NCBI GenBank assembly: GCA_965237955.1
Contig: OZ250169.1
Location: 4,864,001-4,928,000, forward strand
Direction of reading: 5' to 3'
Origin: Candidatus Marinacidobacterales bacterium
GTDB taxonomy: Bacteria; Acidobacteriota; Vicinamibacteria; Marinacidobacterales; SMYC01
Length of the DNA stretch: 64,000 nucleotides
Position 1 is the first letter of the stretch, and every line of letters starts with the position of its first letter. Under the pieces are notes generated by a model. That model was not told the DNA's origin. It did not search any database and saw only the letters and a list, made by a program, of their open reading frames with translations. A program made the position numbers and the translations under genes. Shown one piece after another: positions 1-64,000 of the stretch.

Positions 1-36
1 CAATTTGTCATTGTTAACCCCTATACTATCGGGCCC

Positions 37-457
37 ATGATACCGATTCTGGCGCTTCTGTTGGGGACGTTCGTCGTGGTGCTCGGCATCGAAAAAGTCA
101 TCGCGCTCGCGGCGTTGTTCGTCATGACCGGCGCTGCGCATTTCATCGTCACCGAGCCGATGGCGCAGATGGTGCCGCCGCCGCTTCCACCGGTGGCGAC
201 AGTGTGGGGGACGGGCGTTCTTGAGATTTTCGGCGCGATCGGGCTCTCTCGTGCCGCGCACGTCGAAGCTCGCCGCGTGGTGCCTGTTCGCGTTTCTGAT
301 CGCGGTTTTCCCCGCGAACATCTACGCGGCAATGAATCACACCGGCCTCGGCGGGCACCTGGATGGCCCCTCTTATTTGTGGCAGCGCGCTCCGTTTCAG
401 CTACTGCTTCTCGTATGGACGTGGGTTTTCGGAATCCGAAGGAGGGATCGCCGATGA
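37..457 (+). pseudogene. DoxX-like membrane protein, frameshifted near 245
   Basis: N-half (LFVMTGAAHF...MVPPPLP...TGVLEIFGAIGL) in ORF 37 continues in another frame as LVPRTSKLAAWCLFAFLIAVFPANIYAA...LWQRAPFQ, stop at 457; the shift lies in a CT repeat. Confidence 0.7.
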
Positions 458-672
458 AACCAGGCGGCAAGGTCAGTATCGATATCGCGGACGGCTCGCA
501 GAGTGTCACCGAGACCGTCAACCAGCTACTCGGGGACGACACGACGATCGCGCCCGAAGACGTTCGGCTCCTCGACAACGGCTGGGTACAGCTCAAGCGA
601 GGCGGAAACAATCTCTACATATCGCCACATGCGGTGGAGTCGGTTCTCGTTGAAGACGGCGAGCTGCCTTGA
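454..672 (+). CDS. Small hypothetical protein (72 aa)
   Basis: ATG overlaps the upstream TGA (ATGA), with RBS GGAGG upstream. Confidence 0.55.
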   Translation: MKPGGKVSIDIADGSQSVTETVNQLLGDDTTIAPEDVRLLDNGWVQLKRGGNNLYISPHAVESVLVEDGELP

Positions 673-781
673 TGGAGAGCCGGTGGGCGTCACGATGCTC
701 CATGAGTGTCGGGGCCCCTTACGAAGTCATGTCAGTTTAAGTGTAACGGGCAAGATAGTTACGGGCCATTCCCCAAAGGAC

Positions 782-912
782 TGTCCGATTCTCTTACAGT
801 TCGACGGTTTCCACCGCCGCCTCCCAGGCGACACTTTCAGGTCCATCTCGTTCAAAAGCATCAGGATACAACAATATCCCTTCTTTGGGCGTGGGATGGC
901 CCGCGTCTTGCA
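782..912 (+). promoter_or_regulatory. Sigma54 -24/-12 promoter (TGGCCCGCGTCTTGCA, 897-912) with possible enhancer TGT-N11-ACA (782-798)
   Basis: GG and GC are 12 nt apart, ~50 bp upstream of a PEP-CTERM gene, a class known to be sigma54/PrsR regulated. Confidence 0.55.
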
Positions 913-963
913 ATCGTGAAGAGTAGGTGTAGTTTGTTCAGCACTGAACGGGGGAAGTTCAAC

Positions 964-1815
964 ATGAAGTCGAGATCAACAAGCGCAATCGTTCTCGTTG
1001 TCCTCGGGATATCCGTTTTCGCTGCTGCGCCGGGCTTTGCCGTTCCCACGCTTCAGTTGGACGTCGTGGGCGGCATCTATGATGAGGAGACCGAGACCAT
1101 CGTCGCCCCGTCGGGCGAGGAGATCACGCTTGTCGCTCTCCTCACCCCAAGGCCGAGTGACGACCTCGCTGAGATGCTCGGCGACACCTACTTTGTTTCG
1201 GCAGCGCTTCTTCCTGCGGTCGAGGAGTCTGGAGATTTCGGCTCGTTTACGTTCGGACCCGTAGAAGGAGAACCCGTTACCCTCACGGCCGACATGGTTT
1301 TCGGTGTGCCGCCTGAGGAACCGTTGCGGGCGTTCGACGCGAGGGACCTTTCGAGACACGGCGTTTCCGAAACTTTGTTTTCCGAGTTCTCGTTCATGTT
1401 TAACGAGGACCAAGAGGCCGCAACATACAACTCCCAGGACACGCCGGGCGGTGACCTCGATTTACTAGGCACGGGAACGTTCTTCCGAAGATTCACGGTG
1501 AACACGAGCCTCCTGGCCTCGGGCTTCAATTTGCACTTCGACCTCTACAGCACGGAAATGGTCGGCGACATCGAGTTGCTGAGTCTCAGCGAGACCAGTG
1601 AGGATCTATTCGACCGTGACCGGTTCGCGCCGTTCTCCCACGATGCCGAGACACACAGGAACGGCATGCCCGAGCCCATGACGCTTCTCCTTCTCGGTGC
1701 CGGGCTGACCGGGATCGCCGTCATGCGTCGACGACAGAAGTCACTCATGGCCGCTCCTCCTCATCATCATCATCAGGTAGCTTGGGCGGTCGCGGGCGAT
1801 CGAGACTCCAGCTAA
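964..1815 (+). CDS. PEP-CTERM sorting-domain protein (choice-of-anchor N-like)
   Basis: Signal peptide, PTLQL...FAPFSHDA motifs, then MPEP + TM helix + RRRQK. Confidence 0.8.
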   Translation: MKSRSTSAIVLVVLGISVFAAAPGFAVPTLQLDVVGGIYDEETETIVAPSGEEITLVALLTPRPSDDLAEMLGDTYFVSAALLPAVEESGDFGSFTFGPVEGEPVTLTADMVFGVPPEEPLRAFDARDLSRHGVSETLFSEFSFMFNEDQEAATYNSQDTPGGDLDLLGTGTFFRRFTVNTSLLASGFNLHFDLYSTEMVGDIELLSLSETSEDLFDRDRFAPFSHDAETHRNGMPEPMTLLLLGAGLTGIAVMRRRQKSLMAAPPHHHHQVAWAVAGDRDSS

Positions 1816-4018
1816 TACCACCCCAAAAACTCTTGCCCTTGCGCTCGACTTTATGGTCGCCGTCGACGAGGTATTGCAGGATCGCCTGGTCCCACTGAAG
1901 CCCCGCCGTGGCGACTAGCTTCATCCACGCGCCATACGCGGGCTCGTCCGGCGCTTCGGTACTACCGCTCCAGATCGTCACCTTCGGGTTGTAGCCCCGC
2001 GTTTGCGGGCCCGGCGCGGGTGCGCGTGCGCCTTTGATGGCGGTATGGATCATCACGTCGTCCACCATGGGAACCTTGAACACTTCTTCGTCGTCGAACG
2101 CTTCGCCGTAGCGCCGGTAGCGGCCGTAGTTCCGTTGATTCATCGCGTAGACATCCTCGGCTTCGTTGATGGCATCGACGATGTAATCACGGATCTGAAA
2201 CGCGGCGTCCTTGTGGCGGGGAAAGCGTGCATCGTCGGTGTAGCTGAAGCGGGGGATGAACCATCCCTTGTTCATGCTCCAGTTGCGCTCGGTGATTCGA
2301 CCGCGGCGCACGAGCCCGGTGTACTCGGAAAAAAGCTGCACCAGTTGATGTGACGGATAGCCGTGTGGGTTCAAGAAAATATCGGGAAGCCACATGTTCC
2401 AAAGACGCCTTCTGATGGGCGCTTCAGGATAGATAGGCATCGGCTGGTTGCCGTCAGAGGTGACGTCCGCCCTGAGCGACGCGTAATAGCCCGCGTGCTG
2501 CAGCAGGTCCGGAGTTTTCTCGTAGAGGTCGTACGCGAGCTGGGCGCCGTCGGCGTTGGTGATCGGATGGACGATGACGTTCACCTTGTCGAGCTTTTTG
2601 CGATGCTCAGGATCGGTGAGAAGGAGCTCGGCGAGCTTCAACACGTGCGAGGTCGACGAGACTTCGTTCGCATGCTGGCGCGCCGAATAAATAATGGTGG
2701 GCTTCAGCGTCGTCGCTTTGTAATGCGAAAAGTGCGACGCCTCGAGCGGCGGCATGAGGTCCATCGCCCAAATTTCCTGGCCGAGGTAGCTCTCGCCCAC
2801 TTTGTAGAGCGTGGCCTCGTCGAAGCTCGCCATTTTTGCAAGAACGCCATACGCCTCGCCTGGTGGCATCGGCGTATCCCACTGCACGAGCTCTCCGTCG
2901 GCCGCACGCACCGGGAAGCGGTGGATGTCGGGAACGGCGGCGGGCTCGCCGTTCGCCGGTAGGAGTGCTGTAACCTCGTTCTCCCAATCGATCCGATGCT
3001 CCCACCCCGCGCCGACGACGATCTCGCCGAGATCGTGATAGGCGAGAGCGTTCAGGTAGAGACCATCCGCGCGCATCCGGCTCAAGTGCTCGATCGTCGC
3101 CTTCACTTGTGTGGCGGAGAGGATGCGCTCGTCGACTCGCTCGGAGCGGGTTTGTTTCGATAGCTCGTCACGCTCGTCCTTCTCGGTGTCGACTTTGACG
3201 CGGACGTCGAGCCGGCTGATGCCGCGCTCGCCGGCGCGGACCCGAGCGGCCAGCGCTCGCGGGCGATCCATCTCGATCTTGGGAATGTCGAGGCGGAGCT
3301 CGCCTGTCGTGCCGTCGTTCTCTTCGTAGTCGATGACCACGGCAGGTCGGCTCGTAGCGAAGCCGGTGAAATGAATGCGGGCCGTGCCGGGTTTGCCGTC
3401 CGCTTTCGGCTCCAGGATCGGGAGAACACGTCCGGGATACGTCAGCTCGTCGCCGCGCGCGTTGCGCCCGAGGATGCGGTAGAACATGAGCGTGGTGAAG
3501 TAGATGTCCTCGTGGAGGGCGTCGATGGAAGAGACGAGCTCGTTGTCGAGGTCGAGGAGCTCGTGCGGCTCGCTCAAGCTGAGATCGATTTGGAGCTTTC
3601 CGAAATACGGCGCGTCGCGTCCGGCCCCGCGCGGATTCCCCTCGTGCAGCTTCATGACGTAGTCGTACATCTGCGGGATCGTGCGCTCTTGAAAGTGGTC
3701 CCAAAACCTCTCGGCGTCGGTCGCGATACGTTGATCCACGACGATCTCGGATTCGGCGGTGACCGTCAACCATCCGGTGGTGACGTTCACCATCTCGTAG
3801 TCGCGGAAGCGGTCGATGTAGGGTCTCAGCACGACCTTCGGCGCGAATGTCCCGCGAAACAGTTCGCTTCCATCGGCTGCGGTTGCGATCACTTCATACG
3901 GCGGCGCGTCGGCAGACGCGGCTTCGAAGCGAATCGCTTCGGTCCCAAGGTCGAGCTCGCGCGCGCGGATCTCGTCGATGGGGAAGGCTTCGTGCAGCCA
4001 CCGGAGCGGCGTGCCCAT
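1745..4018 (-). CDS. M14 zinc carboxypeptidase, C-terminal part of a gene split by an in-frame TGA
   Basis: ARQHANE, NADG and NPHG zinc-binding motifs; in frame with the upstream ORF. Confidence 0.8.
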   Translation of the reverse strand: MGTPLRWLHEAFPIDEIRARELDLGTEAIRFEAASADAPPYEVIATAADGSELFRGTFAPKVVLRPYIDRFRDYEMVNVTTGWLTVTAESEIVVDQRIATDAERFWDHFQERTIPQMYDYVMKLHEGNPRGAGRDAPYFGKLQIDLSLSEPHELLDLDNELVSSIDALHEDIYFTTLMFYRILGRNARGDELTYPGRVLPILEPKADGKPGTARIHFTGFATSRPAVVIDYEENDGTTGELRLDIPKIEMDRPRALAARVRAGERGISRLDVRVKVDTEKDERDELSKQTRSERVDERILSATQVKATIEHLSRMRADGLYLNALAYHDLGEIVVGAGWEHRIDWENEVTALLPANGEPAAVPDIHRFPVRAADGELVQWDTPMPPGEAYGVLAKMASFDEATLYKVGESYLGQEIWAMDLMPPLEASHFSHYKATTLKPTIIYSARQHANEVSSTSHVLKLAELLLTDPEHRKKLDKVNVIVHPITNADGAQLAYDLYEKTPDLLQHAGYYASLRADVTSDGNQPMPIYPEAPIRRRLWNMWLPDIFLNPHGYPSHQLVQLFSEYTGLVRRGRITERNWSMNKGWFIPRFSYTDDARFPRHKDAAFQIRDYIVDAINEAEDVYAMNQRNYGRYRRYGEAFDDEEVFKVPMVDDVMIHTAIKGARAPAPGPQTRGYNPKVTIWSGSTEAPDEPAYGAWMKLVATAGLQWDQAILQYLVDGDHKVERKGKSFWGGISWSLDRPRPPKLPDDDDEEERP

Positions 4019-4030
4019 CGCTTGCTGGCG

Positions 4031-5821
4031 TCACTCTTCGGGCGGGTCATAACGCGCGAATCGAATCGTGATAGCGGATACGGCCGTGTCGGCGAGTGCG
4101 GGGCGCACGACGTCGTACAGCCAGCTGTAGCCTTGCTTGTATGCAGACAGGACGCGCACTTCGGCGGTTGCACCGAGATCCTCTTCGATCGCTTTCGTCA
4201 GCTGAGCTCGTATCTCCGGAGGCTCGGATAGTCGGAGCTCGACGGCGACACCGTCTTTGCCGGCAACGTGCGGGAGCGCTCTCTCGCGGAAGAGTCGCCA
4301 GAACTCGTCCACTTCGGAGGGGACTTCGAAGCGCTCGTCGAAAACCGTTGCCGCGTTTTGGACGTCGCGATCGTCGATGACGACGTCGATGGAGCCGGCG
4401 CCGAGTGCCTGAGCGCGCTCGCGCACCACATCGCCGAAGCCGTCGTCGGGTTTCTCGAGCGAGACGAGGACCTTCGCCGAGCGAAGCTCGGCGTTCGCGA
4501 ACTTGGCCCCGAGCTTCACGATTAACTGGTCGAGTTTGTAGAGCGCGATCGCAGCCTGGCCCGCGGGCGAGCGGCCCGAGAAGAATCGCCACAGATCCAT
4601 CTCGACATCGTCGAGCGTGGTGCGATCCTTGCCGCGCTCCCAGATGTTCGGAAAACGCTCCGAGAGTTGCTCGATCGCGCGATCGACGCCCTCGACGTCT
4701 CCGCCGTGAACGACGACAGCACCTTTCGGGCCGAACGCGTTGGGAACGACGCGGATAGCACCTTCGCCGACATCGAGCTCTATGTCTGGTATCGAGTCTT
4801 CGCCCAGTAGAGGATGCTCGCCGATGAGAACGAGCGTCGGCTCGTCCGAGGCGTTTTCGATTTCATGCGGCAGTCGCACGATCGGAACCGACATACCGGC
4901 CGATTCGAGTCCGAGCCGGGCGGCGAGGTCGATCGTTTTCTCGATTCCGTCCGCCGGGCTCAACACGACGTCGATGCGATCGGCGATGAGGTTCGTATCG
5001 GCGTCGCCCAGGAGACCGTTGGGCGTGAACAGATTCGAGAAGTCGAGATCGCGTTTCGGGCCCGAGCCCGGCCGCGCGGGAATCGGACTGTCTCGTGACT
5101 CTTGCTCGACCCGCGGAAACCGAACTTCGGCGCCATCCATCGTAAGCACCACCGTCTCGACGTTGTCGTACGAGGGTGCATAGTCCAGGAGCATGCGACG
5201 CGCCATCTGCACTTGCGTGTCCGGGACTTCGAGGGTCACGGCGAGCTCGGAAACACGGTCGTCTCGGACCGTCATCCGCGTCACTCGGATATCGGTGAGC
5301 TCGACGACTTGCTCCGCCAGAGCCTCGCGGAGATCGTCGATGACATCGGACAGCGACGCGCCGTCGGGATCCCACAGGTGAGGAAGACGCCCGGCAAACG
5401 CGAGCGCGGCGTTGCGCGTGCCCGATTCGTAAGGGCCGGCGATAACGACCCAGTCGCGTCCTTCGACGTGGGCGGTGGTGACGATGCCCTCGTCGGGGGA
5501 CAGCGTGTCGATATTCACACCGAGTCCGGACGCCGCTTCGGCACCGATGGCGATCCCGACACCGCTCTCGCTTGCGGTGAGTGGTAAGTTCATCGCCATG
5601 GTCTCGAAGCCGAGGCGGACGGCGACGTCCGCGGCCGAGGCAACGGTTGCGGCAATAGGTTGCTCCCCGAGCACGAGCTCGACGTTGACGAAATCGACGA
5701 CGACGACGCCGTTTCTGTCTTCGAGGATGAAACCTTCGTCGAAGAGCTCGTTCAGGGGACGCTGGGCACCCGCGTTCGCCGCGAGGCCCAGGCATATGAG
5801 CGCGGGCACGAGTCGTTTCAT
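4031..5821 (-). CDS. N-terminal part of a large secreted M14 peptidase (signal peptide)
   Basis: Signal peptide; ends at TGA 4031-4033, four codons before the in-frame ORF 1745-4018. Confidence 0.75.
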   Translation of the reverse strand: MKRLVPALICLGLAANAGAQRPLNELFDEGFILEDRNGVVVVDFVNVELVLGEQPIAATVASAADVAVRLGFETMAMNLPLTASESGVGIAIGAEAASGLGVNIDTLSPDEGIVTTAHVEGRDWVVIAGPYESGTRNAALAFAGRLPHLWDPDGASLSDVIDDLREALAEQVVELTDIRVTRMTVRDDRVSELAVTLEVPDTQVQMARRMLLDYAPSYDNVETVVLTMDGAEVRFPRVEQESRDSPIPARPGSGPKRDLDFSNLFTPNGLLGDADTNLIADRIDVVLSPADGIEKTIDLAARLGLESAGMSVPIVRLPHEIENASDEPTLVLIGEHPLLGEDSIPDIELDVGEGAIRVVPNAFGPKGAVVVHGGDVEGVDRAIEQLSERFPNIWERGKDRTTLDDVEMDLWRFFSGRSPAGQAAIALYKLDQLIVKLGAKFANAELRSAKVLVSLEKPDDGFGDVVRERAQALGAGSIDVVIDDRDVQNAATVFDERFEVPSEVDEFWRLFRERALPHVAGKDGVAVELRLSEPPEIRAQLTKAIEEDLGATAEVRVLSAYKQGYSWLYDVVRPALADTAVSAITIRFARYDPPEE

Positions 5822-5855
5822 GGCGGCAAATTATAGTCTGCTATAGGATCTAGCG

Positions 5856-6989
5856 ATGAGGATGACGCGGTCACTAGGCCTCGCGGTCGCCGCCGTCGTA
5901 CTCGCCGTACTAACGACCCTCGTTACCTCATCGTGCGCGCGCGATACGCCGAGCGAGCCCGCAGGCGCCCGGCAGGCGAAACAAGACCTCCACGAGCTCA
6001 CCCGGGCGCGTGTCGAAGCGGGCACGCTTGCGAGGACCGATGGCTACGTCTACGCCGTGGACGTGGGGCTTCTGATGATCTTCGCTGCGGGCGAGGGTGA
6101 CGAGGCGATGTATGGAGCGCTCCGCGATTTCGCGCTCGAGCATCTCCTGCTCGATTCCGACGACGATCCCTATACGCGAGGCTTCGTGGCGTGGCGTTAC
6201 AGCGAGGGTATCGCACCCGATGCCTCGGGAACGACGGAGGCGCTTCGCTTGGCCGAGGGTCTGTGGCGGGGCGCGGAAGCGTTCGACTCGGACACCGATC
6301 GCGAAACGGCTCTTTTCGTACTGGACGGCTACGCCCGGCACGCCGCCGAAGAGCAAGGTGTGTGGATGATCCGCAACTACTTCAACATCGACACGCGATC
6401 GTTCGCGACAAACTCGTTCCTGGTCGACTACGCGCCCGATTTCGTCGCCGAAGTCGCCGAAGCGATGGGTCGTGAGGATCTAGCACGTATCGCCGAGCGC
6501 TCGTATGAGCTGCTTGAAAAAGCGCGCGCGCCGAGCGGACTTCTGTATGCGATGGTACAGCCGGAGGTGGCGACGCTCCTCGACGACGAGCGCGCGGTGA
6601 TCTTCTCGCCAAACGACGCGATCCAAATCTCGAACACCGCCACTGTCGCGTTTTGTGCGGTGCGAGGACGTCCTGCGATTGGACGGGAGGTCGTCGACTT
6701 CGCCCATGAGCGGATGCCGAATCTGCGCGGTACTTACTACGGACGCACCGCCGAAGTCGCCCGCGACAAACGTCCGGGCATCGAAGCATGGTCCTCTCTC
6801 GTACGTCTCTCCATCGCACTCGAGGATGGCGAAGCGCTCCACGCGTTCTACCCGTTTCTCGTGAGCAACGCGGGGCGGAAGTGGCGCATCCCCAAAGACG
6901 CATGGCTCTACGTTTCTGCCGAGCTCCTGTTGGGATTGCAGGCGGTAGCGCCCGCTGAGCCCGCTGAGCCCGCTGAGGATGCTTCGTGA
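5856..6989 (+). CDS. Hypothetical lipoprotein, possible six-hairpin glycosidase-like fold
   Basis: Lipobox-like TSSC after a hydrophobic stretch; FVAWRY...DASGTTEALR; overlaps the next gene. Confidence 0.6.
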   Translation: MRMTRSLGLAVAAVVLAVLTTLVTSSCARDTPSEPAGARQAKQDLHELTRARVEAGTLARTDGYVYAVDVGLLMIFAAGEGDEAMYGALRDFALEHLLLDSDDDPYTRGFVAWRYSEGIAPDASGTTEALRLAEGLWRGAEAFDSDTDRETALFVLDGYARHAAEEQGVWMIRNYFNIDTRSFATNSFLVDYAPDFVAEVAEAMGREDLARIAERSYELLEKARAPSGLLYAMVQPEVATLLDDERAVIFSPNDAIQISNTATVAFCAVRGRPAIGREVVDFAHERMPNLRGTYYGRTAEVARDKRPGIEAWSSLVRLSIALEDGEALHAFYPFLVSNAGRKWRIPKDAWLYVSAELLLGLQAVAPAEPAEPAEDAS

Positions 6990-7822
6990 AATTCGCGAGC
7001 GCGGACGTCACCCGCTACTACGACGCCAACACGAAGAGCTTCCTCGCCCGAGGGCAGGGAGGCTCTCACGGAGCTATCCACCGTGCGGTTTGGGGTGCGG
7101 GCGTTAGAAGCCGCGGGGAGGCGTTCCATTTTGTGCACGGCTTGTTGCGACGCGAGATTACGATCGTGAGAGCGTCGAAAGTACCTAAAGTGTTAGACCT
7201 CGGGTGCGGCACGGGCGCGAGCCTCGCTGCCGTGGTCGAAGGTAGTGACGCAGTCGCATACGGCGTGACCAACAGCTCGGTCCATGCGCGGCTGGCGCGC
7301 GAGAGGTTGGGAGAACGCGCGACCATCTACGAGCGCGACTTCTGCTCCGAGTCCCTACCTCGAGGTATCGACATCGCGTTCGGTATCGAGTCCTTCGTGC
7401 ACGCGCCCGATCCGAAAGCATTTTTTGCGAACGTGGCTCGCTCGCTGCGACCCTCCGGCCGGCTCGCTCTGTGCGATTACTTTCTCGCCGGCGCGAAGCA
7501 CGAGCGTTGGGTCCGGGATTTCCAGGAGGGCTGGCATGTGAGCTCGCTTCTGAAGCCGGAGCGCGTCGACGCCATCGCGGCAGCCCACGGCTTCGAGCTC
7601 GTCGACGATCAGGACTTCACCCCGCTCCTCGAGCTCGACCGTCCTCGCGACCGAGTCTTGGGCGCGGTAGTGGTATTGGGAAGGCCGGTTTTCAGCGCGA
7701 GCCCGCGGTGCCTATGGTGCCTTCGGTGGATGTCCCTGTCCGGCGGTCATGCGCTTCGCCAATGTCTCAAGCACGGCCATGTGCGCTACCGCTACCGAGC
7801 ATGGCAGAAGGGCGAGCTATGA
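6986..7822 (+). CDS. Class I SAM-dependent methyltransferase
   Basis: VLDLGCGTG, IESFVH and LRPSGRL motifs. Confidence 0.85.
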   Translation: MKFASADVTRYYDANTKSFLARGQGGSHGAIHRAVWGAGVRSRGEAFHFVHGLLRREITIVRASKVPKVLDLGCGTGASLAAVVEGSDAVAYGVTNSSVHARLARERLGERATIYERDFCSESLPRGIDIAFGIESFVHAPDPKAFFANVARSLRPSGRLALCDYFLAGAKHERWVRDFQEGWHVSSLLKPERVDAIAAAHGFELVDDQDFTPLLELDRPRDRVLGAVVVLGRPVFSASPRCLWCLRWMSLSGGHALRQCLKHGHVRYRYRAWQKGEL

Positions 7823-8403
7823 TGACGGCCAGGGCGCACGCGGCGGTTTTGATGGCTCTCGCGCTCTCGTGCTTGAGCTACGCAGAATCGAAGCGGTACG
7901 AGATCGATCCCGAGCATCTCACAATAGGCTTTCTCGTCGACCACGTGGGTTTCGCGAAAGTGTTCGGGATGTTCCGTGACGCGCGTGGCGGGTTCACGTT
8001 CGATGAAGAAACGAGCACGATCTCGGACGTTCGCGTCGTCGTGCAGACCGCGAGCGTTTTCACCGGCGTCGACGCTCGCGATCAGCACTTGAAGAGCGGC
8101 GACTTCCTCGACGTCGAAACGTTTCCCGAGATGATCTTCGAAGCGGATCGATCGGTGCTAGAGAATCACAAAGGAACGCTGACGGGCCGTCTCACGATTC
8201 TCGGCGTGACCAAGCCGCTGACGCTGTCGGTGACGTGGAATAAGAGCGGCGAATCGCCGCTTCCGGGAAATCCCTACGTCGCCGGCTTGTCGGCCCGGGG
8301 CAGTTTTGCGCGGAGTGAGTTCGGGATGACGTACGGCGTTCTCGACGGCCTCGTGGGCGAAAACGTCGAGCTCATCATTGAGCTCGAGGCTCACCGGCAG
8401 TAG
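7819..8403 (+). CDS. YceI family polyisoprenoid-binding periplasmic protein
   Basis: YEIDPEH...RDQHLKSGDFLDVETFPEMIF...LTILGVTKP; signal peptide; ATG overlaps the upstream stop. Confidence 0.9.
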   Translation: MMTARAHAAVLMALALSCLSYAESKRYEIDPEHLTIGFLVDHVGFAKVFGMFRDARGGFTFDEETSTISDVRVVVQTASVFTGVDARDQHLKSGDFLDVETFPEMIFEADRSVLENHKGTLTGRLTILGVTKPLTLSVTWNKSGESPLPGNPYVAGLSARGSFARSEFGMTYGVLDGLVGENVELIIELEAHRQ

Positions 8404-8406
8404 CAC

Positions 8407-9990
8407 ATGAAACAAAGGTTGTTCCTGTTACTGTCGTTTCTCTACTTCAACGCCCTCTTCACATTCGAGAACATTCCGTCGACGCCGGCGTTGACGCCCG
8501 TCGCCAAGCTGTCGATCGAGGTCGTTGCTCTACTGGGCACGCTTGCGGTCGTCGGGCGTCTCTCGCGCTTCACCAAGGCGACGCTCGCGGTTCTGATTTT
8601 CTTGTTGACGCTCGTCCGCTACGTCGATGTGACGGCGCTCGGTGTCCTTGGCAGGGAGTTCAACCTCCACGGCGACTTCCCGCACGTGCACCGCGTGTTC
8701 GCGATGTTCTGGGAGGTGATGTCGTTGTCCTCCGGACTTCTCGTGCTCGGAGTGGTTGCCTTCGTCAGCGGTGTCGCGCTTACGCTCAATTGGATCGGGC
8801 TCGGCGTGTGGGAGCGTGCGCTCGAGCATCAGCGATTCCAGCGGGTTGTTCTCATTGCTGTTATTGTGCTCGTCGGCGCGTTCTTCGTCACGTCGTCGGG
8901 AACGTTTGCGGTACCGACGAGCGCGATCGTGGCGAAGCAGATACGGAACTTGCGGGCGGGCGAGGCGGAGCAGCGTGCTGTCGCTGAGATCGACTGGCCC
9001 GCCCAAAACGTGGATTCGGATTTCGAGGGTCTCGGCGGCGCGAACGTGTTCCTGATCTTCGTGGAATCCTACGGCGTAACTTTGATCGAGGACGCGCATC
9101 ATTATGATGCGATCGCACCGCGCTACCGGGAGATGGAGCGTCTCTTGAAAAGCGCCGGCTACACCTTCGCTTCCAGTCAGATCCATTCACCGACCTTCGG
9201 CGGCGGGTCGTGGCGCGCCCACGCGACGCTTCTGAGCGGGTTTCATGTGGAATCGGAGCACGTGTACAACGCGCTTTTGGCGTCCGAGCGAAAAACGCTC
9301 GTGTCGGCGCTCTCCGAGCACGGTTACCGCACGGTCGCGGTCGAGCCCGGCATCAAATGGTTCTGGCCCGACGGGGAGTTCTACGGGTTCGATCGCATCT
9401 ACGCATTCGACGATATCGACTACGACGGGCCGCCGATGGGGTGGTGGAAGATCCCGGATCAGTTCACGCTCTATCGTCTCTACAAGAATGAAATCCGGGA
9501 CGCTCGAGCACCGCTCTTTGCCAAGCTCTCGCTCATCATGAGCCACATCCCGTACTTTCCCGTGCCCGAGTACGTGCAGGACTGGTCGCGATTTGACGAC
9601 GACACCGCGTTCGATGCCGGCCTCAAATCCGTGGCCCACGACGCCTACGCCGACCTGCGCGAGCTCTCGACCTGGTACGTCGAAGCGTTTCGGTACGAGC
9701 TCGACGTGGTCGAAGGCTTTCTTTTGTCGTACGTGCCCGAAAACTCCGTGGTCATCGTCGTCGGGGATCACCAGCCGCCCAAGCTCGTCACCCACGATAA
9801 CGACAGTTGGGCGGTGCCCATCCACGTCTTCAGCAAGCGCGAGGAGCTCGTGCGTGCGTTCGAACCGCTGGGATTCGAAGAGGGGCTCGTCCCGCTCACG
9901 CCCACGGCGCTGAGAATGGCGGATTTTCTCGATGGCTTTCTCCAGATCTACGATGGACGTGACGTTCCGCTCGCAACGATGGACCACTAG
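8407..9990 (+). CDS. Membrane-anchored sulfatase/alkaline phosphatase superfamily (LTA-synthase-like) protein
   Basis: N-terminal TM helices; FVESYG, SPTFGGGSW, SH and GDHQP motifs. Confidence 0.85.
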   Translation: MKQRLFLLLSFLYFNALFTFENIPSTPALTPVAKLSIEVVALLGTLAVVGRLSRFTKATLAVLIFLLTLVRYVDVTALGVLGREFNLHGDFPHVHRVFAMFWEVMSLSSGLLVLGVVAFVSGVALTLNWIGLGVWERALEHQRFQRVVLIAVIVLVGAFFVTSSGTFAVPTSAIVAKQIRNLRAGEAEQRAVAEIDWPAQNVDSDFEGLGGANVFLIFVESYGVTLIEDAHHYDAIAPRYREMERLLKSAGYTFASSQIHSPTFGGGSWRAHATLLSGFHVESEHVYNALLASERKTLVSALSEHGYRTVAVEPGIKWFWPDGEFYGFDRIYAFDDIDYDGPPMGWWKIPDQFTLYRLYKNEIRDARAPLFAKLSLIMSHIPYFPVPEYVQDWSRFDDDTAFDAGLKSVAHDAYADLRELSTWYVEAFRYELDVVEGFLLSYVPENSVVIVVGDHQPPKLVTHDNDSWAVPIHVFSKREELVRAFEPLGFEEGLVPLTPTALRMADFLDGFLQIYDGRDVPLATMDH

Positions 9991-9994
9991 CTTC

Positions 9995-10738
9995 ATGAGC
10001 CCTGCCGCAGCCGCCCTCAGACGCCAATGGCGCGCACTCGCTCTAATAGGGTGCGCCGGCATTCTGGCGTTCGGCTTGTCGCAGCCTCGATGGCTCGTCG
10101 GCTCGATGGTTGTGTGGGCGTACTGCCTTTGGCTCTTGTTCCGCGGTCTCGAGGATAACTATCGCGAAGGCGAGGGAGTGCCCCTCGCGAGCTTTGGCTG
10201 GCCTACCCTCGTCACCGTCGTGCGCGGGGCCCTGTTGGCGGTGACCGCGGGCTTTCTCTTTCTCCCGATGCCGCTCGGGGCGCGGGGATTCATGCCTGCG
10301 ATTGCCTATTCACTCGCGTCAGTTCTCGATCACGTGGATGGCCGGTTGGCGCGGGCGCTCGACCGCACGACCCGTCTCGGGGAGAGGCTCGACATGGAGT
10401 TCGACGCGGCGGGGATTCTGATCGCGTCGCTACTCGCCATCCACTACGGGAAGGTCCCATCTTGGTATCTTGCGATTGGTCTTGCGCGTTATGCGTTCGT
10501 TCTCGGGATCGCGTGGCGCCGCCGTCGTTCAAAGATTGGCATCGAGAACGACTGGGAGCTCGACCCGAACCCGCTGAGACGCGTCTTCGCCGGCGTGCAG
10601 ATGGCCTATCTCAGCGTTGCGCTGTGGCCGCCGATCCCGTCGGAGCTGTCGCTCTTCGTGGCTCCGCTCTTCGGGGGCGCCACGCTCGCGATGTTCGCAC
10701 GGGATTGGTGGCGGGTCTCCGCCTGTGGTGGGGAATGA
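9995..10738 (+). CDS. CDP-alcohol phosphatidyltransferase family protein
   Basis: D-x2-DG-x2-AR...G-x3-D-x3-D signature (DHVDGRLAR...GERLDMEFD). Confidence 0.9.
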   Translation: MSPAAAALRRQWRALALIGCAGILAFGLSQPRWLVGSMVVWAYCLWLLFRGLEDNYREGEGVPLASFGWPTLVTVVRGALLAVTAGFLFLPMPLGARGFMPAIAYSLASVLDHVDGRLARALDRTTRLGERLDMEFDAAGILIASLLAIHYGKVPSWYLAIGLARYAFVLGIAWRRRRSKIGIENDWELDPNPLRRVFAGVQMAYLSVALWPPIPSELSLFVAPLFGGATLAMFARDWWRVSACGGE

Positions 10739-10754
10739 AAATGCTGATGAAGCG

Positions 10755-11834
10755 CTAGTCGCACAGCTCCTTCAGCAGGTCTTCGATGCTCGTCATCGAT
10801 TGTTCCCAGGTGGCGTGATGGCTGAATGTCTCGAAGGCGGCAATGCTCAACTCTGCCAACAACGCGCGGTCGCCGATGACGCGCTCCAGCAGGAGCCTCA
10901 AGCTGAACGTGTCGTCCGGCGGCACGAGATAGCCCGTCGATTCGTGCTGCACGATTTCGTCGGATGCACCCGCCGCGCCCGCGATGACGGGAAGTCCGAA
11001 CGCCATCGCTTCTAGGTAGACGATGCCGAATCCTTCGTAGCTCGAAGGAACGACGAGCATCTGAGCTCCCCGGTAGCGGTCCGCGAGACGCTCACCGTCC
11101 AGGGTCCCGTGTAACGAGGTTTTCGACCCGAGCGCGAGGCTTTCGATCTGAGCTCGGATTCTGCGAACGTAGCCTCCATCCATATCGAGACTGCCAACGA
11201 TGTCGAGCTGCCACGGAGCGTCGCGAAGCTCTCCCAACACTTCGAGCAGCACGTGGAGCCGCTTTCGCGGGATGAGGTTGCCGACGAAGAGCAGCCGTAG
11301 CGAACCTTCCGCGCGGGCGCGCTCGTGAATCTCGGCACGCGAGAGGCCGGCTCCAAGCCGGTCGCCGCCAGGCGTCGCCACGACGTTGCGGGTTTTCTTT
11401 TGCAGAAGCGCTTCGACCGATTCTCTCGTGGTGTGGCTGTTGAACACGAACGCGCCGATCGACTCCAGATAGCGTTTCTCCACACGACGATAGAAATCGT
11501 TTTGCCACGGAGAGTGATCCTCGCTCGATCGCAAATGGTGGACGATGGAAACGAGCGGGTATGAGACGGTGCGCCGTAGCCGCTCGTTCACGCGGGCAAG
11601 CGACGGGTGCACGAGCTCGTCGGAAATCAATACGTCGTACTCGGCTCCCGAGAGCGAGCGGCGCAATCCCGGCGAAAAATTCTCCAGCAAATGGCGGGCA
11701 TAGCTCTCGTGAGCCAAAGAAAGGATGTCGACGTCGTGACCGCGACCGCGAAGATGCTCGACAAGCATCCCATCATAAAGATTGCCGCCGGAAACGAGGT
11801 CGAGATCGCCGTAAACGATGAGCCCAACCCTCAC
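10755..11834 (-). CDS. Glycosyltransferase family 4
   Basis: VSGGNLYD, FVGNLIPRK and EGFGIVYLEAMAFGLPV motifs. Confidence 0.9.
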   Translation of the reverse strand: MRVGLIVYGDLDLVSGGNLYDGMLVEHLRGRGHDVDILSLAHESYARHLLENFSPGLRRSLSGAEYDVLISDELVHPSLARVNERLRRTVSYPLVSIVHHLRSSEDHSPWQNDFYRRVEKRYLESIGAFVFNSHTTRESVEALLQKKTRNVVATPGGDRLGAGLSRAEIHERARAEGSLRLLFVGNLIPRKRLHVLLEVLGELRDAPWQLDIVGSLDMDGGYVRRIRAQIESLALGSKTSLHGTLDGERLADRYRGAQMLVVPSSYEGFGIVYLEAMAFGLPVIAGAAGASDEIVQHESTGYLVPPDDTFSLRLLLERVIGDRALLAELSIAAFETFSHHATWEQSMTSIEDLLKELCD

Positions 11835-11916
11835 GACAACGAAGTATACCTGTCCTAGGTCTTTCGGTCAGTGCGGAACAGGCAAATGTGACAGAGAAAT
11901 TCTATAATGCCGAGAC

Positions 11917-12063
11917 ATGAAAGTGTTCGTCGCGTCCGGCTACTACGACATGGCCACGCCGTTTTTCGGCACCGAGTACACCGTCAACCATCTCTATATG
12001 ATGTACATCCACGAGGAATCGATGAGAGACCGGGGCGGAGCGAACGTCCCCGGTGCTCGCTAG
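11917..12063 (+). pseudogene. Remnant of an S10 serine carboxypeptidase C-terminus
   Basis: Translates as MKVFVASGYYDMATPFFGTEYTVNHLYMMYIHEES. Confidence 0.55.
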
Positions 12064-12076
12064 AGCGCCATACCTC

Positions 12077-14398
12077 ATGCGGGACGGCATCCCTCAATTC
12101 ATTGGCGCCGAGGTGCGGCGGCGGGAAGACCCTGCGCTCATTACTGGCCGCGGCAAGTTCGTGGCCGACATCGCTCTTGAAGGCGCGGCGACGATGGCCT
12201 TGGTTCGGAGCCCGTACGCGCACGCGAACGTGAACGGCATCGATAGGTCGCAGGCGCTCGCGATGCCCGGTGTTCTCACCGTCTTCACCGCGGAGGACCT
12301 CAACCCCGACGTGGCGAAGCCGTTTCCTTTCATGAAAGGAGTGGATGGCGGGACCCTCGAGGAGGTCTTCGAGCAAGAGCGATTTCCGCTTGCTTCCGAT
12401 CGCGTGCGGCACGTCGGTGACCCTGTCGCCGTCGTGGTGGCGGAGAGCCCATACGTCGCCGCGGATGCGGTGGATGCGGTCCTCGTCGACTACGAGCCAT
12501 TACCCGTCGTCACCGATCCCGAGGCGGCTCTTGCGGAAGGGGCCCCCTTGGTGCACGAAGCGTGTTCGGGGAACCGCGCCTTTGTATGGAGCCTCACCGG
12601 CGGCAACGTCGACGAGGCACTCGAGCGCGCCGACAAGATCGTGGAGCTCCGTGCTTCCATTCAGAGACTCGTTCCCAACGCGATGGAGCCCAGGGCGGTC
12701 GCGGCGGCCTACGATGCAGAGAATGGGTTCACGCTGTGGTCGTCCACACAGATCCCTCACCTACTGCGCGACTTCATTGCGGGGATGGCGGGGATTGATG
12801 CGGAGCGTCTTCGCGTGATTGCTCCCGAGGTGGGCGGCGGCTTCGGTGCCAAGTGCAACGTCTACGGCGAAGATGTCCTTGCGGTTTTGCTTGCGTGGCG
12901 CCTCAGGCGCCCTATCCGTTGGGTGGCGTCGAGAAGCGAAGACTATCTGACGACCTCGCACGGCCGCGATCAAATCGGAGTCATGCGGCTGGGCGCGAGC
13001 GCCGACGGACGCATCCTCGGTGCGGAGCTCTCCTTCACCATGGACTGCGGCGCCTATTTCAGTCGGGTGACGCCGATCATTCCGGCGCTGACCGGCGTGA
13101 TGATGACCGGAGTCTATGATATCCCGCACGTGCGCGCACGCGCCGTCGGCGTGTTCACCAACAAAGTGTGGACCGAGCCCTATCGCGGTGCGGGGCGACC
13201 CGAAGCGGCGTATTTCTTGGAGCGCGCCGTCGACAAGCTCGCCGACGAGCTCGGGCTCGACCCGGTGGAGCTTCGGCAACGGAACTTCATCGCTCCCGAA
13301 AGATTTCCCCACAAGACCGCGACCGGACTCACCTACGACAGCGGCGCCTACGCGGTTGCGCTCGACAAACTCCTCGAGCACATCGACTACAAAGGATTGC
13401 GCGAACAGCAAGCAAAGCGTCGCGAGGCGGGCGGAAAGCCATTCGGTGTCGGGATCGCGTCGTACGTCGAAATCTGCGGCTTCGGTCCATGGGAGCACAG
13501 CACGGTTCGGGTCGCCCCCGACGGCAACGTCACCGTGCTGAGCGGTACGTCGCCTCAGGGACAGGGGCACGCAACGAGCTGGGCGCAGATTGCAGCCGAG
13601 ACGCTTCAAGTGCCTATCGAGAACGTCGAAGTCATCCATGGTGACACCGCAATCGTTCCCAAAGGTATGGGAACCTTCGGGAGTCGCAGCGCTCCTGTCG
13701 GGGGCGCTGCCGTCCTCGAGACCGCCGAAGGGGTTCGAGAAGGAGCGATTGCGATTGCGGCGCATCTACTGGAAGCCGCCGCCCGTGACGTGAGGCTCGA
13801 GGACGGCGCCTTCCATGTCGTCGGGATGCGCTCGCGGTCGCTGAGCTGGCAAGACGTGGCGGCGGCAGGTCACTCCGATGAGCTTCCGGCGGAGCTTCGA
13901 GGCAAGCTCGAGGTGGCGGACGAGTTCAAACCGTCCGGGGACACATTTCCCTTCGGGGCGCATGCGTGCGTGGTCGAGATCGATCCGGACACGGGAGAAA
14001 TTTCTATCCTGCGCTTCGTCACCGTGGACGATTGCGGGAAAGTGATCAATCCACTTCTCGTGCAAGGACAAGTGCACGGCGGGATCGCGCAAGGGATCGG
14101 TCAGGCTCTATGGGAAGGCGCCGTCTATGACGAGTCCGGCAATCTCGTCACCGGCAACCTCATGGAGTATGCGGTGCCGCGTGCGGATTTGTTGCCGTCT
14201 TACGAGACCCACCGTACGGAAACGCCGACGCCTGTGAACGCCCTCGGCGTCAAGGGGATTGGCGAAGCGGCCACCATCGGATCGACACCCGCCGTCGTGA
14301 ACGCGGTCGTGGATGCCCTCTCTCACCTCGGGGTGACACATATCGACACGCCGTTGACGCCGGAGAAAATTCTGAGCTACCTGGTGAGGCGTTCGTAG
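12077..14398 (+). CDS. Xanthine dehydrogenase family molybdopterin-binding subunit (CoxL form II-like)
   Basis: RREDPALITG, VGGGFGAK, PYRGAGRPE, QGQGH and KGIGEA motifs. Confidence 0.9.
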   Translation: MRDGIPQFIGAEVRRREDPALITGRGKFVADIALEGAATMALVRSPYAHANVNGIDRSQALAMPGVLTVFTAEDLNPDVAKPFPFMKGVDGGTLEEVFEQERFPLASDRVRHVGDPVAVVVAESPYVAADAVDAVLVDYEPLPVVTDPEAALAEGAPLVHEACSGNRAFVWSLTGGNVDEALERADKIVELRASIQRLVPNAMEPRAVAAAYDAENGFTLWSSTQIPHLLRDFIAGMAGIDAERLRVIAPEVGGGFGAKCNVYGEDVLAVLLAWRLRRPIRWVASRSEDYLTTSHGRDQIGVMRLGASADGRILGAELSFTMDCGAYFSRVTPIIPALTGVMMTGVYDIPHVRARAVGVFTNKVWTEPYRGAGRPEAAYFLERAVDKLADELGLDPVELRQRNFIAPERFPHKTATGLTYDSGAYAVALDKLLEHIDYKGLREQQAKRREAGGKPFGVGIASYVEICGFGPWEHSTVRVAPDGNVTVLSGTSPQGQGHATSWAQIAAETLQVPIENVEVIHGDTAIVPKGMGTFGSRSAPVGGAAVLETAEGVREGAIAIAAHLLEAAARDVRLEDGAFHVVGMRSRSLSWQDVAAAGHSDELPAELRGKLEVADEFKPSGDTFPFGAHACVVEIDPDTGEISILRFVTVDDCGKVINPLLVQGQVHGGIAQGIGQALWEGAVYDESGNLVTGNLMEYAVPRADLLPSYETHRTETPTPVNALGVKGIGEAATIGSTPAVVNAVVDALSHLGVTHIDTPLTPEKILSYLVRRS

Positions 14399-16782
14399 CG
14401 GACCCAGTCGGCTTCCGACAATCCACCGTCGAGCTCGAACTTGTAGCGCTTGTTCTTGCCGAGACCGATGATGTCTTTTTCGAACGTCTCGACGTAGAGC
14501 GTGTTGTCGTCGGGCCGCTCGAGGACACGGATCTCTTTGTGGCTCCACGCCCAATCGTGAGCCTCCGACACGTAGCGTACGCCGAGGGTCGTCAGGTTCA
14601 GCTCGCCGCGACAGCTTCGGAAACGATGGTTGTGTCGTGCGGCGAACGTGAGCGGGAGGGTTTCCTCCCAGATGCGATCGGTCGCTTCGATAAGAAGGTC
14701 GGACGCGCCTTCGAACGTCGGGTCCTTCAACAACAGCTCCTCGAGCCACGCCTGGCTCTCCTCGAGCTCACCGCGCTCGAGGGCCATCCTCGCTTGGTAG
14801 AAAAGATCGGCTATCATGGGTGCCTCGATCGTCGGGGGCTTCGGAGGCGGGACGGTGGTGGGCGCAGGCGTCGGTCTCGGTTTGGGTGGTGGTGGCTCGG
14901 CTGTGATCGTGGGGACGGGCTCGGGAGGGGGCGGTGTCATGCCCTCGGATGGTTCGGGCGTTTCGGTGGGCTCATCCGGTTCGGCCACGCCCGCCGGCGT
15001 GGGGCCGATCTCGGATAGCGATGGTGATGAATCCACCGAGCTGGATTGCCGCTCGCCGGTGAGCGCGTGCCCGAAGAAGAGAAGCGCACCGAAGATGAGC
15101 GCGACCGATATCGGAAGCCAGCGATCGCGGTGCGCTTGGACGGTTCGGCGCACGCGTCTCGTGACCACATTGCCGCTCGACTCTTCCTGGCCTTTCCGCG
15201 CGGACTTGAGCGCCGCGGCGACGTCCTCGGCGCTGTCGTAGCGATCGTTGGCGTTTTTCTCTAGACAGCGAAGGATGACGGAGCGGAGCGCGACCGTGAC
15301 CGAAGGATTCCTCTCGTCGGGGGGAATCGGCTCGTCGTTCAGGATGGACTGGGCGATCGCCGCGAACGAGTTGCCGACGAATGGGAGCGTGCCGGTGAGC
15401 ATACGGTATAGCACGACCGCGAACGAGAACAGATCGGTGCGTCGATCGATGGTTCCTCTGGAGAGCTGCTCGGGCGCCATGTAATAGGGGCTTCCGAGGA
15501 CGTCGTCGTCGTTCGTGAGCTTGGAGCCGACGACGTGCGCAATCCCGAAGTCCATGATCTTGCCGCGAAAATCCGGCGTCACGATGATGTTGCCAGGCTT
15601 GATATCGCGGTGGACGATGCCTTGGGAATGCGCGAATGCGAGTCCGTCGAGGACGTCGTGCGCGATCTGAAACGCTCGAGTAAACGATAGTGTCTCGGTC
15701 TCGAGGATCTCGGACAGGGTTTTGCCTTCGATGAACTCCATGACGATGAACGGCGTATCGTCATCGGCATGACCGACGTCGAAGACGGTGACGATGTTCG
15801 GGTGGATGAGCTGCCCCGCCGCGCTCGCCTCCCGATAGAAACGCTCCTTGTACTTCTCTTGGCTCGATTGCGGCAGGTGCACCGCGGTCTGGATGAGCTT
15901 GATGGCGACGATGCGATCGATCGCCGGATCTTGTGCGAGCAGCACCGCACCCATCGATCCTCGACCGAGAACGCGTTGTACTTCGAACCGGCCGAGTTTG
16001 GTCGGTAGTGTGCCGGAAGGGAATAGAGGAGCAGGAGCGCCCTGGTTGGGATCGGGTTCGGTATCAGGGTGGAGCTCCTGGTTTGTGCTGACGTTCAAGA
16101 TGCCGGCGGCGATGAGAGCCTCGAGGCCGTCGAGCGTGTCGTCTCGCGATAGCGTGGACATCTCGAGCACGTCGGACATCGTGAGTCCCGGGTGGAATCG
16201 TTCCTTCAGTAGATCGACGAGAGCGCTGTGCTTGGTCGAAATCGTCGACTCCGCGTAGGGAAGGCCATGCTCCGCGTCCTTCGACCATCGAAGCTCTCCG
16301 CGTAGTTTTCGCTCGGCCCGGCTAAGCGCTTCTGCGGCTACCTCTTCTGGCACAAGGTCCAGGTTGCCGCCGGAGAGCCTGTCGATGTTGTCGGATGCCG
16401 CTTCCTCGAAGCGGTACTCACCCCGGTGCAGCCGAAACAGCGCGTCGACAATCGCGCACGACAGCCTCGACATCTCGAGCTCGAGCGCAGCGGCTGACAG
16501 GATGTCGAGCTCCCCCAACACCGTCGGTAGAGTCTTTCCCGCGTGTTCGGCCGCGACGCGAGCGCGGTGAAGCTCGGACGGCGTCAGCTTCTGCCGGCGC
16601 ACGAGCGTCTCGCCGAGTTGGTCCTTGGTATCGCTCGATTCCGCGGCCACGATGCGGCCGTTTTTGAACGAGACCCGCTTCGTCGAGTCGTCGTCGTCGA
16701 CATAGAGGATGCCCGAAGCCGCACGAGCTTGAAGCTCGCGAAAGGCCGCCGACAGACTCTCGGGACTCAGCGTTCCTTGCAT
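14377..16782 (-). CDS. DUF4388-domain membrane Ser/Thr protein kinase
   Basis: N-terminal DUF4388-like MQGTL...SGIL...G(R)IV; GRGSMG, HRDIKPGN, DFG and APE motifs; TM helix, Pro-rich linker, TPR-like tail. Confidence 0.9.
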   Translation of the reverse strand: MQGTLSPESLSAAFRELQARAASGILYVDDDDSTKRVSFKNGRIVAAESSDTKDQLGETLVRRQKLTPSELHRARVAAEHAGKTLPTVLGELDILSAAALELEMSRLSCAIVDALFRLHRGEYRFEEAASDNIDRLSGGNLDLVPEEVAAEALSRAERKLRGELRWSKDAEHGLPYAESTISTKHSALVDLLKERFHPGLTMSDVLEMSTLSRDDTLDGLEALIAAGILNVSTNQELHPDTEPDPNQGAPAPLFPSGTLPTKLGRFEVQRVLGRGSMGAVLLAQDPAIDRIVAIKLIQTAVHLPQSSQEKYKERFYREASAAGQLIHPNIVTVFDVGHADDDTPFIVMEFIEGKTLSEILETETLSFTRAFQIAHDVLDGLAFAHSQGIVHRDIKPGNIIVTPDFRGKIMDFGIAHVVGSKLTNDDDVLGSPYYMAPEQLSRGTIDRRTDLFSFAVVLYRMLTGTLPFVGNSFAAIAQSILNDEPIPPDERNPSVTVALRSVILRCLEKNANDRYDSAEDVAAALKSARKGQEESSGNVVTRRVRRTVQAHRDRWLPISVALIFGALLFFGHALTGERQSSSVDSSPSLSEIGPTPAGVAEPDEPTETPEPSEGMTPPPPEPVPTITAEPPPPKPRPTPAPTTVPPPKPPTIEAPMIADLFYQARMALERGELEESQAWLEELLLKDPTFEGASDLLIEATDRIWEETLPLTFAARHNHRFRSCRGELNLTTLGVRYVSEAHDWAWSHKEIRVLERPDDNTLYVETFEKDIIGLGKNKRYKFELDGGLSEADWVRYERLTR

Positions 16783-16976
16783 CGCGTGCTAGTTGATTCC
16801 GAACCAATCTCCGGCGTTCCCGGTGCAAGAAGGCACGGCAAACGAACGCCCGCAAAGGGGGTTTGCGATCGCTCTTATTCTGTTTTGGGCAAAAACCTAC
16901 TTCAAATTTACGTGGATTTCCGCCGGCCGTCAACTGCCCCTTTAAAAACAGGGGGATAGAGGGATTCACAGGGCGC

Positions 16977-18521
16977 CTATTCCGGTAAATAGAGCTCCGC
17001 GCCCGGGCCCACGGGGAGCCCCAACAATATAAAGACGGTCAATAGCAGGGACCAGACGATCGTGAAAACGAGTGTATAGGGGAGCATCAACGCAATCACC
17101 GAGCCGATCCCGGCTTTGGGGTCGTATTTCGCGACGAAGGCGACGATGAGGGCGAAGTAGGACATCATCGGGGCGATGATGTTCGTCACCGAATCGCCGA
17201 TGCGATAGGACGCTTGCACGAACTCCGGCGTATAGCCGAGGAGCATGAACATCGGGATGAAGATAGGCGCCATGATGGCCCACTTCGCCGACGCGCTCCC
17301 CATGAACAGATTGATGAACATGGACAGCAGGATGAAGCTCAACATGAGAAAGATGGGACCGAAACCCAGCGCCTGGAGGCTCTCGGCGCCCTTCACCGCG
17401 AAGATGTAGCCGAGATTGGTCCAGTTGAAATAAGCGACGAATTGAGCGGCAAAAAAGACGAGCACGGTGTAGGTGCCGAGCGTCGATATGGCCGTGCCCA
17501 TGCCTTCCACGACTTGAGTGTCGTTTTTGATCGTTCCCGCGCCTCTCCCGTAGGCGACGCTTACCACGACCGCTCCTAGAAAAATGAACGCGACGATGGC
17601 GCTGAGAAACGGAGAGCGAAGAAGGCCGCCGGTCTCCGGGTTGCGCAAAAAGCCCGCTCCTGGAATGAGCTCCCACGTCGTCGGCACCGTGCCCCAAAGC
17701 AAGAACACAGCGAACGCGACCGCTGCCACGAGCGCGTACTTGAGCCCGCGCTCTTCTTGTTTCGTGAGCGTCGTCATCCCTTCGTCGACTTCGACTTCAC
17801 CTTTATAGGTACCCAATCTCGGCTGAACGATCTTTTCGGTCACCCACGTACCCGCGCCCGCGATGAAAAACGTCGACGTTGCCATGAAGTAATAGTTCGC
17901 TGCGGCGTTGACGGTGTACTCCGGGTCCACGAGCTGGGCGGCCTCTTCCGAGATGCCGGACAACAACGGATCGACGGTTCCGAGCAGGAGGTTGGCGCTG
18001 TAGCCGCCGGAAACACCCGCGAACGCGGCCGCGAGTCCGACGAGCGGATGCCTGCCCGCGGAATAGAAAATGATCGCCGCGAGTGGCACGAGGAGGACGT
18101 AGCCGATCTCGCTCGCCATGTTCGAGAGGACACCGGCGAGGACGATGGCGAACGTCAGGAGTCGCGGCGGCGCGGAGAGCACGAGTTTCTTCAGAGCGGC
18201 GCCGATGAGGCCACTCGACTCCGCGAGCCCGATCCCGAGCATCGATACGAAGACCGTGCCGAGCGGGGCGAAGCCCGTGAAGTTCGTGACCATCTGTGTG
18301 AGCATCCGGTGGAGCCCTTCGAGAGTGAGAAGGCTCACGGGCTCGATGGTCTCGCCCGTCGAAGGGTGGGTGACCGATAGCTCGAGGCTCGCGAAGATGC
18401 CCGACAACACCACGACGGCGAGCGCCATGATCGCGAACAGGCTCGCCGGGTGTGGGAGGAAGTTACCGACCCGTTCCACGACGTCGAGAAACCGAATGAA
18501 CAGCGATGAAGGTTTCTTCAT
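16977..18521 (-). CDS. abgT: AbgT family (p-aminobenzoyl-glutamate) transporter
   Basis: [26 protein letters not shown] and YRIGDSVTN motifs. Confidence 0.9.
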
Positions 18522-19531
18522 GAGCTATACCGCTTCTTGATGTTGGGGATGAGGTAATCGTTGAAGGCACGGTCCTGGTCGTAATCGGGCTGCCACTTCC
18601 AATCTTGTGAGGCCGCGGTGTCGTCGAGATCGGCGGGCCAGGTTTCGACGATGGCTTGTCGTTTCATGTCGGGCTCGAAGTCGATGCTCGCATCGGGAAA
18701 CGCGGCGACGACGAGGTCGCGGATCTCCGCCGCGGACAGAGAGAAGCTGGTGACGTTGTACACGAGCTGCGACAATGATTCTTTGGGCGCCGCCGCGAGG
18801 TGTACGAGCGCGTTGGTGGCATCCGGCATCGCCATGAACGGAATGCGCACGTGCGACTCGACGAAACAGCGATACGGCTTGCCTTGCGCCGCCGCATGGA
18901 GCATCTCGGAGGCGTAGTCGCTCGTTCCGCCGCTAGGCACGGTGACGGCGCTGATGAGTCCGGGAAAGCGGAGGCTGCGGAAGTCGATCATCACCGGCTC
19001 TTCCGCCGACAGCTGCTTGTAGTGATGGCTCAGATAGCGGCCGAGAAGCTCGCAGTAGCGTTTGTTGCAGCCGTACATCGTCGTCGGGTTGGTCCACTCC
19101 CATTCGCGCACGCGGGAGTAGCGCCCTTTTGCTTCCGGCGTCGGCAAGCCGTAGACCGCGATGGAGCTCGGAAAGATAAACTGCACCGGGCGCCCGAGCC
19201 ATTGCGACTGCTCTGACGCGAGCCGTAGCAGCGTGAGGGTTCCCTCGACGTTGACGCGGTGCGCGGTCTCGGGAGTGTACTCGGAGCGCGTCGATAGAAG
19301 TGCGGCTAAATGAAACATGGTCTCGATCTCGTACTCGGCGACGAGCCGAGCGAGCAAGCTCTCGTCGAGGATGTCGCCTTGGATGTGCGTGTGGTCGGAG
19401 GACAGCTCGTAGGAAAGAGGAGTGAGATCGAGGGTCAGGAGGTAGCGCTCGCCGGAATCCGCGAGCCGTTGGACGAGGGATGTTCCGACTTCACCGGCCG
19501 CGCCGGTGACCAGCGTGACTTTCTTGCGCAT
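18518..19531 (-). CDS. NAD-dependent epimerase/dehydratase, L-threonine 3-dehydrogenase-like SDR
   Basis: [20 protein letters not shown] and PSGGTSDY motifs. Confidence 0.85.
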
Positions 19532-19608
19532 TGATCGTGCATAGTATCGCAGCCAATCAGCCATCGGCCTTGCTCCTTATGCGGCGTCATCCTAAGATTG
19601 GTGCGCTC

Positions 19609-19931
19609 ATGTTTCTCGCAGGCTTCTCCCCCAACGGGCGATGGATGGCGTACGAATCCGACGAATCCGGACGCGTGGAGATCTACGTTTGCGCCTTCCC
19701 GTATCCTGGAGCGACGCGGCAGGTCTCCATCGAGGGCGGGTCCTCGCACAGCCACGGCTCTTGTTCGAGTCGGATTCCTATCGAACCCATCCTAGATCCT
19801 ACGAAGTCAGTGCCGACGGCGAGCGCTTCATCATGATCGATCGAAGCGAGTCAGCACGGCCGCCGACGGAGCTGGTCCTCGTCCAGAACTGGGCCGAAGA
19901 GTTGAAGCGGCTCGTCCCGACAGACAACTGA
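19609..19931 (+). pseudogene. Remnant of the PD40/TolB-like beta-propeller C-terminus of a kinase-propeller protein
   Basis: FSPNGRWMAYESDESGRVEIYV, then frameshifted YEVSADGERF...VQNWAEELKRLVP. Confidence 0.7.
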
Positions 19932-19945
19932 CGAGTAGCTCTGAC

Positions 19946-21115
19946 ATGCCAAGCGCGGTCGCTCCATCCTCTTTGGCTGTCATCCTAGTTTTGCTCAGCC
20001 TGCCAGACTCCATCGCAGCGCTCCCGGCTCAACAATTGGAGGAAGCTCTTTTGAGCGCGACCGCTCTCGGGAACACCGCGCGGGTGGAAGAACTCCTCGC
20101 CGCGGGAGCCAGCGTGGACGGCGAAGTGTACGCGGAACGTTTTTCCCCTCTGATGCGTGCGGCCCAAAACGGCCATCTAGAAACGGTTTCGTTGCTGCTC
20201 GAATCGGGCGCGGTCCCCGACGCTCGAAGCTATGTGGGAACGACGGCGCTGATGCTGGCCTCCCAAGCGGGACGCGCCGCCGTTGTGAGCGCTCTCCTCG
20301 AGGCCGGAAGCGATCCGAACGCGGTTAGCGAAGAAGTGACCGCACTGGGATCGGCAGCCTTCAAAGGCCACCTTGACGCTGTGAAGGTGCTCGTCGGTGC
20401 GGGTGCCGACGTCAATCGGCGTATGGAAGTATCCAAAACCGCGCCGATCACGCTGGCTGTCCGAGCGGGCCATGTCGATATCGTGCGCGCGCTCCTGGAC
20501 GCGGGCGCCAAGCTGGATGGGCCGGTAGGTACGGCGTCTTTGATCGTGGCCGTTTGGCTCGGGAATGAAGAGATGACACGAGTGCTCTTGCAAGCGGATG
20601 CGCCTGTGGGTGGAACCGACGGTTGGGGGTGGAGTCCGCTGCGGGCTGCGAGAGTGTCGGGACATGGAGAGTTGGAGAGGCTTTTGCTAGACGCTGGCGC
20701 TCCCGAGTTGGATGAAAAGAGCCCCTCTCCCTCGGCGCCACTCGTGGAGGCCGCCGCTCGCGGTGACTCGATCATGGTGGGAGCTCTCATCCGCGCCGGC
20801 GCGGATCCGGACCAAAGAGATCGAGGCCTAGCCACCGCGCTGATGGCCGCGTGCGGACGCGATGATTCTGAGGAAATCGTGCGACTCCTTTTGGACTCAG
20901 GCGCCTCGGTGAACGCGTTGGATGACCGCGGCACGACCGCCTTGATGATCGCAGCGGGGGCCGGCAACGTCTCCGTGGTCCAGAGACTTCTAGAGTCGGG
21001 GGCGAACGTGAATCTCGAAACACGGAGCGGGCGCACGGCACGGATCGCCGCCAGCGAAAATGGCCACCGTGAAGTCGTCGAGCTTCTCGAGCGAGCCGAG
21101 GCTGCCCGCCAATAA
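19946..21115 (+). CDS. Secreted ankyrin repeat protein
   Basis: Signal peptide and multiple TALM-A...G-H...LL-AGA repeats. Confidence 0.9.
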   Translation: MPSAVAPSSLAVILVLLSLPDSIAALPAQQLEEALLSATALGNTARVEELLAAGASVDGEVYAERFSPLMRAAQNGHLETVSLLLESGAVPDARSYVGTTALMLASQAGRAAVVSALLEAGSDPNAVSEEVTALGSAAFKGHLDAVKVLVGAGADVNRRMEVSKTAPITLAVRAGHVDIVRALLDAGAKLDGPVGTASLIVAVWLGNEEMTRVLLQADAPVGGTDGWGWSPLRAARVSGHGELERLLLDAGAPELDEKSPSPSAPLVEAAARGDSIMVGALIRAGADPDQRDRGLATALMAACGRDDSEEIVRLLLDSGASVNALDDRGTTALMIAAGAGNVSVVQRLLESGANVNLETRSGRTARIAASENGHREVVELLERAEAARQ

Positions 21116-21140
21116 ACCCTGTCCGAAAAAAAGACAAAAA

Positions 21141-22513
21141 TGTGCAACCGCCTACATCGGTAACGAAACAGACCGGGCACATAGGTAACAGTTTGCGGTG
21201 TCGTGGATTCTCTTCGAGATCATTTCGGGCCTCGTCTTTTGTATGGCCTCTTGCTTCGTCGTTCGGGAGAAACTAGAAGCCCAAAGGCGCGATATCCACG
21301 GTCCCTGGCGTTTCGAACATCGAGAATCCCGAGAGGGACGGGACCGAAGTGAACCTTCCACCGGTCGTCATCGACTTGCTCGAGACCGACGCGCTCTGAC
21401 TTTAGACAGCTGCTTATGTACCACTGCTTGGACTCAAAAGAGATCATTCCGTTGGGATAGGTTTGAGCGACGTAGAAGTGCTCCGGGTATTCGATTTGCG
21501 GGAGCTGACGAGGGTAGGGGCGGTTCGAGGGCTGATAGCGAGATGCAGGAACCTCCTGACCAAGTGCCTCATGCGGGCGGATTTCGTTGTATTCCTCCCG
21601 GAACCGATCGAATGCCCGTTGCTGTGCTCGAAAGCTCGCTCGGGGCGGTTTAGCCGTCTCTGACTTCAAGGTGCTGTGCATCCGTTCATGTCTTCCGTTT
21701 TGATCGGGTCGGCCGGGCTGAATCCGCTCAGGACGGATTCCGAGACGAATCCACCAAACAGCAAGTCTGGACAGTCCTCCTGGCGCAAGAGTTGAGAACG
21801 GCGCTCCGTTGTCGGTTCGAATCGCGTCCGGCAGACCGTATGCTCGAAATACCGATTCGAATATCTTCCGTGTCGGCTTGAACAATGGCCGGTGAAGACC
21901 CTGACAGGCAAATAAATAGCGACTGCATCCGTCGCTCACGGTCAAGGGGTGACAACGCTCCCCTGCAACCGGAAAATGTCCCTTGAAGTCGGCACACCAC
22001 ACCGCATTGGGGCTCCCGTAGTCGCCCAGACGATCGCCATACGGAGAGCTTCGGCGTATCCGCCGCCGCTTCTGGATGAGCCCATTCTTACGCAGAACCT
22101 CTCCGATCGTGCTCGTCGCCGGCAGCGCGAGCTGCGGATAGTGCCGTTGCAGGATGACACGCAACTTGCGCGGTCCCCAACGCGGGTGTTTCTTCCGGGC
22201 TCTCAGAATCTTTTCCACCACGTCGTCCGCGACAGCGTGAGGATGCGACAAAGGGGCGCGAGAACGCTCTTCCAGACCTGCGACCCCATCCAACTCGTAA
22301 CGTTCGACCCACTTGTAGCCAGTCTTTCGGCTCACCCCAAACCGTTCGCACAGGGCACTGAACGGCTCCCCAGCTTCAAGGCGCGCAGCGATGAATCTCA
22401 CTCGTTCATTCATGCAATTCGTCTCGTCCCACGGCATCGGCCACCTCCCTGGTAAAGGGATTGTCACCCATGTCGCCGGTCTGTTTTGTCACCAATGTAC
22501 CCGGTCCGGACCA
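21141..22513 (-). mobile_element. IS481 family insertion sequence
   Basis: ~50-bp imperfect IRs (21141-21190 and 22462-22513) with doubled internal motifs; exact ends approximate. Confidence 0.8.
21220..22437 (-). CDS. IS481 family transposase
   Basis: MPW...HTH, WCADFKG, RTDNG and QNGRHER DDE core. Confidence 0.9.
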   Translation of the reverse strand: MPWDETNCMNERVRFIAARLEAGEPFSALCERFGVSRKTGYKWVERYELDGVAGLEERSRAPLSHPHAVADDVVEKILRARKKHPRWGPRKLRVILQRHYPQLALPATSTIGEVLRKNGLIQKRRRIRRSSPYGDRLGDYGSPNAVWCADFKGHFPVAGERCHPLTVSDGCSRYLFACQGLHRPLFKPTRKIFESVFRAYGLPDAIRTDNGAPFSTLAPGGLSRLAVWWIRLGIRPERIQPGRPDQNGRHERMHSTLKSETAKPPRASFRAQQRAFDRFREEYNEIRPHEALGQEVPASRYQPSNRPYPRQLPQIEYPEHFYVAQTYPNGMISFESKQWYISSCLKSERVGLEQVDDDRWKVHFGPVPLGILDVRNARDRGYRAFGLLVSPERRSKRPYKRRGPK

Positions 22514-22722
22514 AAAAGGCTTGACAGCTTTCCGGTGACGAAATCGGTCGAGATGACTTCGTCTCGTAGAAGGTCGCTCACGGCGCGCCACGCGCGCTTC
22601 TGCCGCATTCGTCGCGCAGTTTTGAATTTCGTTTCGAATCGATCGCGTTTCGGTCTTCCAATGCCGTCTCTGGGTGCGCAAAAAGCCGGGAGTATAATTC
22701 GTTACTGAGGGAGCGAAAGACA

Positions 22723-23780
22723 ATGATCGAACAATTCAAGAGCTACTTCGTAAAGCTCGAACGTTTGTCTAGCGCCGAGCTCGATCGTTCCGCCGAAAAA
22801 ATGGTTGTGGCTGAGAACGGGAACATCGCCAAGCTCAGCGCTCACATCGCCGAGATGTCGGCTCGGAAGGCCGCACTCGAGCTCGGCTACAAGAATCTGT
22901 TCGACTACTGTGTGCGACGCCTCAACTTGAGTGAGGGCGCAGTGCCCGCACGGATTCATGTGGCCAATGTTTCGCGGCGGTTCCTCCAGCTGCTCGTCGC
23001 GTTTGCTGAAAACCGTATTAGTCTCACCGTCGCGAGTCTCCTGGCAGCTCACGTCTGCGAGGACAACGTCGACAAGCTGATTTCTGATTGCGCCGGGATG
23101 ACGCGCAAGGCGACCGAGGAGTACCTCGTGGCGCTCAGGCCGAAGCCTGTCTTCGAGCCGTCGATCCGCAAACGACCGCAGCCGGCGGCGCCGTCCCCTC
23201 GAGTCGAGGCGCCGGCACCTCGACTCGAAGCATGGCTGAAGAAGAGCCCGCCAATTCTTCAGCCGGCGCGACCCGACGAGTACAACTTCCGGTTTGCCGC
23301 CGACCGGGATTTCAAAGTCAAGTTCGAGCGACTCGCCGAGGTCTTGGGGGTCGAGAATGCTCAGAAGCACATGGCGGAGATTCTCGAGAAGGCCGTCGAC
23401 ATCGCGCTCGAGAAGAAAGACCCTAAAAAAAGCTCGAGCGGCGGCAGAAGCGGGGGAAAGCAAGATCTCGTTCGAACGAGATTGCGCAAAACGACGAGTC
23501 GGCCGTGTCCCGGTACGTAGCCTCCGAGGTTTCGGAGCGTGTGCACGCGTGCGGGGAGTACCAGTGCGAACATTACGCCTCTGACGGGAGGCGATGTCCG
23601 TCACGGACCGGGCTGCAGATCGAGCATGTGCGGCCGTTCGGTATTTTTCACAGTCACGATGAGCGTTTTCTTCGACTTTTGTGCCCAGCGCATAATCGAT
23701 TGGCCGCGGAGCGTGTGTACGGAGCGGATTTCATTCAACGAAAGATCGATGAACGGCGAGGTCGTCAACGACCTTATTGA
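22723..23780 (+). pseudogene. DUF222-like/HNH endonuclease, frameshifted at the A7 tract near 23445
   Basis: LGYKNLFDYCVRRLNLSEG N-terminus; second frame SRYVASEV...QC...C...LQIEH...LCPAHN. Confidence 0.75.
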
Positions 23781-23952
23781 CCGTCGGTCGGGACCAGCCT
23801 CTCGAGCTATTCGAACCAATTCAGCACGACGTTGATATGGCCTGCTGTTGCTTGTCGCTCGGTTGCGCGCGGTACACCTCGCCCATACCGTCGGCGCCGA
23901 TGAGACCGACAATTTCGTACGGTCCCAAGCGTTTACCGGGTTCCAGCGACAT
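23774..23952 (-). pseudogene. Internally deleted Ser/Thr kinase-propeller gene (start joined to end)
   Basis: MSLEPGKRLGPYEIVGLIGADGMGEVYRA followed within ~30 nt by NVVLNWFE*LERLVPTDGQ*. Confidence 0.7.
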
Positions 23953-23965
23953 GAGTGCGACGATC

Positions 23966-24640
23966 TTAAGCGGTTACCAGCGGTCGTAGCCAGTTAGCGA
24001 TATCTTGGACTTCTTCGGGGGCCACGCTGTGGGGCATCGGGTACGAGTGCCATTCGGGGTCGTAGCCGTTGGCCCGTAGTTTTTCGATCGTACCCTCGGC
24101 CAGGTGAATGGGCACCACGGGATCCATTGTTCCGTGGGCCATGAAGATTGGAACGCTTCGGTTCGCTTCGGAGGCGCGCGTTTCGATGAGCTCTCCCATC
24201 GGGTGGTAGCACGACAACGCCATGATGCCGCCTAACGTCTCGCCGCATTGCAATCCCGCGTAGAGTACGATGGCGCCGCCTTGGGAGAAACCGGCGAGCA
24301 CGATCTTCTCCGACGGGATGCCGAGCTCGCGCTCGTGGGCGATCCACGCTTCGAGCTGCTCTCGTGACTCCTCGAGGTGTTCGGCTTCGACGTGGCGATC
24401 GAGGTCCATGCTCTTGATGTCGTACCAGGCGCGCATGGTCATTCCGCCGTTGATGGTGACGGGCCTCATCGGGGCGTGCGGGAAGACGAAGCGAACGCCG
24501 GCATCCATGGGGATGCCGAGGGCGGGCACCATGGGAGGGAAGTCGTTACCATCGGCGCCGAGGCCGTGGAGCCAGATGACGGATGCTTGCGGCGTACCGT
24601 CGGGTTGGATTTCAACGGCGTCGAGAAGTTCGCGACTCAT
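23966..24640 (-). CDS. Carboxylesterase (phospholipase/carboxylesterase family)
   Basis: WLHGLGADG, GFSQGG, HGTMDPVV and MPHSV motifs. Confidence 0.9.
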   Translation of the reverse strand: MSRELLDAVEIQPDGTPQASVIWLHGLGADGNDFPPMVPALGIPMDAGVRFVFPHAPMRPVTINGGMTMRAWYDIKSMDLDRHVEAEHLEESREQLEAWIAHERELGIPSEKIVLAGFSQGGAIVLYAGLQCGETLGGIMALSCYHPMGELIETRASEANRSVPIFMAHGTMDPVVPIHLAEGTIEKLRANGYDPEWHSYPMPHSVAPEEVQDIANWLRPLVTA

Positions 24641-27600
24641 ATCTGCAGAGGATCTTCCATCAGGACAGCCGAGAGCTTGTCCAGAAAGAACTCGGCGTTG
24701 GACTTCGTGAATACGAGCGGTGGTTTGAGCTTGATGACGTTTTCGAGCGGGCCGTCGGTGCTGTTGAGAACGCCTTCCTCTTTCATGCGGTTGACGAGAT
24801 AGGTCGCTTGGTCGGCCGCTGGGGTGAGGCGTTCATCTTTGACGAGCTCGAAGCCGAGGAAAAGTCCACGGCCGCGCACGTCGCCGATAATCGGGTGCTG
24901 TGTCTTCAGCACGCGTAGGCCGTTCAGCAGGTACTCTCCCATCGTGGCAGCTTTTTCTTGGAGCCCCTCGTTTTCGATTACGTCGAGGACGGCGAGACCG
25001 ATGGCACACGAAACCGGGTTGCCTCCGAAAGTGTTGAAGTACTCCATCCCGGTTTGAAACGACTCGGCGATGTCGCGTGTGGTGACGACCGCGGCGAGCG
25101 GATGGCCGTTTCCGATGGGCTTTCCCAGGGTCACGATATCGGGGACGGCGTTTTGGGTCTCGAACGCCCAAAAATGCGAGCCCACGCGCCCGAAACCGAC
25201 TTGCACTTCGTCGGCGATGCAGACGCCGCCCGCGCCGCGAACGATGCGGTACACCTCCTCGAGATACCGGGGAGGTAGTACGATTTGTCCACCGCAGCTC
25301 AGGATCGATTCGGCGATGAACGTTCCTATCGGGCCTATCGGGCGCTCGACGGCCTGCTGAACGTCCTTGATGTACTTCGTGCCGTAGTCGGGGTCCGACG
25401 CGCGGAACTTGCCGCGATAGCCGTCGGGCATTGGGAGCTTGTGAACGTGGGGCGGGGCGCCGCGGCCGCCGTGTCCATCGAACTTGTACGGGCTTATCTC
25501 GATGAGTGACGACAGGTTTCCGTGGTAGGCGCCGTCGAGCACGAGGGTGTCGTTTCGTCCGGTGTGGATGCGCGCGAGGCGGAGCGCGAGATCGTTCGCC
25601 TCGCTTCCGGAGTTCACGAAAAAGCACACTTCGAGGGGATCCGGTAGTTTCGCGGTCAGCCGTTCGGCGTAGTCGACGATATTCCGGTGGAGATAGCGGG
25701 TGTTGGTATTGAGGACGGCTAGCTGCTCGCGCGCGGCGCGCACGACGCGGGGGTGGCAGTGGCCGACGTGGCAAACATTATTTACCATGTCGAGGTACGG
25801 CCTGGCCTCGGTGTCGTAGAGAAACGATCGGTAGCCACGGACGATGTGGAGCGGTTCGCTGTACGAAAGGCTGAGCGTTCCCGATAAGTGGTCTTTGCGT
25901 TGGGTCCGTATTCTCTCGCTCGCGTGCTCCGGAACGACCTCGACCTGCTCAGTCGAGGCGACGCCGGCAAGCCGCGACGGATCCGGACAAAGCCCCAGCC
26001 AGAGACTTCGCTCCGAAGGTGGAACGACGCCGGGGAAGTCGCCTTCTTTGTCCAGCATGTCGAGGATGATTTGAAAATGCACATGCGGGGGCCAATTCCC
26101 GTTCACGGGATAGTCGCCGACGGTCGCGACGACGTCGCCCTGCTCGAACACTTTCCCCACGTTGAGGCCTTCGAGAGAACGTGTGGACAAATGCCCGTAA
26201 AGGGTCCAGAACCGGTCACCCTCTTCAGTCGCGTGCTCGAGAATCATCGTGGGGCCGTAGTCGAGCGGGGCATCGTTCACTTGGAAGCTGTGCACGATCC
26301 CTTTGAGCGGCGCGCGGAGCGGGGTGCCGGCCTCGACGAACAGATCCAACCCGACGTGCACCGTGCGCGGGTTGAAGCTCTCGCCTTTTTTCGGTTGGAA
26401 CGCTTCGCTCGTGTAGAGCGAGCGCGCTTCGTTGTAGCGCCCGATCCCTACCGTGGCTCCCGCGGTCTTTATTGTCCCGAACACGTGAGCGGTGAACCGC
26501 TCGACATCATCCAATACGTCGAGGCCGCCGAGCTCGGTGCTGCCGACGCTGAGATCGAGCGAATGCACCGATGTTTCGTCGAGCTCCAACGGAAGCACGG
26601 TCGATTGCTGTTGCCCGAGCCACTCGGCGATGGCATCGCCCCGCGGGTGCGGTGTCCGCCCGCACACATCTCGAAAGCGGTAGTGCGCGAACCGCGGGCA
26701 CTCGTTCGCGAGCTGGGCGATGAGCTTCCACGCAGACGCCTGACTGACGCGCAGATAGTCCTTGTCGGGCTCGTCCTTCGTTTGCCGAGCGGCCACGGCC
26801 ACACTCATCGCGAGCCGGATGCGGATCGACGGGAACAGCACCGCGAGCTCATCGTCGGTGAGCGGGCGCACTTCGTGATAGCCGGTGACGACATCGACGG
26901 CAACACCGATCGGCTTGGATTTGTCGAGCATGCAGTACGCCGCCGCGTTGGCGAGCTCGAACACGAGAGCGCTCGAGACCATGTCGCCGAAGTCGACAAC
27001 GCCCGCGATCTCGCCGCCGCCCTTGAGATCGACGAGAATGTTGTAGTCGTTGCCGTCGTTGTGGATGACGCCTGCCGGTAAAGTGTCGAGCCGGGGCGCG
27101 ACATCGCTTTCGAACGCGGCCAAGATGTCCGCGACCTGTTGTCGATCGTCATCTGCGATGAGCTCGATGCCGTCCCCAATCGTTTTGACCGCGTGCTTCG
27201 AGTCCCAATAAAGGTACCGGCCCTGAGCTTTGTGCGAGAAACCTTCGAGCGCGACGTCGAGCCGCGCCAGGGCGCGGCCCAGCGATCGGAGCAGGTGGGT
27301 TGAGTGTGGCTTCGTCTTTGCGAGCGGCTTCGCGTCCAGATAGCTCAGAAGCCGGCACAGATGACCGCTCTCGAGATCAGCAATCGCGCCGCCCGCGCGC
27401 GTTTTTCGTAGTCGGGGGATAGGGAGATCGGGGTCTCGATCGGCCACGTGCTGAAGCGCCTCGTTCTGAAATTCCAGAATCTCGCGCGATTCGGATACGT
27501 TCGCGATCTTGAGAACGAGCCGTTCCCGTGGCGTAGTGACGAGAAAGTTCTGATCGCGCTCACTCGGAAGCTCTGTGAGCTCGCTCGCGTCGATGTCGTA

Positions 27601-27663
27601 CGTATCGCGCAGGATCTTCTTCGCGTGACTCACGTCGATTCGAGGCCGTGTCGTCTTCAACAC
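24637..27663 (-). CDS. Aminoglycoside-phosphotransferase-like kinase + M23 domain + class III PLP aminotransferase (phospho-lyase) fusion
   Basis: IHND..DYN/DFGD; HVGLD, YGH and PPHVHFQ; [15 protein letters not shown] and LGKPIGNG. Confidence 0.9.
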
Positions 27664-27673
27664 GGCCGCGATT

Positions 27674-29119
27674 CTACCTCACGAGCTTTCTGAGCCAGCG
27701 GAGCTTCCCCGAATACGGTGGATAGCGAAGAGGAGGATCGAAGATCGTCGCGCCTTCGACGACGGATTTGCGATGCGAGAAGCGCTCGAAGCCGTACCGC
27801 CCGTGGTAGCTCCCCACGCCGCTCGGCCCGCGGCCACCGAAGGGAAGCTCGGGGTTCGAGAAGTGCGCCAGCGCATCGTTGACAGCGCCGCCTCCGAAGG
27901 GAATCTCGGCTAAAACGCGCTCCTGGTGTGCTCGGTCTTTCGAGAAGAAGTAGAGCGCGAGCGGATCCGGATGGCGTCTCGTTAGCTCGATCGCCTCGTC
28001 GAGGCCGTCGTAGGGAACGATGGGAAGCACCGGTCCGAAAATCTCCTCGCTCAACGCTTTCGCGTCGGGCGGGAGCTCGTCGAGAATCGTGGGAGCTATG
28101 TAGCGCTCGTCGCGATCGGACTCGCCGCCGAACACGACGCGGCCTTCGTCGAGGTAGCCGGTGATGCGGTCGAAGTGATGGTGATTGATGATGCGCGCAA
28201 AGTCCGGGCTCTCATTCGGGGAGTCACCGAAAAAGCGCTGGACGTTCGCTTGAATTCGGGACACGAGCTCGTCTTTGAGCCGGGTCGGCACCAACACGTA
28301 GTCGGGCGCGAGGCAGGTCTGGCCGGCGTTGAAGAACTTGCCCCACGCGATCCGACGTGCAGTCACTTTCATATTGATTTTTTCATCGACGATCGCTGGA
28401 TTCTTGCCACCAAGCTCGAGCGTGACCGGAGTGAGATGCTCCACGGCCGCACGGGCCACGATCTTCCCCGTGGATGCGCCGCCGGTGAAGAAGATGTGAT
28501 CGAAGCGCTCTTTCAGGAGCGCTTCCGCGGTCGCGACTCCGCCGGTCGCGGTGCTAACGAGCTCGGTCTCGAAGTATCTTGGGATGAGCTCGGACACCAG
28601 CGTCGACGTGGCGACGGCCCACTCCGACGGCTTGACGAGCGCGCAGTTGCCGGCGCTCAAGGCACCGACGAGTGGCGCCATGACGAGCTGGAATGGATAG
28701 TTCCACGGAGCGATGATGAGGGCGACCCCCATCGGCTCGTGGCGGATCGAGCTGGTCGCGGGGAAGAACGTCAACGGTGTCCCGACGTGCTCGGGCTCCA
28801 TCCACTCTTCGAGATGGTTCAGCGCGTAGCTCACCTCCGAGCGGACGAAACCGGTTTCCGAAGCGAACGCCTCGAACCGCGGCTTTCCCAGGTCGAGAGC
28901 GAGAGCGTCGTGGATGCGGGACTCGTTCGCGTTGACGAGCCCCCTGAGGCTTTCGAGCTGCTTGCGCCGGAAATCGTAAGAGCGCGTTGCGCCGGAGCGA
29001 AAGAAACGTCTCTGCGCCTCGACGAGCGGGGCGAAATCGAGCTTTTTGGGATTCTCGACGGGCTCGTTGTTGATCCGGGTCGCGTCTTGTTCAGGTCTCG
29101 GCTCCGCCCTCGCTGCCAT
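27674..29119 (-). CDS. Aldehyde dehydrogenase (ALDH3-like)
   Basis: PWNYP, LELGGKNP, NAGQTC and EEIFGP motifs. Confidence 0.92.
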   Translation of the reverse strand: MAARAEPRPEQDATRINNEPVENPKKLDFAPLVEAQRRFFRSGATRSYDFRRKQLESLRGLVNANESRIHDALALDLGKPRFEAFASETGFVRSEVSYALNHLEEWMEPEHVGTPLTFFPATSSIRHEPMGVALIIAPWNYPFQLVMAPLVGALSAGNCALVKPSEWAVATSTLVSELIPRYFETELVSTATGGVATAEALLKERFDHIFFTGGASTGKIVARAAVEHLTPVTLELGGKNPAIVDEKINMKVTARRIAWGKFFNAGQTCLAPDYVLVPTRLKDELVSRIQANVQRFFGDSPNESPDFARIINHHHFDRITGYLDEGRVVFGGESDRDERYIAPTILDELPPDAKALSEEIFGPVLPIVPYDGLDEAIELTRRHPDPLALYFFSKDRAHQERVLAEIPFGGGAVNDALAHFSNPELPFGGRGPSGVGSYHGRYGFERFSHRKSVVEGATIFDPPLRYPPYSGKLRWLRKLVR

Positions 29120-29129
29120 TCTCGGAAGC

Positions 29130-29870
29130 TTACTCGATCTCGACTTCGGCTATCAGCGGGAGATGATCGGAGGCGCGTTTCGCGAGGCGCAATCGCGCGC
29201 GGTACACGTGGGTGAGGCGGATGTCGCCATGCACGTAGATCGAGTCCAGTGCTCGGAGCGGCCCCCAGGCGGGAAACGTGCGGATGGGGCGATCGGGCCC
29301 GGTGAACCCCGCCGGCGTCAGGAGCTTCTTTCCGAGCGTTCCCCAAATATCATTGAAGTCGCCCGCGACGATGATGGGAGTGCGATGATGCAGGCCCACG
29401 AACGGGTGGCTTTCGAGAAACTTCCGCAGCTGGATCTTCCGCTCGATGCCCGAGAGCCCGAGGTGGATGTTATAGATGTGCAAGGTGCGGGTGTGTTTTC
29501 CCAGCGCGCCGTTGAGACGAATGCGGTAGCGGCCGTGGAGAATGCTGCGCCTTTTCTTGGGCGGCACGGTAACGTCGATATTCGACGTTTCGGTCAGAGG
29601 AAAGCGACTCAAGATCGCGTTCCCGTACTCGCCGCCGGTGCGCACTTTGACGTTCGGGAAATAGCTGCGATGGCGAAAGCCGAGGAAGTCGCCCAGCAGA
29701 TCGACCTGCCGGTCCGTGTTGGTGCGGCGCGCGTGCTGGTCGACTTCCTGCAGCATCACCACATCAGGATCGTAGCGGGCGATGACGTGCGCGACTCTTA
29801 GTGGGTCGTAGCGACGGTCGACGCCGCCGATGCACTTGTGGATGTTGTAGGTAAGAAATCTCAGGCGCAC
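29130..29870 (-). CDS. Endonuclease/exonuclease/phosphatase family protein
   Basis: TYNIHK, LQEVD, GDFN and SDHLP motifs; GTG start assumed. Confidence 0.88.
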
Positions 29871-30066
29871 GTTAGTTGAACAGTTCGAAGCAGTTATCCA
29901 TGATAACACGCTGTTTCACCCGCAGCCGTGCCACGCTGAAATGCCAGGAGTGTCGAGAGAAAGTTAAAAGCTGCGACGTACTCTGGTATGATTTGCGCCA
30001 GATCTGGAGAGGGCATCTTGTCAGGGCCCGGGCTCGAGGTCCTCGCGAACATCACGGAGCCCCATC

Positions 30067-31272
30067 ATGGCGCTATCCGGGAATACGAGGGAATTTTCCC
30101 TCGCGGATTTGATCGTCGTCAAAGCACAAGATCCGCGAAACCATCGCTTGACGTTGAGTGGGCCGGCGGGTGACGGTTTGCTTCTGATCGAATCCGGGCG
30201 CATCGTGCACGCGGCCTACGGTGAGCTTCCACCGCTCGACGCGGCGCATGTGCTCGTCACCGAGCAGAACGTCGACTTCGAAGTCGAGGCGGATGCCGAG
30301 ATTCCAGGTCACACGCTCGACCTCGGCGCGCAAGAGCTTCTCATCGAAGCGATGCGGCGTCTCGACGAAGGGATTCTGCGCCGCCCCCGACAAGCGTCCA
30401 TCGAGCTTGCGGCGTCGGGCGCGCGACGCAAGCCGCCGCGGCCACGAAGCCACGAATCCAAGAAGAGTCCTGAAGCCGAAGCACTGAGGCGAGCAACCGG
30501 ACGTATTTTGTTCGCCGATCCAGAGGCCGCGGAAACACAAGAGGGGAGCAAGGCGCTGAAGGCGCTCGCTGTGATCCTCGGTATCGTGCTTCTCGTGGCG
30601 GGCACGATCTTCGGGTGGCGCAGTGGCTGGTTCGCCGGGCAAGAGCACCGCGATTCGGTCGAGGTGACGGATCTCACTGGACCACGAGACGTGATCCCAA
30701 CGCTCTTGTCGGGCGCGCCCGCGACAGCGCCCGAGAACGATGCGGCGTTCCTCCCGACGGTCTTGTGCCGGGTTCTCGTCGATACCCGTGGCCTCGTGCG
30801 CGAGGCGTTGGTCTACCAGCACCGCTCAGGTCTCGACGCGTTCGAGGAGGTCGCGCTCGAGACCGCCAGAAACTATCGATTCACTCCCGGCCGGCGAGAA
30901 GGCGTTCTCGTGCCAGTGTGGGTCGTGTGGCCCGTCGACTTTATTCGTACGACGCACGTAAGCGATCCGCGGCCGGTCGACGCCAGGTACTTCAAGGACC
31001 AGCGACCGGGAGATAGTCTTCCCACGCTAGTCACAGGAGAGTCTCCCGAGGCGCCGCTTCCGGAAAGAGGTCTTCGTCCCCGGATTGCGTTCCGCCTCCT
31101 GGTGGACGAGACGGGAAGCGTCGTCGACGCCAAGGTCGTGACGCCAAGCCCTGATCTCGAGCTCTACGAGCGCATCGCGCTCGATACGGTTCGAGGCTAT
31201 CGATTCACTCCCGGTGAGCGCGAAGGCGTCAACGTTCCCGCCTGGCTCGACTGGATGGTCGAGTTCCAATAG
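30067..31272 (+). CDS. DUF4388 + TM + two TonB C-terminal-like domains
   Basis: MALSGNTREFSLADL N-terminus; twice VD..G.V...YRFTPG.REGV.VP.W. Confidence 0.75.
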   Translation: MALSGNTREFSLADLIVVKAQDPRNHRLTLSGPAGDGLLLIESGRIVHAAYGELPPLDAAHVLVTEQNVDFEVEADAEIPGHTLDLGAQELLIEAMRRLDEGILRRPRQASIELAASGARRKPPRPRSHESKKSPEAEALRRATGRILFADPEAAETQEGSKALKALAVILGIVLLVAGTIFGWRSGWFAGQEHRDSVEVTDLTGPRDVIPTLLSGAPATAPENDAAFLPTVLCRVLVDTRGLVREALVYQHRSGLDAFEEVALETARNYRFTPGRREGVLVPVWVVWPVDFIRTTHVSDPRPVDARYFKDQRPGDSLPTLVTGESPEAPLPERGLRPRIAFRLLVDETGSVVDAKVVTPSPDLELYERIALDTVRGYRFTPGEREGVNVPAWLDWMVEFQ

Positions 31273-31276
31273 CGCG

Positions 31277-32647
31277 ATGCGCGTGCGGCGATATCTCGCA
31301 GGTATCGTCGTCGCGCTCGCATTGTCACCGCAGGCTAGTCCCCTGGAACAGAGGTTCGTAGCCTAAAGCTCGACGCCATTTTGTGGGCTGGCGAGGCGTG
31401 ACGACGAAGTCATATTGGAATATTTCGAGGAGGAACAACGAAGCCAGCGCGCAAAAAGGGCCCAAGATTTAGGCTACGAACCTCTGTTCCAGGGGACTAG
31501 CGGCGGAGAGGACATTCGCCTGCGAGGCTCGGCGAGCGCGGCGGACGCGTTGCGCTCCGTGCTGAGCGACGGTTTCACCGCTCGCTTCGGAGACGTCGAG
31601 CTGTTGTGGGACTCGGCGGGGTCCGGGTCCGCTTTCGTGGCTCTTTTCTCGGGAGACGCTGATGTTGGCGTGGTCTCGCGGAGTGTTCGCGCCGAGGAAG
31701 TGAATCTCGCGAGCCGGCTCGGACTCGAGCTCAGGGAGAGCATCCTCGCGCTCGATGGCCTCGCGGTCATCGTTCATCCTCGAAACGACGTGGAGAGCTT
31801 GTCCGTCGAGCAGCTCGAGTCGCTCTACACCGGGCGCATCGTGCGGTGGTTGGGTTTCGGCGGGATCGATGAAGTGGTGCAACTTCTGATCGCGGCGGAA
31901 TGGAGTGGAGCCCAAACGGAGTTTTGCGAGCTCGTGTTCCACGATCCAACCTTTCAGTTTGCATCGAGCGCCGAATATCTGATGTCGAGCGCCGAGATTC
32001 TCGAACAAGTCGCCTCCGATCGGGGCGCGGTCGGCTTCGTGAGCATGAGCTACGACCGCTCGCGCGTACGAACGGTTCCGATCGTCGCAGCTTCGGGAGA
32101 GGCTCTTCGCCCGAGCGCCGTCACCGTCGGCGACGGGACCTACCCGCTCCGCTATCCGCTCAGGCTCTACACCGTCGGCGATCCCGACGACGAGCTGGGC
32201 CACTTCCTGAGGTTTCTGTATTTTCACGGCGGCCCCGCTCTCGTCGCCGACGCGGGGCTCGTACCCGTGCAAGCGTTCGCTACCATGACTCGATCCGCGG
32301 CGCGAGCTCGCCCCCGCGCCCAAGTTTCACTGACACGGGTCGGCTTCGGTTTCCGCGCGAGTCGGCTGGACGCTGACGCGCAACGAGATTTGACCGACGT
32401 GGCGAGCCGTCTCACGGGAAGCGATGAAGGCCTTTGGATCACGGGCCACGAGGAGCCGAGAGAAGCTCGCGACGAGCTCGCCGCGGCTCGCGCCCGCACC
32501 GTCGCCGAGTTCTTGGAACAACAAAACGTCGACCCGTCTCGGATGACGGTCGACAGTCGAGGTAGCTCTGAGCCCCTCGCCTCGAATGTCGAGCTCGAAG
32601 GCCGCCGGTCGAATCGGCGCGTGGACGTCTGGATCCTGCCGCATTGA
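31277..32647 (+). pseudogene. PstS-like phosphate-binding protein fused to an OmpA domain, interrupted by a MITE after the signal peptide
   Basis: MRVRRYLAGIVVALALSPQA|MITE|SGGEDIRLRGS...AGSG...DGLAVIVHP...YPL; C-terminal RGSSEPLASN...NRRVDV; removing the MITE restores the frame. Confidence 0.85.
31335..31500. mobile_element. 158-bp MITE with 29-bp perfect TIRs and CTAG duplication (copy 1)
   Basis: CTAG-TCCCCTGGAACAGAGGTTCGTAGCCTAAA...TTTAGGCTACGAACCTCTGTTCCAGGGGA-CTAG; second copy at 61539. Confidence 0.9.
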
Positions 32648-35004
32648 TGTCGCCCTCCAGTTCGGAAAAGGCGTTTCTGCTCACCCGGCAGTGGCGCGAC
32701 ACGCCGGACGGGATCGAGCTCGTCTTCTGGGCGACGAGCGACTCCGGACCGATCCGGATTCAAATCGACAGGCAAGAAGCAGTCGGGTTTGCCGAGCGAG
32801 CCCATCGAGTTTCGCTCGACGCCGAAAAGTTGGGCGGGCGCTCGAGGCCGCTCGAGCTTGCCACGCTTGCCGGAGCTCCGGTCGACGGGGTGTACTTTCC
32901 CACTCGACACGCACTCGTCGACGCGAGGAGGCTCCTGCGCTCGGGTGGTGCGCGCCTTCACGAATCCGACGTCAAACCACCCGATCGTTTTTTGATGGAG
33001 CGCTTCGTGACCGGTGGCCTGGTGGTGACCGGTGATGCGCACCAGCACCCGACGTATCGCGAGTATCGCAACCCGCTCATCGAGCCTTGCGACTATCGGC
33101 CTGAGCTTCGCGTTCTGACACTCGACATCGAGACCGACAGCGTCGAGACGCTCTACTCGATCTGCGCCACGACCAAAGAGCGCTCGCACGTGTTCCTTCT
33201 ACGATCACCGGAGTGGGGCTCGAACGTGCAAGGCGAGCGCGTCGATGTGGAACACTCCGTCCACCCGGACGAGACCACGCTATTGGAAGAGTTCTTCGCG
33301 TGGGTCGCGGCGGTCGATCCTGACGTCATCATTGGTTGGAACGTCATCGACTTCGACCTCAACTTCATCGAGCAGTGCTGCCAACGATTGAATCTCTCGT
33401 TTGCCGTCGGTCGCGGCAAGGACCGCGCGGCACTCCTCGGGCCGAGTGGTCCGGGCGGAAAACGCGTCGCACGCATCCCCGGTCGCCCCGTGCTCGACGG
33501 CATCGATACGTTGAGAACGGCGACGTGGAGCTTCGAGGACTTCGGGTTGAACGCGGTGGCACGCGAGCTCCTCGGGCGAGGCAAGCTCATCGAGGATGAT
33601 GCCGAAGACAACGAGGAAAAGATTCGAGAGATCCGACGTTTGTATCGCGACGCACCGTGGGATTTGGCGCGGTACAACCTCGAGGATTGCCGTCTCGTCG
33701 AAGGGATCTTCGAGCGCACGCTCTTGATCGATTTCGCGATCGAAAGGACGCAGCTCACCGGACTCGGCCTCGACCGAATAGGTGGCGCGGTCGCTGCGTT
33801 CGACAACCTGTATCTGCCGAGACTCCATCGTGCCGGCCGGGTCGCACCGAACGTCGAAGAGCACGACATGGATGTCGACGAGATGAGCCCGGGCGGTTTC
33901 GTCATGGACTCCGAGCCCGGGCTATTTGCGAACGTCGTCGTTCTCGATTTCAAGAGCTTGTACCCGAGCATCATCCGGACGTTCCTCGTGGATCCGCTCG
34001 GCTTGGCGGTCGAATCCGCCGACCCGGTCAATACTGTCCCGGGGTTCAAAGGCGCGAGCTTTTCGAAGGACACGCACATCCTGCCGGAGCTCATCGAACA
34101 TCTGTGGAGTGCTCGCGATCGCGCGAAGCGCGCGAACAATGATGCGCTCTCCCGCGCGATCAAGATCATCATGAACTCGTTCTACGGCGTTCTCGGAACG
34201 ACCGCGTGTCGCTTTTTCGATCCGCGGCTCGCGTCGAGCATTACCCTCCGCGGGCACGAGATCATCACCCGGAGCCGCGCGTTTATCGAGAACGCCGGAC
34301 ACCGTGTGATCTACGGAGATACTGATTCGCTGTTCGTCCTTCTCGAGGAAGACCTCGAAGAGGATGCATGCCAGGAGATCGGCGGCCGTCTCGCGGTCGA
34401 GCTGACCGCGTTCTGGTCGAACGAAGTTCAGGAGAAATACGGCCTGACGTCTTATCTCGAGCTCGAGCTCGAAAAGCATTACTTGCGCTTTTTCATGCCG
34501 ACAGTGCGCGGCTCGGAGCTCGGCAGCAAGAAGCGGTACGCGGGTTTGGTGCGCCGGGGTGACGACGTCGAGCTTCAGTTCACCGGACTCGAATCGGTGC
34601 GCTCGGATTGGACCCCGATCGCGCGCGAGTTCCAGCGGGAGATTTACCGGCGCGTATTCCACGACGAGCCCTTCGAGGACTACGTCAAAGAGACCGCGCA
34701 TGCCGTCGTCACCGGTAAGCGCGATGCCGACCTCGTCTACCGAAAGCGCTTGCGACGCAAGCTTCAGGATTACGTGAAGAACGTCCCGCCGCACGCGCAA
34801 GCGGCGCGGAAATCCAAACGAACCGGCCGGTTCGTACGCTACCTCATCACCATGAACGGTCCGGAGCCGCTCGACAACAACCCGTCACCGATTGACTACC
34901 AGCACTACGTCGACCGCCAGCTCGCCCCGGCTGCCGACGCATTGCTGCAGGTGAAGGGAACGTCCGTCAGCAAGATTCTCGATCGCCAGATGAGCTTGTT
35001 TTGA
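32647..35004 (+). CDS. polB: DNA polymerase II (family B)
   Basis: FLLTRQWRD N-terminus; DIET exonuclease motif; DFKSLYPS, KIIMNSFYG, YGDTDS and KKRYAG. Confidence 0.95.
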   Translation: MSPSSSEKAFLLTRQWRDTPDGIELVFWATSDSGPIRIQIDRQEAVGFAERAHRVSLDAEKLGGRSRPLELATLAGAPVDGVYFPTRHALVDARRLLRSGGARLHESDVKPPDRFLMERFVTGGLVVTGDAHQHPTYREYRNPLIEPCDYRPELRVLTLDIETDSVETLYSICATTKERSHVFLLRSPEWGSNVQGERVDVEHSVHPDETTLLEEFFAWVAAVDPDVIIGWNVIDFDLNFIEQCCQRLNLSFAVGRGKDRAALLGPSGPGGKRVARIPGRPVLDGIDTLRTATWSFEDFGLNAVARELLGRGKLIEDDAEDNEEKIREIRRLYRDAPWDLARYNLEDCRLVEGIFERTLLIDFAIERTQLTGLGLDRIGGAVAAFDNLYLPRLHRAGRVAPNVEEHDMDVDEMSPGGFVMDSEPGLFANVVVLDFKSLYPSIIRTFLVDPLGLAVESADPVNTVPGFKGASFSKDTHILPELIEHLWSARDRAKRANNDALSRAIKIIMNSFYGVLGTTACRFFDPRLASSITLRGHEIITRSRAFIENAGHRVIYGDTDSLFVLLEEDLEEDACQEIGGRLAVELTAFWSNEVQEKYGLTSYLELELEKHYLRFFMPTVRGSELGSKKRYAGLVRRGDDVELQFTGLESVRSDWTPIAREFQREIYRRVFHDEPFEDYVKETAHAVVTGKRDADLVYRKRLRRKLQDYVKNVPPHAQAARKSKRTGRFVRYLITMNGPEPLDNNPSPIDYQHYVDRQLAPAADALLQVKGTSVSKILDRQMSLF

Positions 35005-35009
35005 ATTTC

Positions 35010-35156
35010 GGCCGCAGTGTGGCCGACCTGGTGCGGGAGGCAATCCGCCGTGTATGGTTGCGCCCAGGCATCCAACCCGAGGAGCCGGTTGCGCTGTGGG
35101 ACGGCGAACCGCGTCGTACCTCGTCCGAGCACGACACTATCTACGACGCTCCCTGA
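35010..35156 (+). pseudogene. 5'-truncated CopG/RHH antitoxin
   Basis: GRSVADLVREAIRRVW...HDTIYDAP*; stop overlaps the PIN ATG. Confidence 0.55.
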
Positions 35157-35568
35157 TGCGTCAGGGCGAGCAGGTTTTCGTTGATACGGATGCCTGGATT
35201 GCTCTCGCACCCGCGATCCGCTGCACGATCGTGCGTCCGAGATCTGGTTATCGATCAAGGACGGCGGCCTGAAGCTGCGAACTTCGGTTCCAGTCGTGCT
35301 CGAGACCTTCACGTTCCTCGAACGCAATGCAATGCGCGACGTCGCGCTCGCTTGGAAGGACTCGCTTTCCAAGCTCAGTAGGCTCAAGACATTGGAATGT
35401 CGGCCGAAGGATCTCGACCTGTGCTGGCCCTACTTCGAACGCCGAGATTTGCACAAGCTCTCAGCGACCGACGCTACGAGCTTCGTTATCATGAGCCGCG
35501 AGAAAATCCGTATTGCGTTCAGCTTTGACCACCATTTCGCCGTTGTCGGCTTCGGGATTGTGGGCTAG
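35156..35568 (+). pseudogene. VapC PIN-domain toxin, frameshifted
   Basis: VFVDTDAWIAL...; second frame VLET...LSATDATSF...FSFDHHF. Confidence 0.75.
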
Positions 35569-35588
35569 GCCACAGTTTCGTTTCGGGA

Positions 35589-35829
35589 ATGAAGCACGTC
35601 GCCTTTCTGCTCGCCCTCGCAGTCACGGGTGTCCTTTTTCGTCGATTGGTGTGTGGTCGTGTCCCAATGCGGCTGCCTGTCGCTGTGGAATGGCAACGCG
35701 ACGTACTGCAACATTCATGCGCCGATGGGACCGCACTGTCCGTGGTGCGCGCACCCGCTAGCCGGGGGCGGCATTGCGTTCGGCGCGGCGGTCGTCCAGC
35801 GTTTCGTGTGGGAATATTGGCCGAGTTAG
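35589..35829 (+). pseudogene. Cys-rich membrane hypothetical protein, frameshifted or truncated
   Basis: MKHVAFLLALAVTGVLF shifts at a T-run into FVDWC...CGC...CNIH...HCPWC. Confidence 0.45.
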
Positions 35830-35925
35830 CTCACTTTTCCGGAAGCGATAGCACGTCATCGCCTTCCACCGTTGCCAGGCCGAGTATACTCACACCCGCT
35901 CTCGACAGGAAAGGAGGCCTTTCAG

Positions 35926-37353
35926 ATGCACTGGATGAAGCGCACTCTCGTTCTCTTGCCGTTGCTCGCAACGACGCCGACCGTACTCGCTCAAGACGAC
36001 TACGGAAGCCGCGGCAACCTCTGGGCCGATTGGACTCAAGAGGAGCGCCTGGAAGCGATGGAGCTCGGTGAGCGCTTCAAGGTGATGATCGGCGCTGCCC
36101 GAAGCGAGATGATGATGGTGAAAGAGGCCATCCGCCATGCGGAGGCGCGCGGCTTCGTCGCCTGGGATCCGGCTCGCGGGACGCCGAGCCCGGGGGACAA
36201 GTTTTACGCGGTCAACCGGGATCGAACGATCGTGTTGTGGATCGTCGGCCAAGAGCCGCTCGCGAGCGGGATGCGGCTGGTGAACAGCCACATCGACTCG
36301 GTGCGGCTCGAGACCAAACCCCATCCTCTTCGCGAGCAAAACGGCGCGGTCGTGATGGACACTCTGGTCCATGGAGGCGTCAAGGGCTATCAATGGACCA
36401 ACGTGCCCCTCGCCATCACCGGCCGTGTGGACAAAAAGGACGGGACCACGGTGTGGCTCGAGATCGGGCTCGATGACGACGACCCCATCTTCCTCGTTCC
36501 CGATCTCGCACCCCACGTGGACCGCGACTACCGCGACCGCACCCGGGCGGAAGCCATCGAGCGTGAAGAGCTCGACCCCGTCATCGCCTCCGCACCCCCA
36601 GCGGAGGGCTCCGATCGAGAGACGGTGCTGGACGAGACGCTTCACCTGTTGCAGGAGCAGTATGGTATCGAGCGCGACGACTGGATGAGCGCCGACATCC
36701 AGATTGTGCCGGCGACCGCGCCCCGCGATGTTGGTCTCGACCGGGCGCTCCTGGCCGCGTTCGGCTTGGACGATCGCCTGACGGCGGTAGTGAGTCTGTT
36801 CGCGCTGGACGAGCTCGGGACACCGGCCCATACCGCCATGGCCTACATGGTCGCCGACGAGGAAGTCGGAAGCCGTTGGAACATCGGTGTCTCTTCCGAG
36901 TGGTTTCGCAAGCTCGTGTCCGAAATGATTGTCGCCGAGACGGGTTCGGTCAGCGAGCTCGACGTGATGGAATCGTTTTCCAACACCCATACGGTGACGG
37001 CCGACACCACCACCGCCACCAACCCGCTTTGGCCCGAGCCCCAGGCCAAGGACAACGCGGCCTTGATGCACCACGGCCTCGTCATCAAGCTCTACGGGCC
37101 CGGAAGAAGCGCTAACAGCGAGTTCGTCGCCCACCTTCGGAGGATCCTCGACGACGGTAACGTCGGTTGGCAGACCCACAGCTACAAAGCGGGCTACGGC
37201 GGGGGCACGATCTCGTCCTACTTCGCGGGCTGGAACATGGAAGTCACGGACTGGGGCGTCGGCATCTGGTCCATGCACTCCACCTACGACGTCGCGTCCA
37301 AGGCCGATATCTGGGCCCTATTCAAAGGCTTCGTGGTGTTCTTTCAGAGCTAA
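35926..37353 (+). CDS. Secreted M18 family aminopeptidase, copy 1
   Basis: Signal peptide; SHIDS, GLDDR, DEEVGS, GGGTI and SMHS motifs; RBS AGGAGG. Confidence 0.88.
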   Translation: MHWMKRTLVLLPLLATTPTVLAQDDYGSRGNLWADWTQEERLEAMELGERFKVMIGAARSEMMMVKEAIRHAEARGFVAWDPARGTPSPGDKFYAVNRDRTIVLWIVGQEPLASGMRLVNSHIDSVRLETKPHPLREQNGAVVMDTLVHGGVKGYQWTNVPLAITGRVDKKDGTTVWLEIGLDDDDPIFLVPDLAPHVDRDYRDRTRAEAIEREELDPVIASAPPAEGSDRETVLDETLHLLQEQYGIERDDWMSADIQIVPATAPRDVGLDRALLAAFGLDDRLTAVVSLFALDELGTPAHTAMAYMVADEEVGSRWNIGVSSEWFRKLVSEMIVAETGSVSELDVMESFSNTHTVTADTTTATNPLWPEPQAKDNAALMHHGLVIKLYGPGRSANSEFVAHLRRILDDGNVGWQTHSYKAGYGGGTISSYFAGWNMEVTDWGVGIWSMHSTYDVASKADIWALFKGFVVFFQS

Positions 37354-37454
37354 TCCCGGCGAGACACGGCCGTCGCCATGGTCGGAGCAGCCTCCGGACG
37401 AAAGGGCCACCTGTCTCTCGCGCCGATCCCCGCTGAGCTGCGACCGCTCGAGTC

Positions 37455-38450
37455 TCAGTTGTCACCGGCATCGTGCCGTCTGAGCTCATCCGCGAGGTTC
37501 AATACGATGTCGAAGAGCATCATGGGCTTCTCGGCGCGGAAGGCAGGCTCCGTCGAGACCTTCACCGCCATGACCGCCGTCCCCTGGCGATAGAAGAGCT
37601 CTCGACCGTCGCGCGCCCACACGGGAGCCCTTCCGCCGTCCGACGAGACCGGCTCGCGCGTCCCCGGCCCGGAAAGGGCTGTACGTAGATCTCCGCTCTT
37701 CCGGTCTCGTCCGACACGTAGGCGATCCACGTTCCGTCCGGCGAAAACGCGGCCGCGTTCTCGTTGGCCGGTGAAGAGACGAATGGAAAACGGATCGCCG
37801 CCCCGCGGAAGGATGAAAACGTCACGTCCCTCGGTGTCGCCGATGTTCGTGATCGCGAGGAACTCGCCATCTGGCGCCCAGCAGAGTGGCCACTGCACGT
37901 TGGCGCGCGCGAGGAGGCGCCTCGCTTCTCCGGTGCCATCCGCGGCTTTGACATAGATGTGGCCATCGCCACTAGTGTACGCGAGCTCGGTGCCGTCCGG
38001 GCTCCAGAGCGGCTCAACGAGCCCGTTTTCTTCGGCGACGAGAATGCGTGTCCCGCGGGCGATGTCGTGCACCCAGATCCGGTCGGCGAGATCGTCGGCG
38101 GCGACGCGTGAGCCGTCGGGAGAAAGCTTCAGCCAGTGGTAGGAACCATCGAACGCGTGATCGTATCGGCCCTCGCGATCGACCCAGACGACGGTCCGCG
38201 ACTGCTCGACGGTCGGGATGTAGACGAGTGTACCGTCGCGTCCCACCGCGAAATAGCGCTCCGAGGTTCCGGGTCAACTTGGGCCGGCGACGTTCTCCAC
38301 GGCGGGAAACGGTGTCCCGAACGTCTCGAGCGCGTCGAGGTCGAAGCGAACGGCAAGGAGCCCACCCGCAGACCTGAAGATCAAATGACCACTCGGCGAG
38401 TAGAAAGCACCCGCGCCCTCGATGAGCTTGCGGTGCTCCGTGGCAGCCAT
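37455..38450 (-). pseudogene. PD40/TolB-like beta-propeller fragment, frameshifted
   Basis: LSPDGSRVA, WSPDGTELAY, FSPDGTWIAYVSDETG and PVWARDGRELFYR spread over three frames. Confidence 0.75.
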
Positions 38451-38585
38451 TGTTTAGACTAGACGACTATTCAGTGCGAATCGAACACCGCTTGATACGA
38501 CACGACCTTTCGCGTCATCGCCTTCATCTATTTGCCAGGCCGAGTATACTCACACCCGCTCTCGACAGGAAAGGAGGCCTTTCAG

Positions 38586-40013
38586 ATGCACTGGATGAAG
38601 CGCACTCTCGTTCTCTTGCCGTTGCTCGCAACGACGCCGACCGTACTCGCTCAAGACGACTACGGAAGCCGCGGCAACCTCTGGGCCGATTGGACTCAAG
38701 AGGAGCGCCTGGAAGCGATGGAGCTCGGTGAGCGCTTCAAGGTGATGATCGGCGCTGCCCGAAGCGAGATGATGATGGTGAAAGAGGCCATCCGCCATGC
38801 GGAGGCGCGCGGCTTCGTCGCCTGGGATCCGGCTCGCGGGACGCCGAGCCCGGGGGACAAGTTTTACGCGGTCAACCGGGATCGAACGATCGTGTTGTGG
38901 ATCGTCGGCCAAGAGCCGCTCGCGAGCGGGATGCGGCTGGTGAACAGCCACATCGACTCGGTGCGGCTCGAGACCAAACCCCATCCTCTTCGCGAGCAAA
39001 ACGGCGCGGTCGTGATGGACACTCTGGTCCATGGAGGCGTCAAGGGCTATCAATGGACCAACGTGCCCCTCGCCATCACCGGCCGTGTGGACAAAAAGGA
39101 CGGGACCACGGTGTGGCTCGAGATCGGGCTCGATGACGACGACCCCATCTTCCTCGTTCCCGATCTCGCACCCCACGTGGACCGCGACTACCGCGACCGC
39201 ACCCGGGCGGAAGCCATCGAGCGTGAAGAGCTCGACCCCGTCATCGCCTCCGCACCCCCAGCGGAGGGCTCCGATCGAGAGACGGTGCTGGACGAGGCGC
39301 TTCACTTGTTGCAGGAGCAGTATGGAATCGAGCGCGACGACTGGATAAGCGCCGACATCCAGATTGTGCCGGCGACCGCGCCCCGCGACGTTGGTCTCGA
39401 CCGCGCGCTCCTGGCCGCGTTCGGCTTGGACGATCGCCTCACGGCGGTGGTGAGTCTCTTCGCGCTGGACGAGCTCACCGCGCCGGCCCATACCGCAATG
39501 GCCTACATGGTCGCCGACGAGGAAGTCGGAAGCCGTTGGAACATCGGCGTCTCTTCCGAGTGGTTTCGCAAGCTGGTGTCCGAGATGATTGTCGCCGAGA
39601 AGGGTTCGGTCAGCGAGCTCGACGTGATGGAATCGTTTTCCAACACCCATACGGTGACGGCCGACACCACCACCGCCACCAACCCGCTTTGGCCCGCGCC
39701 CCAGGCCAAGGACAACGCGGCCTTGATGCACCACGGCCTCGTCATCAAGCTCTACGGGCCCGGAAGAAGCGCTAACAGCGAGTTCGTCGCCCACCTTCGG
39801 AGGATCCTCGACGACGGTAACGTCGGTTGGCAGACCCACAGCTACAAAGCGGGCTACGGCGGCGGCACGATCTCGTACTACTTCGCGGGCTGGAATATGG
39901 AAGTCACGGACTGGGGCGTCGGCATCTGGTCCACGCACTCCCCCTACGCCGTCGCGTCCAAGGCCGATATCTGGGCCCTATTCAAAGGCTTCGTGGTGTT
40001 CTTTCAGAGCTAA
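38586..40013 (+). CDS. Secreted M18 family aminopeptidase, copy 2
   Basis: Near-identical paralog of 35926-37353. Confidence 0.88.
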   Translation: MHWMKRTLVLLPLLATTPTVLAQDDYGSRGNLWADWTQEERLEAMELGERFKVMIGAARSEMMMVKEAIRHAEARGFVAWDPARGTPSPGDKFYAVNRDRTIVLWIVGQEPLASGMRLVNSHIDSVRLETKPHPLREQNGAVVMDTLVHGGVKGYQWTNVPLAITGRVDKKDGTTVWLEIGLDDDDPIFLVPDLAPHVDRDYRDRTRAEAIEREELDPVIASAPPAEGSDRETVLDEALHLLQEQYGIERDDWISADIQIVPATAPRDVGLDRALLAAFGLDDRLTAVVSLFALDELTAPAHTAMAYMVADEEVGSRWNIGVSSEWFRKLVSEMIVAEKGSVSELDVMESFSNTHTVTADTTTATNPLWPAPQAKDNAALMHHGLVIKLYGPGRSANSEFVAHLRRILDDGNVGWQTHSYKAGYGGGTISYYFAGWNMEVTDWGVGIWSTHSPYAVASKADIWALFKGFVVFFQS

Positions 40014-40023
40014 CCCGGCTCAG

Positions 40024-40650
40024 TTAGCTGTCTCGTCCTGTGCGTTGAATACGATACAGCACGAGACGAAATTCAGGAACCCCCGGACCTCTTTCGATAG
40101 CTAGCTCTTCCTCGCGTGCCAATCCCTCGAGCTCGAGCCCGCGCTCGGGGGTGAGCACGACGAGGAAGGCGCCCGGCCGTCCGTGTTCGCGGAGGAATCC
40201 GGCGAGCTTGTGCTCGTTGCCGTCGGGGTAGTTGAAGAACGCGTCGATGTCCTCGAGGCGGATGCCGAGCTTCGGATATGTCGATAAATCGAAGTAGTCG
40301 CCTTGGCAGGTGCGCCAACTCGAAGCCATCCCGCGCTCGGTGAGCATGCGCAGGTTGTCTTGCGCGAGCTGACACAGGTTCGGATGGGATTCGATGCCGT
40401 ATGCCCATAGATCGTGAGGCACGGTGCACAGAGCGGCCACCAGCCGGCCATCTCCCATGCCGGCGTCCAGCACCTTGGCTCGTGTGCCGAGTCGGGACCA
40501 GAATCCGGTGGCCTGGAGCTTTTCGAGCGCGGCATCCAGGACGTCGAGGGGCATCGCGAGCCAGATGCCGTCGGCGGTCAGGCGCAGTGGCTGGCCGTCG
40601 AACGCTCGTTTTTCGGAGCGCGCGAAGGTCTCGGCGAACTCAGGGTTCAC
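40024..40650 (-). CDS. Class I SAM-dependent methyltransferase
   Basis: VLDAGMGDGR, YGIE, GDY and FFNYP motifs. Confidence 0.75.
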   Translation of the reverse strand: MNPEFAETFARSEKRAFDGQPLRLTADGIWLAMPLDVLDAALEKLQATGFWSRLGTRAKVLDAGMGDGRLVAALCTVPHDLWAYGIESHPNLCQLAQDNLRMLTERGMASSWRTCQGDYFDLSTYPKLGIRLEDIDAFFNYPDGNEHKLAGFLREHGRPGAFLVVLTPERGLELEGLAREEELAIERGPGVPEFRLVLYRIQRTGRDS

Positions 40651-40759
40651 TAGACGACGTTAACCTTTCCAGCAATTTGACCGATTTGATTGCGATTATA
40701 CCCCCTGTATGATCTATTTTTATTCGGAATGAGAAAAAAATTAGAAGACGTTATTAGGG

Positions 40760-40903
40760 CCGATTAGAACTCTGGAGGCACTCCACCTTGCGTCAGTCGA
40801 TTTCTTGAGGCGTCAGAATCAAGACGTCGAGCTTGCCACGTACGACGAGCGCATGCTGAAGGCTGCTGAGAGAATCGGCGTGACGATCTTCGATCTGTCC
40901 TGA
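40760..40903 (+). pseudogene. C-terminal remnant of a PIN/VapC toxin
   Basis: PIRTLEALHLAS...LATYDERMLKAAERIG. Confidence 0.6.
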
Positions 40904-40988
40904 GCGAAATCTCGTTCGAACGAGCGAAGCCTGCGGCTGGTGCCGCCCCTATCAGGCGAGAAACTACCCGAGCTGATAAAAGGGTTGT

Positions 40989-41153
40989 GAGTGAAGGCTC
41001 CGGCAGCTAAACCCCTTTGAATCACCGGTGCGCTTATGCCCCAGGACGAGCTTGGGTCCGAGCGGGCTCCCTATCATTGGCGAGGCTTTCAACGGAAGCA
41101 CTCCCCAGGGTCAGAATCCAAACAATCGCCATCTCGGGCCGGAGCCTTCACTC
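40989..41153 (+). ncRNA. Putative bridge/seek RNA of IS110 element A
   Basis: 16-bp perfect closing stem (40989-41004 with 41138-41153) and inner hairpins; contains CCCTATCA and GGTCAG, matching the element junctions; paralogous to 47243-47401. Confidence 0.7.
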
Positions 41154-41632
41154 GCCAAAATACATGTGAGGTGAGTGATGCACAAGCGAAGGAACAAGGG
41201 TCGAACCAACTCGGACAACGTTGCGCAGTCGCTGCCCGTGATAAGGCCGAACGTAGCGGGCATCGATATTGGCAGTCGTGAGCATTGGGTGTGTGGCCCC
41301 GCTCTGGCGGACGGCGGGGCAAACGTGCGGGTGTTCTTCACAACAACATCGTCATTGAATGAACTGGCGGATTGGCTCATCGAGCAAGGGGTCGAGTCGG
41401 TGGCGATGGAAAGCACCTACGTCTATTGGATTCCGGTCTATGAGTTGCTTGAATCCCGGGGCCTTGAGGTCATGCTGGTAAACTCGCGCCAGCTCAGCAA
41501 TGTCCCGGGGCGCAAAACCGATATGCAAGACTGTCAGTGGCTGCAGCTGTTACACAGCTGCGGTCTTATTTCGGTTCAGCTGGAACATGACAGTCCTGAA
41601 GTTAAAATACGCACATGGAAAAAGGAGCTGTC

Positions 41633-41929
41633 ATGAGCAAAGGTCGTCGTCGTCACACTGCGGAGCAAAAGGCAGAGCTGTTGCGCCAGCACGTTGCCGA
41701 GAAAAAGCCGGTCTCGGAGGTATGCAACGAGGCAGAAATCCAGCCGAGCCTGTTCTACACATGGCAAAGGGAGCTATTGGCTGGAGCCCATACGGTGTTT
41801 TCGTTCCGTCGTGCGCCGAGCCGTGAGAAGGAGCTAGAGGAGAAGCTCTCCCGTCTCGAGGCGAAGGTGGCCCGTAAGGATCAGATCATCGCTGAGGTGA
41901 CCGAAGAGTACGTGACACTCAAAAAAAAA
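41633..41929 (+). pseudogene. IS3 OrfA (HTH), interrupted at its A9 slippery site; tail at 44959-44973
   Basis: MSKGRRRHTAEQKAELLRQH...TLKKK|LGEA*. Confidence 0.85.
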
Positions 41930-43558
41930 GCCTCTCCTGCCATTTCAGTGGATCCTCTCGAGGGTGAGACCGCCACAGTTTAGGTAGACGAGACTGATGA
42001 GAGCTTCGGCAGAGTGGAGTCCAAAGCTGCGGTGGCTCAGCAGCCGGATTTTGTTGTTCATTCCTTCGAGTCGGCCGTTGCTGAGTCTCCACGTGACCCA
42101 CGCGATGACGCCATCGAAGTGGCTGCGGATCATCTTCGCCGCGCGTTTGACGGGCTCTATCCTCGAGCTCATAGCGCGCCGCAGCCATCCTCGGAGAAAC
42201 TTCTTGGCCCATGTCTCGGTTTTGTAGGTGTAGAGGTCCATGAAGTTGTCGCGCAGAAGCATGGCGCGGTAGAGGCGACGATTAGCTCGCACCTGCTCGC
42301 GGAGCACCCGTTTGTCTTTCGCGCTGCGGTTGTGTTTGGCCTTGAGAAGGGGAAACTTGGTGTTCTTGAGGTTGTGCCGGGCAGTCCCTTTGAGCTCGCG
42401 CACCAGCTCGCGCCGGGTCTTATCCACGGCCTCGTTCAGATGCTTGACGATGTGGAAGCGGTCAAAGATCACCCGTGCCTGAGGAGCCTTTTTGCCGACG
42501 ACAGTTATGTACGGCTCCCACATGTCCATGCTGACCGCTTCGAGCTCCGCGGCTCTTTGTGGTCCGAGCTTGCGGAAAAACCGCAGCAGCGTCTTGGCCT
42601 TGCGCTCCTTTCCCGCCCAGACGACCCGGCCGCTGAGATGGTCTATTACCACTGTTAAGTACTTGTGGCGTTTGCGGTAGCTGATCTCGTCCATCCCAAT
42701 CACCCGCAATCCATCGAGCTCGCGCCGCTCATCCCGCTGCTCGGCAACCACTCGCTGGATGATCCGTCGCACCGAACGCCACGTCACTCGGAAATAGTTC
42801 GCTACGGCGCTGACGTCCGTCCTCTGTGCCAGCCACGCTACCTCTTGTTCGAAGCTTTTGGTAAAGCGGCTTCCCTTGTCTGCCCAAGGCACCTTTTCTC
42901 TGACCACTCCACACCGCCGACATACCACTCGTCGGATCGAGTAGCGAAGATAGGTCCGGACTCCGAACAGGTCCAAGTGCCGCCAGTAGCGATTGTAGCG
43001 ATCTTTGTTCTTGCGGACCTTTCGTCCGCAAATCCCGCACAGAGGCTTCCTCCTCCGTGGTACTACATCCACCACCACTCTGGCTTTGTCCGCCTGGAAG
43101 TGGAAACCTCGGACCCACAGGCCTTGCAATCCGATGAGCTTGTTGACTAACGTAGTAACGCGCATCGCGGGAACGCTCTTTTCTCTTTCGGAAAAAAAGA
43201 TTCTAGCGTTCTCGCCGATGCGCATCTACACATGGCTTACCCTCTCAACCCACGGGCCTCACCAAATGCCACTGCCCCTCAGCGGGAGACAAGGCTGTGG
43301 GAAACGCCCCCACGGTTCTGGTCGTTCAGACCTTGCTCACGACTGAGTTCTCTTCGAAGCCTGGAAGGGCGTTTTCCATAGCCTCCACTAATCGAGCCCC
43401 CCCTTCCTTATTCCATATGAATTAATCTTTCTTGTATATATATCAGGAGGGGCCTGTGGGCGCTCGTGGGAAACGCGAAGCGTTTTCCACAATCGCGGCA
43501 GCGTCCATAGGCCATGCCCTCCAACACAAATCAGATCCCCCGAAACGACAGGAGAACC
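41930..43558 (-). mobile_element. ISL3 family element 1
   Basis: IRs GCCTCTCCTGCCATTTCAGTGGATC and GGTTCTCCTGTCGTTTCGGGGGATC; 8-bp TSD AAAAAAAA. Confidence 0.88.
41945..43165 (-). CDS. ISL3 family transposase
   Basis: Zn finger CxxC...CxxC; GMDE, SMDMW, FDRFH and LEGMNNKI motifs. Confidence 0.92.
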   Translation of the reverse strand: MRVTTLVNKLIGLQGLWVRGFHFQADKARVVVDVVPRRRKPLCGICGRKVRKNKDRYNRYWRHLDLFGVRTYLRYSIRRVVCRRCGVVREKVPWADKGSRFTKSFEQEVAWLAQRTDVSAVANYFRVTWRSVRRIIQRVVAEQRDERRELDGLRVIGMDEISYRKRHKYLTVVIDHLSGRVVWAGKERKAKTLLRFFRKLGPQRAAELEAVSMDMWEPYITVVGKKAPQARVIFDRFHIVKHLNEAVDKTRRELVRELKGTARHNLKNTKFPLLKAKHNRSAKDKRVLREQVRANRRLYRAMLLRDNFMDLYTYKTETWAKKFLRGWLRRAMSSRIEPVKRAAKMIRSHFDGVIAWVTWRLSNGRLEGMNNKIRLLSHRSFGLHSAEALISLVYLNCGGLTLERIH

Positions 43559-43568
43559 AAAAAAAACT

Positions 43569-44952
43569 GGGTCTACGCGGAAATCTGTGGGCGAATGCTG
43601 ACGGAGAAATAGTGTAACTCATTGTGTGGAAAAGGTATTCAGCACTTCATCAGGTGCTGAGAAGTGATCCGTTTTTAGGATAGGCTAACCGAGTGAAAAA
43701 TCCCCAGTCGATCCGCTCGCTTTTTGCGCTACCAGGTTTCGTGGCTGGCGCCCGATTGAACGGTGTATTCGGTGACCGATACGCCCGCGTCATCCAGCTC
43801 AAGAGGCGAAAAAAACAGCCGTGTGCTCGTACTGTGGGCATCGGTGCCGGGGGCGCTATGACAAGCAAGTGTGCCGGGTCCGCGACCTGTCGTTGGCAGG
43901 CTGGCGGATCTATCTGGAATACGAGCGTTGGCGCGTCAACTGTCGTGGGTGCGGTGGTGTGCATGTAGAACACTTGGACTGGCTGGCGAACAACCCGCGC
44001 TACACCCAGCGCTTTGCGACGCATGTGGGCAAGCTGTGCCGGGATATGCCGAACAAGGCGGTGGCCGAGATGGAACGTCTGCACCACACTACGGTGAAGG
44101 ACCTGGATAAGCTCTACATGCAAGAGCAAGTCGAGCGGGCGGGGCTGCCGGCGCCTCGGGCCATCGGTATCGATGAGATCTCCATCCGCAAGGGACATAA
44201 CTATCGTGTCATTGTCAGCGACCTGGAGCGGGCGCGTCCCATCTGGGTGGGCGGTGAGGGTCGCAAAGAAACCGACATCGATTTGTTCTTCAAGGCGCTG
44301 GGCGGGAAGAAAAGCGCCCGTATCAAGCTGGCCGCCATGGATATGTGGAAGCCCTTCCGGAACTCGGTGATTAACAACGCACCCAATGCGCGGATCATCT
44401 TCGACAAGTTTCATATCATGCGTCACCTGTCAAAGGCTCTCGATGAGGTCCGGCGCCGTGAGTACAAACGCCTCAGCGGCGAGGACCGGTCGTATATCAA
44501 GGGGCAGCGTTACACGTTGCTTTCCCGGCGGGAGAACCTGAGCCTGGACGGTCGCCGCGCACTCAAGAAGTTGCTCCAGGCCAACCGGCGCCTGAACACC
44601 GCCTATGTTTTGAAGGAGGCCTTCGGGCAACTCTGGGATTACCGCACCGAACGCGGGGCTCGCGCCTTTTTCACACGTTGGAAAGACAGCCTCAAATGGC
44701 AGCGCCTGCATCCCTACCAGAAGTTCGCCGGAATGATTGAGTCCCATTGGGATGGTATCGCCTCCTACTGTCATCCTGAGAACAAAGTCAGTCTCGGACT
44801 GGTTGAAGGGGTCAACAACAAAATCCGTGTTCTGCAACGACGCGCCTACGGCTATCGTGACGAGGGATATCTCAAGCTGAAGATCGTGGCGGCATTCCTT
44901 CCGCCATTACCCAGAAATGCCGTTTTCAACCCACACGAACCCGCGTAGACCC
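43569..44952 (+). mobile_element. ISL3 family element 2
   Basis: IRs GGGTCTACGCGG and CCGCGTAGACCC; 8-bp TSD AAAAAACT. Confidence 0.9.
43693..44948 (+). CDS. ISL3 family transposase, probably expressed by -1 frameshift at A7 (~43809)
   Basis: Short ORF ...QLKRRKK joins TAVCSYCG...GIDE...MDMW...FDKFH...EGVNNKI. Confidence 0.85.
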
Positions 44953-45020
44953 AAAAAACTTGGGGAAGCCTGAGTGGTGCCTGGATTCCCCATGACCGTC
45001 GTGACGAGGTTGTCGACTTC

Positions 45021-45935
45021 GTGAACACAATCGCCACCAAGACCCAGCTTCCGGTCCAGCAGATCGTTCAGTGGTGCGGGATCGCTCGGGGCAAGTTCTA
45101 CGACTGGCGCAAGCGGTACGGGAAGGTGAATGAGCACAACGGCCTGGTGCCGCGGGATCACTGGATCGAAGAATGGGAGCGCCAGTCCGTGATCGACTAC
45201 TTCGACTGCCACCCACTGGACGGGTATCGCCGACTCACGTTCATGATGCTGGACGAAGACGTGGTGGCAGTTAGCCCCTCGACGACGTACCGGGTGTTGT
45301 CGAAGGCGGGTCGTCTGGACCGTTGGAACCCGAAGCCGTCGAAGAAGGGAACGGGCTTCGTTCAGCCGCTGCGAGCGCACCAGCACTGGCACACGGATAT
45401 CTCGTACTTGAACCTGGGTGGGACGTTCTACTACCTCTGCTCGTTTCTGGATGGTGCGAGCCGCGCGGTGGTTCACTGGGAGATTCGTGAGTCGATGACG
45501 GAAGCGGATGTGGAGTGCATCTTGGAGCGAGCAAAGGAGCGGTACCCCGATGCGCGGCCTCGAATCATCTCGGACAACGGTCCGCAGTACATCGCGAAGG
45601 ACTTCAAGGCATTCATCCGCATCTCAGGGATGACGCACGTGAGGACCGCGCCGTACTACCCGCAATCGAACGGGAAGATCGAGCGTTGGCACAAGACGAT
45701 AAAATCGGACGCCCTGCGTCCTGCCAGCCCCACGAGCCTCGAAGAGGCTCGCCGCTTGATGGAACGATTCGTCGAATATTACAACGGGGTTCGCCTGCAC
45801 AGCGCGATCGGCTACATTGCGCCGCTGGACTTCATGGATGGCAAGGCCACCCAGATCTGGTCGGAGCGAGACCGCAAACTCGAGCAGGCTCGGAAGCTGC
45901 GGCGTGAGCGCCGTGCGAACAAGGTGCCCGCATGA
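45021..45935 (+). CDS. IS3 OrfB DDE transposase domain
   Basis: GYRR, WHTDISY, SDNGPQY, QSNGKIER and HSAIGY motifs. Confidence 0.9.
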   Translation: MNTIATKTQLPVQQIVQWCGIARGKFYDWRKRYGKVNEHNGLVPRDHWIEEWERQSVIDYFDCHPLDGYRRLTFMMLDEDVVAVSPSTTYRVLSKAGRLDRWNPKPSKKGTGFVQPLRAHQHWHTDISYLNLGGTFYYLCSFLDGASRAVVHWEIRESMTEADVECILERAKERYPDARPRIISDNGPQYIAKDFKAFIRISGMTHVRTAPYYPQSNGKIERWHKTIKSDALRPASPTSLEEARRLMERFVEYYNGVRLHSAIGYIAPLDFMDGKATQIWSERDRKLEQARKLRRERRANKVPA

Positions 45936-45965
45936 ACACTCTGATCCCAGGAGCCCCACTCCGTT

Positions 45966-46096
45966 CCCTCTCGCCCACAAGCATTGAGTACCAGAGAGCG
46001 CAGGGGGCGTCAAGGGCGGCGAAGCCGGCGCGCGCAGCGCGCTTTACCCTTGACGCCCCCGAGCACTCTGGTACTCAATGCTTGTGGGCGAGAGGG
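45966..46096. repeat. Long palindrome in the IS3 3' non-coding end
   Basis: 31-bp perfect outer arms plus 14-bp perfect inner arms (46003-46016 and 46047-46060). Confidence 0.85.
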
Positions 46097-47242
46097 GACA
46101 TCCTGCCGCCGGGCGTTGCGTTAACGTCCAACCTCGCTGTCATCTTCACGCTGAACCAATACAGTCTGTTGCGGGGCTCATTTCGTCCAAACGAATCGAT
46201 CTGCCGACTACGCGCGCTGCACCGACAGCGCGGCAACCTCGTCGAGCAGGGTATTCGAGCCATTCATTGGATACAAAAGTCTCTCGACCAAATGAACGTG
46301 CAGGTTCATCATGCGGTGACCGATATTACCGGCAAGACCGGGATGCGCATCGTGCGCGCCATCGTCGATGGCGAGCGCGACCCGTTGAAGCTTGCTGCGT
46401 TGCGTGACCGACGCTGCAAGAAGAGTGAAGAGCAAATCGCGGAGCATCTGACCGGCAATTGGCGTGACGAGCATCTTTTCAACCTCGCATCCGCTCTGCG
46501 TTTCTACGATTTGCTGCAAGCTGAAATCCGACTCTTCGACCAGCGCATCCTTGAAGTGCTCACGGAACTTCAGCCGCCAGAACGTAGACTCGAAACCGTG
46601 CCAGCCCATCCCAAGCCACAAAAACGATACGACATGCGCAATCGAGGCGAAGACGAAATCCGCAACGAGCTGTGGCGTTTTGCTGGCCGTGACCTCACTC
46701 TGATTGATGGCATCAGTCCCACCACCGCCGCCATCATCCTCACCGAGATCGGATGCGACCTCTCCTATTTTCCCAGCGAAAAACACTTCGTCTCATGGCT
46801 ACGCCTCGTTCCACGTCGCCCTATCTCCGGCGGTAAGCAACTCAAAAAACGTCCCAATGGCACCGGCTCCAATCGTATCGCCGGGGCCCTGCGTATGGCC
46901 GCTGTAGCTCTCTCGCGATCCAAGACGGCCCTCGGGGCTTACTATCGCCGTGTCGCTCGTCGTAACGATGGGAATACCGCCGTCTTTGCTACCGCGCGCA
47001 AACTTGCCCAGCTCGTCTTCCGCTTGCTCAAGTTCGGACAAAACTACATCGACATCGGCGAGCAGGCCTTCGAAGAGCGCTTTCGCCAAAAACACTTCAA
47101 CGGCATAAGAAGAGCAGCCGAAGCGCTCGGTTTCACTCTCACTCCCAACGCCGTCGTAAATTAGTTTCCGGTCAGCTACGCCCCCGGCCGGAGGCCGGGC
47201 CTATCAAGTAGGAAACTACCAAAGCTGGTAGAAAGGTTGTCG

Positions 47243-47401
47243 GTGAAGGCTCCGGCAGCGAGCCCCGTACTGTCATTGGTGCATGATGCCCCAGGGTCAG
47301 CTTGGGTCCGAGCCGGCTCCCTATCATTGGCGAGGCTTCCAACGAAAGCACTCCCCACGGTCAGAATCCATTCGATCGCCATCTCGGGCCGGAGCCTTCG
47401 C
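47243..47401 (+). ncRNA. Putative bridge/seek RNA of IS110 element B
   Basis: Stem GTGAAGGCTCCGGC/GCCGGAGCCTTCGC; CCCTATCA (47319-47326) and CGGTCAGA (47358-47365) flank an inner hairpin. Confidence 0.7.
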
Positions 47402-47427
47402 TCACAAAATACACTTGAGGTGAGCGA

Positions 47428-48812
47428 ATGAACAAACGAAGGAAGAGCAAAGCGGCGAAGCGTCTCTCACGGAATTCCCTGCCGTCGATACGACCGATGG
47501 TAGCGGGCATCGATCTCGGGAGTCGAGAGCATTGGGTCTGCGGTCCGCAGCTAGCTGATGGTCGGCCGAACGTGCGGGTGTTTTCCACGACAACGCCGGC
47601 GCTGGTTGAGCTTGCGGATTGGCTTATCGAGCAAGGTGTGGAGTCGGTGGCGATGGAAAGCACCCACGTCTATTGGATTCCGGTTTATGAGTTGCTCGAA
47701 TCCCGTGGTATCGAGGTCGTTCTTGTCAACGCTCGGCAGCTGAAGAACGTTCCGGGTCGCAAAACCGATATGCAAGATTGTCAATGGCTGCAGACGTTAC
47801 ACAGCTGCGGACTTCTGCGTGGCTCGTTTCGCCCGGGGGAGTCGATTTGCCGATTACGCTCGATGCACCGGCAGCGTCAAGAACTAATCGAGCATCGGGG
47901 CCAAGCCGTCCAATGGATGCAGAAGGCTCTGGACCAGATGAACGTGCAAGTCCACCGTGCGGTGACCGACATTACCGGTAAGACCGGAATGCTCATCGTT
48001 CGTGCCATCGTTTCTGGCGAACGTGACCCGATGAAGCTCGCCGAGTTTCGAGATCATCGATGCAAGAAAAGCGTAGACGAAATCGCAGAGCATCTCACCG
48101 GCACTTGGCGTGACGAGCATCTTTTCAATCTCGCATCGGCGCTGCGCCTTTACGATGTGCTACAAGCCGAAATCGAACTCTACGACCAGCGTCTATCCGT
48201 GAAGTGGTCATCGAGCTTCAGCCGACCGAGCGCAGACACGACAGTGTGCCCGCTCATCCGAACCCGAACAAGCAAAGCGCCATGCGGCGCCGCGGCGAGC
48301 AGGAACAGCGAACCGAACTGTGGCGTTTTGCTGGATGCGATCTCACCCGCATCGACGGCATCAGCCCCGATACCGCCGCGATCCTACTCACCGAGGTCGG
48401 GTTCGACCTCTCTGCCTTCCCCAGTGAAAATCACTTTGTCTCGTGGCTCCGTCTTGCGCCGCGCCGCCCCATCTCGGGTGGAAAGCTACTCTACAAACGC
48501 CCCAATGGCACCGGCTCCAACCGTATCGCCGGTGCCTTACGCATGGCTGCATTGTCACTCAACCGTTCGAAGACCGCACTTGGTGCTTACTATCGCCGCA
48601 TCGCCCGACGTAAAGACGCTAAAACCGCGATCTTTGCCACCGCAAGAAAGCTCGCTCAGCTCGTCTTCCGCATGCTCAAATATGGTCACGAATACACAGA
48701 CATCGGTGCATCTGCCTTCGAGGAGCGCTTTCGCCGAAACCACATCAACGGCTTGCGAAAGGCAGCCGAAAAGCTCGGCTTTACACTCACTCCCGAGGCT
48801 GCTGCAAAGTAG
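47428..48812 (+). pseudogene. IS110 family recombinase B, frameshifted near 48192
   Basis: Full DEDD N-domain in ORF 47428; C-domain with ISGGK in ORF 48204-48812; two extra nt relative to paralog A. Confidence 0.88.
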
Positions 48813-48873
48813 TTTCCGGTCAGATTTCTTGATGTTGCGTAATCGCGGGAGATGAGGAGAGGTTCAGAGAGTC

Positions 48874-49324
48874 TCACGAACAGCAGCTGGGCTCGCAACA
48901 GGGTTCTTCGGTCTTCGCCGCTTGCACGGCCGGATCGCTTTCGTCGGTGACGTCGCCTTCCTTCACGACGAACACTTCCCAGCGGTAGCCGTTGGGATCG
49001 CTGACCCACACCTTGTCTTGGAGCGCGTAGCAACAGACAGTGTCGTTTTCTTCGAGGGTCTCGAAGCCGGCTTCGGAGAGACGCTTGGTTGCTTTGGCGA
49101 CCTCTTCCGCCGAGCTCACCTGAATACCTAGATGGTTGAGCGCACCCGGGTCGCGCGGCGCTTCCTTGCTTTTGTTGAGGGTGAAGTTGAGCCCGGGCTC
49201 TCGGAGCTCGAACTTCGCGTAGCCGGGTTTCAGCTTCACCGGCTCGCTGCCGAAAAAGCCCCGGTAGAAAGCGACTGGACTCGTCGAACTTGTTGGTGTT
49301 GAGAGCAACGTGAATCTTGTTCAT
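48874..49324 (-). pseudogene. ArsI/CadI family VOC metalloenzyme (C-As lyase-like), frameshifted near 49278
   Basis: MNKIHVALN...; YAKF...LNHLGIQV...CCYALQDKVWVSDPNG.WE; C-terminal CC pairs. Confidence 0.85.
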
Positions 49325-49401
49325 CTTTGCCTCCTATGGTTCTAGAAAAATCGAACTGTTTGGCGAAACCTGTGTCCCTGCGGTGGAAGACCTCATCGGA
49401 G

Positions 49402-49728
49402 TTATGCCTTTGCGGGGACGGAGATGTTGACGACGGGCTGGCGAGTGCAGCACTCGGCGTAGAGAAAGTTCAAGAGGACTTGGAGTTGCGCGGTGCCGGC
49501 GCGATAGCGGAGAAATCGGCCTTCGCGTTCCTGCTCGACGAGGTCTTCGTGGCGAAGTGCGTCGAGGTGGTGCGAGAGGGTGGACGCCGGGATAGCGAGC
49601 TCATCCTGCAGCTCGCCGACGACGAGCCCTCCGGGGTGCGCTGCGAGCAGGAGACGGATGATGGCGACCCGGTTTTCGTGCCCGAGGGCCGCGAACATGC
49701 GTGCTACCTCCGCTGACAGCTCATCCAT
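49402..49728 (-). CDS. arsR: ArsR/SmtB family regulator
   Basis: FAALGHENRVAIIRLL...STLSHHL...REGR...ECC. Confidence 0.88.
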   Translation of the reverse strand: MDELSAEVARMFAALGHENRVAIIRLLLAAHPGGLVVGELQDELAIPASTLSHHLDALRHEDLVEQEREGRFLRYRAGTAQLQVLLNFLYAECCTRQPVVNISVPAKA

Positions 49729-49797
49729 ATTTCGATTATTCCAGAACTATCGTTTCATGTCAAGTGAAATGTACAATGAATCTCGAGGAGGCGAAGA

Positions 49798-51432
49798 ATG
49801 AATCGCTTAGTCGTTGCATCGAGTCTGGTTGCTCTGCTGGTAGCATGTGAGGCGCCGCCACCTTATGAGGCTGACGAGACGGAAGTGGCGAGCCCGATGC
49901 AGCAGCGGCTCGCCAAGTACACCACCGTGCGGCTCACCGCAGATGTCGGCACGCTCTCGGAAGCCGAGCGCGCGATGATCCCGCATCTCATCCGCGCGGC
50001 GCAGGCGATGGAAGGTGCCTACTGGCAGCAGGCGTACGGCGATCGTGACGAGTTGATGGCCAGTCTCGAGGATGAAGACGCGCGCACATTCGCGGTGATC
50101 AATTTCGGCCCCTGGGATCGTTTGGCCAACAACGAGCCCTTCATCGACGGCGTCGAAGCGAAGCCCGCGGGCGCGAACTTCTATCCGGCCGACATGACGA
50201 AAGACGAGCTCGATGGTGCCGCGCTCGAAAGCCTGTACACGATGGTGCGCCGCGACGAAGAAGGCAATCTCACCGCGATCCCGTATTCCGTGTTTTTTGA
50301 AGATGCTTACGGCACCGCGGCGGAAGAGCTTCGCGCGGCGGCCGAGCTCGCCGAGGATCCAGGACTGAAACGCTACCTCGAGCTCCGTGCGGATGCACTC
50401 CTCAGCGACGACTATCGCGCGAGCGACATGGCGTGGATGGATATGAAAGACAACACGCTCGACATCGTCATCGGTCCAATTGAGACGTACGAGGATCAGT
50501 TGTTCGGTTTCAAAGCCGCGAACGAGTCGTTCGTGCTCGTGAAAGATCAAGAGTGGAGTAACCGGCTCTCCCGGTACGTGACCCTTCTACCCGAGCTTCA
50601 GAAGTCGATTCCGGTGGACGATGCTTACAAGCAGGAAACCCCGGGCCTCGACTCCGATTTGAACGCGTACGATGTCGTTTACTACGCGGGCGACGCGAAC
50701 GCGGGCTCGAAGGCGATCGCCGTCAACTTGCCGAACGATGAAGACGTTCAGCTGCAAAAGGGAACCCGACGACTGCAGCTCAAGAATGCCATGCGCGCGA
50801 AGTTCGACAAGATTCTTCTGCCGATAATAGACGCGCTCATCGCCGAGGAGCAGCGCTCGCTCGTCAACTTCGATGCGTTTTTTTCCAACATCATGTTCCA
50901 TGAAGTCGCGCACGGTCTCGGGATCAAGAACACGATCAACGGCCGAGGTCGGGTTCGCCAGGCGCTTCAGGAGCGCGCGTCCGCGCTCGAAGAAGCAAAA
51001 GCCGACGTCCTCGGTCTCTATATGATCACAGAGCTTGCGAACAAGGGTGAGCTCGACGACGACAACCTCGACGATAACTACGTCACGTTCCTGGCATCGA
51101 TCTTCCGCTCGGTTCGCTTCGGCGCGGCGAGCGCCCATGGTCGGGCGAACTTGATGCAGCTCAACTTTCTCGAAGAGAAAGGCGCGTTCTCGTACGATGC
51201 GGATTCAGGGACGTACGAAGTCGATCTCGAGACCATGGGCGACGCCGTCAACGAGCTCGCGGGCGTCATCTTGAAATTCCAGGGTGACGGCGACTACGAA
51301 GGGCTCGGGGAGTTCATGGAGACGTATCAGGTCGTCGGCGACGCGTTGCAGCAGAACCTCGATCGTCTCGGTGACGAAGGTATTCCTGTTGACGTCGTGT
51401 TCGAGCAAGGTGCGGACGTCCTCGGGCTCTAG
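49798..51432 (+). CDS. Dipeptidyl-peptidase III (M49)-like zinc peptidase lipoprotein
   Basis: Lipobox LVAC; GPIETYED, NLPND, HEVAHGLG and EEAKAD motifs. Confidence 0.88.
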   Translation: MNRLVVASSLVALLVACEAPPPYEADETEVASPMQQRLAKYTTVRLTADVGTLSEAERAMIPHLIRAAQAMEGAYWQQAYGDRDELMASLEDEDARTFAVINFGPWDRLANNEPFIDGVEAKPAGANFYPADMTKDELDGAALESLYTMVRRDEEGNLTAIPYSVFFEDAYGTAAEELRAAAELAEDPGLKRYLELRADALLSDDYRASDMAWMDMKDNTLDIVIGPIETYEDQLFGFKAANESFVLVKDQEWSNRLSRYVTLLPELQKSIPVDDAYKQETPGLDSDLNAYDVVYYAGDANAGSKAIAVNLPNDEDVQLQKGTRRLQLKNAMRAKFDKILLPIIDALIAEEQRSLVNFDAFFSNIMFHEVAHGLGIKNTINGRGRVRQALQERASALEEAKADVLGLYMITELANKGELDDDNLDDNYVTFLASIFRSVRFGAASAHGRANLMQLNFLEEKGAFSYDADSGTYEVDLETMGDAVNELAGVILKFQGDGDYEGLGEFMETYQVVGDALQQNLDRLGDEGIPVDVVFEQGADVLGL

Positions 51433-51699
51433 TCGAGGTCCGACGCTGTGAGGGGCCGTAGTGAGTCGAGCCCGTCTTCGGGCTCGGCGAAGATCTCGTC
51501 GAGCTCCCGGAGAACGTCGCGCTCCTGTTTCGAGCGCCGTATGCGGCATCGGATTTCCCAGTTGGGCCGCTCTCCGAGACGTCGAGGGTTCGATGTCGAT
51601 GAACCAGCCATCGCGCTCGACCTTGATGAGCCCGTTTCCCATGTTCGCCCCAACCCACATTATAGTAATGTACGCCGCGAGTCACTGAGGAGGATACGC

Positions 51700-52086
51700 G
51701 TGCCAGATAATAAAGACATCAAAGACGTCCAACACGTTCGCTGGGACGACATGCCCAAGGAAAAGCTCACCGAATATCTCGACCGGCGCATCATCACCGG
51801 CGAGAAGGGGATGCTGACCCACGTCTACATGAAAAAGGGCTGTCAGGTGCCGATGCACCATCATGAGAACGAGCAGATCACATACGTTCTCGAAGGTGCG
51901 TTGAAGTTCTGGGTCGGCTCGGAAGACGCCGAGCCCATCGTCGTGCGCGCTGGGGAAGTGCTCGTACTGCCTTCGAACGTTCCTCACAAAGCCGAGGCTC
52001 TCGAGGACACGCTCGACGTCGATATCTTCTCGCCTCCGCGCCAGGACTGGCTCGAAGGCACCGATGACTACCTCCGACAACAATAG
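51700..52086 (+). CDS. Cupin domain protein
   Basis: HHHENEQITYVLEG...PSNVPH...DIFSPPRQD; GTG start after GAGGAGG. Confidence 0.88.
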   Translation: MPDNKDIKDVQHVRWDDMPKEKLTEYLDRRIITGEKGMLTHVYMKKGCQVPMHHHENEQITYVLEGALKFWVGSEDAEPIVVRAGEVLVLPSNVPHKAEALEDTLDVDIFSPPRQDWLEGTDDYLRQQ

Positions 52087-52178
52087 ATCCACGACGTTTT
52101 GGACCGGTTGTCCCTTCTATTTATTCATCCGCGGCCCCCGACTTGATTCCGCGTCACTCGCCGCGCCAACATCCTGGC

Positions 52179-53198
52179 ATGCTTTTGCCCTTTTTTCGCT
52201 GTCTCGCCTCGGTGTTCAAGTCTCGTCGCGAGCTAGCCCTCGAAAATCTCGCACTACGGCAGCAGCTCGCCGTCCTCCGTCGTCCCGTGAAACGCCCCCG
52301 CTTGTCGGACTTCGACCGCGGGTTTTGGGTCCTCTTATCCAGGATTTGGAAGGACTGGAGGCGGTCGCTGGTCCTCGTGAAACCGGAGACAGTTATCCGT
52401 TGGCACCGCTCAGGTTTCAGACGCTATTGGACATGGAAGAGCGGGAGGCGTCGGCCCGGTCGACCCGCCGTCGCTCCCGAGGTACGCGCACTGATCCGGA
52501 AGATGAGCGAGGCCAATCCTCTCTGGGGAGCTCCCCGCGTGCATGGCGAGCTGGTGAAGCTTGGTATATCCATTTCCCAGGCCGCGGTGTCCAAGTACAT
52601 GGTTCGCCACCTGAAGCCACCGTCCCAGACCTGGCGGAGCTTTCTCGATAATCATGTGAAGGACTTGGTGTCCGTCGACTTCTTTATCTTGCCGACTGCA
52701 ACCTTCCGGGTTCCGTTCGTCTTCATCCTCCTCTGTCACGATCGTCGCCGTATCGTTCATTTCAATGTCACGGAACATCCATCTGCCGAGTGGACGGCGC
52801 AGCAAATGGTTGACGCCTTTCCTTGGGACACGGCGCCTCGTTACCTGCTGCGGGACCGAGATCAAATCTACGGAGGCTACTTCGACCGGCGTGTCGCGGG
52901 GCTCGAGATCGAGCAGGTTCTGACGGCGCCACGTTCGCCGTGGCAAAACCCGTTCGTCGAAAGGCTCATCGGATCGATTCGTCGTGAATGTCTCGACCAC
53001 ATGATTATCCTGGGCGAGCGGCACCTGAGGCGAATCCTTAGAGACTACACTGGCTACTATCATTCTTGCCGGACGCACTTGTCGCTCGAGAAGGATGCGC
53101 CCGACTCTAGGCCGGTGGAGCCTCTCGCCATGGGTAAAGTGAGTGCCATTCCGAAGGTAGGTGGCCTCCATCACCGATATACCCGACTCGCCGCCTGA
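52179..53198 (+). CDS. Integrase-core (rve) DDE transposase
   Basis: ENLALRQQL, WGAPR, VDFF, RDRD, WQNPFVER and GGLHHRY motifs. Confidence 0.9.
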   Translation: MLLPFFRCLASVFKSRRELALENLALRQQLAVLRRPVKRPRLSDFDRGFWVLLSRIWKDWRRSLVLVKPETVIRWHRSGFRRYWTWKSGRRRPGRPAVAPEVRALIRKMSEANPLWGAPRVHGELVKLGISISQAAVSKYMVRHLKPPSQTWRSFLDNHVKDLVSVDFFILPTATFRVPFVFILLCHDRRRIVHFNVTEHPSAEWTAQQMVDAFPWDTAPRYLLRDRDQIYGGYFDRRVAGLEIEQVLTAPRSPWQNPFVERLIGSIRRECLDHMIILGERHLRRILRDYTGYYHSCRTHLSLEKDAPDSRPVEPLAMGKVSAIPKVGGLHHRYTRLAA

Positions 53199-53251
53199 GC
53201 TCACCAGGACTCCCCCCCGAGGACTCTCACGCGAGTAGAGCCTCCTCGTTT

Positions 53252-53854
53252 TGTATTGGTTCAGCGTGAAGATGACAGCGAGGTTGGACGTTAACGCAAC
53301 GCCCGGCGGCAGGATGTCCCCTATCGCCCCAGGGATCGTACCAGAGTGCTCGGGGGCGTCAAGGGTAAAGCGCGCTGCGCGCGCCGGCTTCGCCGCCCTT
53401 GACGCCCCCTGCGCTCTCTGGTACTCAATGCTTGTGGGCGAGAGGGAACGGAGTGGGGCTCCTGGGATCAGAGTGTTCATGCGGGCACCTTGTTCGCACG
53501 GCGCTCACGCCGCAGCTTCCGAGCCTGCTCGAGTTTGCGGTCTCGCTCCGACCAGATCTGGGTGGCCTTGCCATCCATGAAGTCCAGCGGCGCAATGTAG
53601 CCGATCGCGCTGTGCAGGCGAACCCCGTTGTAATATTCGACGAATCGTTCCATCAAGCGGCGAGCCTCTTCGAGGCTCGTGGGGCTGGCAGGACGCAGAG
53701 CGTCCGATTTTATCGTCTTGTGCCAACGCTCGATCTTCCCGTTCGATTGCGGGTAGTACGGCGCGGTCCTCACGTGCGTCATCCCTGAGATGCGGATGAA
53801 TGCCTTGAAGTCCTTCGCGATGTACTGCGGACCGTTGTCCGAGATGATTCGAGG
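53252..53854 (-). mobile_element. Truncated second copy of the IS3 (right end plus OrfB C-terminus)
   Basis: Near-identical to 45558-46163; right IR TGTATTGGTTCAGC at 53252. Confidence 0.9.
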
Positions 53855-53990
53855 TTTCACCCACTACCACGTCGTATTCCGAAACGCCTGGTGCGCCAGG
53901 AGGCCCCTCAGGGCCCGGCGGTCCGGTACAGCCTCCTGCGGATAGCGCCGCCACCACCAGGATCGCCAATCCAAGTCTCTGATTTCTCAT
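53855..53990 (-). pseudogene. Collagen-like lipoprotein, 3'-truncated by fusion to the IS3 fragment
   Basis: MRNQRLGLAILVVAALSAGGC-TGPPGPEGPPGAPG; RBS AGGAG. Confidence 0.65.
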
Positions 53991-54027
53991 ATTCACTCCT
54001 TTCAATCGCTCCGAGATAGATGAACGC

Positions 54028-54381
54028 TCAGACGTCGCATTGACCATCGTAGGACGCCACTCGGCGCGGTAATTTGTCGCCCTCGAACACAGACAAGCGT
54101 ATTGCACAGCAGGCCTCGTAACAACGCTCGTCCGGGGCCCATTGAACGAATGTGCGTGTGACATTGTCATTGTCGAACCGAAACGAGTATTGCCGCTGAA
54201 TCATCCAGAACTGGCGTTCCTCTTCCGAGAGTACATCCCACCGGTCACGAAAGGCCGGCGCCCGGAGCGGTATTGACTGCGTCGCCTTTGGAACACCATT
54301 CGCGTCCGGCCTGGGAGCAGGACGATCGCATGCCACCGCCCAAGCTAGAAAGGGTGCGGTCAGCAGGATAGAAGGCCTCAT
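54028..54381 (-). CDS. Hypothetical lipoprotein (cassette-like ORF)
   Basis: Lipobox AVAC; ATG ~30 bp after the attC R' site. Confidence 0.55.
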   Translation of the reverse strand: MRPSILLTAPFLAWAVACDRPAPRPDANGVPKATQSIPLRAPAFRDRWDVLSEEERQFWMIQRQYSFRFDNDNVTRTFVQWAPDERCYEACCAIRLSVFEGDKLPRRVASYDGQCDV

Positions 54382-54412
54382 GGTCACATTCACTGTGTCT
54401 ACGCAAAGAGAC

Positions 54413-54518
54413 GACGAACGTGCTGCTGAGCTGCGGCCGGCTTCGTTGAAGATGATGTAGATCTGAATCGTTGGTCGAGCCGTAGGTGCCGGCCGTCGGC
54501 TCCAGCGAATGGTTCTGC
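54413..54518 (-). other. Integron attC recombination site
   Basis: R'' GCAGAAC-5nt-L'' GCTGGAGC-CGACGGCCGGC...GCCGGCCGCA-L' GCTCAGC-5nt-R' GTTCGTC; extrahelical bases in canonical positions. Confidence 0.75.
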
Positions 54519-54553
54519 GGCCCCTTAGTACGAACAACCTGTTTCCAATGTGA

Positions 54554-55504
54554 TCAGAATCTACGGGAGGAAGTCGCAGAAAGTACGAAATCTCGGATGT
54601 CCCTGAGGGCGTCCTCCCGAAAGATGCTGTTTCCTTCTCCTGTGGGTGATTCAAGTGCATGCCCGGAGCCCTCGTAAATTCTTACATCAATGTTCGGCTT
54701 GCCAAGGGATCGCAAGATCTCAGCGCTCTCGCTCGAGGGCACGTTTGTATCCAGCTCGCCGTACAAGACCAAGGACTCGATGGAAAGCCTTTGCCAATAG
54801 GGGACAGCATCAAAGTTTCCGATGGAATCCCAGAACACTTTTTGACGGACGTTGATGATCATCCAGGATGATGGGTAAGCGAGCAAGTCCGATAAGCCGG
54901 GCAGGAAGCCTATTTCCCTAAGATTGTGGGTTTCCTCGTACACCAGTTGATCGTGCATCGGAAGCGCTCCGCCTACTACGTTCACTAAGAAGGTGACGTC
55001 TGGCGATTCAGTTGCGACGAGAGGAGCGAAGTGCCCTCCCTGGCTCATACCGATTATTCCAATATTGGAGACAGCCACCTCATCTTGACTTTTAAGAAAA
55101 GATACAGCTGCCAAGGTGTCAGTGGCGAGATCAACAAAGCTTGCCGTACGCCAGTCACCTTCGGATTGTTCCGATCCACGTTTGTCTGGAAGAAGAACCA
55201 CAACGCCGTTTTCTTGCAGAGACTGGGTCAGTGTGAGATACCAGCCGCTATCGCGACGGCTGGTGCCGGACCCATGGACGATCACAGCCGCGGGGAACGG
55301 GCCCTCTCCTTCAGGAACGAACAACATGCCCGCTAGCTCCAAGTCCTGCGCGGTGTTCTGAAAGCTGATCTCCTGATAACTCGTATCGTTAAGCTCGACC
55401 CACTCGAAGCTCCGCCGTTCTGGTTTGGCGAACTGGGTAACCAGGATAGGGATAATGAGTAGAGCAAGGAACCCGAGCAATAATACTGTTATGTATCTCT
55501 TCAT
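54554..55504 (-). CDS. Alpha/beta hydrolase (S9/S15-like)
   Basis: HGSG, DKRG.E.S.G, GMSQGG, GELD and GH motifs; N-terminal TM; lower GC. Confidence 0.88.
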   Translation of the reverse strand: MKRYITVLLLGFLALLIIPILVTQFAKPERRSFEWVELNDTSYQEISFQNTAQDLELAGMLFVPEGEGPFPAAVIVHGSGTSRRDSGWYLTLTQSLQENGVVVLLPDKRGSEQSEGDWRTASFVDLATDTLAAVSFLKSQDEVAVSNIGIIGMSQGGHFAPLVATESPDVTFLVNVVGGALPMHDQLVYEETHNLREIGFLPGLSDLLAYPSSWMIINVRQKVFWDSIGNFDAVPYWQRLSIESLVLYGELDTNVPSSESAEILRSLGKPNIDVRIYEGSGHALESPTGEGNSIFREDALRDIRDFVLSATSSRRF

Positions 55505-55522
55505 CGCATCGGTGCTCCAACC

Positions 55523-56845
55523 CGTCGTGTCCAAAAACTGAAACGGCCTGAATGGCAGCTCGAACACCTGTCTGCGAGACGGCTGAGCCGCGGCTGGAAC
55601 CGTTGCCCTTGTGCAGATCGGAGCCGAGCAAACTTGCCGCGATGGAGGCGCCAAGCGTTACGCGGCCTCACGGTAATAGTATTTGAGTAGTCCACCCAAG
55701 CGCTGGCGACACCGGACGGGGCCTTGACGCTCTCCGATGCGCTTTTCGGGCTCGATCAACGCGTTACCCAACCCTTGATGGTTGCGCTCTCCATGATAAT
55801 GACGAACGAACTCGGTGACGGCACGCCACAGCGATTGCTCACCGAAGAAGATCATCCGGTCCAGACACTCGCTTTTGATGGAAAGAACGAAGCGTTCGAT
55901 ATACGCGTTCAGATTTGGGGAGCGCGGTGGCAGTCGAACAACTCGAGTTCCAGCAGCCTCCAGCAGACTGCGAAATCCCTCGGCGAATTTCTTATCCCGG
56001 TCCATGATAAGGAATCGCTTGCCGAGCAAGAAGCCGTCGACCGGGTCAGTAAGGTTCCGACCGACCTGCATCATGAACGCGCTGTCAGGACCGGGAGATA
56101 TTCCCGCAATGTGCACTCTTCGCGAGGACAATTCGGTCACGATAAGCACGTAGAACGTCACCAGCCTCCCGAGGGTGGAGACTTCGACGGTGAAGAAATC
56201 GGTCGCGGCGAGAGTTTCCCAATGCGCGTTGAGGAACGTGCGCCACGTGGTCCGCCTGCCTCTCTCCGGTGCGGGCTCGATGCCGTGCTCTCTAAGGATG
56301 TTCGCGATCGTGCCCCTGGAAACGGTATGGCCGAGATTCGAGAGGGCACCTCGAATTCGCGTGTACCCCCACCTCGGATTTGCCTTCGCCATGCACACTA
56401 TGAGCTCGGTAATCTCGAGCATGACCCGCGGGCGGCCAGGCCTCTTCCTTTGCGAGCTATAGTCCCACTTTTTCGCAATCAGTTTTCGGTGCCAAGCTAA
56501 GATGGTGTCCGGCGTGACGATCCCGGCGACTTCTGCCAAGAGTTTCCGGCCGACGGCCTTGCCCTTTGCAGCGAGCCGCCGCCGCTCGTCGTCGGTGAAG
56601 CGAAGTCTTGGCCCGCGGAGCCGAGCTTTGAGGACTCGGTTCTCCTCGAGCAAGTAATCGATGACGACCTGCTGGTCCCGTTGGATCCAACCAGCCACGG
56701 CGACGACCAAGAATGTCCACGGTTGGATCGCGGTGTTCATGACGACGGATTCTAGCTTTTAATGGCGAGCCAAGCATAAACGGGTCAGCTCTCAAGCGTC
56801 ATCTGACCCGGGTTTCAGGGTTCGATCGAGTTCTTGGACAGCACG
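55523..56845 (-). mobile_element. rve-transposase element with imperfect terminal IRs
   Basis: CGTCGTGTCCAAAAACT at the left and AGTTCTTGGACAGCACG at the right; no TSD found. Confidence 0.6.
55658..56740 (-). CDS. Integrase-core (rve) DDE transposase
   Basis: YLLEENRVL, WGYTRI, TDFF, MDRD, NAYIER and RLGGLLKYY motifs. Confidence 0.9.
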   Translation of the reverse strand: MNTAIQPWTFLVVAVAGWIQRDQQVVIDYLLEENRVLKARLRGPRLRFTDDERRRLAAKGKAVGRKLLAEVAGIVTPDTILAWHRKLIAKKWDYSSQRKRPGRPRVMLEITELIVCMAKANPRWGYTRIRGALSNLGHTVSRGTIANILREHGIEPAPERGRRTTWRTFLNAHWETLAATDFFTVEVSTLGRLVTFYVLIVTELSSRRVHIAGISPGPDSAFMMQVGRNLTDPVDGFLLGKRFLIMDRDKKFAEGFRSLLEAAGTRVVRLPPRSPNLNAYIERFVLSIKSECLDRMIFFGEQSLWRAVTEFVRHYHGERNHQGLGNALIEPEKRIGERQGPVRCRQRLGGLLKYYYREAA

Positions 56846-57175
56846 CCGTCACGTGCACTCGCACCAGCCGTCCGCCAGTCCGCCTTGCGTGAGCGCATTT
56901 CCTGCAGGACCCTCGCTCTCGCCTCTCTTACCGCGCTCGCCCTGTCATCCTCGTGTGGTATCTGGAGCAGGACGAACACGGCGTGTGGCAGAAGGGCTGG
57001 ACCTCCGAGAGTTGTGGCGATTCCACCACCGACCCAGAGCTCGACGCTCATGACAACGAGCCCAGCAGATGACTCTGTCCCCGGATCGCGAGTAGCGGAC
57101 CCAAGGACGTTATGGTTCGATAGATCGAATTCAAGCTGACCCGCGTGACTTATGGCACGGCACAGCTGTATAACA

Positions 57176-57694
57176 TCACGTGTAGCCGTCGGACGCTGCT
57201 GAACGGACTAATTCCGCCAATTGCTCCCGACTCGGAAACGCGTCAACGAGATATCGCGGTGGGCACATGCCTTGTTTTCTCATCATGCCTCCGGTGATCT
57301 CGAGAACACGGTCCCATGACGCACTCCCGACGAGCTTCTCCTCCTCCGACAATTCATCGTCGAAGAAATGGACGGCATCCGCCTCCGGCAGAAGCGTCAC
57401 AACGCCCTTCGAGCACACGCAGTAACTCGACACCTTCCCCGTCTCACTATTCTGTGTCGCGGTGTAGCTCGCAACGAACACATCCTCTTCGTTTCGCTCG
57501 TGGAGCTGATCGAGCAACGTTTTCTGTTCGTCGTAGTCCCGGGTGATTGATTGGTATCGCAGATACTCGAATCGAGACTGAAGCGAATGGCCCTTTGTGA
57601 GTCGGAACGAAACCCATTTGTCCCACTGAAGCCGCACCGGAATCGCCGTCATGAAGCGTGTGTCTGACGTTGCGGCCTCCGCAAGCTCGGCCAT
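57176..57694 (-). CDS. Hypothetical protein, probably an N-truncated fragment
   Basis: 172-aa ORF with protein-like composition; no recognised motif. Confidence 0.45.
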   Translation of the reverse strand: MAELAEAATSDTRFMTAIPVRLQWDKWVSFRLTKGHSLQSRFEYLRYQSITRDYDEQKTLLDQLHERNEEDVFVASYTATQNSETGKVSSYCVCSKGVVTLLPEADAVHFFDDELSEEEKLVGSASWDRVLEITGGMMRKQGMCPPRYLVDAFPSREQLAELVRSAASDGYT

Positions 57695-58493
57695 CTTCGC
57701 ACCCGCGCCAGAACCGATTCGTGCAACAACGCCCGTTTGCCGCAGAGGGCTATCGCCTTCGTATTCGGCAGCTCAGCCACGTCGATCCGTCCTCCGGTTG
57801 CACGAATGCCTCTAGCCGCCTTGCAACACTTGGTGGCGGAAGCACCGACGACGACGACGGACCGCGCGTGCTCGGTGGTGTACACGTGCTCGCTTCACCT
57901 GGGGCTCTGAGGGGGACTTGCCGTGACCCCGATCACGGATCTGCCTCTGTCGTCGTCCACCGTGTAGCGAAGTCCACTACAGTCTGTGCGAAGGTTGTCA
58001 CGCTAAATCCATAGCTCGTGGGTCTTTCCTTCCTCTCGCCTCGTTGGTACGAAACTTGCACTAGCAGCGTGCATGGTGCCCGAGGAACAGACGCGCCGAG
58101 GATGGCGAGCATCGTGTCGATCCATTCTCATCACCACCGCTCTCGTGGCAGGTGTGCTCTCGCTCGGCAGCACCGTCGCCTCGCTCCGATCACTCGAGCG
58201 CTTCGCTCCGATAGGGCGGAGCGAGCTCCAGGCGATAGAGCGTCGAGTCGACGGACTGGGGCGTCGACTCGGCCAATTGAACCAGCGCGAGCAGCTCGGC
58301 GAATGGATCCAGCAGGAGATGCGACGCGCCAACCCGAGGCTCGAGATCGTCGAGGCGCGTGCCTACAGCCGTCTGTTGCTCGAAATCACCGACAAGTACA
58401 CCTCCGTCGATCCGCTCTTTCTGCTGGCGGTCGGTGTCGTAGAAAGTCATTTCGACACCCGGGCCACGAGTCAGGCCAAAGCGTGCGTATTCC

Positions 58494-58645
58494 GGGGCAT
58501 CGTGAACGCAGATTCCAGCCGAAGGTGAACATCCATTCCAAAGCATCGTGAACACGGATTCCGGGGATCGTGAACATCGATTCCGGGGAAGGTGAACACG
58601 GATTCCAGGCAACGTGAACGCCGGTTCCGGCATCGCGAACGCTCA
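58494..58645 (+). repeat. About seven ~22-bp GTGAAC...TTCC repeats at the IS21 left end
   Basis: Degenerate tandem transposase-binding motifs; inverted copies at the right end. Confidence 0.8.
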
Positions 58646-58703
58646 TCGATAGCACGTTTCAAGGCAACTCTAGGTCGTACCCGGAAGGAGGACGATCTAG
58701 GAA

Positions 58704-60260
58704 ATGGCAGCTAAGAGGTTATCGATGAGAAAAATACGAGAGGTTCTAAGGTTAAAGTACGAGCTGGGTTTTACTCACCGCATGATCGCAAAGGCACTTC
58801 GCGTGGCGGTTGGAACGGTGAGTGAGTACCTGGCCAAGGCGAAGAAGGGTGGTCTGAGCTGGCCGCTCCCGGAGGAGCTGAGCGAAGGGGAGCTGGAGGC
58901 AGGGCTGTTTCCGCCGCCGGGCTCGTCTGGCGCACGGCCGGGTCTGGACTATGCCCACATCCACGAGGAGCTGAGGCGTCACCGAGAGCTGACGTTGCTG
59001 CAGCTGTGGGTGGAGTACGCGGAGAATAAGCCGGGAGCGTACGGCTACAGCCGTTATTGCGAGCTGTACGGTCAGTGGAAGAAGAAGCTGAACCCGACGA
59101 TGCGTCAACGGCATCGAGCAGGCGAGAAGACATTCGTCTATTTTTCGGGGAAGAAGCCTCACATCGTCGATCCGAAAACGGGAGAGCTCGTCGAAATGGA
59201 GCTGTTCGTCGGGACGTTGGGCGCGAGCAGTTACACCTACGTCGAAGCGACACTGAACCAGTCGCTGGAATCGTGGGCGAAGGCCCATAAGGGGATGTCG
59301 GATTACTTCGGTGGCAGTACGGAGATCTGGGTTCCGGACAACTTGAAGAGCGGCGTGGATTTGGTGGACCGTTACGAGCCAGGGATCAACCGGACGTACG
59401 AAGAGCTGGCGACGCATTACGGTGCGGTTGTGGTCCCGGCTCGGGTGTTCAAGCCGAAAGACAAAGCGAAGGTGGAGTCGGCAGTGCAGGTGGCGCAGCG
59501 CTGGATCCTGGCGGTGCTTCGTCATCGCACGTTCTTCAGCCTGGCGGAACTGAACGAAGCCATCTGGGAGAAGTTAGAGGTCCTGAATGCGCGTCCGATG
59601 CAGAAGCTCGGTGTGAGTCGGCGGGAGTTGTACGAAAGGCTAGACCGGCCCGTACTGAAACCGCTACCGCAGGAGAGCTACGAGTTATCGACGTGGAAGC
59701 GGTGCAGAGTGAACATCGACTACCACGTGGAGGTGGAGAACAACTTGTACAGCGTTCCCTATCAGCTCATTCACGAGAAAGTCGAGGCACGGGTGACGGC
59801 CTCGGTGGTGGAGGTCCTGTTCAAGGGAAAGCGCGTCGCGTCGCATCCCCGCAAGAAAGGAAAGGGGCACTACTCCACGAACCCGGAGCATATGCCACGT
59901 TCGCATCGGGAGCACCTGGAGTGGACGCCGTCGCGGCTGCTCCACTGGGCGGAGCAGTCAGGTCGCGCCACGGGAAGGCTGGTTGCGGGGATTCTAGAGA
60001 GTCGGCCTCACCCGGAGCAGGGATTTCGCTCTTGCCTGGGAGTCATGCGACTAGGCAGCCGCTGGGGCAGTGAGCGTCTCGAGGCCGCTTGCGCACGAGC
60101 GGAAGCTTTGAGCTCTTACAGCTATCGCACGGTGAAAAACATTCTCTCGGCTGGTCTGGATCGTGTGGTGCTCGAATCGGACGCCGAAGCGAAACCGCGA
60201 GAGGAGCACGAGAACATCCGAGGCGCGGATCACTACGAAGGAGGAGAGTCCCGATGCTGA
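58704..60260 (+). CDS. istA: IS21 transposase IstA
   Basis: MRKIREVLRL, VPDNLKSGV and KDKAKVE motifs; first catalytic Asp reads Tyr (FVYFSG). Confidence 0.92.
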   Translation: MAAKRLSMRKIREVLRLKYELGFTHRMIAKALRVAVGTVSEYLAKAKKGGLSWPLPEELSEGELEAGLFPPPGSSGARPGLDYAHIHEELRRHRELTLLQLWVEYAENKPGAYGYSRYCELYGQWKKKLNPTMRQRHRAGEKTFVYFSGKKPHIVDPKTGELVEMELFVGTLGASSYTYVEATLNQSLESWAKAHKGMSDYFGGSTEIWVPDNLKSGVDLVDRYEPGINRTYEELATHYGAVVVPARVFKPKDKAKVESAVQVAQRWILAVLRHRTFFSLAELNEAIWEKLEVLNARPMQKLGVSRRELYERLDRPVLKPLPQESYELSTWKRCRVNIDYHVEVENNLYSVPYQLIHEKVEARVTASVVEVLFKGKRVASHPRKKGKGHYSTNPEHMPRSHREHLEWTPSRLLHWAEQSGRATGRLVAGILESRPHPEQGFRSCLGVMRLGSRWGSERLEAACARAEALSSYSYRTVKNILSAGLDRVVLESDAEAKPREEHENIRGADHYEGGESRC

Positions 60261-61012
60261 CACCCGAAACGATAGAAAAGATGAACGCCATGAAGTTGTT
60301 CGGCTTGGTGTCCGCGTTCGAAACCCAGTTGAGCTCGAGCGAATACAAGGAGCTGAGCTTCGAGGAACGTGTGGGACTCCTGGTCGATGCCGAGTGGACC
60401 GCCCGCGAACAGCGTAAGCTTTCTCGACGACTGCGAGCGGCAAAGCTCCGCTATCCGGCATGTTTGGAGAACGTGAACTTCCAAGCGCCTCGAGGCTTAA
60501 ACCGCGAACAGATCTTGAGCCTGGGCAACTGCCGCTTTGTCGGTGAGCGCCATAACCTGCTCATCACCGGCCCGACGGGGATTGGCAAATCGTTCTTGGC
60601 TTGCGCCTTCGTGGAGCGGGCCTGTCGTCGCGGCTTCACCGGATGCTACGTGCGAGCACCGCGCTTGCTCCACGAGCTCGCGGTCGCTCGTGGTGATGGT
60701 TCCTACGCCCGGCTTTTGACGAAACTCGCCAAGCTGGACTTACTGGCTATCGATGATTGGCTGCTTCACCCGCTGAAAGAATCGGAGAGACGGGATCTAA
60801 TGGAGGTCATCGAAGACCGCGCCGAGCGTGGCTCCACACTCATCGCGACCCAGATTCCGCTCAAGCAGTGGCACGAAGCGATTGGCGACCCAAACCAGGC
60901 AGACGCTATCTGCGATCGCATTCTCCACAGCGCGCACCGCATCACTCTCAAAGGAGCTTCTCTGAGAAAGACCAAGGCTGCGCCAAAGGCATTTGACAAC
61001 GCCGATGCATGA
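60254..61012 (+). CDS. istB: IS21 helper ATPase IstB
   Basis: GPTGIGKS, LLAIDDW and ADAICDR motifs. Confidence 0.92.
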   Translation: MLTPETIEKMNAMKLFGLVSAFETQLSSSEYKELSFEERVGLLVDAEWTAREQRKLSRRLRAAKLRYPACLENVNFQAPRGLNREQILSLGNCRFVGERHNLLITGPTGIGKSFLACAFVERACRRGFTGCYVRAPRLLHELAVARGDGSYARLLTKLAKLDLLAIDDWLLHPLKESERRDLMEVIEDRAERGSTLIATQIPLKQWHEAIGDPNQADAICDRILHSAHRITLKGASLRKTKAAPKAFDNADA

Positions 61013-61538
61013 GCGAGCGAGGGACCACAGCGTCGATGCGATAAAAACGGGTGAAACCGCCAAACCCGGGGTACCAGACGATGCGGCGCCAAAACGACGC
61101 GCGAGAATGCCTCAGGAAGCGTCTTCTCGAGCCAGGCCATACCCCAGCAACCCCCCGAAACCAGCCCCACATCGCCCGGGGTTCGGCCGCGGCAGGTCGC
61201 TGCCTACGGGAGCGGGAAGGTCGCTTCGCGTCTTTCCTTACGCCCGCTCCCTCCGGCACCGACCTGCCGCCCCTTGCTACACAACACGCAGGTAAGATAG
61301 GTTCACGTTTTCAATCAGTGGAAAGGAGGTCACCCAACACTTCATCGCTTCGATGAGCGTTCGGCTTCACCGGATTCGCTGTTCAGCTTGCTCTGGATTC
61401 GGCGTTCACGATGGCTGGAATACGCACAAAGCGAAAGGTCTCTACCAGATCTGGCCTGCCACCGGCCGCTGGCTCGCCGGAGAGCTCGGGTGGGATTTCT
61501 CCGAGGCGATACTCTACGAGCCCGCGAAGAACACCGAG

Positions 61539-61704
61539 CTAGTCCCCTGGAACAGAGGTTCGTAGCCTAAATCTCGGGCCCTTTTTGCGCGCTGGCTTCG
61601 TTGTTCCTCCTCGAAATATTCCAATATGACTTCGTCGTCACGCCTCGCCAGCCCACAAAATGGCGTCGAGCTTTAGGCCACGAACCTCTGTTCCAGGGGA
61701 CTAG
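61539..61704. mobile_element. 158-bp CTAG MITE, copy 2 (inverted relative to copy 1)
   Basis: Two nt differences from 31335-31500; CTAG duplicated. Confidence 0.9.
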
Positions 61705-61903
61705 CGGCGCTCTATCTGGACAAGCTCTTCGAAACGTATGGCGACCCCAGGCTCGTGCTCGCGGAGTACAACGGTGGCCCCATCAACGCCCGGCGACTGA
61801 GAAACGGGAGCGATCGCGTTGCTGCGGAGACGCGCCACTATGTCGTCCAAGTCATGGTCGTGCTGGACGGCCTGAACCGGAGGCTCGACCTCGCTCCCGC
61901 CTC

Positions 61904-63116
61904 GGTGCTTGCGCCATTCGCTGTTGATCAGGCAGCCGTTCTTTGATCGGGCGAGCAGGAGAACGTCGGCAGCTGGGCTGCGTCAGATTGTGTGACGTGG
62001 TCAGGAAGGGAGACGCACACGGCCGCGACAAAAACACGTAGAGAACCTCGTGCGGTGAAGATGTCGCTAAAGGTCAATGGCTTGCTCACCAAGCCGGCCT
62101 GTATCGCCGGCGTCCGGGTCTCGCGCCCGACTTCAAAGCTCTGTGCGGCCGGACGAAGTTGTAATGACAACGCAGGAGCTCAACGTGCTCGCGGAGCTGG
62201 TCTTCGCATCGGGCGTGGCATGGCGAGCGCCGGCGCAAGTACGCCGACCCTTGACGAATGGTCAGATTCAGGCGCTCGACGAACGATGTGTTCAGGGTCT
62301 CGGAATCCTCTGACTCCAACAGCGCGTCCTTCAAACGCCTCGCCGTGCCGATCTTCACGCGCCGCTCGACTAGGACGACGCGATTGTTCCGCCGAGTCTT
62401 GATCACTTGACCATAGACGCACGCGTGACCGATGAGGCGCACGATCACCCCGAAGTAGTACTCGAAGCCATCCGTGGCGATCAGTGGGAATCCGACGAAG
62501 CGTCCGCGGAGGATGACGTCGTTGAGTACGGCCTTGGTGTTTCGATAGGAGCGGCGGCCGACGAGGCTACTCGCCCACAAGCGGGAACACACCTCGATGG
62601 TCGCAAACAGCCACATGGGTCTGCTCTTGCTGCCGATGAACGTGTAGAGTTCATCGGCCTGAAGCTCAACGATCTCGAAGTCCCGCAGCATTTGCCGGTT
62701 GAAGCGCTCTGCCGCTCTCGAGGCCCGCTCGAGCCAGCGGGCGATCGTGTTGCGGGAATGACCCGTCACCCGGGCCGTCGCAGAAATGCTCACGCCCTCG
62801 ATTCGCAGGGTCGCTACTTGGTCGAACTCCCTCCGAGTGCAGCGGAGACCGCTGTACGCTGTGCCCGTATTCATGCTGGCCGTTCCCCCGCATGTTTTGC
62901 AGCGGTACCGCCGTCGTCGGCCCGACTTGGTCGTAAACCAGCCGTGCCCAACGATGTTGACGCCCCGCTTTCCAAAGTTGTCGCACCCGGGCTTGAAGCA
63001 TGCTTTGTGGTCGATCGGCCTCATCGCACAAGTGTACCGGGCTGAAAACCCAGCTGTTTCACCCACGATCTCACCTGCTTGAGGGCGACAGATCAACAGC
63101 GACCGGCGCAAGCACC
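61904..63116 (-). mobile_element. IS1 family element
   Basis: 26-bp IRs GGTGCTTGCGCC(AT/GG)TCGCTGTTGATC; flanks do not match, so no TSD. Confidence 0.82.
62086..63024 (-). CDS. IS1 family transposase, frameshifted near the C-terminus (~62125)
   Basis: Zn ribbon C...C..RYRCKTC, HTH, QADE, TDG, NTSFVERLN and YNFVRPH; RTPAIQAGL tail in another frame. Confidence 0.85.
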   Translation of the reverse strand: MRPIDHKACFKPGCDNFGKRGVNIVGHGWFTTKSGRRRRYRCKTCGGTASMNTGTAYSGLRCTRREFDQVATLRIEGVSISATARVTGHSRNTIARWLERASRAAERFNRQMLRDFEIVELQADELYTFIGSKSRPMWLFATIEVCSRLWASSLVGRRSYRNTKAVLNDVILRGRFVGFPLIATDGFEYYFGVIVRLIGHACVYGQVIKTRRNNRVVLVERRVKIGTARRLKDALLESEDSETLNTSFVERLNLTIRQGSAYLRRRSPCHARCEDQLREHVELLRCHYNFVRPHRALKSGARPGRRRYRPAW

Positions 63117-63323
63117 AAGCGATTTCCCAAGAACTGGGAGCCGACGTTTCAGAGCTACGAGATTCCGCTTGCGCGGTTCGAGGGACTCGACGTGGAGGCG
63201 CTCGCCGCCATCCGGTTTCGCACCGAGGGTAGCGGTGTCGTGATCCTGGACGACATCGGGTTTCGGCGAAGATCAGACGCGCTTTCGAGCGAGGCAGTCG
63301 AGCTGATGGGCGATATACAGTAG
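63117..63323 (+). pseudogene. C-terminal gene fragment left after IS1-associated deletion
   Basis: EPTFQSYEIPLARF...AIRF...GVVILDDIGF begins exactly at the IS1 end. Confidence 0.5.
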
Positions 63324-64000
63324 GCGGCGCTCTTCGATCTGTTGACGTCGGGTCGAAGCCCAACCCTCGGCGGCATCACCGACGGTGCGCTCGACCATAG
63401 CGACGACGCATTCGAGAAAGAAAGCTTCGTCGTTCGCGTAGCCGTCGCCCTCGGGACGCACGATCCAGTCGGAGCTTCCCATTTCCAGAACGTCGACCGG
63501 CTCGCTCGAAAGCGCGTGGAACAATCGTCGTCCGGTTTTGCTGTTTCCGATACCATCCATGGACGCGTGGTAGCGCGACAATATCGTTTGGTCGTCTTCA
63601 TGGGCCGGTTCGAAAACGGTCTCGCCGTCGAAGGTGATGGGGAAGTAGAGCAGCCCGCCCGGACGGGCCAGTGCGACGAGGCTTTTCAACGCGGGGGCGA
63701 GATCGACGATGTCGAGAAACGCGTGGGCTATCACGAAGTCGAACCGTGCGAGGTTCCAGTTGTCGGATGCGAAATCCGCCAGCGTTGACGCGACGAGCTC
63801 CGCCTGGACACGCCCGTCGAGCCGAGCGCGGGCGATCTCGACGAGAGCGGCGTCCTGCTCGACCGCAGTGTACGCGGGCTCCTTGACGACGTTCCAATCG
63901 AGCAGGCGCTCGAGGCCGGTTCCGATTCCGGCGCCGACGTCCACGATCGTCGGCGCATCGACTCCCTCGAGCTCCCGCCGAAGCCGCTCGAGGACGCGGC
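63273..64000 (-). CDS. Class I SAM-dependent methyltransferase (5' end outside the window)
   Basis: IVDVGAGIG, AHAFLDIV, YFPITFDGET, SDWIV and YIAHQLD motifs. Confidence 0.85.
   Translation of the reverse strand, partial: RVLERLRRELEGVDAPTIVDVGAGIGTGLERLLDWNVVKEPAYTAVEQDAALVEIARARLDGRVQAELVASTLADFASDNWNLARFDFVIAHAFLDIVDLAPALKSLVALARPGGLLYFPITFDGETVFEPAHEDDQTILSRYHASMDGIGNSKTGRRLFHALSSEPVDVLEMGSSDWIVRPEGDGYANDEAFFLECVVAMVERTVGDAAEGWASTRRQQIEERRLLYIAHQLDCLARKRV

Follow-up and report, generated by a model that had tools for sequence, protein, structure and literature searches.

Two IS110-family elements with both donor guides on one DNA strand, and a possible fold-back donor

Introduction

The closest described systems are the bridge recombinases IS621 and ISCro4 (PMC11208160, PMC11208158; PDB 8WT6, 9T56), which combine a RuvC with a Tnp domain, possess an upstream RNA whose target and donor loops are separate, and have a CT/AG core and a handshake dinucleotide behind the 3' target guide. 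The two elements analysed here (A and B) share these traits, with RNA and handshake predicted from sequence, and differ in protein length (~460 aa versus 326 aa in IS621, at ~20% identity), in the orientation of the sites (inverted relative to the gene, the sense guides being the 3' ones) and in the repeats (mostly 6-9 bp, versus 2-3 bp in IS621/ISCro4).

The IS1111 group (ISEc11, ISPa11; PMC11187229) resembles A and B in its sub-terminal inverted repeats and in the order of its target-loop guides (top-strand complement first). It departs from them in the position of the RNA (downstream of the gene in IS1111, upstream in A and B), in its repeats (11-13 bp long, with spacers of 7 bp and 3 bp to the ends, an arrangement absent here) and in its 330-350 aa proteins, which are much shorter than those encoded here.

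ISPpu9 apparently belongs to the same clade as A and B, judging by its ends and by the protein motifs of its cluster representative. In the portion of the published description covered here, ISPpu9 and MITEPpu9 of Pseudomonas putida KT2440 have an AG core, a palindrome near the left end, transposase-dependent circles and a miniature derivative, as well as A and B boxes (supplement Table S2) that fit, by eye, the end layout described below; unlike in the present analysis, the guides are unmapped and a fold-back is not proposed in that portion (PMC12288879). The representative of the ISPpu9 ISfinder cluster shares the N.PGRK.D and GLL..SF.P motifs (PMC11208160, supplement).

Element boundaries

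The initial annotation was right to recognize two related RNA-guided IS110-family elements; both recombinases contain the Pfam domains PF01548 and PF02371. Coordinates are positions in the window (the whole 64,000-nt stretch of DNA analysed), and (+) denotes the plus strand.

40923-40924 (+): core AG at the left junction of A, directly preceded by GAACG (target-left); 24-nt palindromic empty site
40925-47175 (+): element A, IS110 family, broken up by nested ISs
41178-41566 (+): A recombinase, N-terminal RuvC (DEDD) part, PF01548
41567-46163 (no strand assigned): nested IS3-like element with two ISL3 elements inside, splitting the gene of A; boundaries set by eye
46164-47164 (+): A recombinase, C-terminal part, PF02371
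47162-47175 (+): A's right end, made up of inverted repeat, 5 nt and AG; it doubles as the target-left site of B
47176-48823 (+): element B
47428-48812 (+): B recombinase, with a frameshift near 48195 in the window copy
48809-48823 (+): B's right end, with the 9-bp inverted repeat, then GGTC and the core AG

The nested IS3-like element in A has a 4-bp GTCT duplication on either side, and the insertion point of B is exactly the right end of A. B is present in 7 copies genome-wide (uninterrupted length 1646-1648 bp), whose sequences diverge only before GGTC-AG (7/7). Because all 7 start after this motif the core was placed at AG, and not at TCA/CA as first proposed; AG occurs at each of the two ends in all 7 copies of B, in A and in 11 copies belonging to a third element. 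Hence cctaTCA, read at first as the left junction, lies 24 nt inside the element, and all 7 copies of B have the 24 nt before it in common. The right junction had been assigned to the correct site, except that it ends after the G, at 48823, where loose ends were seen in runs X1, X3, X5 and X13. By joining the left flank of A to the flank beyond 48823 a perfect 24-nt palindrome is obtained, and this empty site moves the start of A from 40953 to 40925.

Further evidence comes from the one empty site that was compared with paralogues (the B copy near G000:C1:6427916), where excision of B at the AG core re-creates a reading frame whose alignment with three paralogues runs through the junction (35-40% identity), and cutting at the originally proposed boundary breaks this frame. 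The frame test on all seven B empty sites was dropped as uninformative, since high GC gives long open frames anyway. The 24-nt hairpin segment was also considered as a REP-like target and rejected, as the genome holds no element-free copies of it (whole-genome search with <=4 mismatches, 7/7 hits belonging to the element).

Recombinases and bridge RNA

An intact relative (P0001) scored 248 bits against NF033542 (cut-off 140), the D, E, D, D residues and the S of SG were invariant in 14/14 aligned proteins, and the fold matched IS621 (best structural match, E 6e-11). For the B recombinase one unbroken alignment was obtained from 2 of the 7 genomic copies; unbroken copies lie near G000:C1:4255265 and G000:C1:5054049. 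On this sequence evidence, A and B are IS110-family bridge recombinases, with a DEDD RuvC domain and a Tnp domain bearing the predicted catalytic serine.

40991-41159 (+): predicted bridge RNA of A, covariance-model hit of 149.5 bits (A is in the model seed)
40989-41004/41138-41153: closing stem of A, 16 bp
41016-41024 (+): A target loop, 5' guide and CA; antisense to the right flank, with a weak match
41044-41052 (+): A target loop, 3' guide GGACG-AG and handshake CT
41069-41076 (+): A donor loop, 5' guide CCCTAT-CA
41108-41114 (+): A donor loop, 3' guide GGGTC-AG
47243-47409 (+): predicted bridge RNA of B, scoring 143 bits with B itself in the model seed
47237-47256/47388-47407: closing stem of B
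47267-47275 (+): B target loop, 5' guide and CA
47294-47302 (+): B target loop, 3' guide GGGTC-AG and handshake CT
47319-47326 (+): B donor loop, 5' guide CCCTAT-CA
47358-47364 (+): B donor loop, 3' guide CGGTC-AG

Much of the earlier description of this region holds: a structured region precedes each recombinase (with a perfect 16-bp closing stem in A), its 3' part is near-invariant (124 nt, 90% identical between A and B), and the words CCCTATCA (41069-76 and 47319-26) and (C/G)GGTCAGA (41108-15 and 47358-65) flank the same inner hairpin, both as sense copies of DNA words. The two sense-strand words do occupy one loop, which is the donor loop; the target loop is the variable first loop and is separate from it in the predicted RNA, as in IS621, contrary to the proposal that target and donor guides share a loop.

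The alignment-based structure comprises 33 pairs, 26 of which show two-sided change, with 94.4% of cells paired (slid controls 34-56%) when scored on the alignment from which it was derived. It was preferred to single-sequence folds (z -1.7 and -2.4), which were partly wrong for B. Rfam gave 0 matches in the window at the gathering threshold. Four RNA runs of one study (contigs only) yielded no joints and, except for 39 nt from another element, no piece over the bridge RNA, and four other runs did not show the circle junction; in neither set is absence implied. A box C/D link to Nop5 was discarded as a clade trait, being general across IS110.

Guide-DNA matches

Across 76 elements, the target-loop 3' guide matches the left flank in 66 (permuted 6; permuted values here and below take no account of kinship among elements), and in A the left flank (GAACG-AG) agrees with it at 4/5 positions plus AG. 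The 5' guide matches weakly and in antisense (2.54/7 vs 1.72 permuted, n=59), with values of 0.53, 0.51 and 0.39 at positions +1 to +3 (vs ~0.25). The target-loop handshake follows the first bases of the element (1.30 vs 0.74 of 2; first base alone 0.82 vs 0.48), and in B it is identical to them (CT), while the donor-loop handshake matches the right flank at chance level (0.59 vs 0.56). The two guide matches suggest that the target loop pairs with both target strands in the manner of IS621, the 5' guide only weakly. CCTAT, by contrast with its proposed role as target guide, matches the left flank no better than permutations do (1.35/6 vs 1.48, n=66).

The assignment of GGTCAG as donor guide is well supported: the donor 3' guide (GGTC-AG) matches the right end in 76/89 elements (permuted 4), and the present right end of A (CGGTC-AG) agrees at 4/5 positions with the A guide (GGGTC-AG). 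The donor 5' guide (CCCTAT-CA) matches a site internal to the left end, at >=5/6 positions, in 59/76 elements (permuted mean 7.3, maximum 17; the site was placed via the inverted repeat only, with ±1 nt slack for observed and permuted alike), and matches it at <=3/6 in 5 of the 76. At the IS621-type position (the adjacent opposite strand) it is at chance level (1.20/6 vs 1.22 permuted), and over the left end's initial 45 nt its 5-mer occurs in sense in 36/66 elements and in antisense in 2/66. Opposite-strand donor pairing on either side of the core, as in IS621, was not observed.

In 38 non-overlapping sister pairs there were 70 guide differences; the DNA followed both in 46, was unchanged in 8 and did otherwise in 16. 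Targets resemble the element's own repeat at 2.25/5 positions (permuted 1.77, background 1.26, n=64). Palindromic targets (1/66 representatives), heptamer-repeat targets (4/66) and tandem left ends (1/54) were rejected as general traits.

What is truly odd is that the two donor guides read the same strand of DNA and that one of the two does so at an internal left-end site. The suspicion that this architecture is unlike that of IS621 was correct, on account of the internal same-strand site; a literature search did not find such a layout.

Layout of the left end

40933-40946 (+): A left-end DNA hairpin, 5-bp stem, 8 nt past the core
40947-40954 (+): A internal left-end site CCCTAT-CA, matching the donor-loop 5' guide
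40960-40966 (+): A short inverted repeat, left copy (partner 47162-47168)
47183-47199 (+): B left-end DNA hairpin, 7-bp stem
47200-47206 (+): B internal left-end site CCTAT-CA (the formerly supposed junction)
47211-47219 (+): B 9-bp inverted repeat, left copy

From the core inwards, the left end comprises AG, a spacer of ~8 nt, the hairpin, a 6-nt match to the guide, a dinucleotide (CA or CG in most cases), 4-5 nt and the inverted repeat; the right end reads inverted repeat, 5 nt and AG. The internal site, 24-36 nt from the AG core, is bordered by the hairpin on one side and by an inverted repeat of the right end on the other; the right-end repeat recurs in the element's own left end in 65/70 cases (29 permuted; 10 repeat variants). 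Repeats measure 6-9 bp in 70/76 elements, with the left copy 30-42 nt off the core. A left-end hairpin of >=4 bp is present in 62/66 elements, and in 41/66 its 3' arm stops 5-6 nt ahead of the dinucleotide. Its basal pairs covary (43/66 vs 30, 45/66 vs 26 and 40/66 vs 25; 0 of 2000 shuffles for each pair). The bases past the core are complementary to the internal site at 5-33% over six positions, so they do not form its complement. In L036, 8 identical copies of a 60-bp miniature have kept exactly the same end parts, and miniatures lacking both gene and RNA still carry the internal site.

Discussion

The donor loop matches two same-strand sites, one of them ~25 bases in from the left end and set behind a DNA hairpin, and we therefore regard recognition of the donor as a fold-back single strand as likely. 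The strand antisense to the recombinase gene would form one DNA arm through pairing of its inverted repeats and the other through the hairpin, and the guide sites would lie opposite one another in an already opened bubble mimicking the melted donor duplex of IS621. The target loop would read its target in two-strand fashion (a strong guide of 5 nt plus AG, and a weak one of 1-3 nt); by analogy with IS621, the handshake would be the two bases after the target guide and cleavage would take place 3' of CT on the antisense strand. One strand exchange would then insert or release a single-stranded circle, with replication completing the process. Since a second exchange, at the internal site, would result in hairpin-capped ends, none is predicted; an early idea that CA in place of CU at the close of the 5' guides blocks such an exchange was dropped, since the left donor guide of IS621 likewise pairs over only 8 nt.

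The fold-back is in line with reports of single-stranded IS621 circles (10.64898/2026.08.31.748434) and of top-strand-only integration by CazIS110 (10.1101/2025.10.25.684509). Against it, the hairpin is of modest stability alone (mean z -1.4; 26/66 below -2), when the joined ends are folded without constraint the guide sites stay largely open in just 15/66, and keeping them open costs ~3.5 kcal/mol in A and B. Also against it, no replication-strand bias was detected among the clade's 23 copies in the genome (13 co-directional and 10 head-on, with origin and terminus set from weak GC skew).

Appreciably less probable is paired-end recognition on double-stranded DNA, in which the internal left-end site and the right end would be separate duplexes bound by the one donor loop, the inverted repeats would be protein-binding sites and the hairpin would merely help to bring the left core to the active site. 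Such an arrangement is likened to the X-shaped excision complex of IS621, where each loop binds two duplexes; one loop on two duplexes, as well as excision by the donor loop alone, is described for IS621 (PMC13626964). Protein read-out of the repeat would also suit the resemblance of targets to it (2.25/5). In ISPpu9, moreover, circles tolerate loss of the 5' flank and mutation of the left-end palindrome (correct minicircles by end-point PCR; PMC12288879), which also counts against the fold-back. Recognition of two duplexes leaves a covarying hairpin at fixed spacing unexplained, and with the cut at the AG core, 24-36 nt off the guide-read site, the strand would have to loop or fold regardless.

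A regulatory role for the internal site appears improbable. Recombination would proceed by the 3' guides alone (half-match recombination has already been reported), and the RNP at the internal site would tune its own promoter, probably situated between that site and the RNA. The site does lie ~40 nt upstream of the RNA closing stem, and ISPpu9 has a native left-end promoter in use; yet promoter scans called no sigma-70-like promoter in the left ends of A and B, miniatures devoid of gene or RNA retain the site, and the symmetric 4-5-nt spacing to the repeats would go unexplained. The model of the initial annotation (core TCA, CCTAT as target-left guide, target and donor guides in one loop) is scarcely tenable: its words match DNA near the left end, but it is refuted by copy boundaries (the 24 nt before cctaTCA are common to seven copies), the empty-site frame is compatible with the AG core alone, and its guide is at chance against the left flank while a separate loop covaries with the target.

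Returning to the fold-back donor, folded single strands are known to serve as recombination sites in integron attC and CTX phage attP, where one exchange takes place and replication resolves the product. Those systems employ tyrosine recombinases without guide RNA, and the likeness is a functional analogy only. There is something close to an even chance, if slightly less, that this large and widespread IS110 clade represents an RNA-guided counterpart of integrons, with a folded single-stranded donor and one programmable strand transfer; some of its members may read hairpin targets as well.

Whether bridge recombinases move by single or double strands is openly debated (papers of 2025-26), and with a single-strand fold written into its ends, such a clade opens the strand question to direct testing. 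Covariation scans within 25 nt of the core (10.64898/2026.10.21.760802) would partly miss the internal site. Bridge recombinases are under development as genome-writing tools; if the fold-back is true, donors modelled on IS621, with a short duplex about the core, would lack a site essential for these enzymes, cargo could be brought to an RNA-chosen site by a hairpin-capped single strand having ~60 bases of ends, and programmable insertion from single-stranded donors could become possible.

Element boundaries and recombinases

The initial annotation of two related IS110-family recombinases in this region was borne out by the genes of elements A and B, which lie in the following neighbourhood (window positions):

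35872-37353 and 38532-40013: near-identical copies of a 493-aa gene, 2660 bp apart, aminopeptidase-like by eye
40750-40903: 3' remnant of a gene that is PIN-domain-like by eye, ending just before A's palindromic target
40925-47175: element A, its gene broken up by 4.6 kb of nested ISs
41567-46163: IS3-like element interrupted by a back-to-back pair of ISL3 elements, one at its A-run
47176-48823: element B, its gene frameshifted in this copy
48874-49728 (minus strand): ArsR-family regulator and glyoxalase-family gene beside the right end of B; the two may act together in the response to arsenic
near 53250-53860: another IS3-like end

The genome carries element B in 7 copies, and the 24 nt preceding cctaTCA are common to them all. 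Because the copies all end at AG (48822-48823 in the window) and diverge before GGTC-AG, we placed B at 47176-48823 with AG as the core; one empty site agrees, as its gene is restored under the AG-core boundary only. Thus cctaTCA, first taken for the left junction, is an internal site (CCCTAT-CA) lying within the left end, behind a DNA hairpin. Element A starts at 40925, the unoccupied site reconstructed for it forms a perfect 24-nt palindrome, and B was inserted exactly at the right end of A. Empty near-palindromic sites resembling A's target occur near window position 23463 (contig position 4887463) and at 5224164 and 5497842 of the same contig, and four related loci (L011, L013, L014, L016) are seated in mirror palindromes of their own target guide.

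The intact relative P0001 (462 aa) scored above the NCBIfam IS110 cut-off, retains the DEDD and serine residues and has IS621 as its closest fold match. The clade is large (7998 of 7999 scored candidates), with related loci in MAGs of Acidobacteriota and other phyla and also on plasmids. A third, more distant member (48% identity to P0001) has 11 left ends on the contig (e.g., 541038, 2886914, 7941457), the same end layout as A and B, and several targets starting with the repeat-like motif AGTTTC. A different IS110 (~23% identity to P0001) forms four tandem copies at 5882716-5888984.

Bridge RNA and guide assignment

An alignment of 45 upstream regions, picked for diversity, predicts an RNA in which a closing stem encloses two stem-loops, both with an internal loop. 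Its 33 pairs have 94.4% paired cells and two-sided change at 26 pairs, against 34-56% paired in slid controls, a comparison favoured by the structure having been derived from the very alignment on which it was scored. The resulting model gave 131 hits in 148 sources, and 18 in the Marinacidobacterales genome. Of the 131, 127 were parsable, in 113 the locus extended to the 3' end of the gene, and 89 differed from one another (<90% RNA identity); among these 89 an inverted-repeat pair was found in 76 and a left junction in 66. Five loci whose left ends looked irregular (L010, L052, L120, L182, L047) were given the lowest rank in the choice of representatives, L120, L182 and L047 still being included in the counts. 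Per-position scores at junctions were left out as circular, the junctions having been placed by the guide matches.

Both loops have the order 5' guide-CA ... 3' guide-AG, and we regard A and B as a real bridge-RNA system. A copy of the donor 3' guide with AG lies downstream of the stop codon in 76 of 89 elements (permuted 4.2, maximum 10). The donor 5' guide, CCCTAT-CA, matches the sense internal site, whose position was fixed from the inverted repeat and nothing else: 59 of 76 elements agree at 5 or more of 6 positions (permuted 7.3, maximum 17), and across 70 guide differences between sister pairs the DNA follows in 46, is unchanged in 8 and behaves otherwise in 16. Against the left flank, a comparison of the kind proposed in the initial annotation, the same guide shows no match (1.35 vs 1.48), nor does it match the opposite strand next to the core (1.20 vs 1.22). 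We consider the guide reassignment well supported. In the literature searched we met no account of a donor guide that reads an internal site of the same strand, although figures, bioRxiv supplements and subscription papers could hold one.

End layout and target choice

The right end runs repeat, 5 nt, AG, and the left end AG, ~8 nt, hairpin, 6-nt site, dinucleotide (CA 33, CG 16, other 27; n = 76), 4-5 nt, repeat. The two ends covary in their repeat sequence (65/70 vs 29), and the basal pairs of the hairpin also show covariation. A 60-bp miniature, found 8 times in locus L036, retains these parts alone. Miniatures and tandem arrays built of element ends serve as landing sites (L036:4444-4820; upstream in L030, L033 and L034; downstream in L245), and in L245 and L128 a second left end with RNA directly follows the right end.

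Upstream of the internal site, 66 of 76 elements carry a match to the target 3' guide with AG at 4 or more of 5 positions (permuted 5.9, maximum 15), and a weak antisense match of the target 5' guide is seen in the right flank (2.54 of 7 vs 1.72, n = 59). The dinucleotide that follows the target 3' guide agrees with the first bases of the element (1.30 vs 0.74), as the handshake guide of IS621 would (PMC11208158); the donor-side handshake was at chance level. The targets of B resemble its own right end and a single base separates its target 3' guide from its donor 3' guide, hence the A-B and B-B tandems; clade-wide, targets tend towards the element's own repeat.

Six loci (L108, L113, L114, L121, L124, L139) are inserted in 7-8-nt tandem repeats whose unit is similar to target guide plus AG, and three others (L244, L247, L248), whose core is AA and whose target guide is poly-A, lie at the A-run of apparent IS3-family frameshift sites. 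The right-end 5-mer of A (47169-47173) equals that of B and differs from A's own guide, and the right end of L016 bears a target-type 5-mer; these two cases possibly reflect heteroduplex conversion after one-strand insertion.

Proposed donor recognition

The partner of both donor guides would be the strand antisense to the gene. Its folding would bring the two guide sites opposite each other, flanked by two duplex arms (the inverted repeats and the hairpin), in a shape like that of the opened IS621 donor. Such a donor would fit the exchange of one strand and the single-stranded circles described in studies on IS621 and CazIS110 (10.64898/2026.08.31.748434; 10.1101/2025.10.25.684509). However, ISPpu9 reportedly still forms correct circles when its left-end palindrome is mutated, which counts against a folded donor, while deletion of the left box abolishes them (PMC12288879). 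When the joined ends are folded, 63 of 66 show the repeats paired, a figure partly built in because only elements with such a pair had been chosen. Also counted against the folded donor are the modest stability of the hairpins, a guide-site bubble that stays open in just 15 of 66 folds made without constraints, the lack of replication-strand bias and the poor internal-site match in 5 of 76 elements. We lean towards a folded single-stranded donor as the likeliest mechanism for these elements, one that would resemble the attC logic of integrons.
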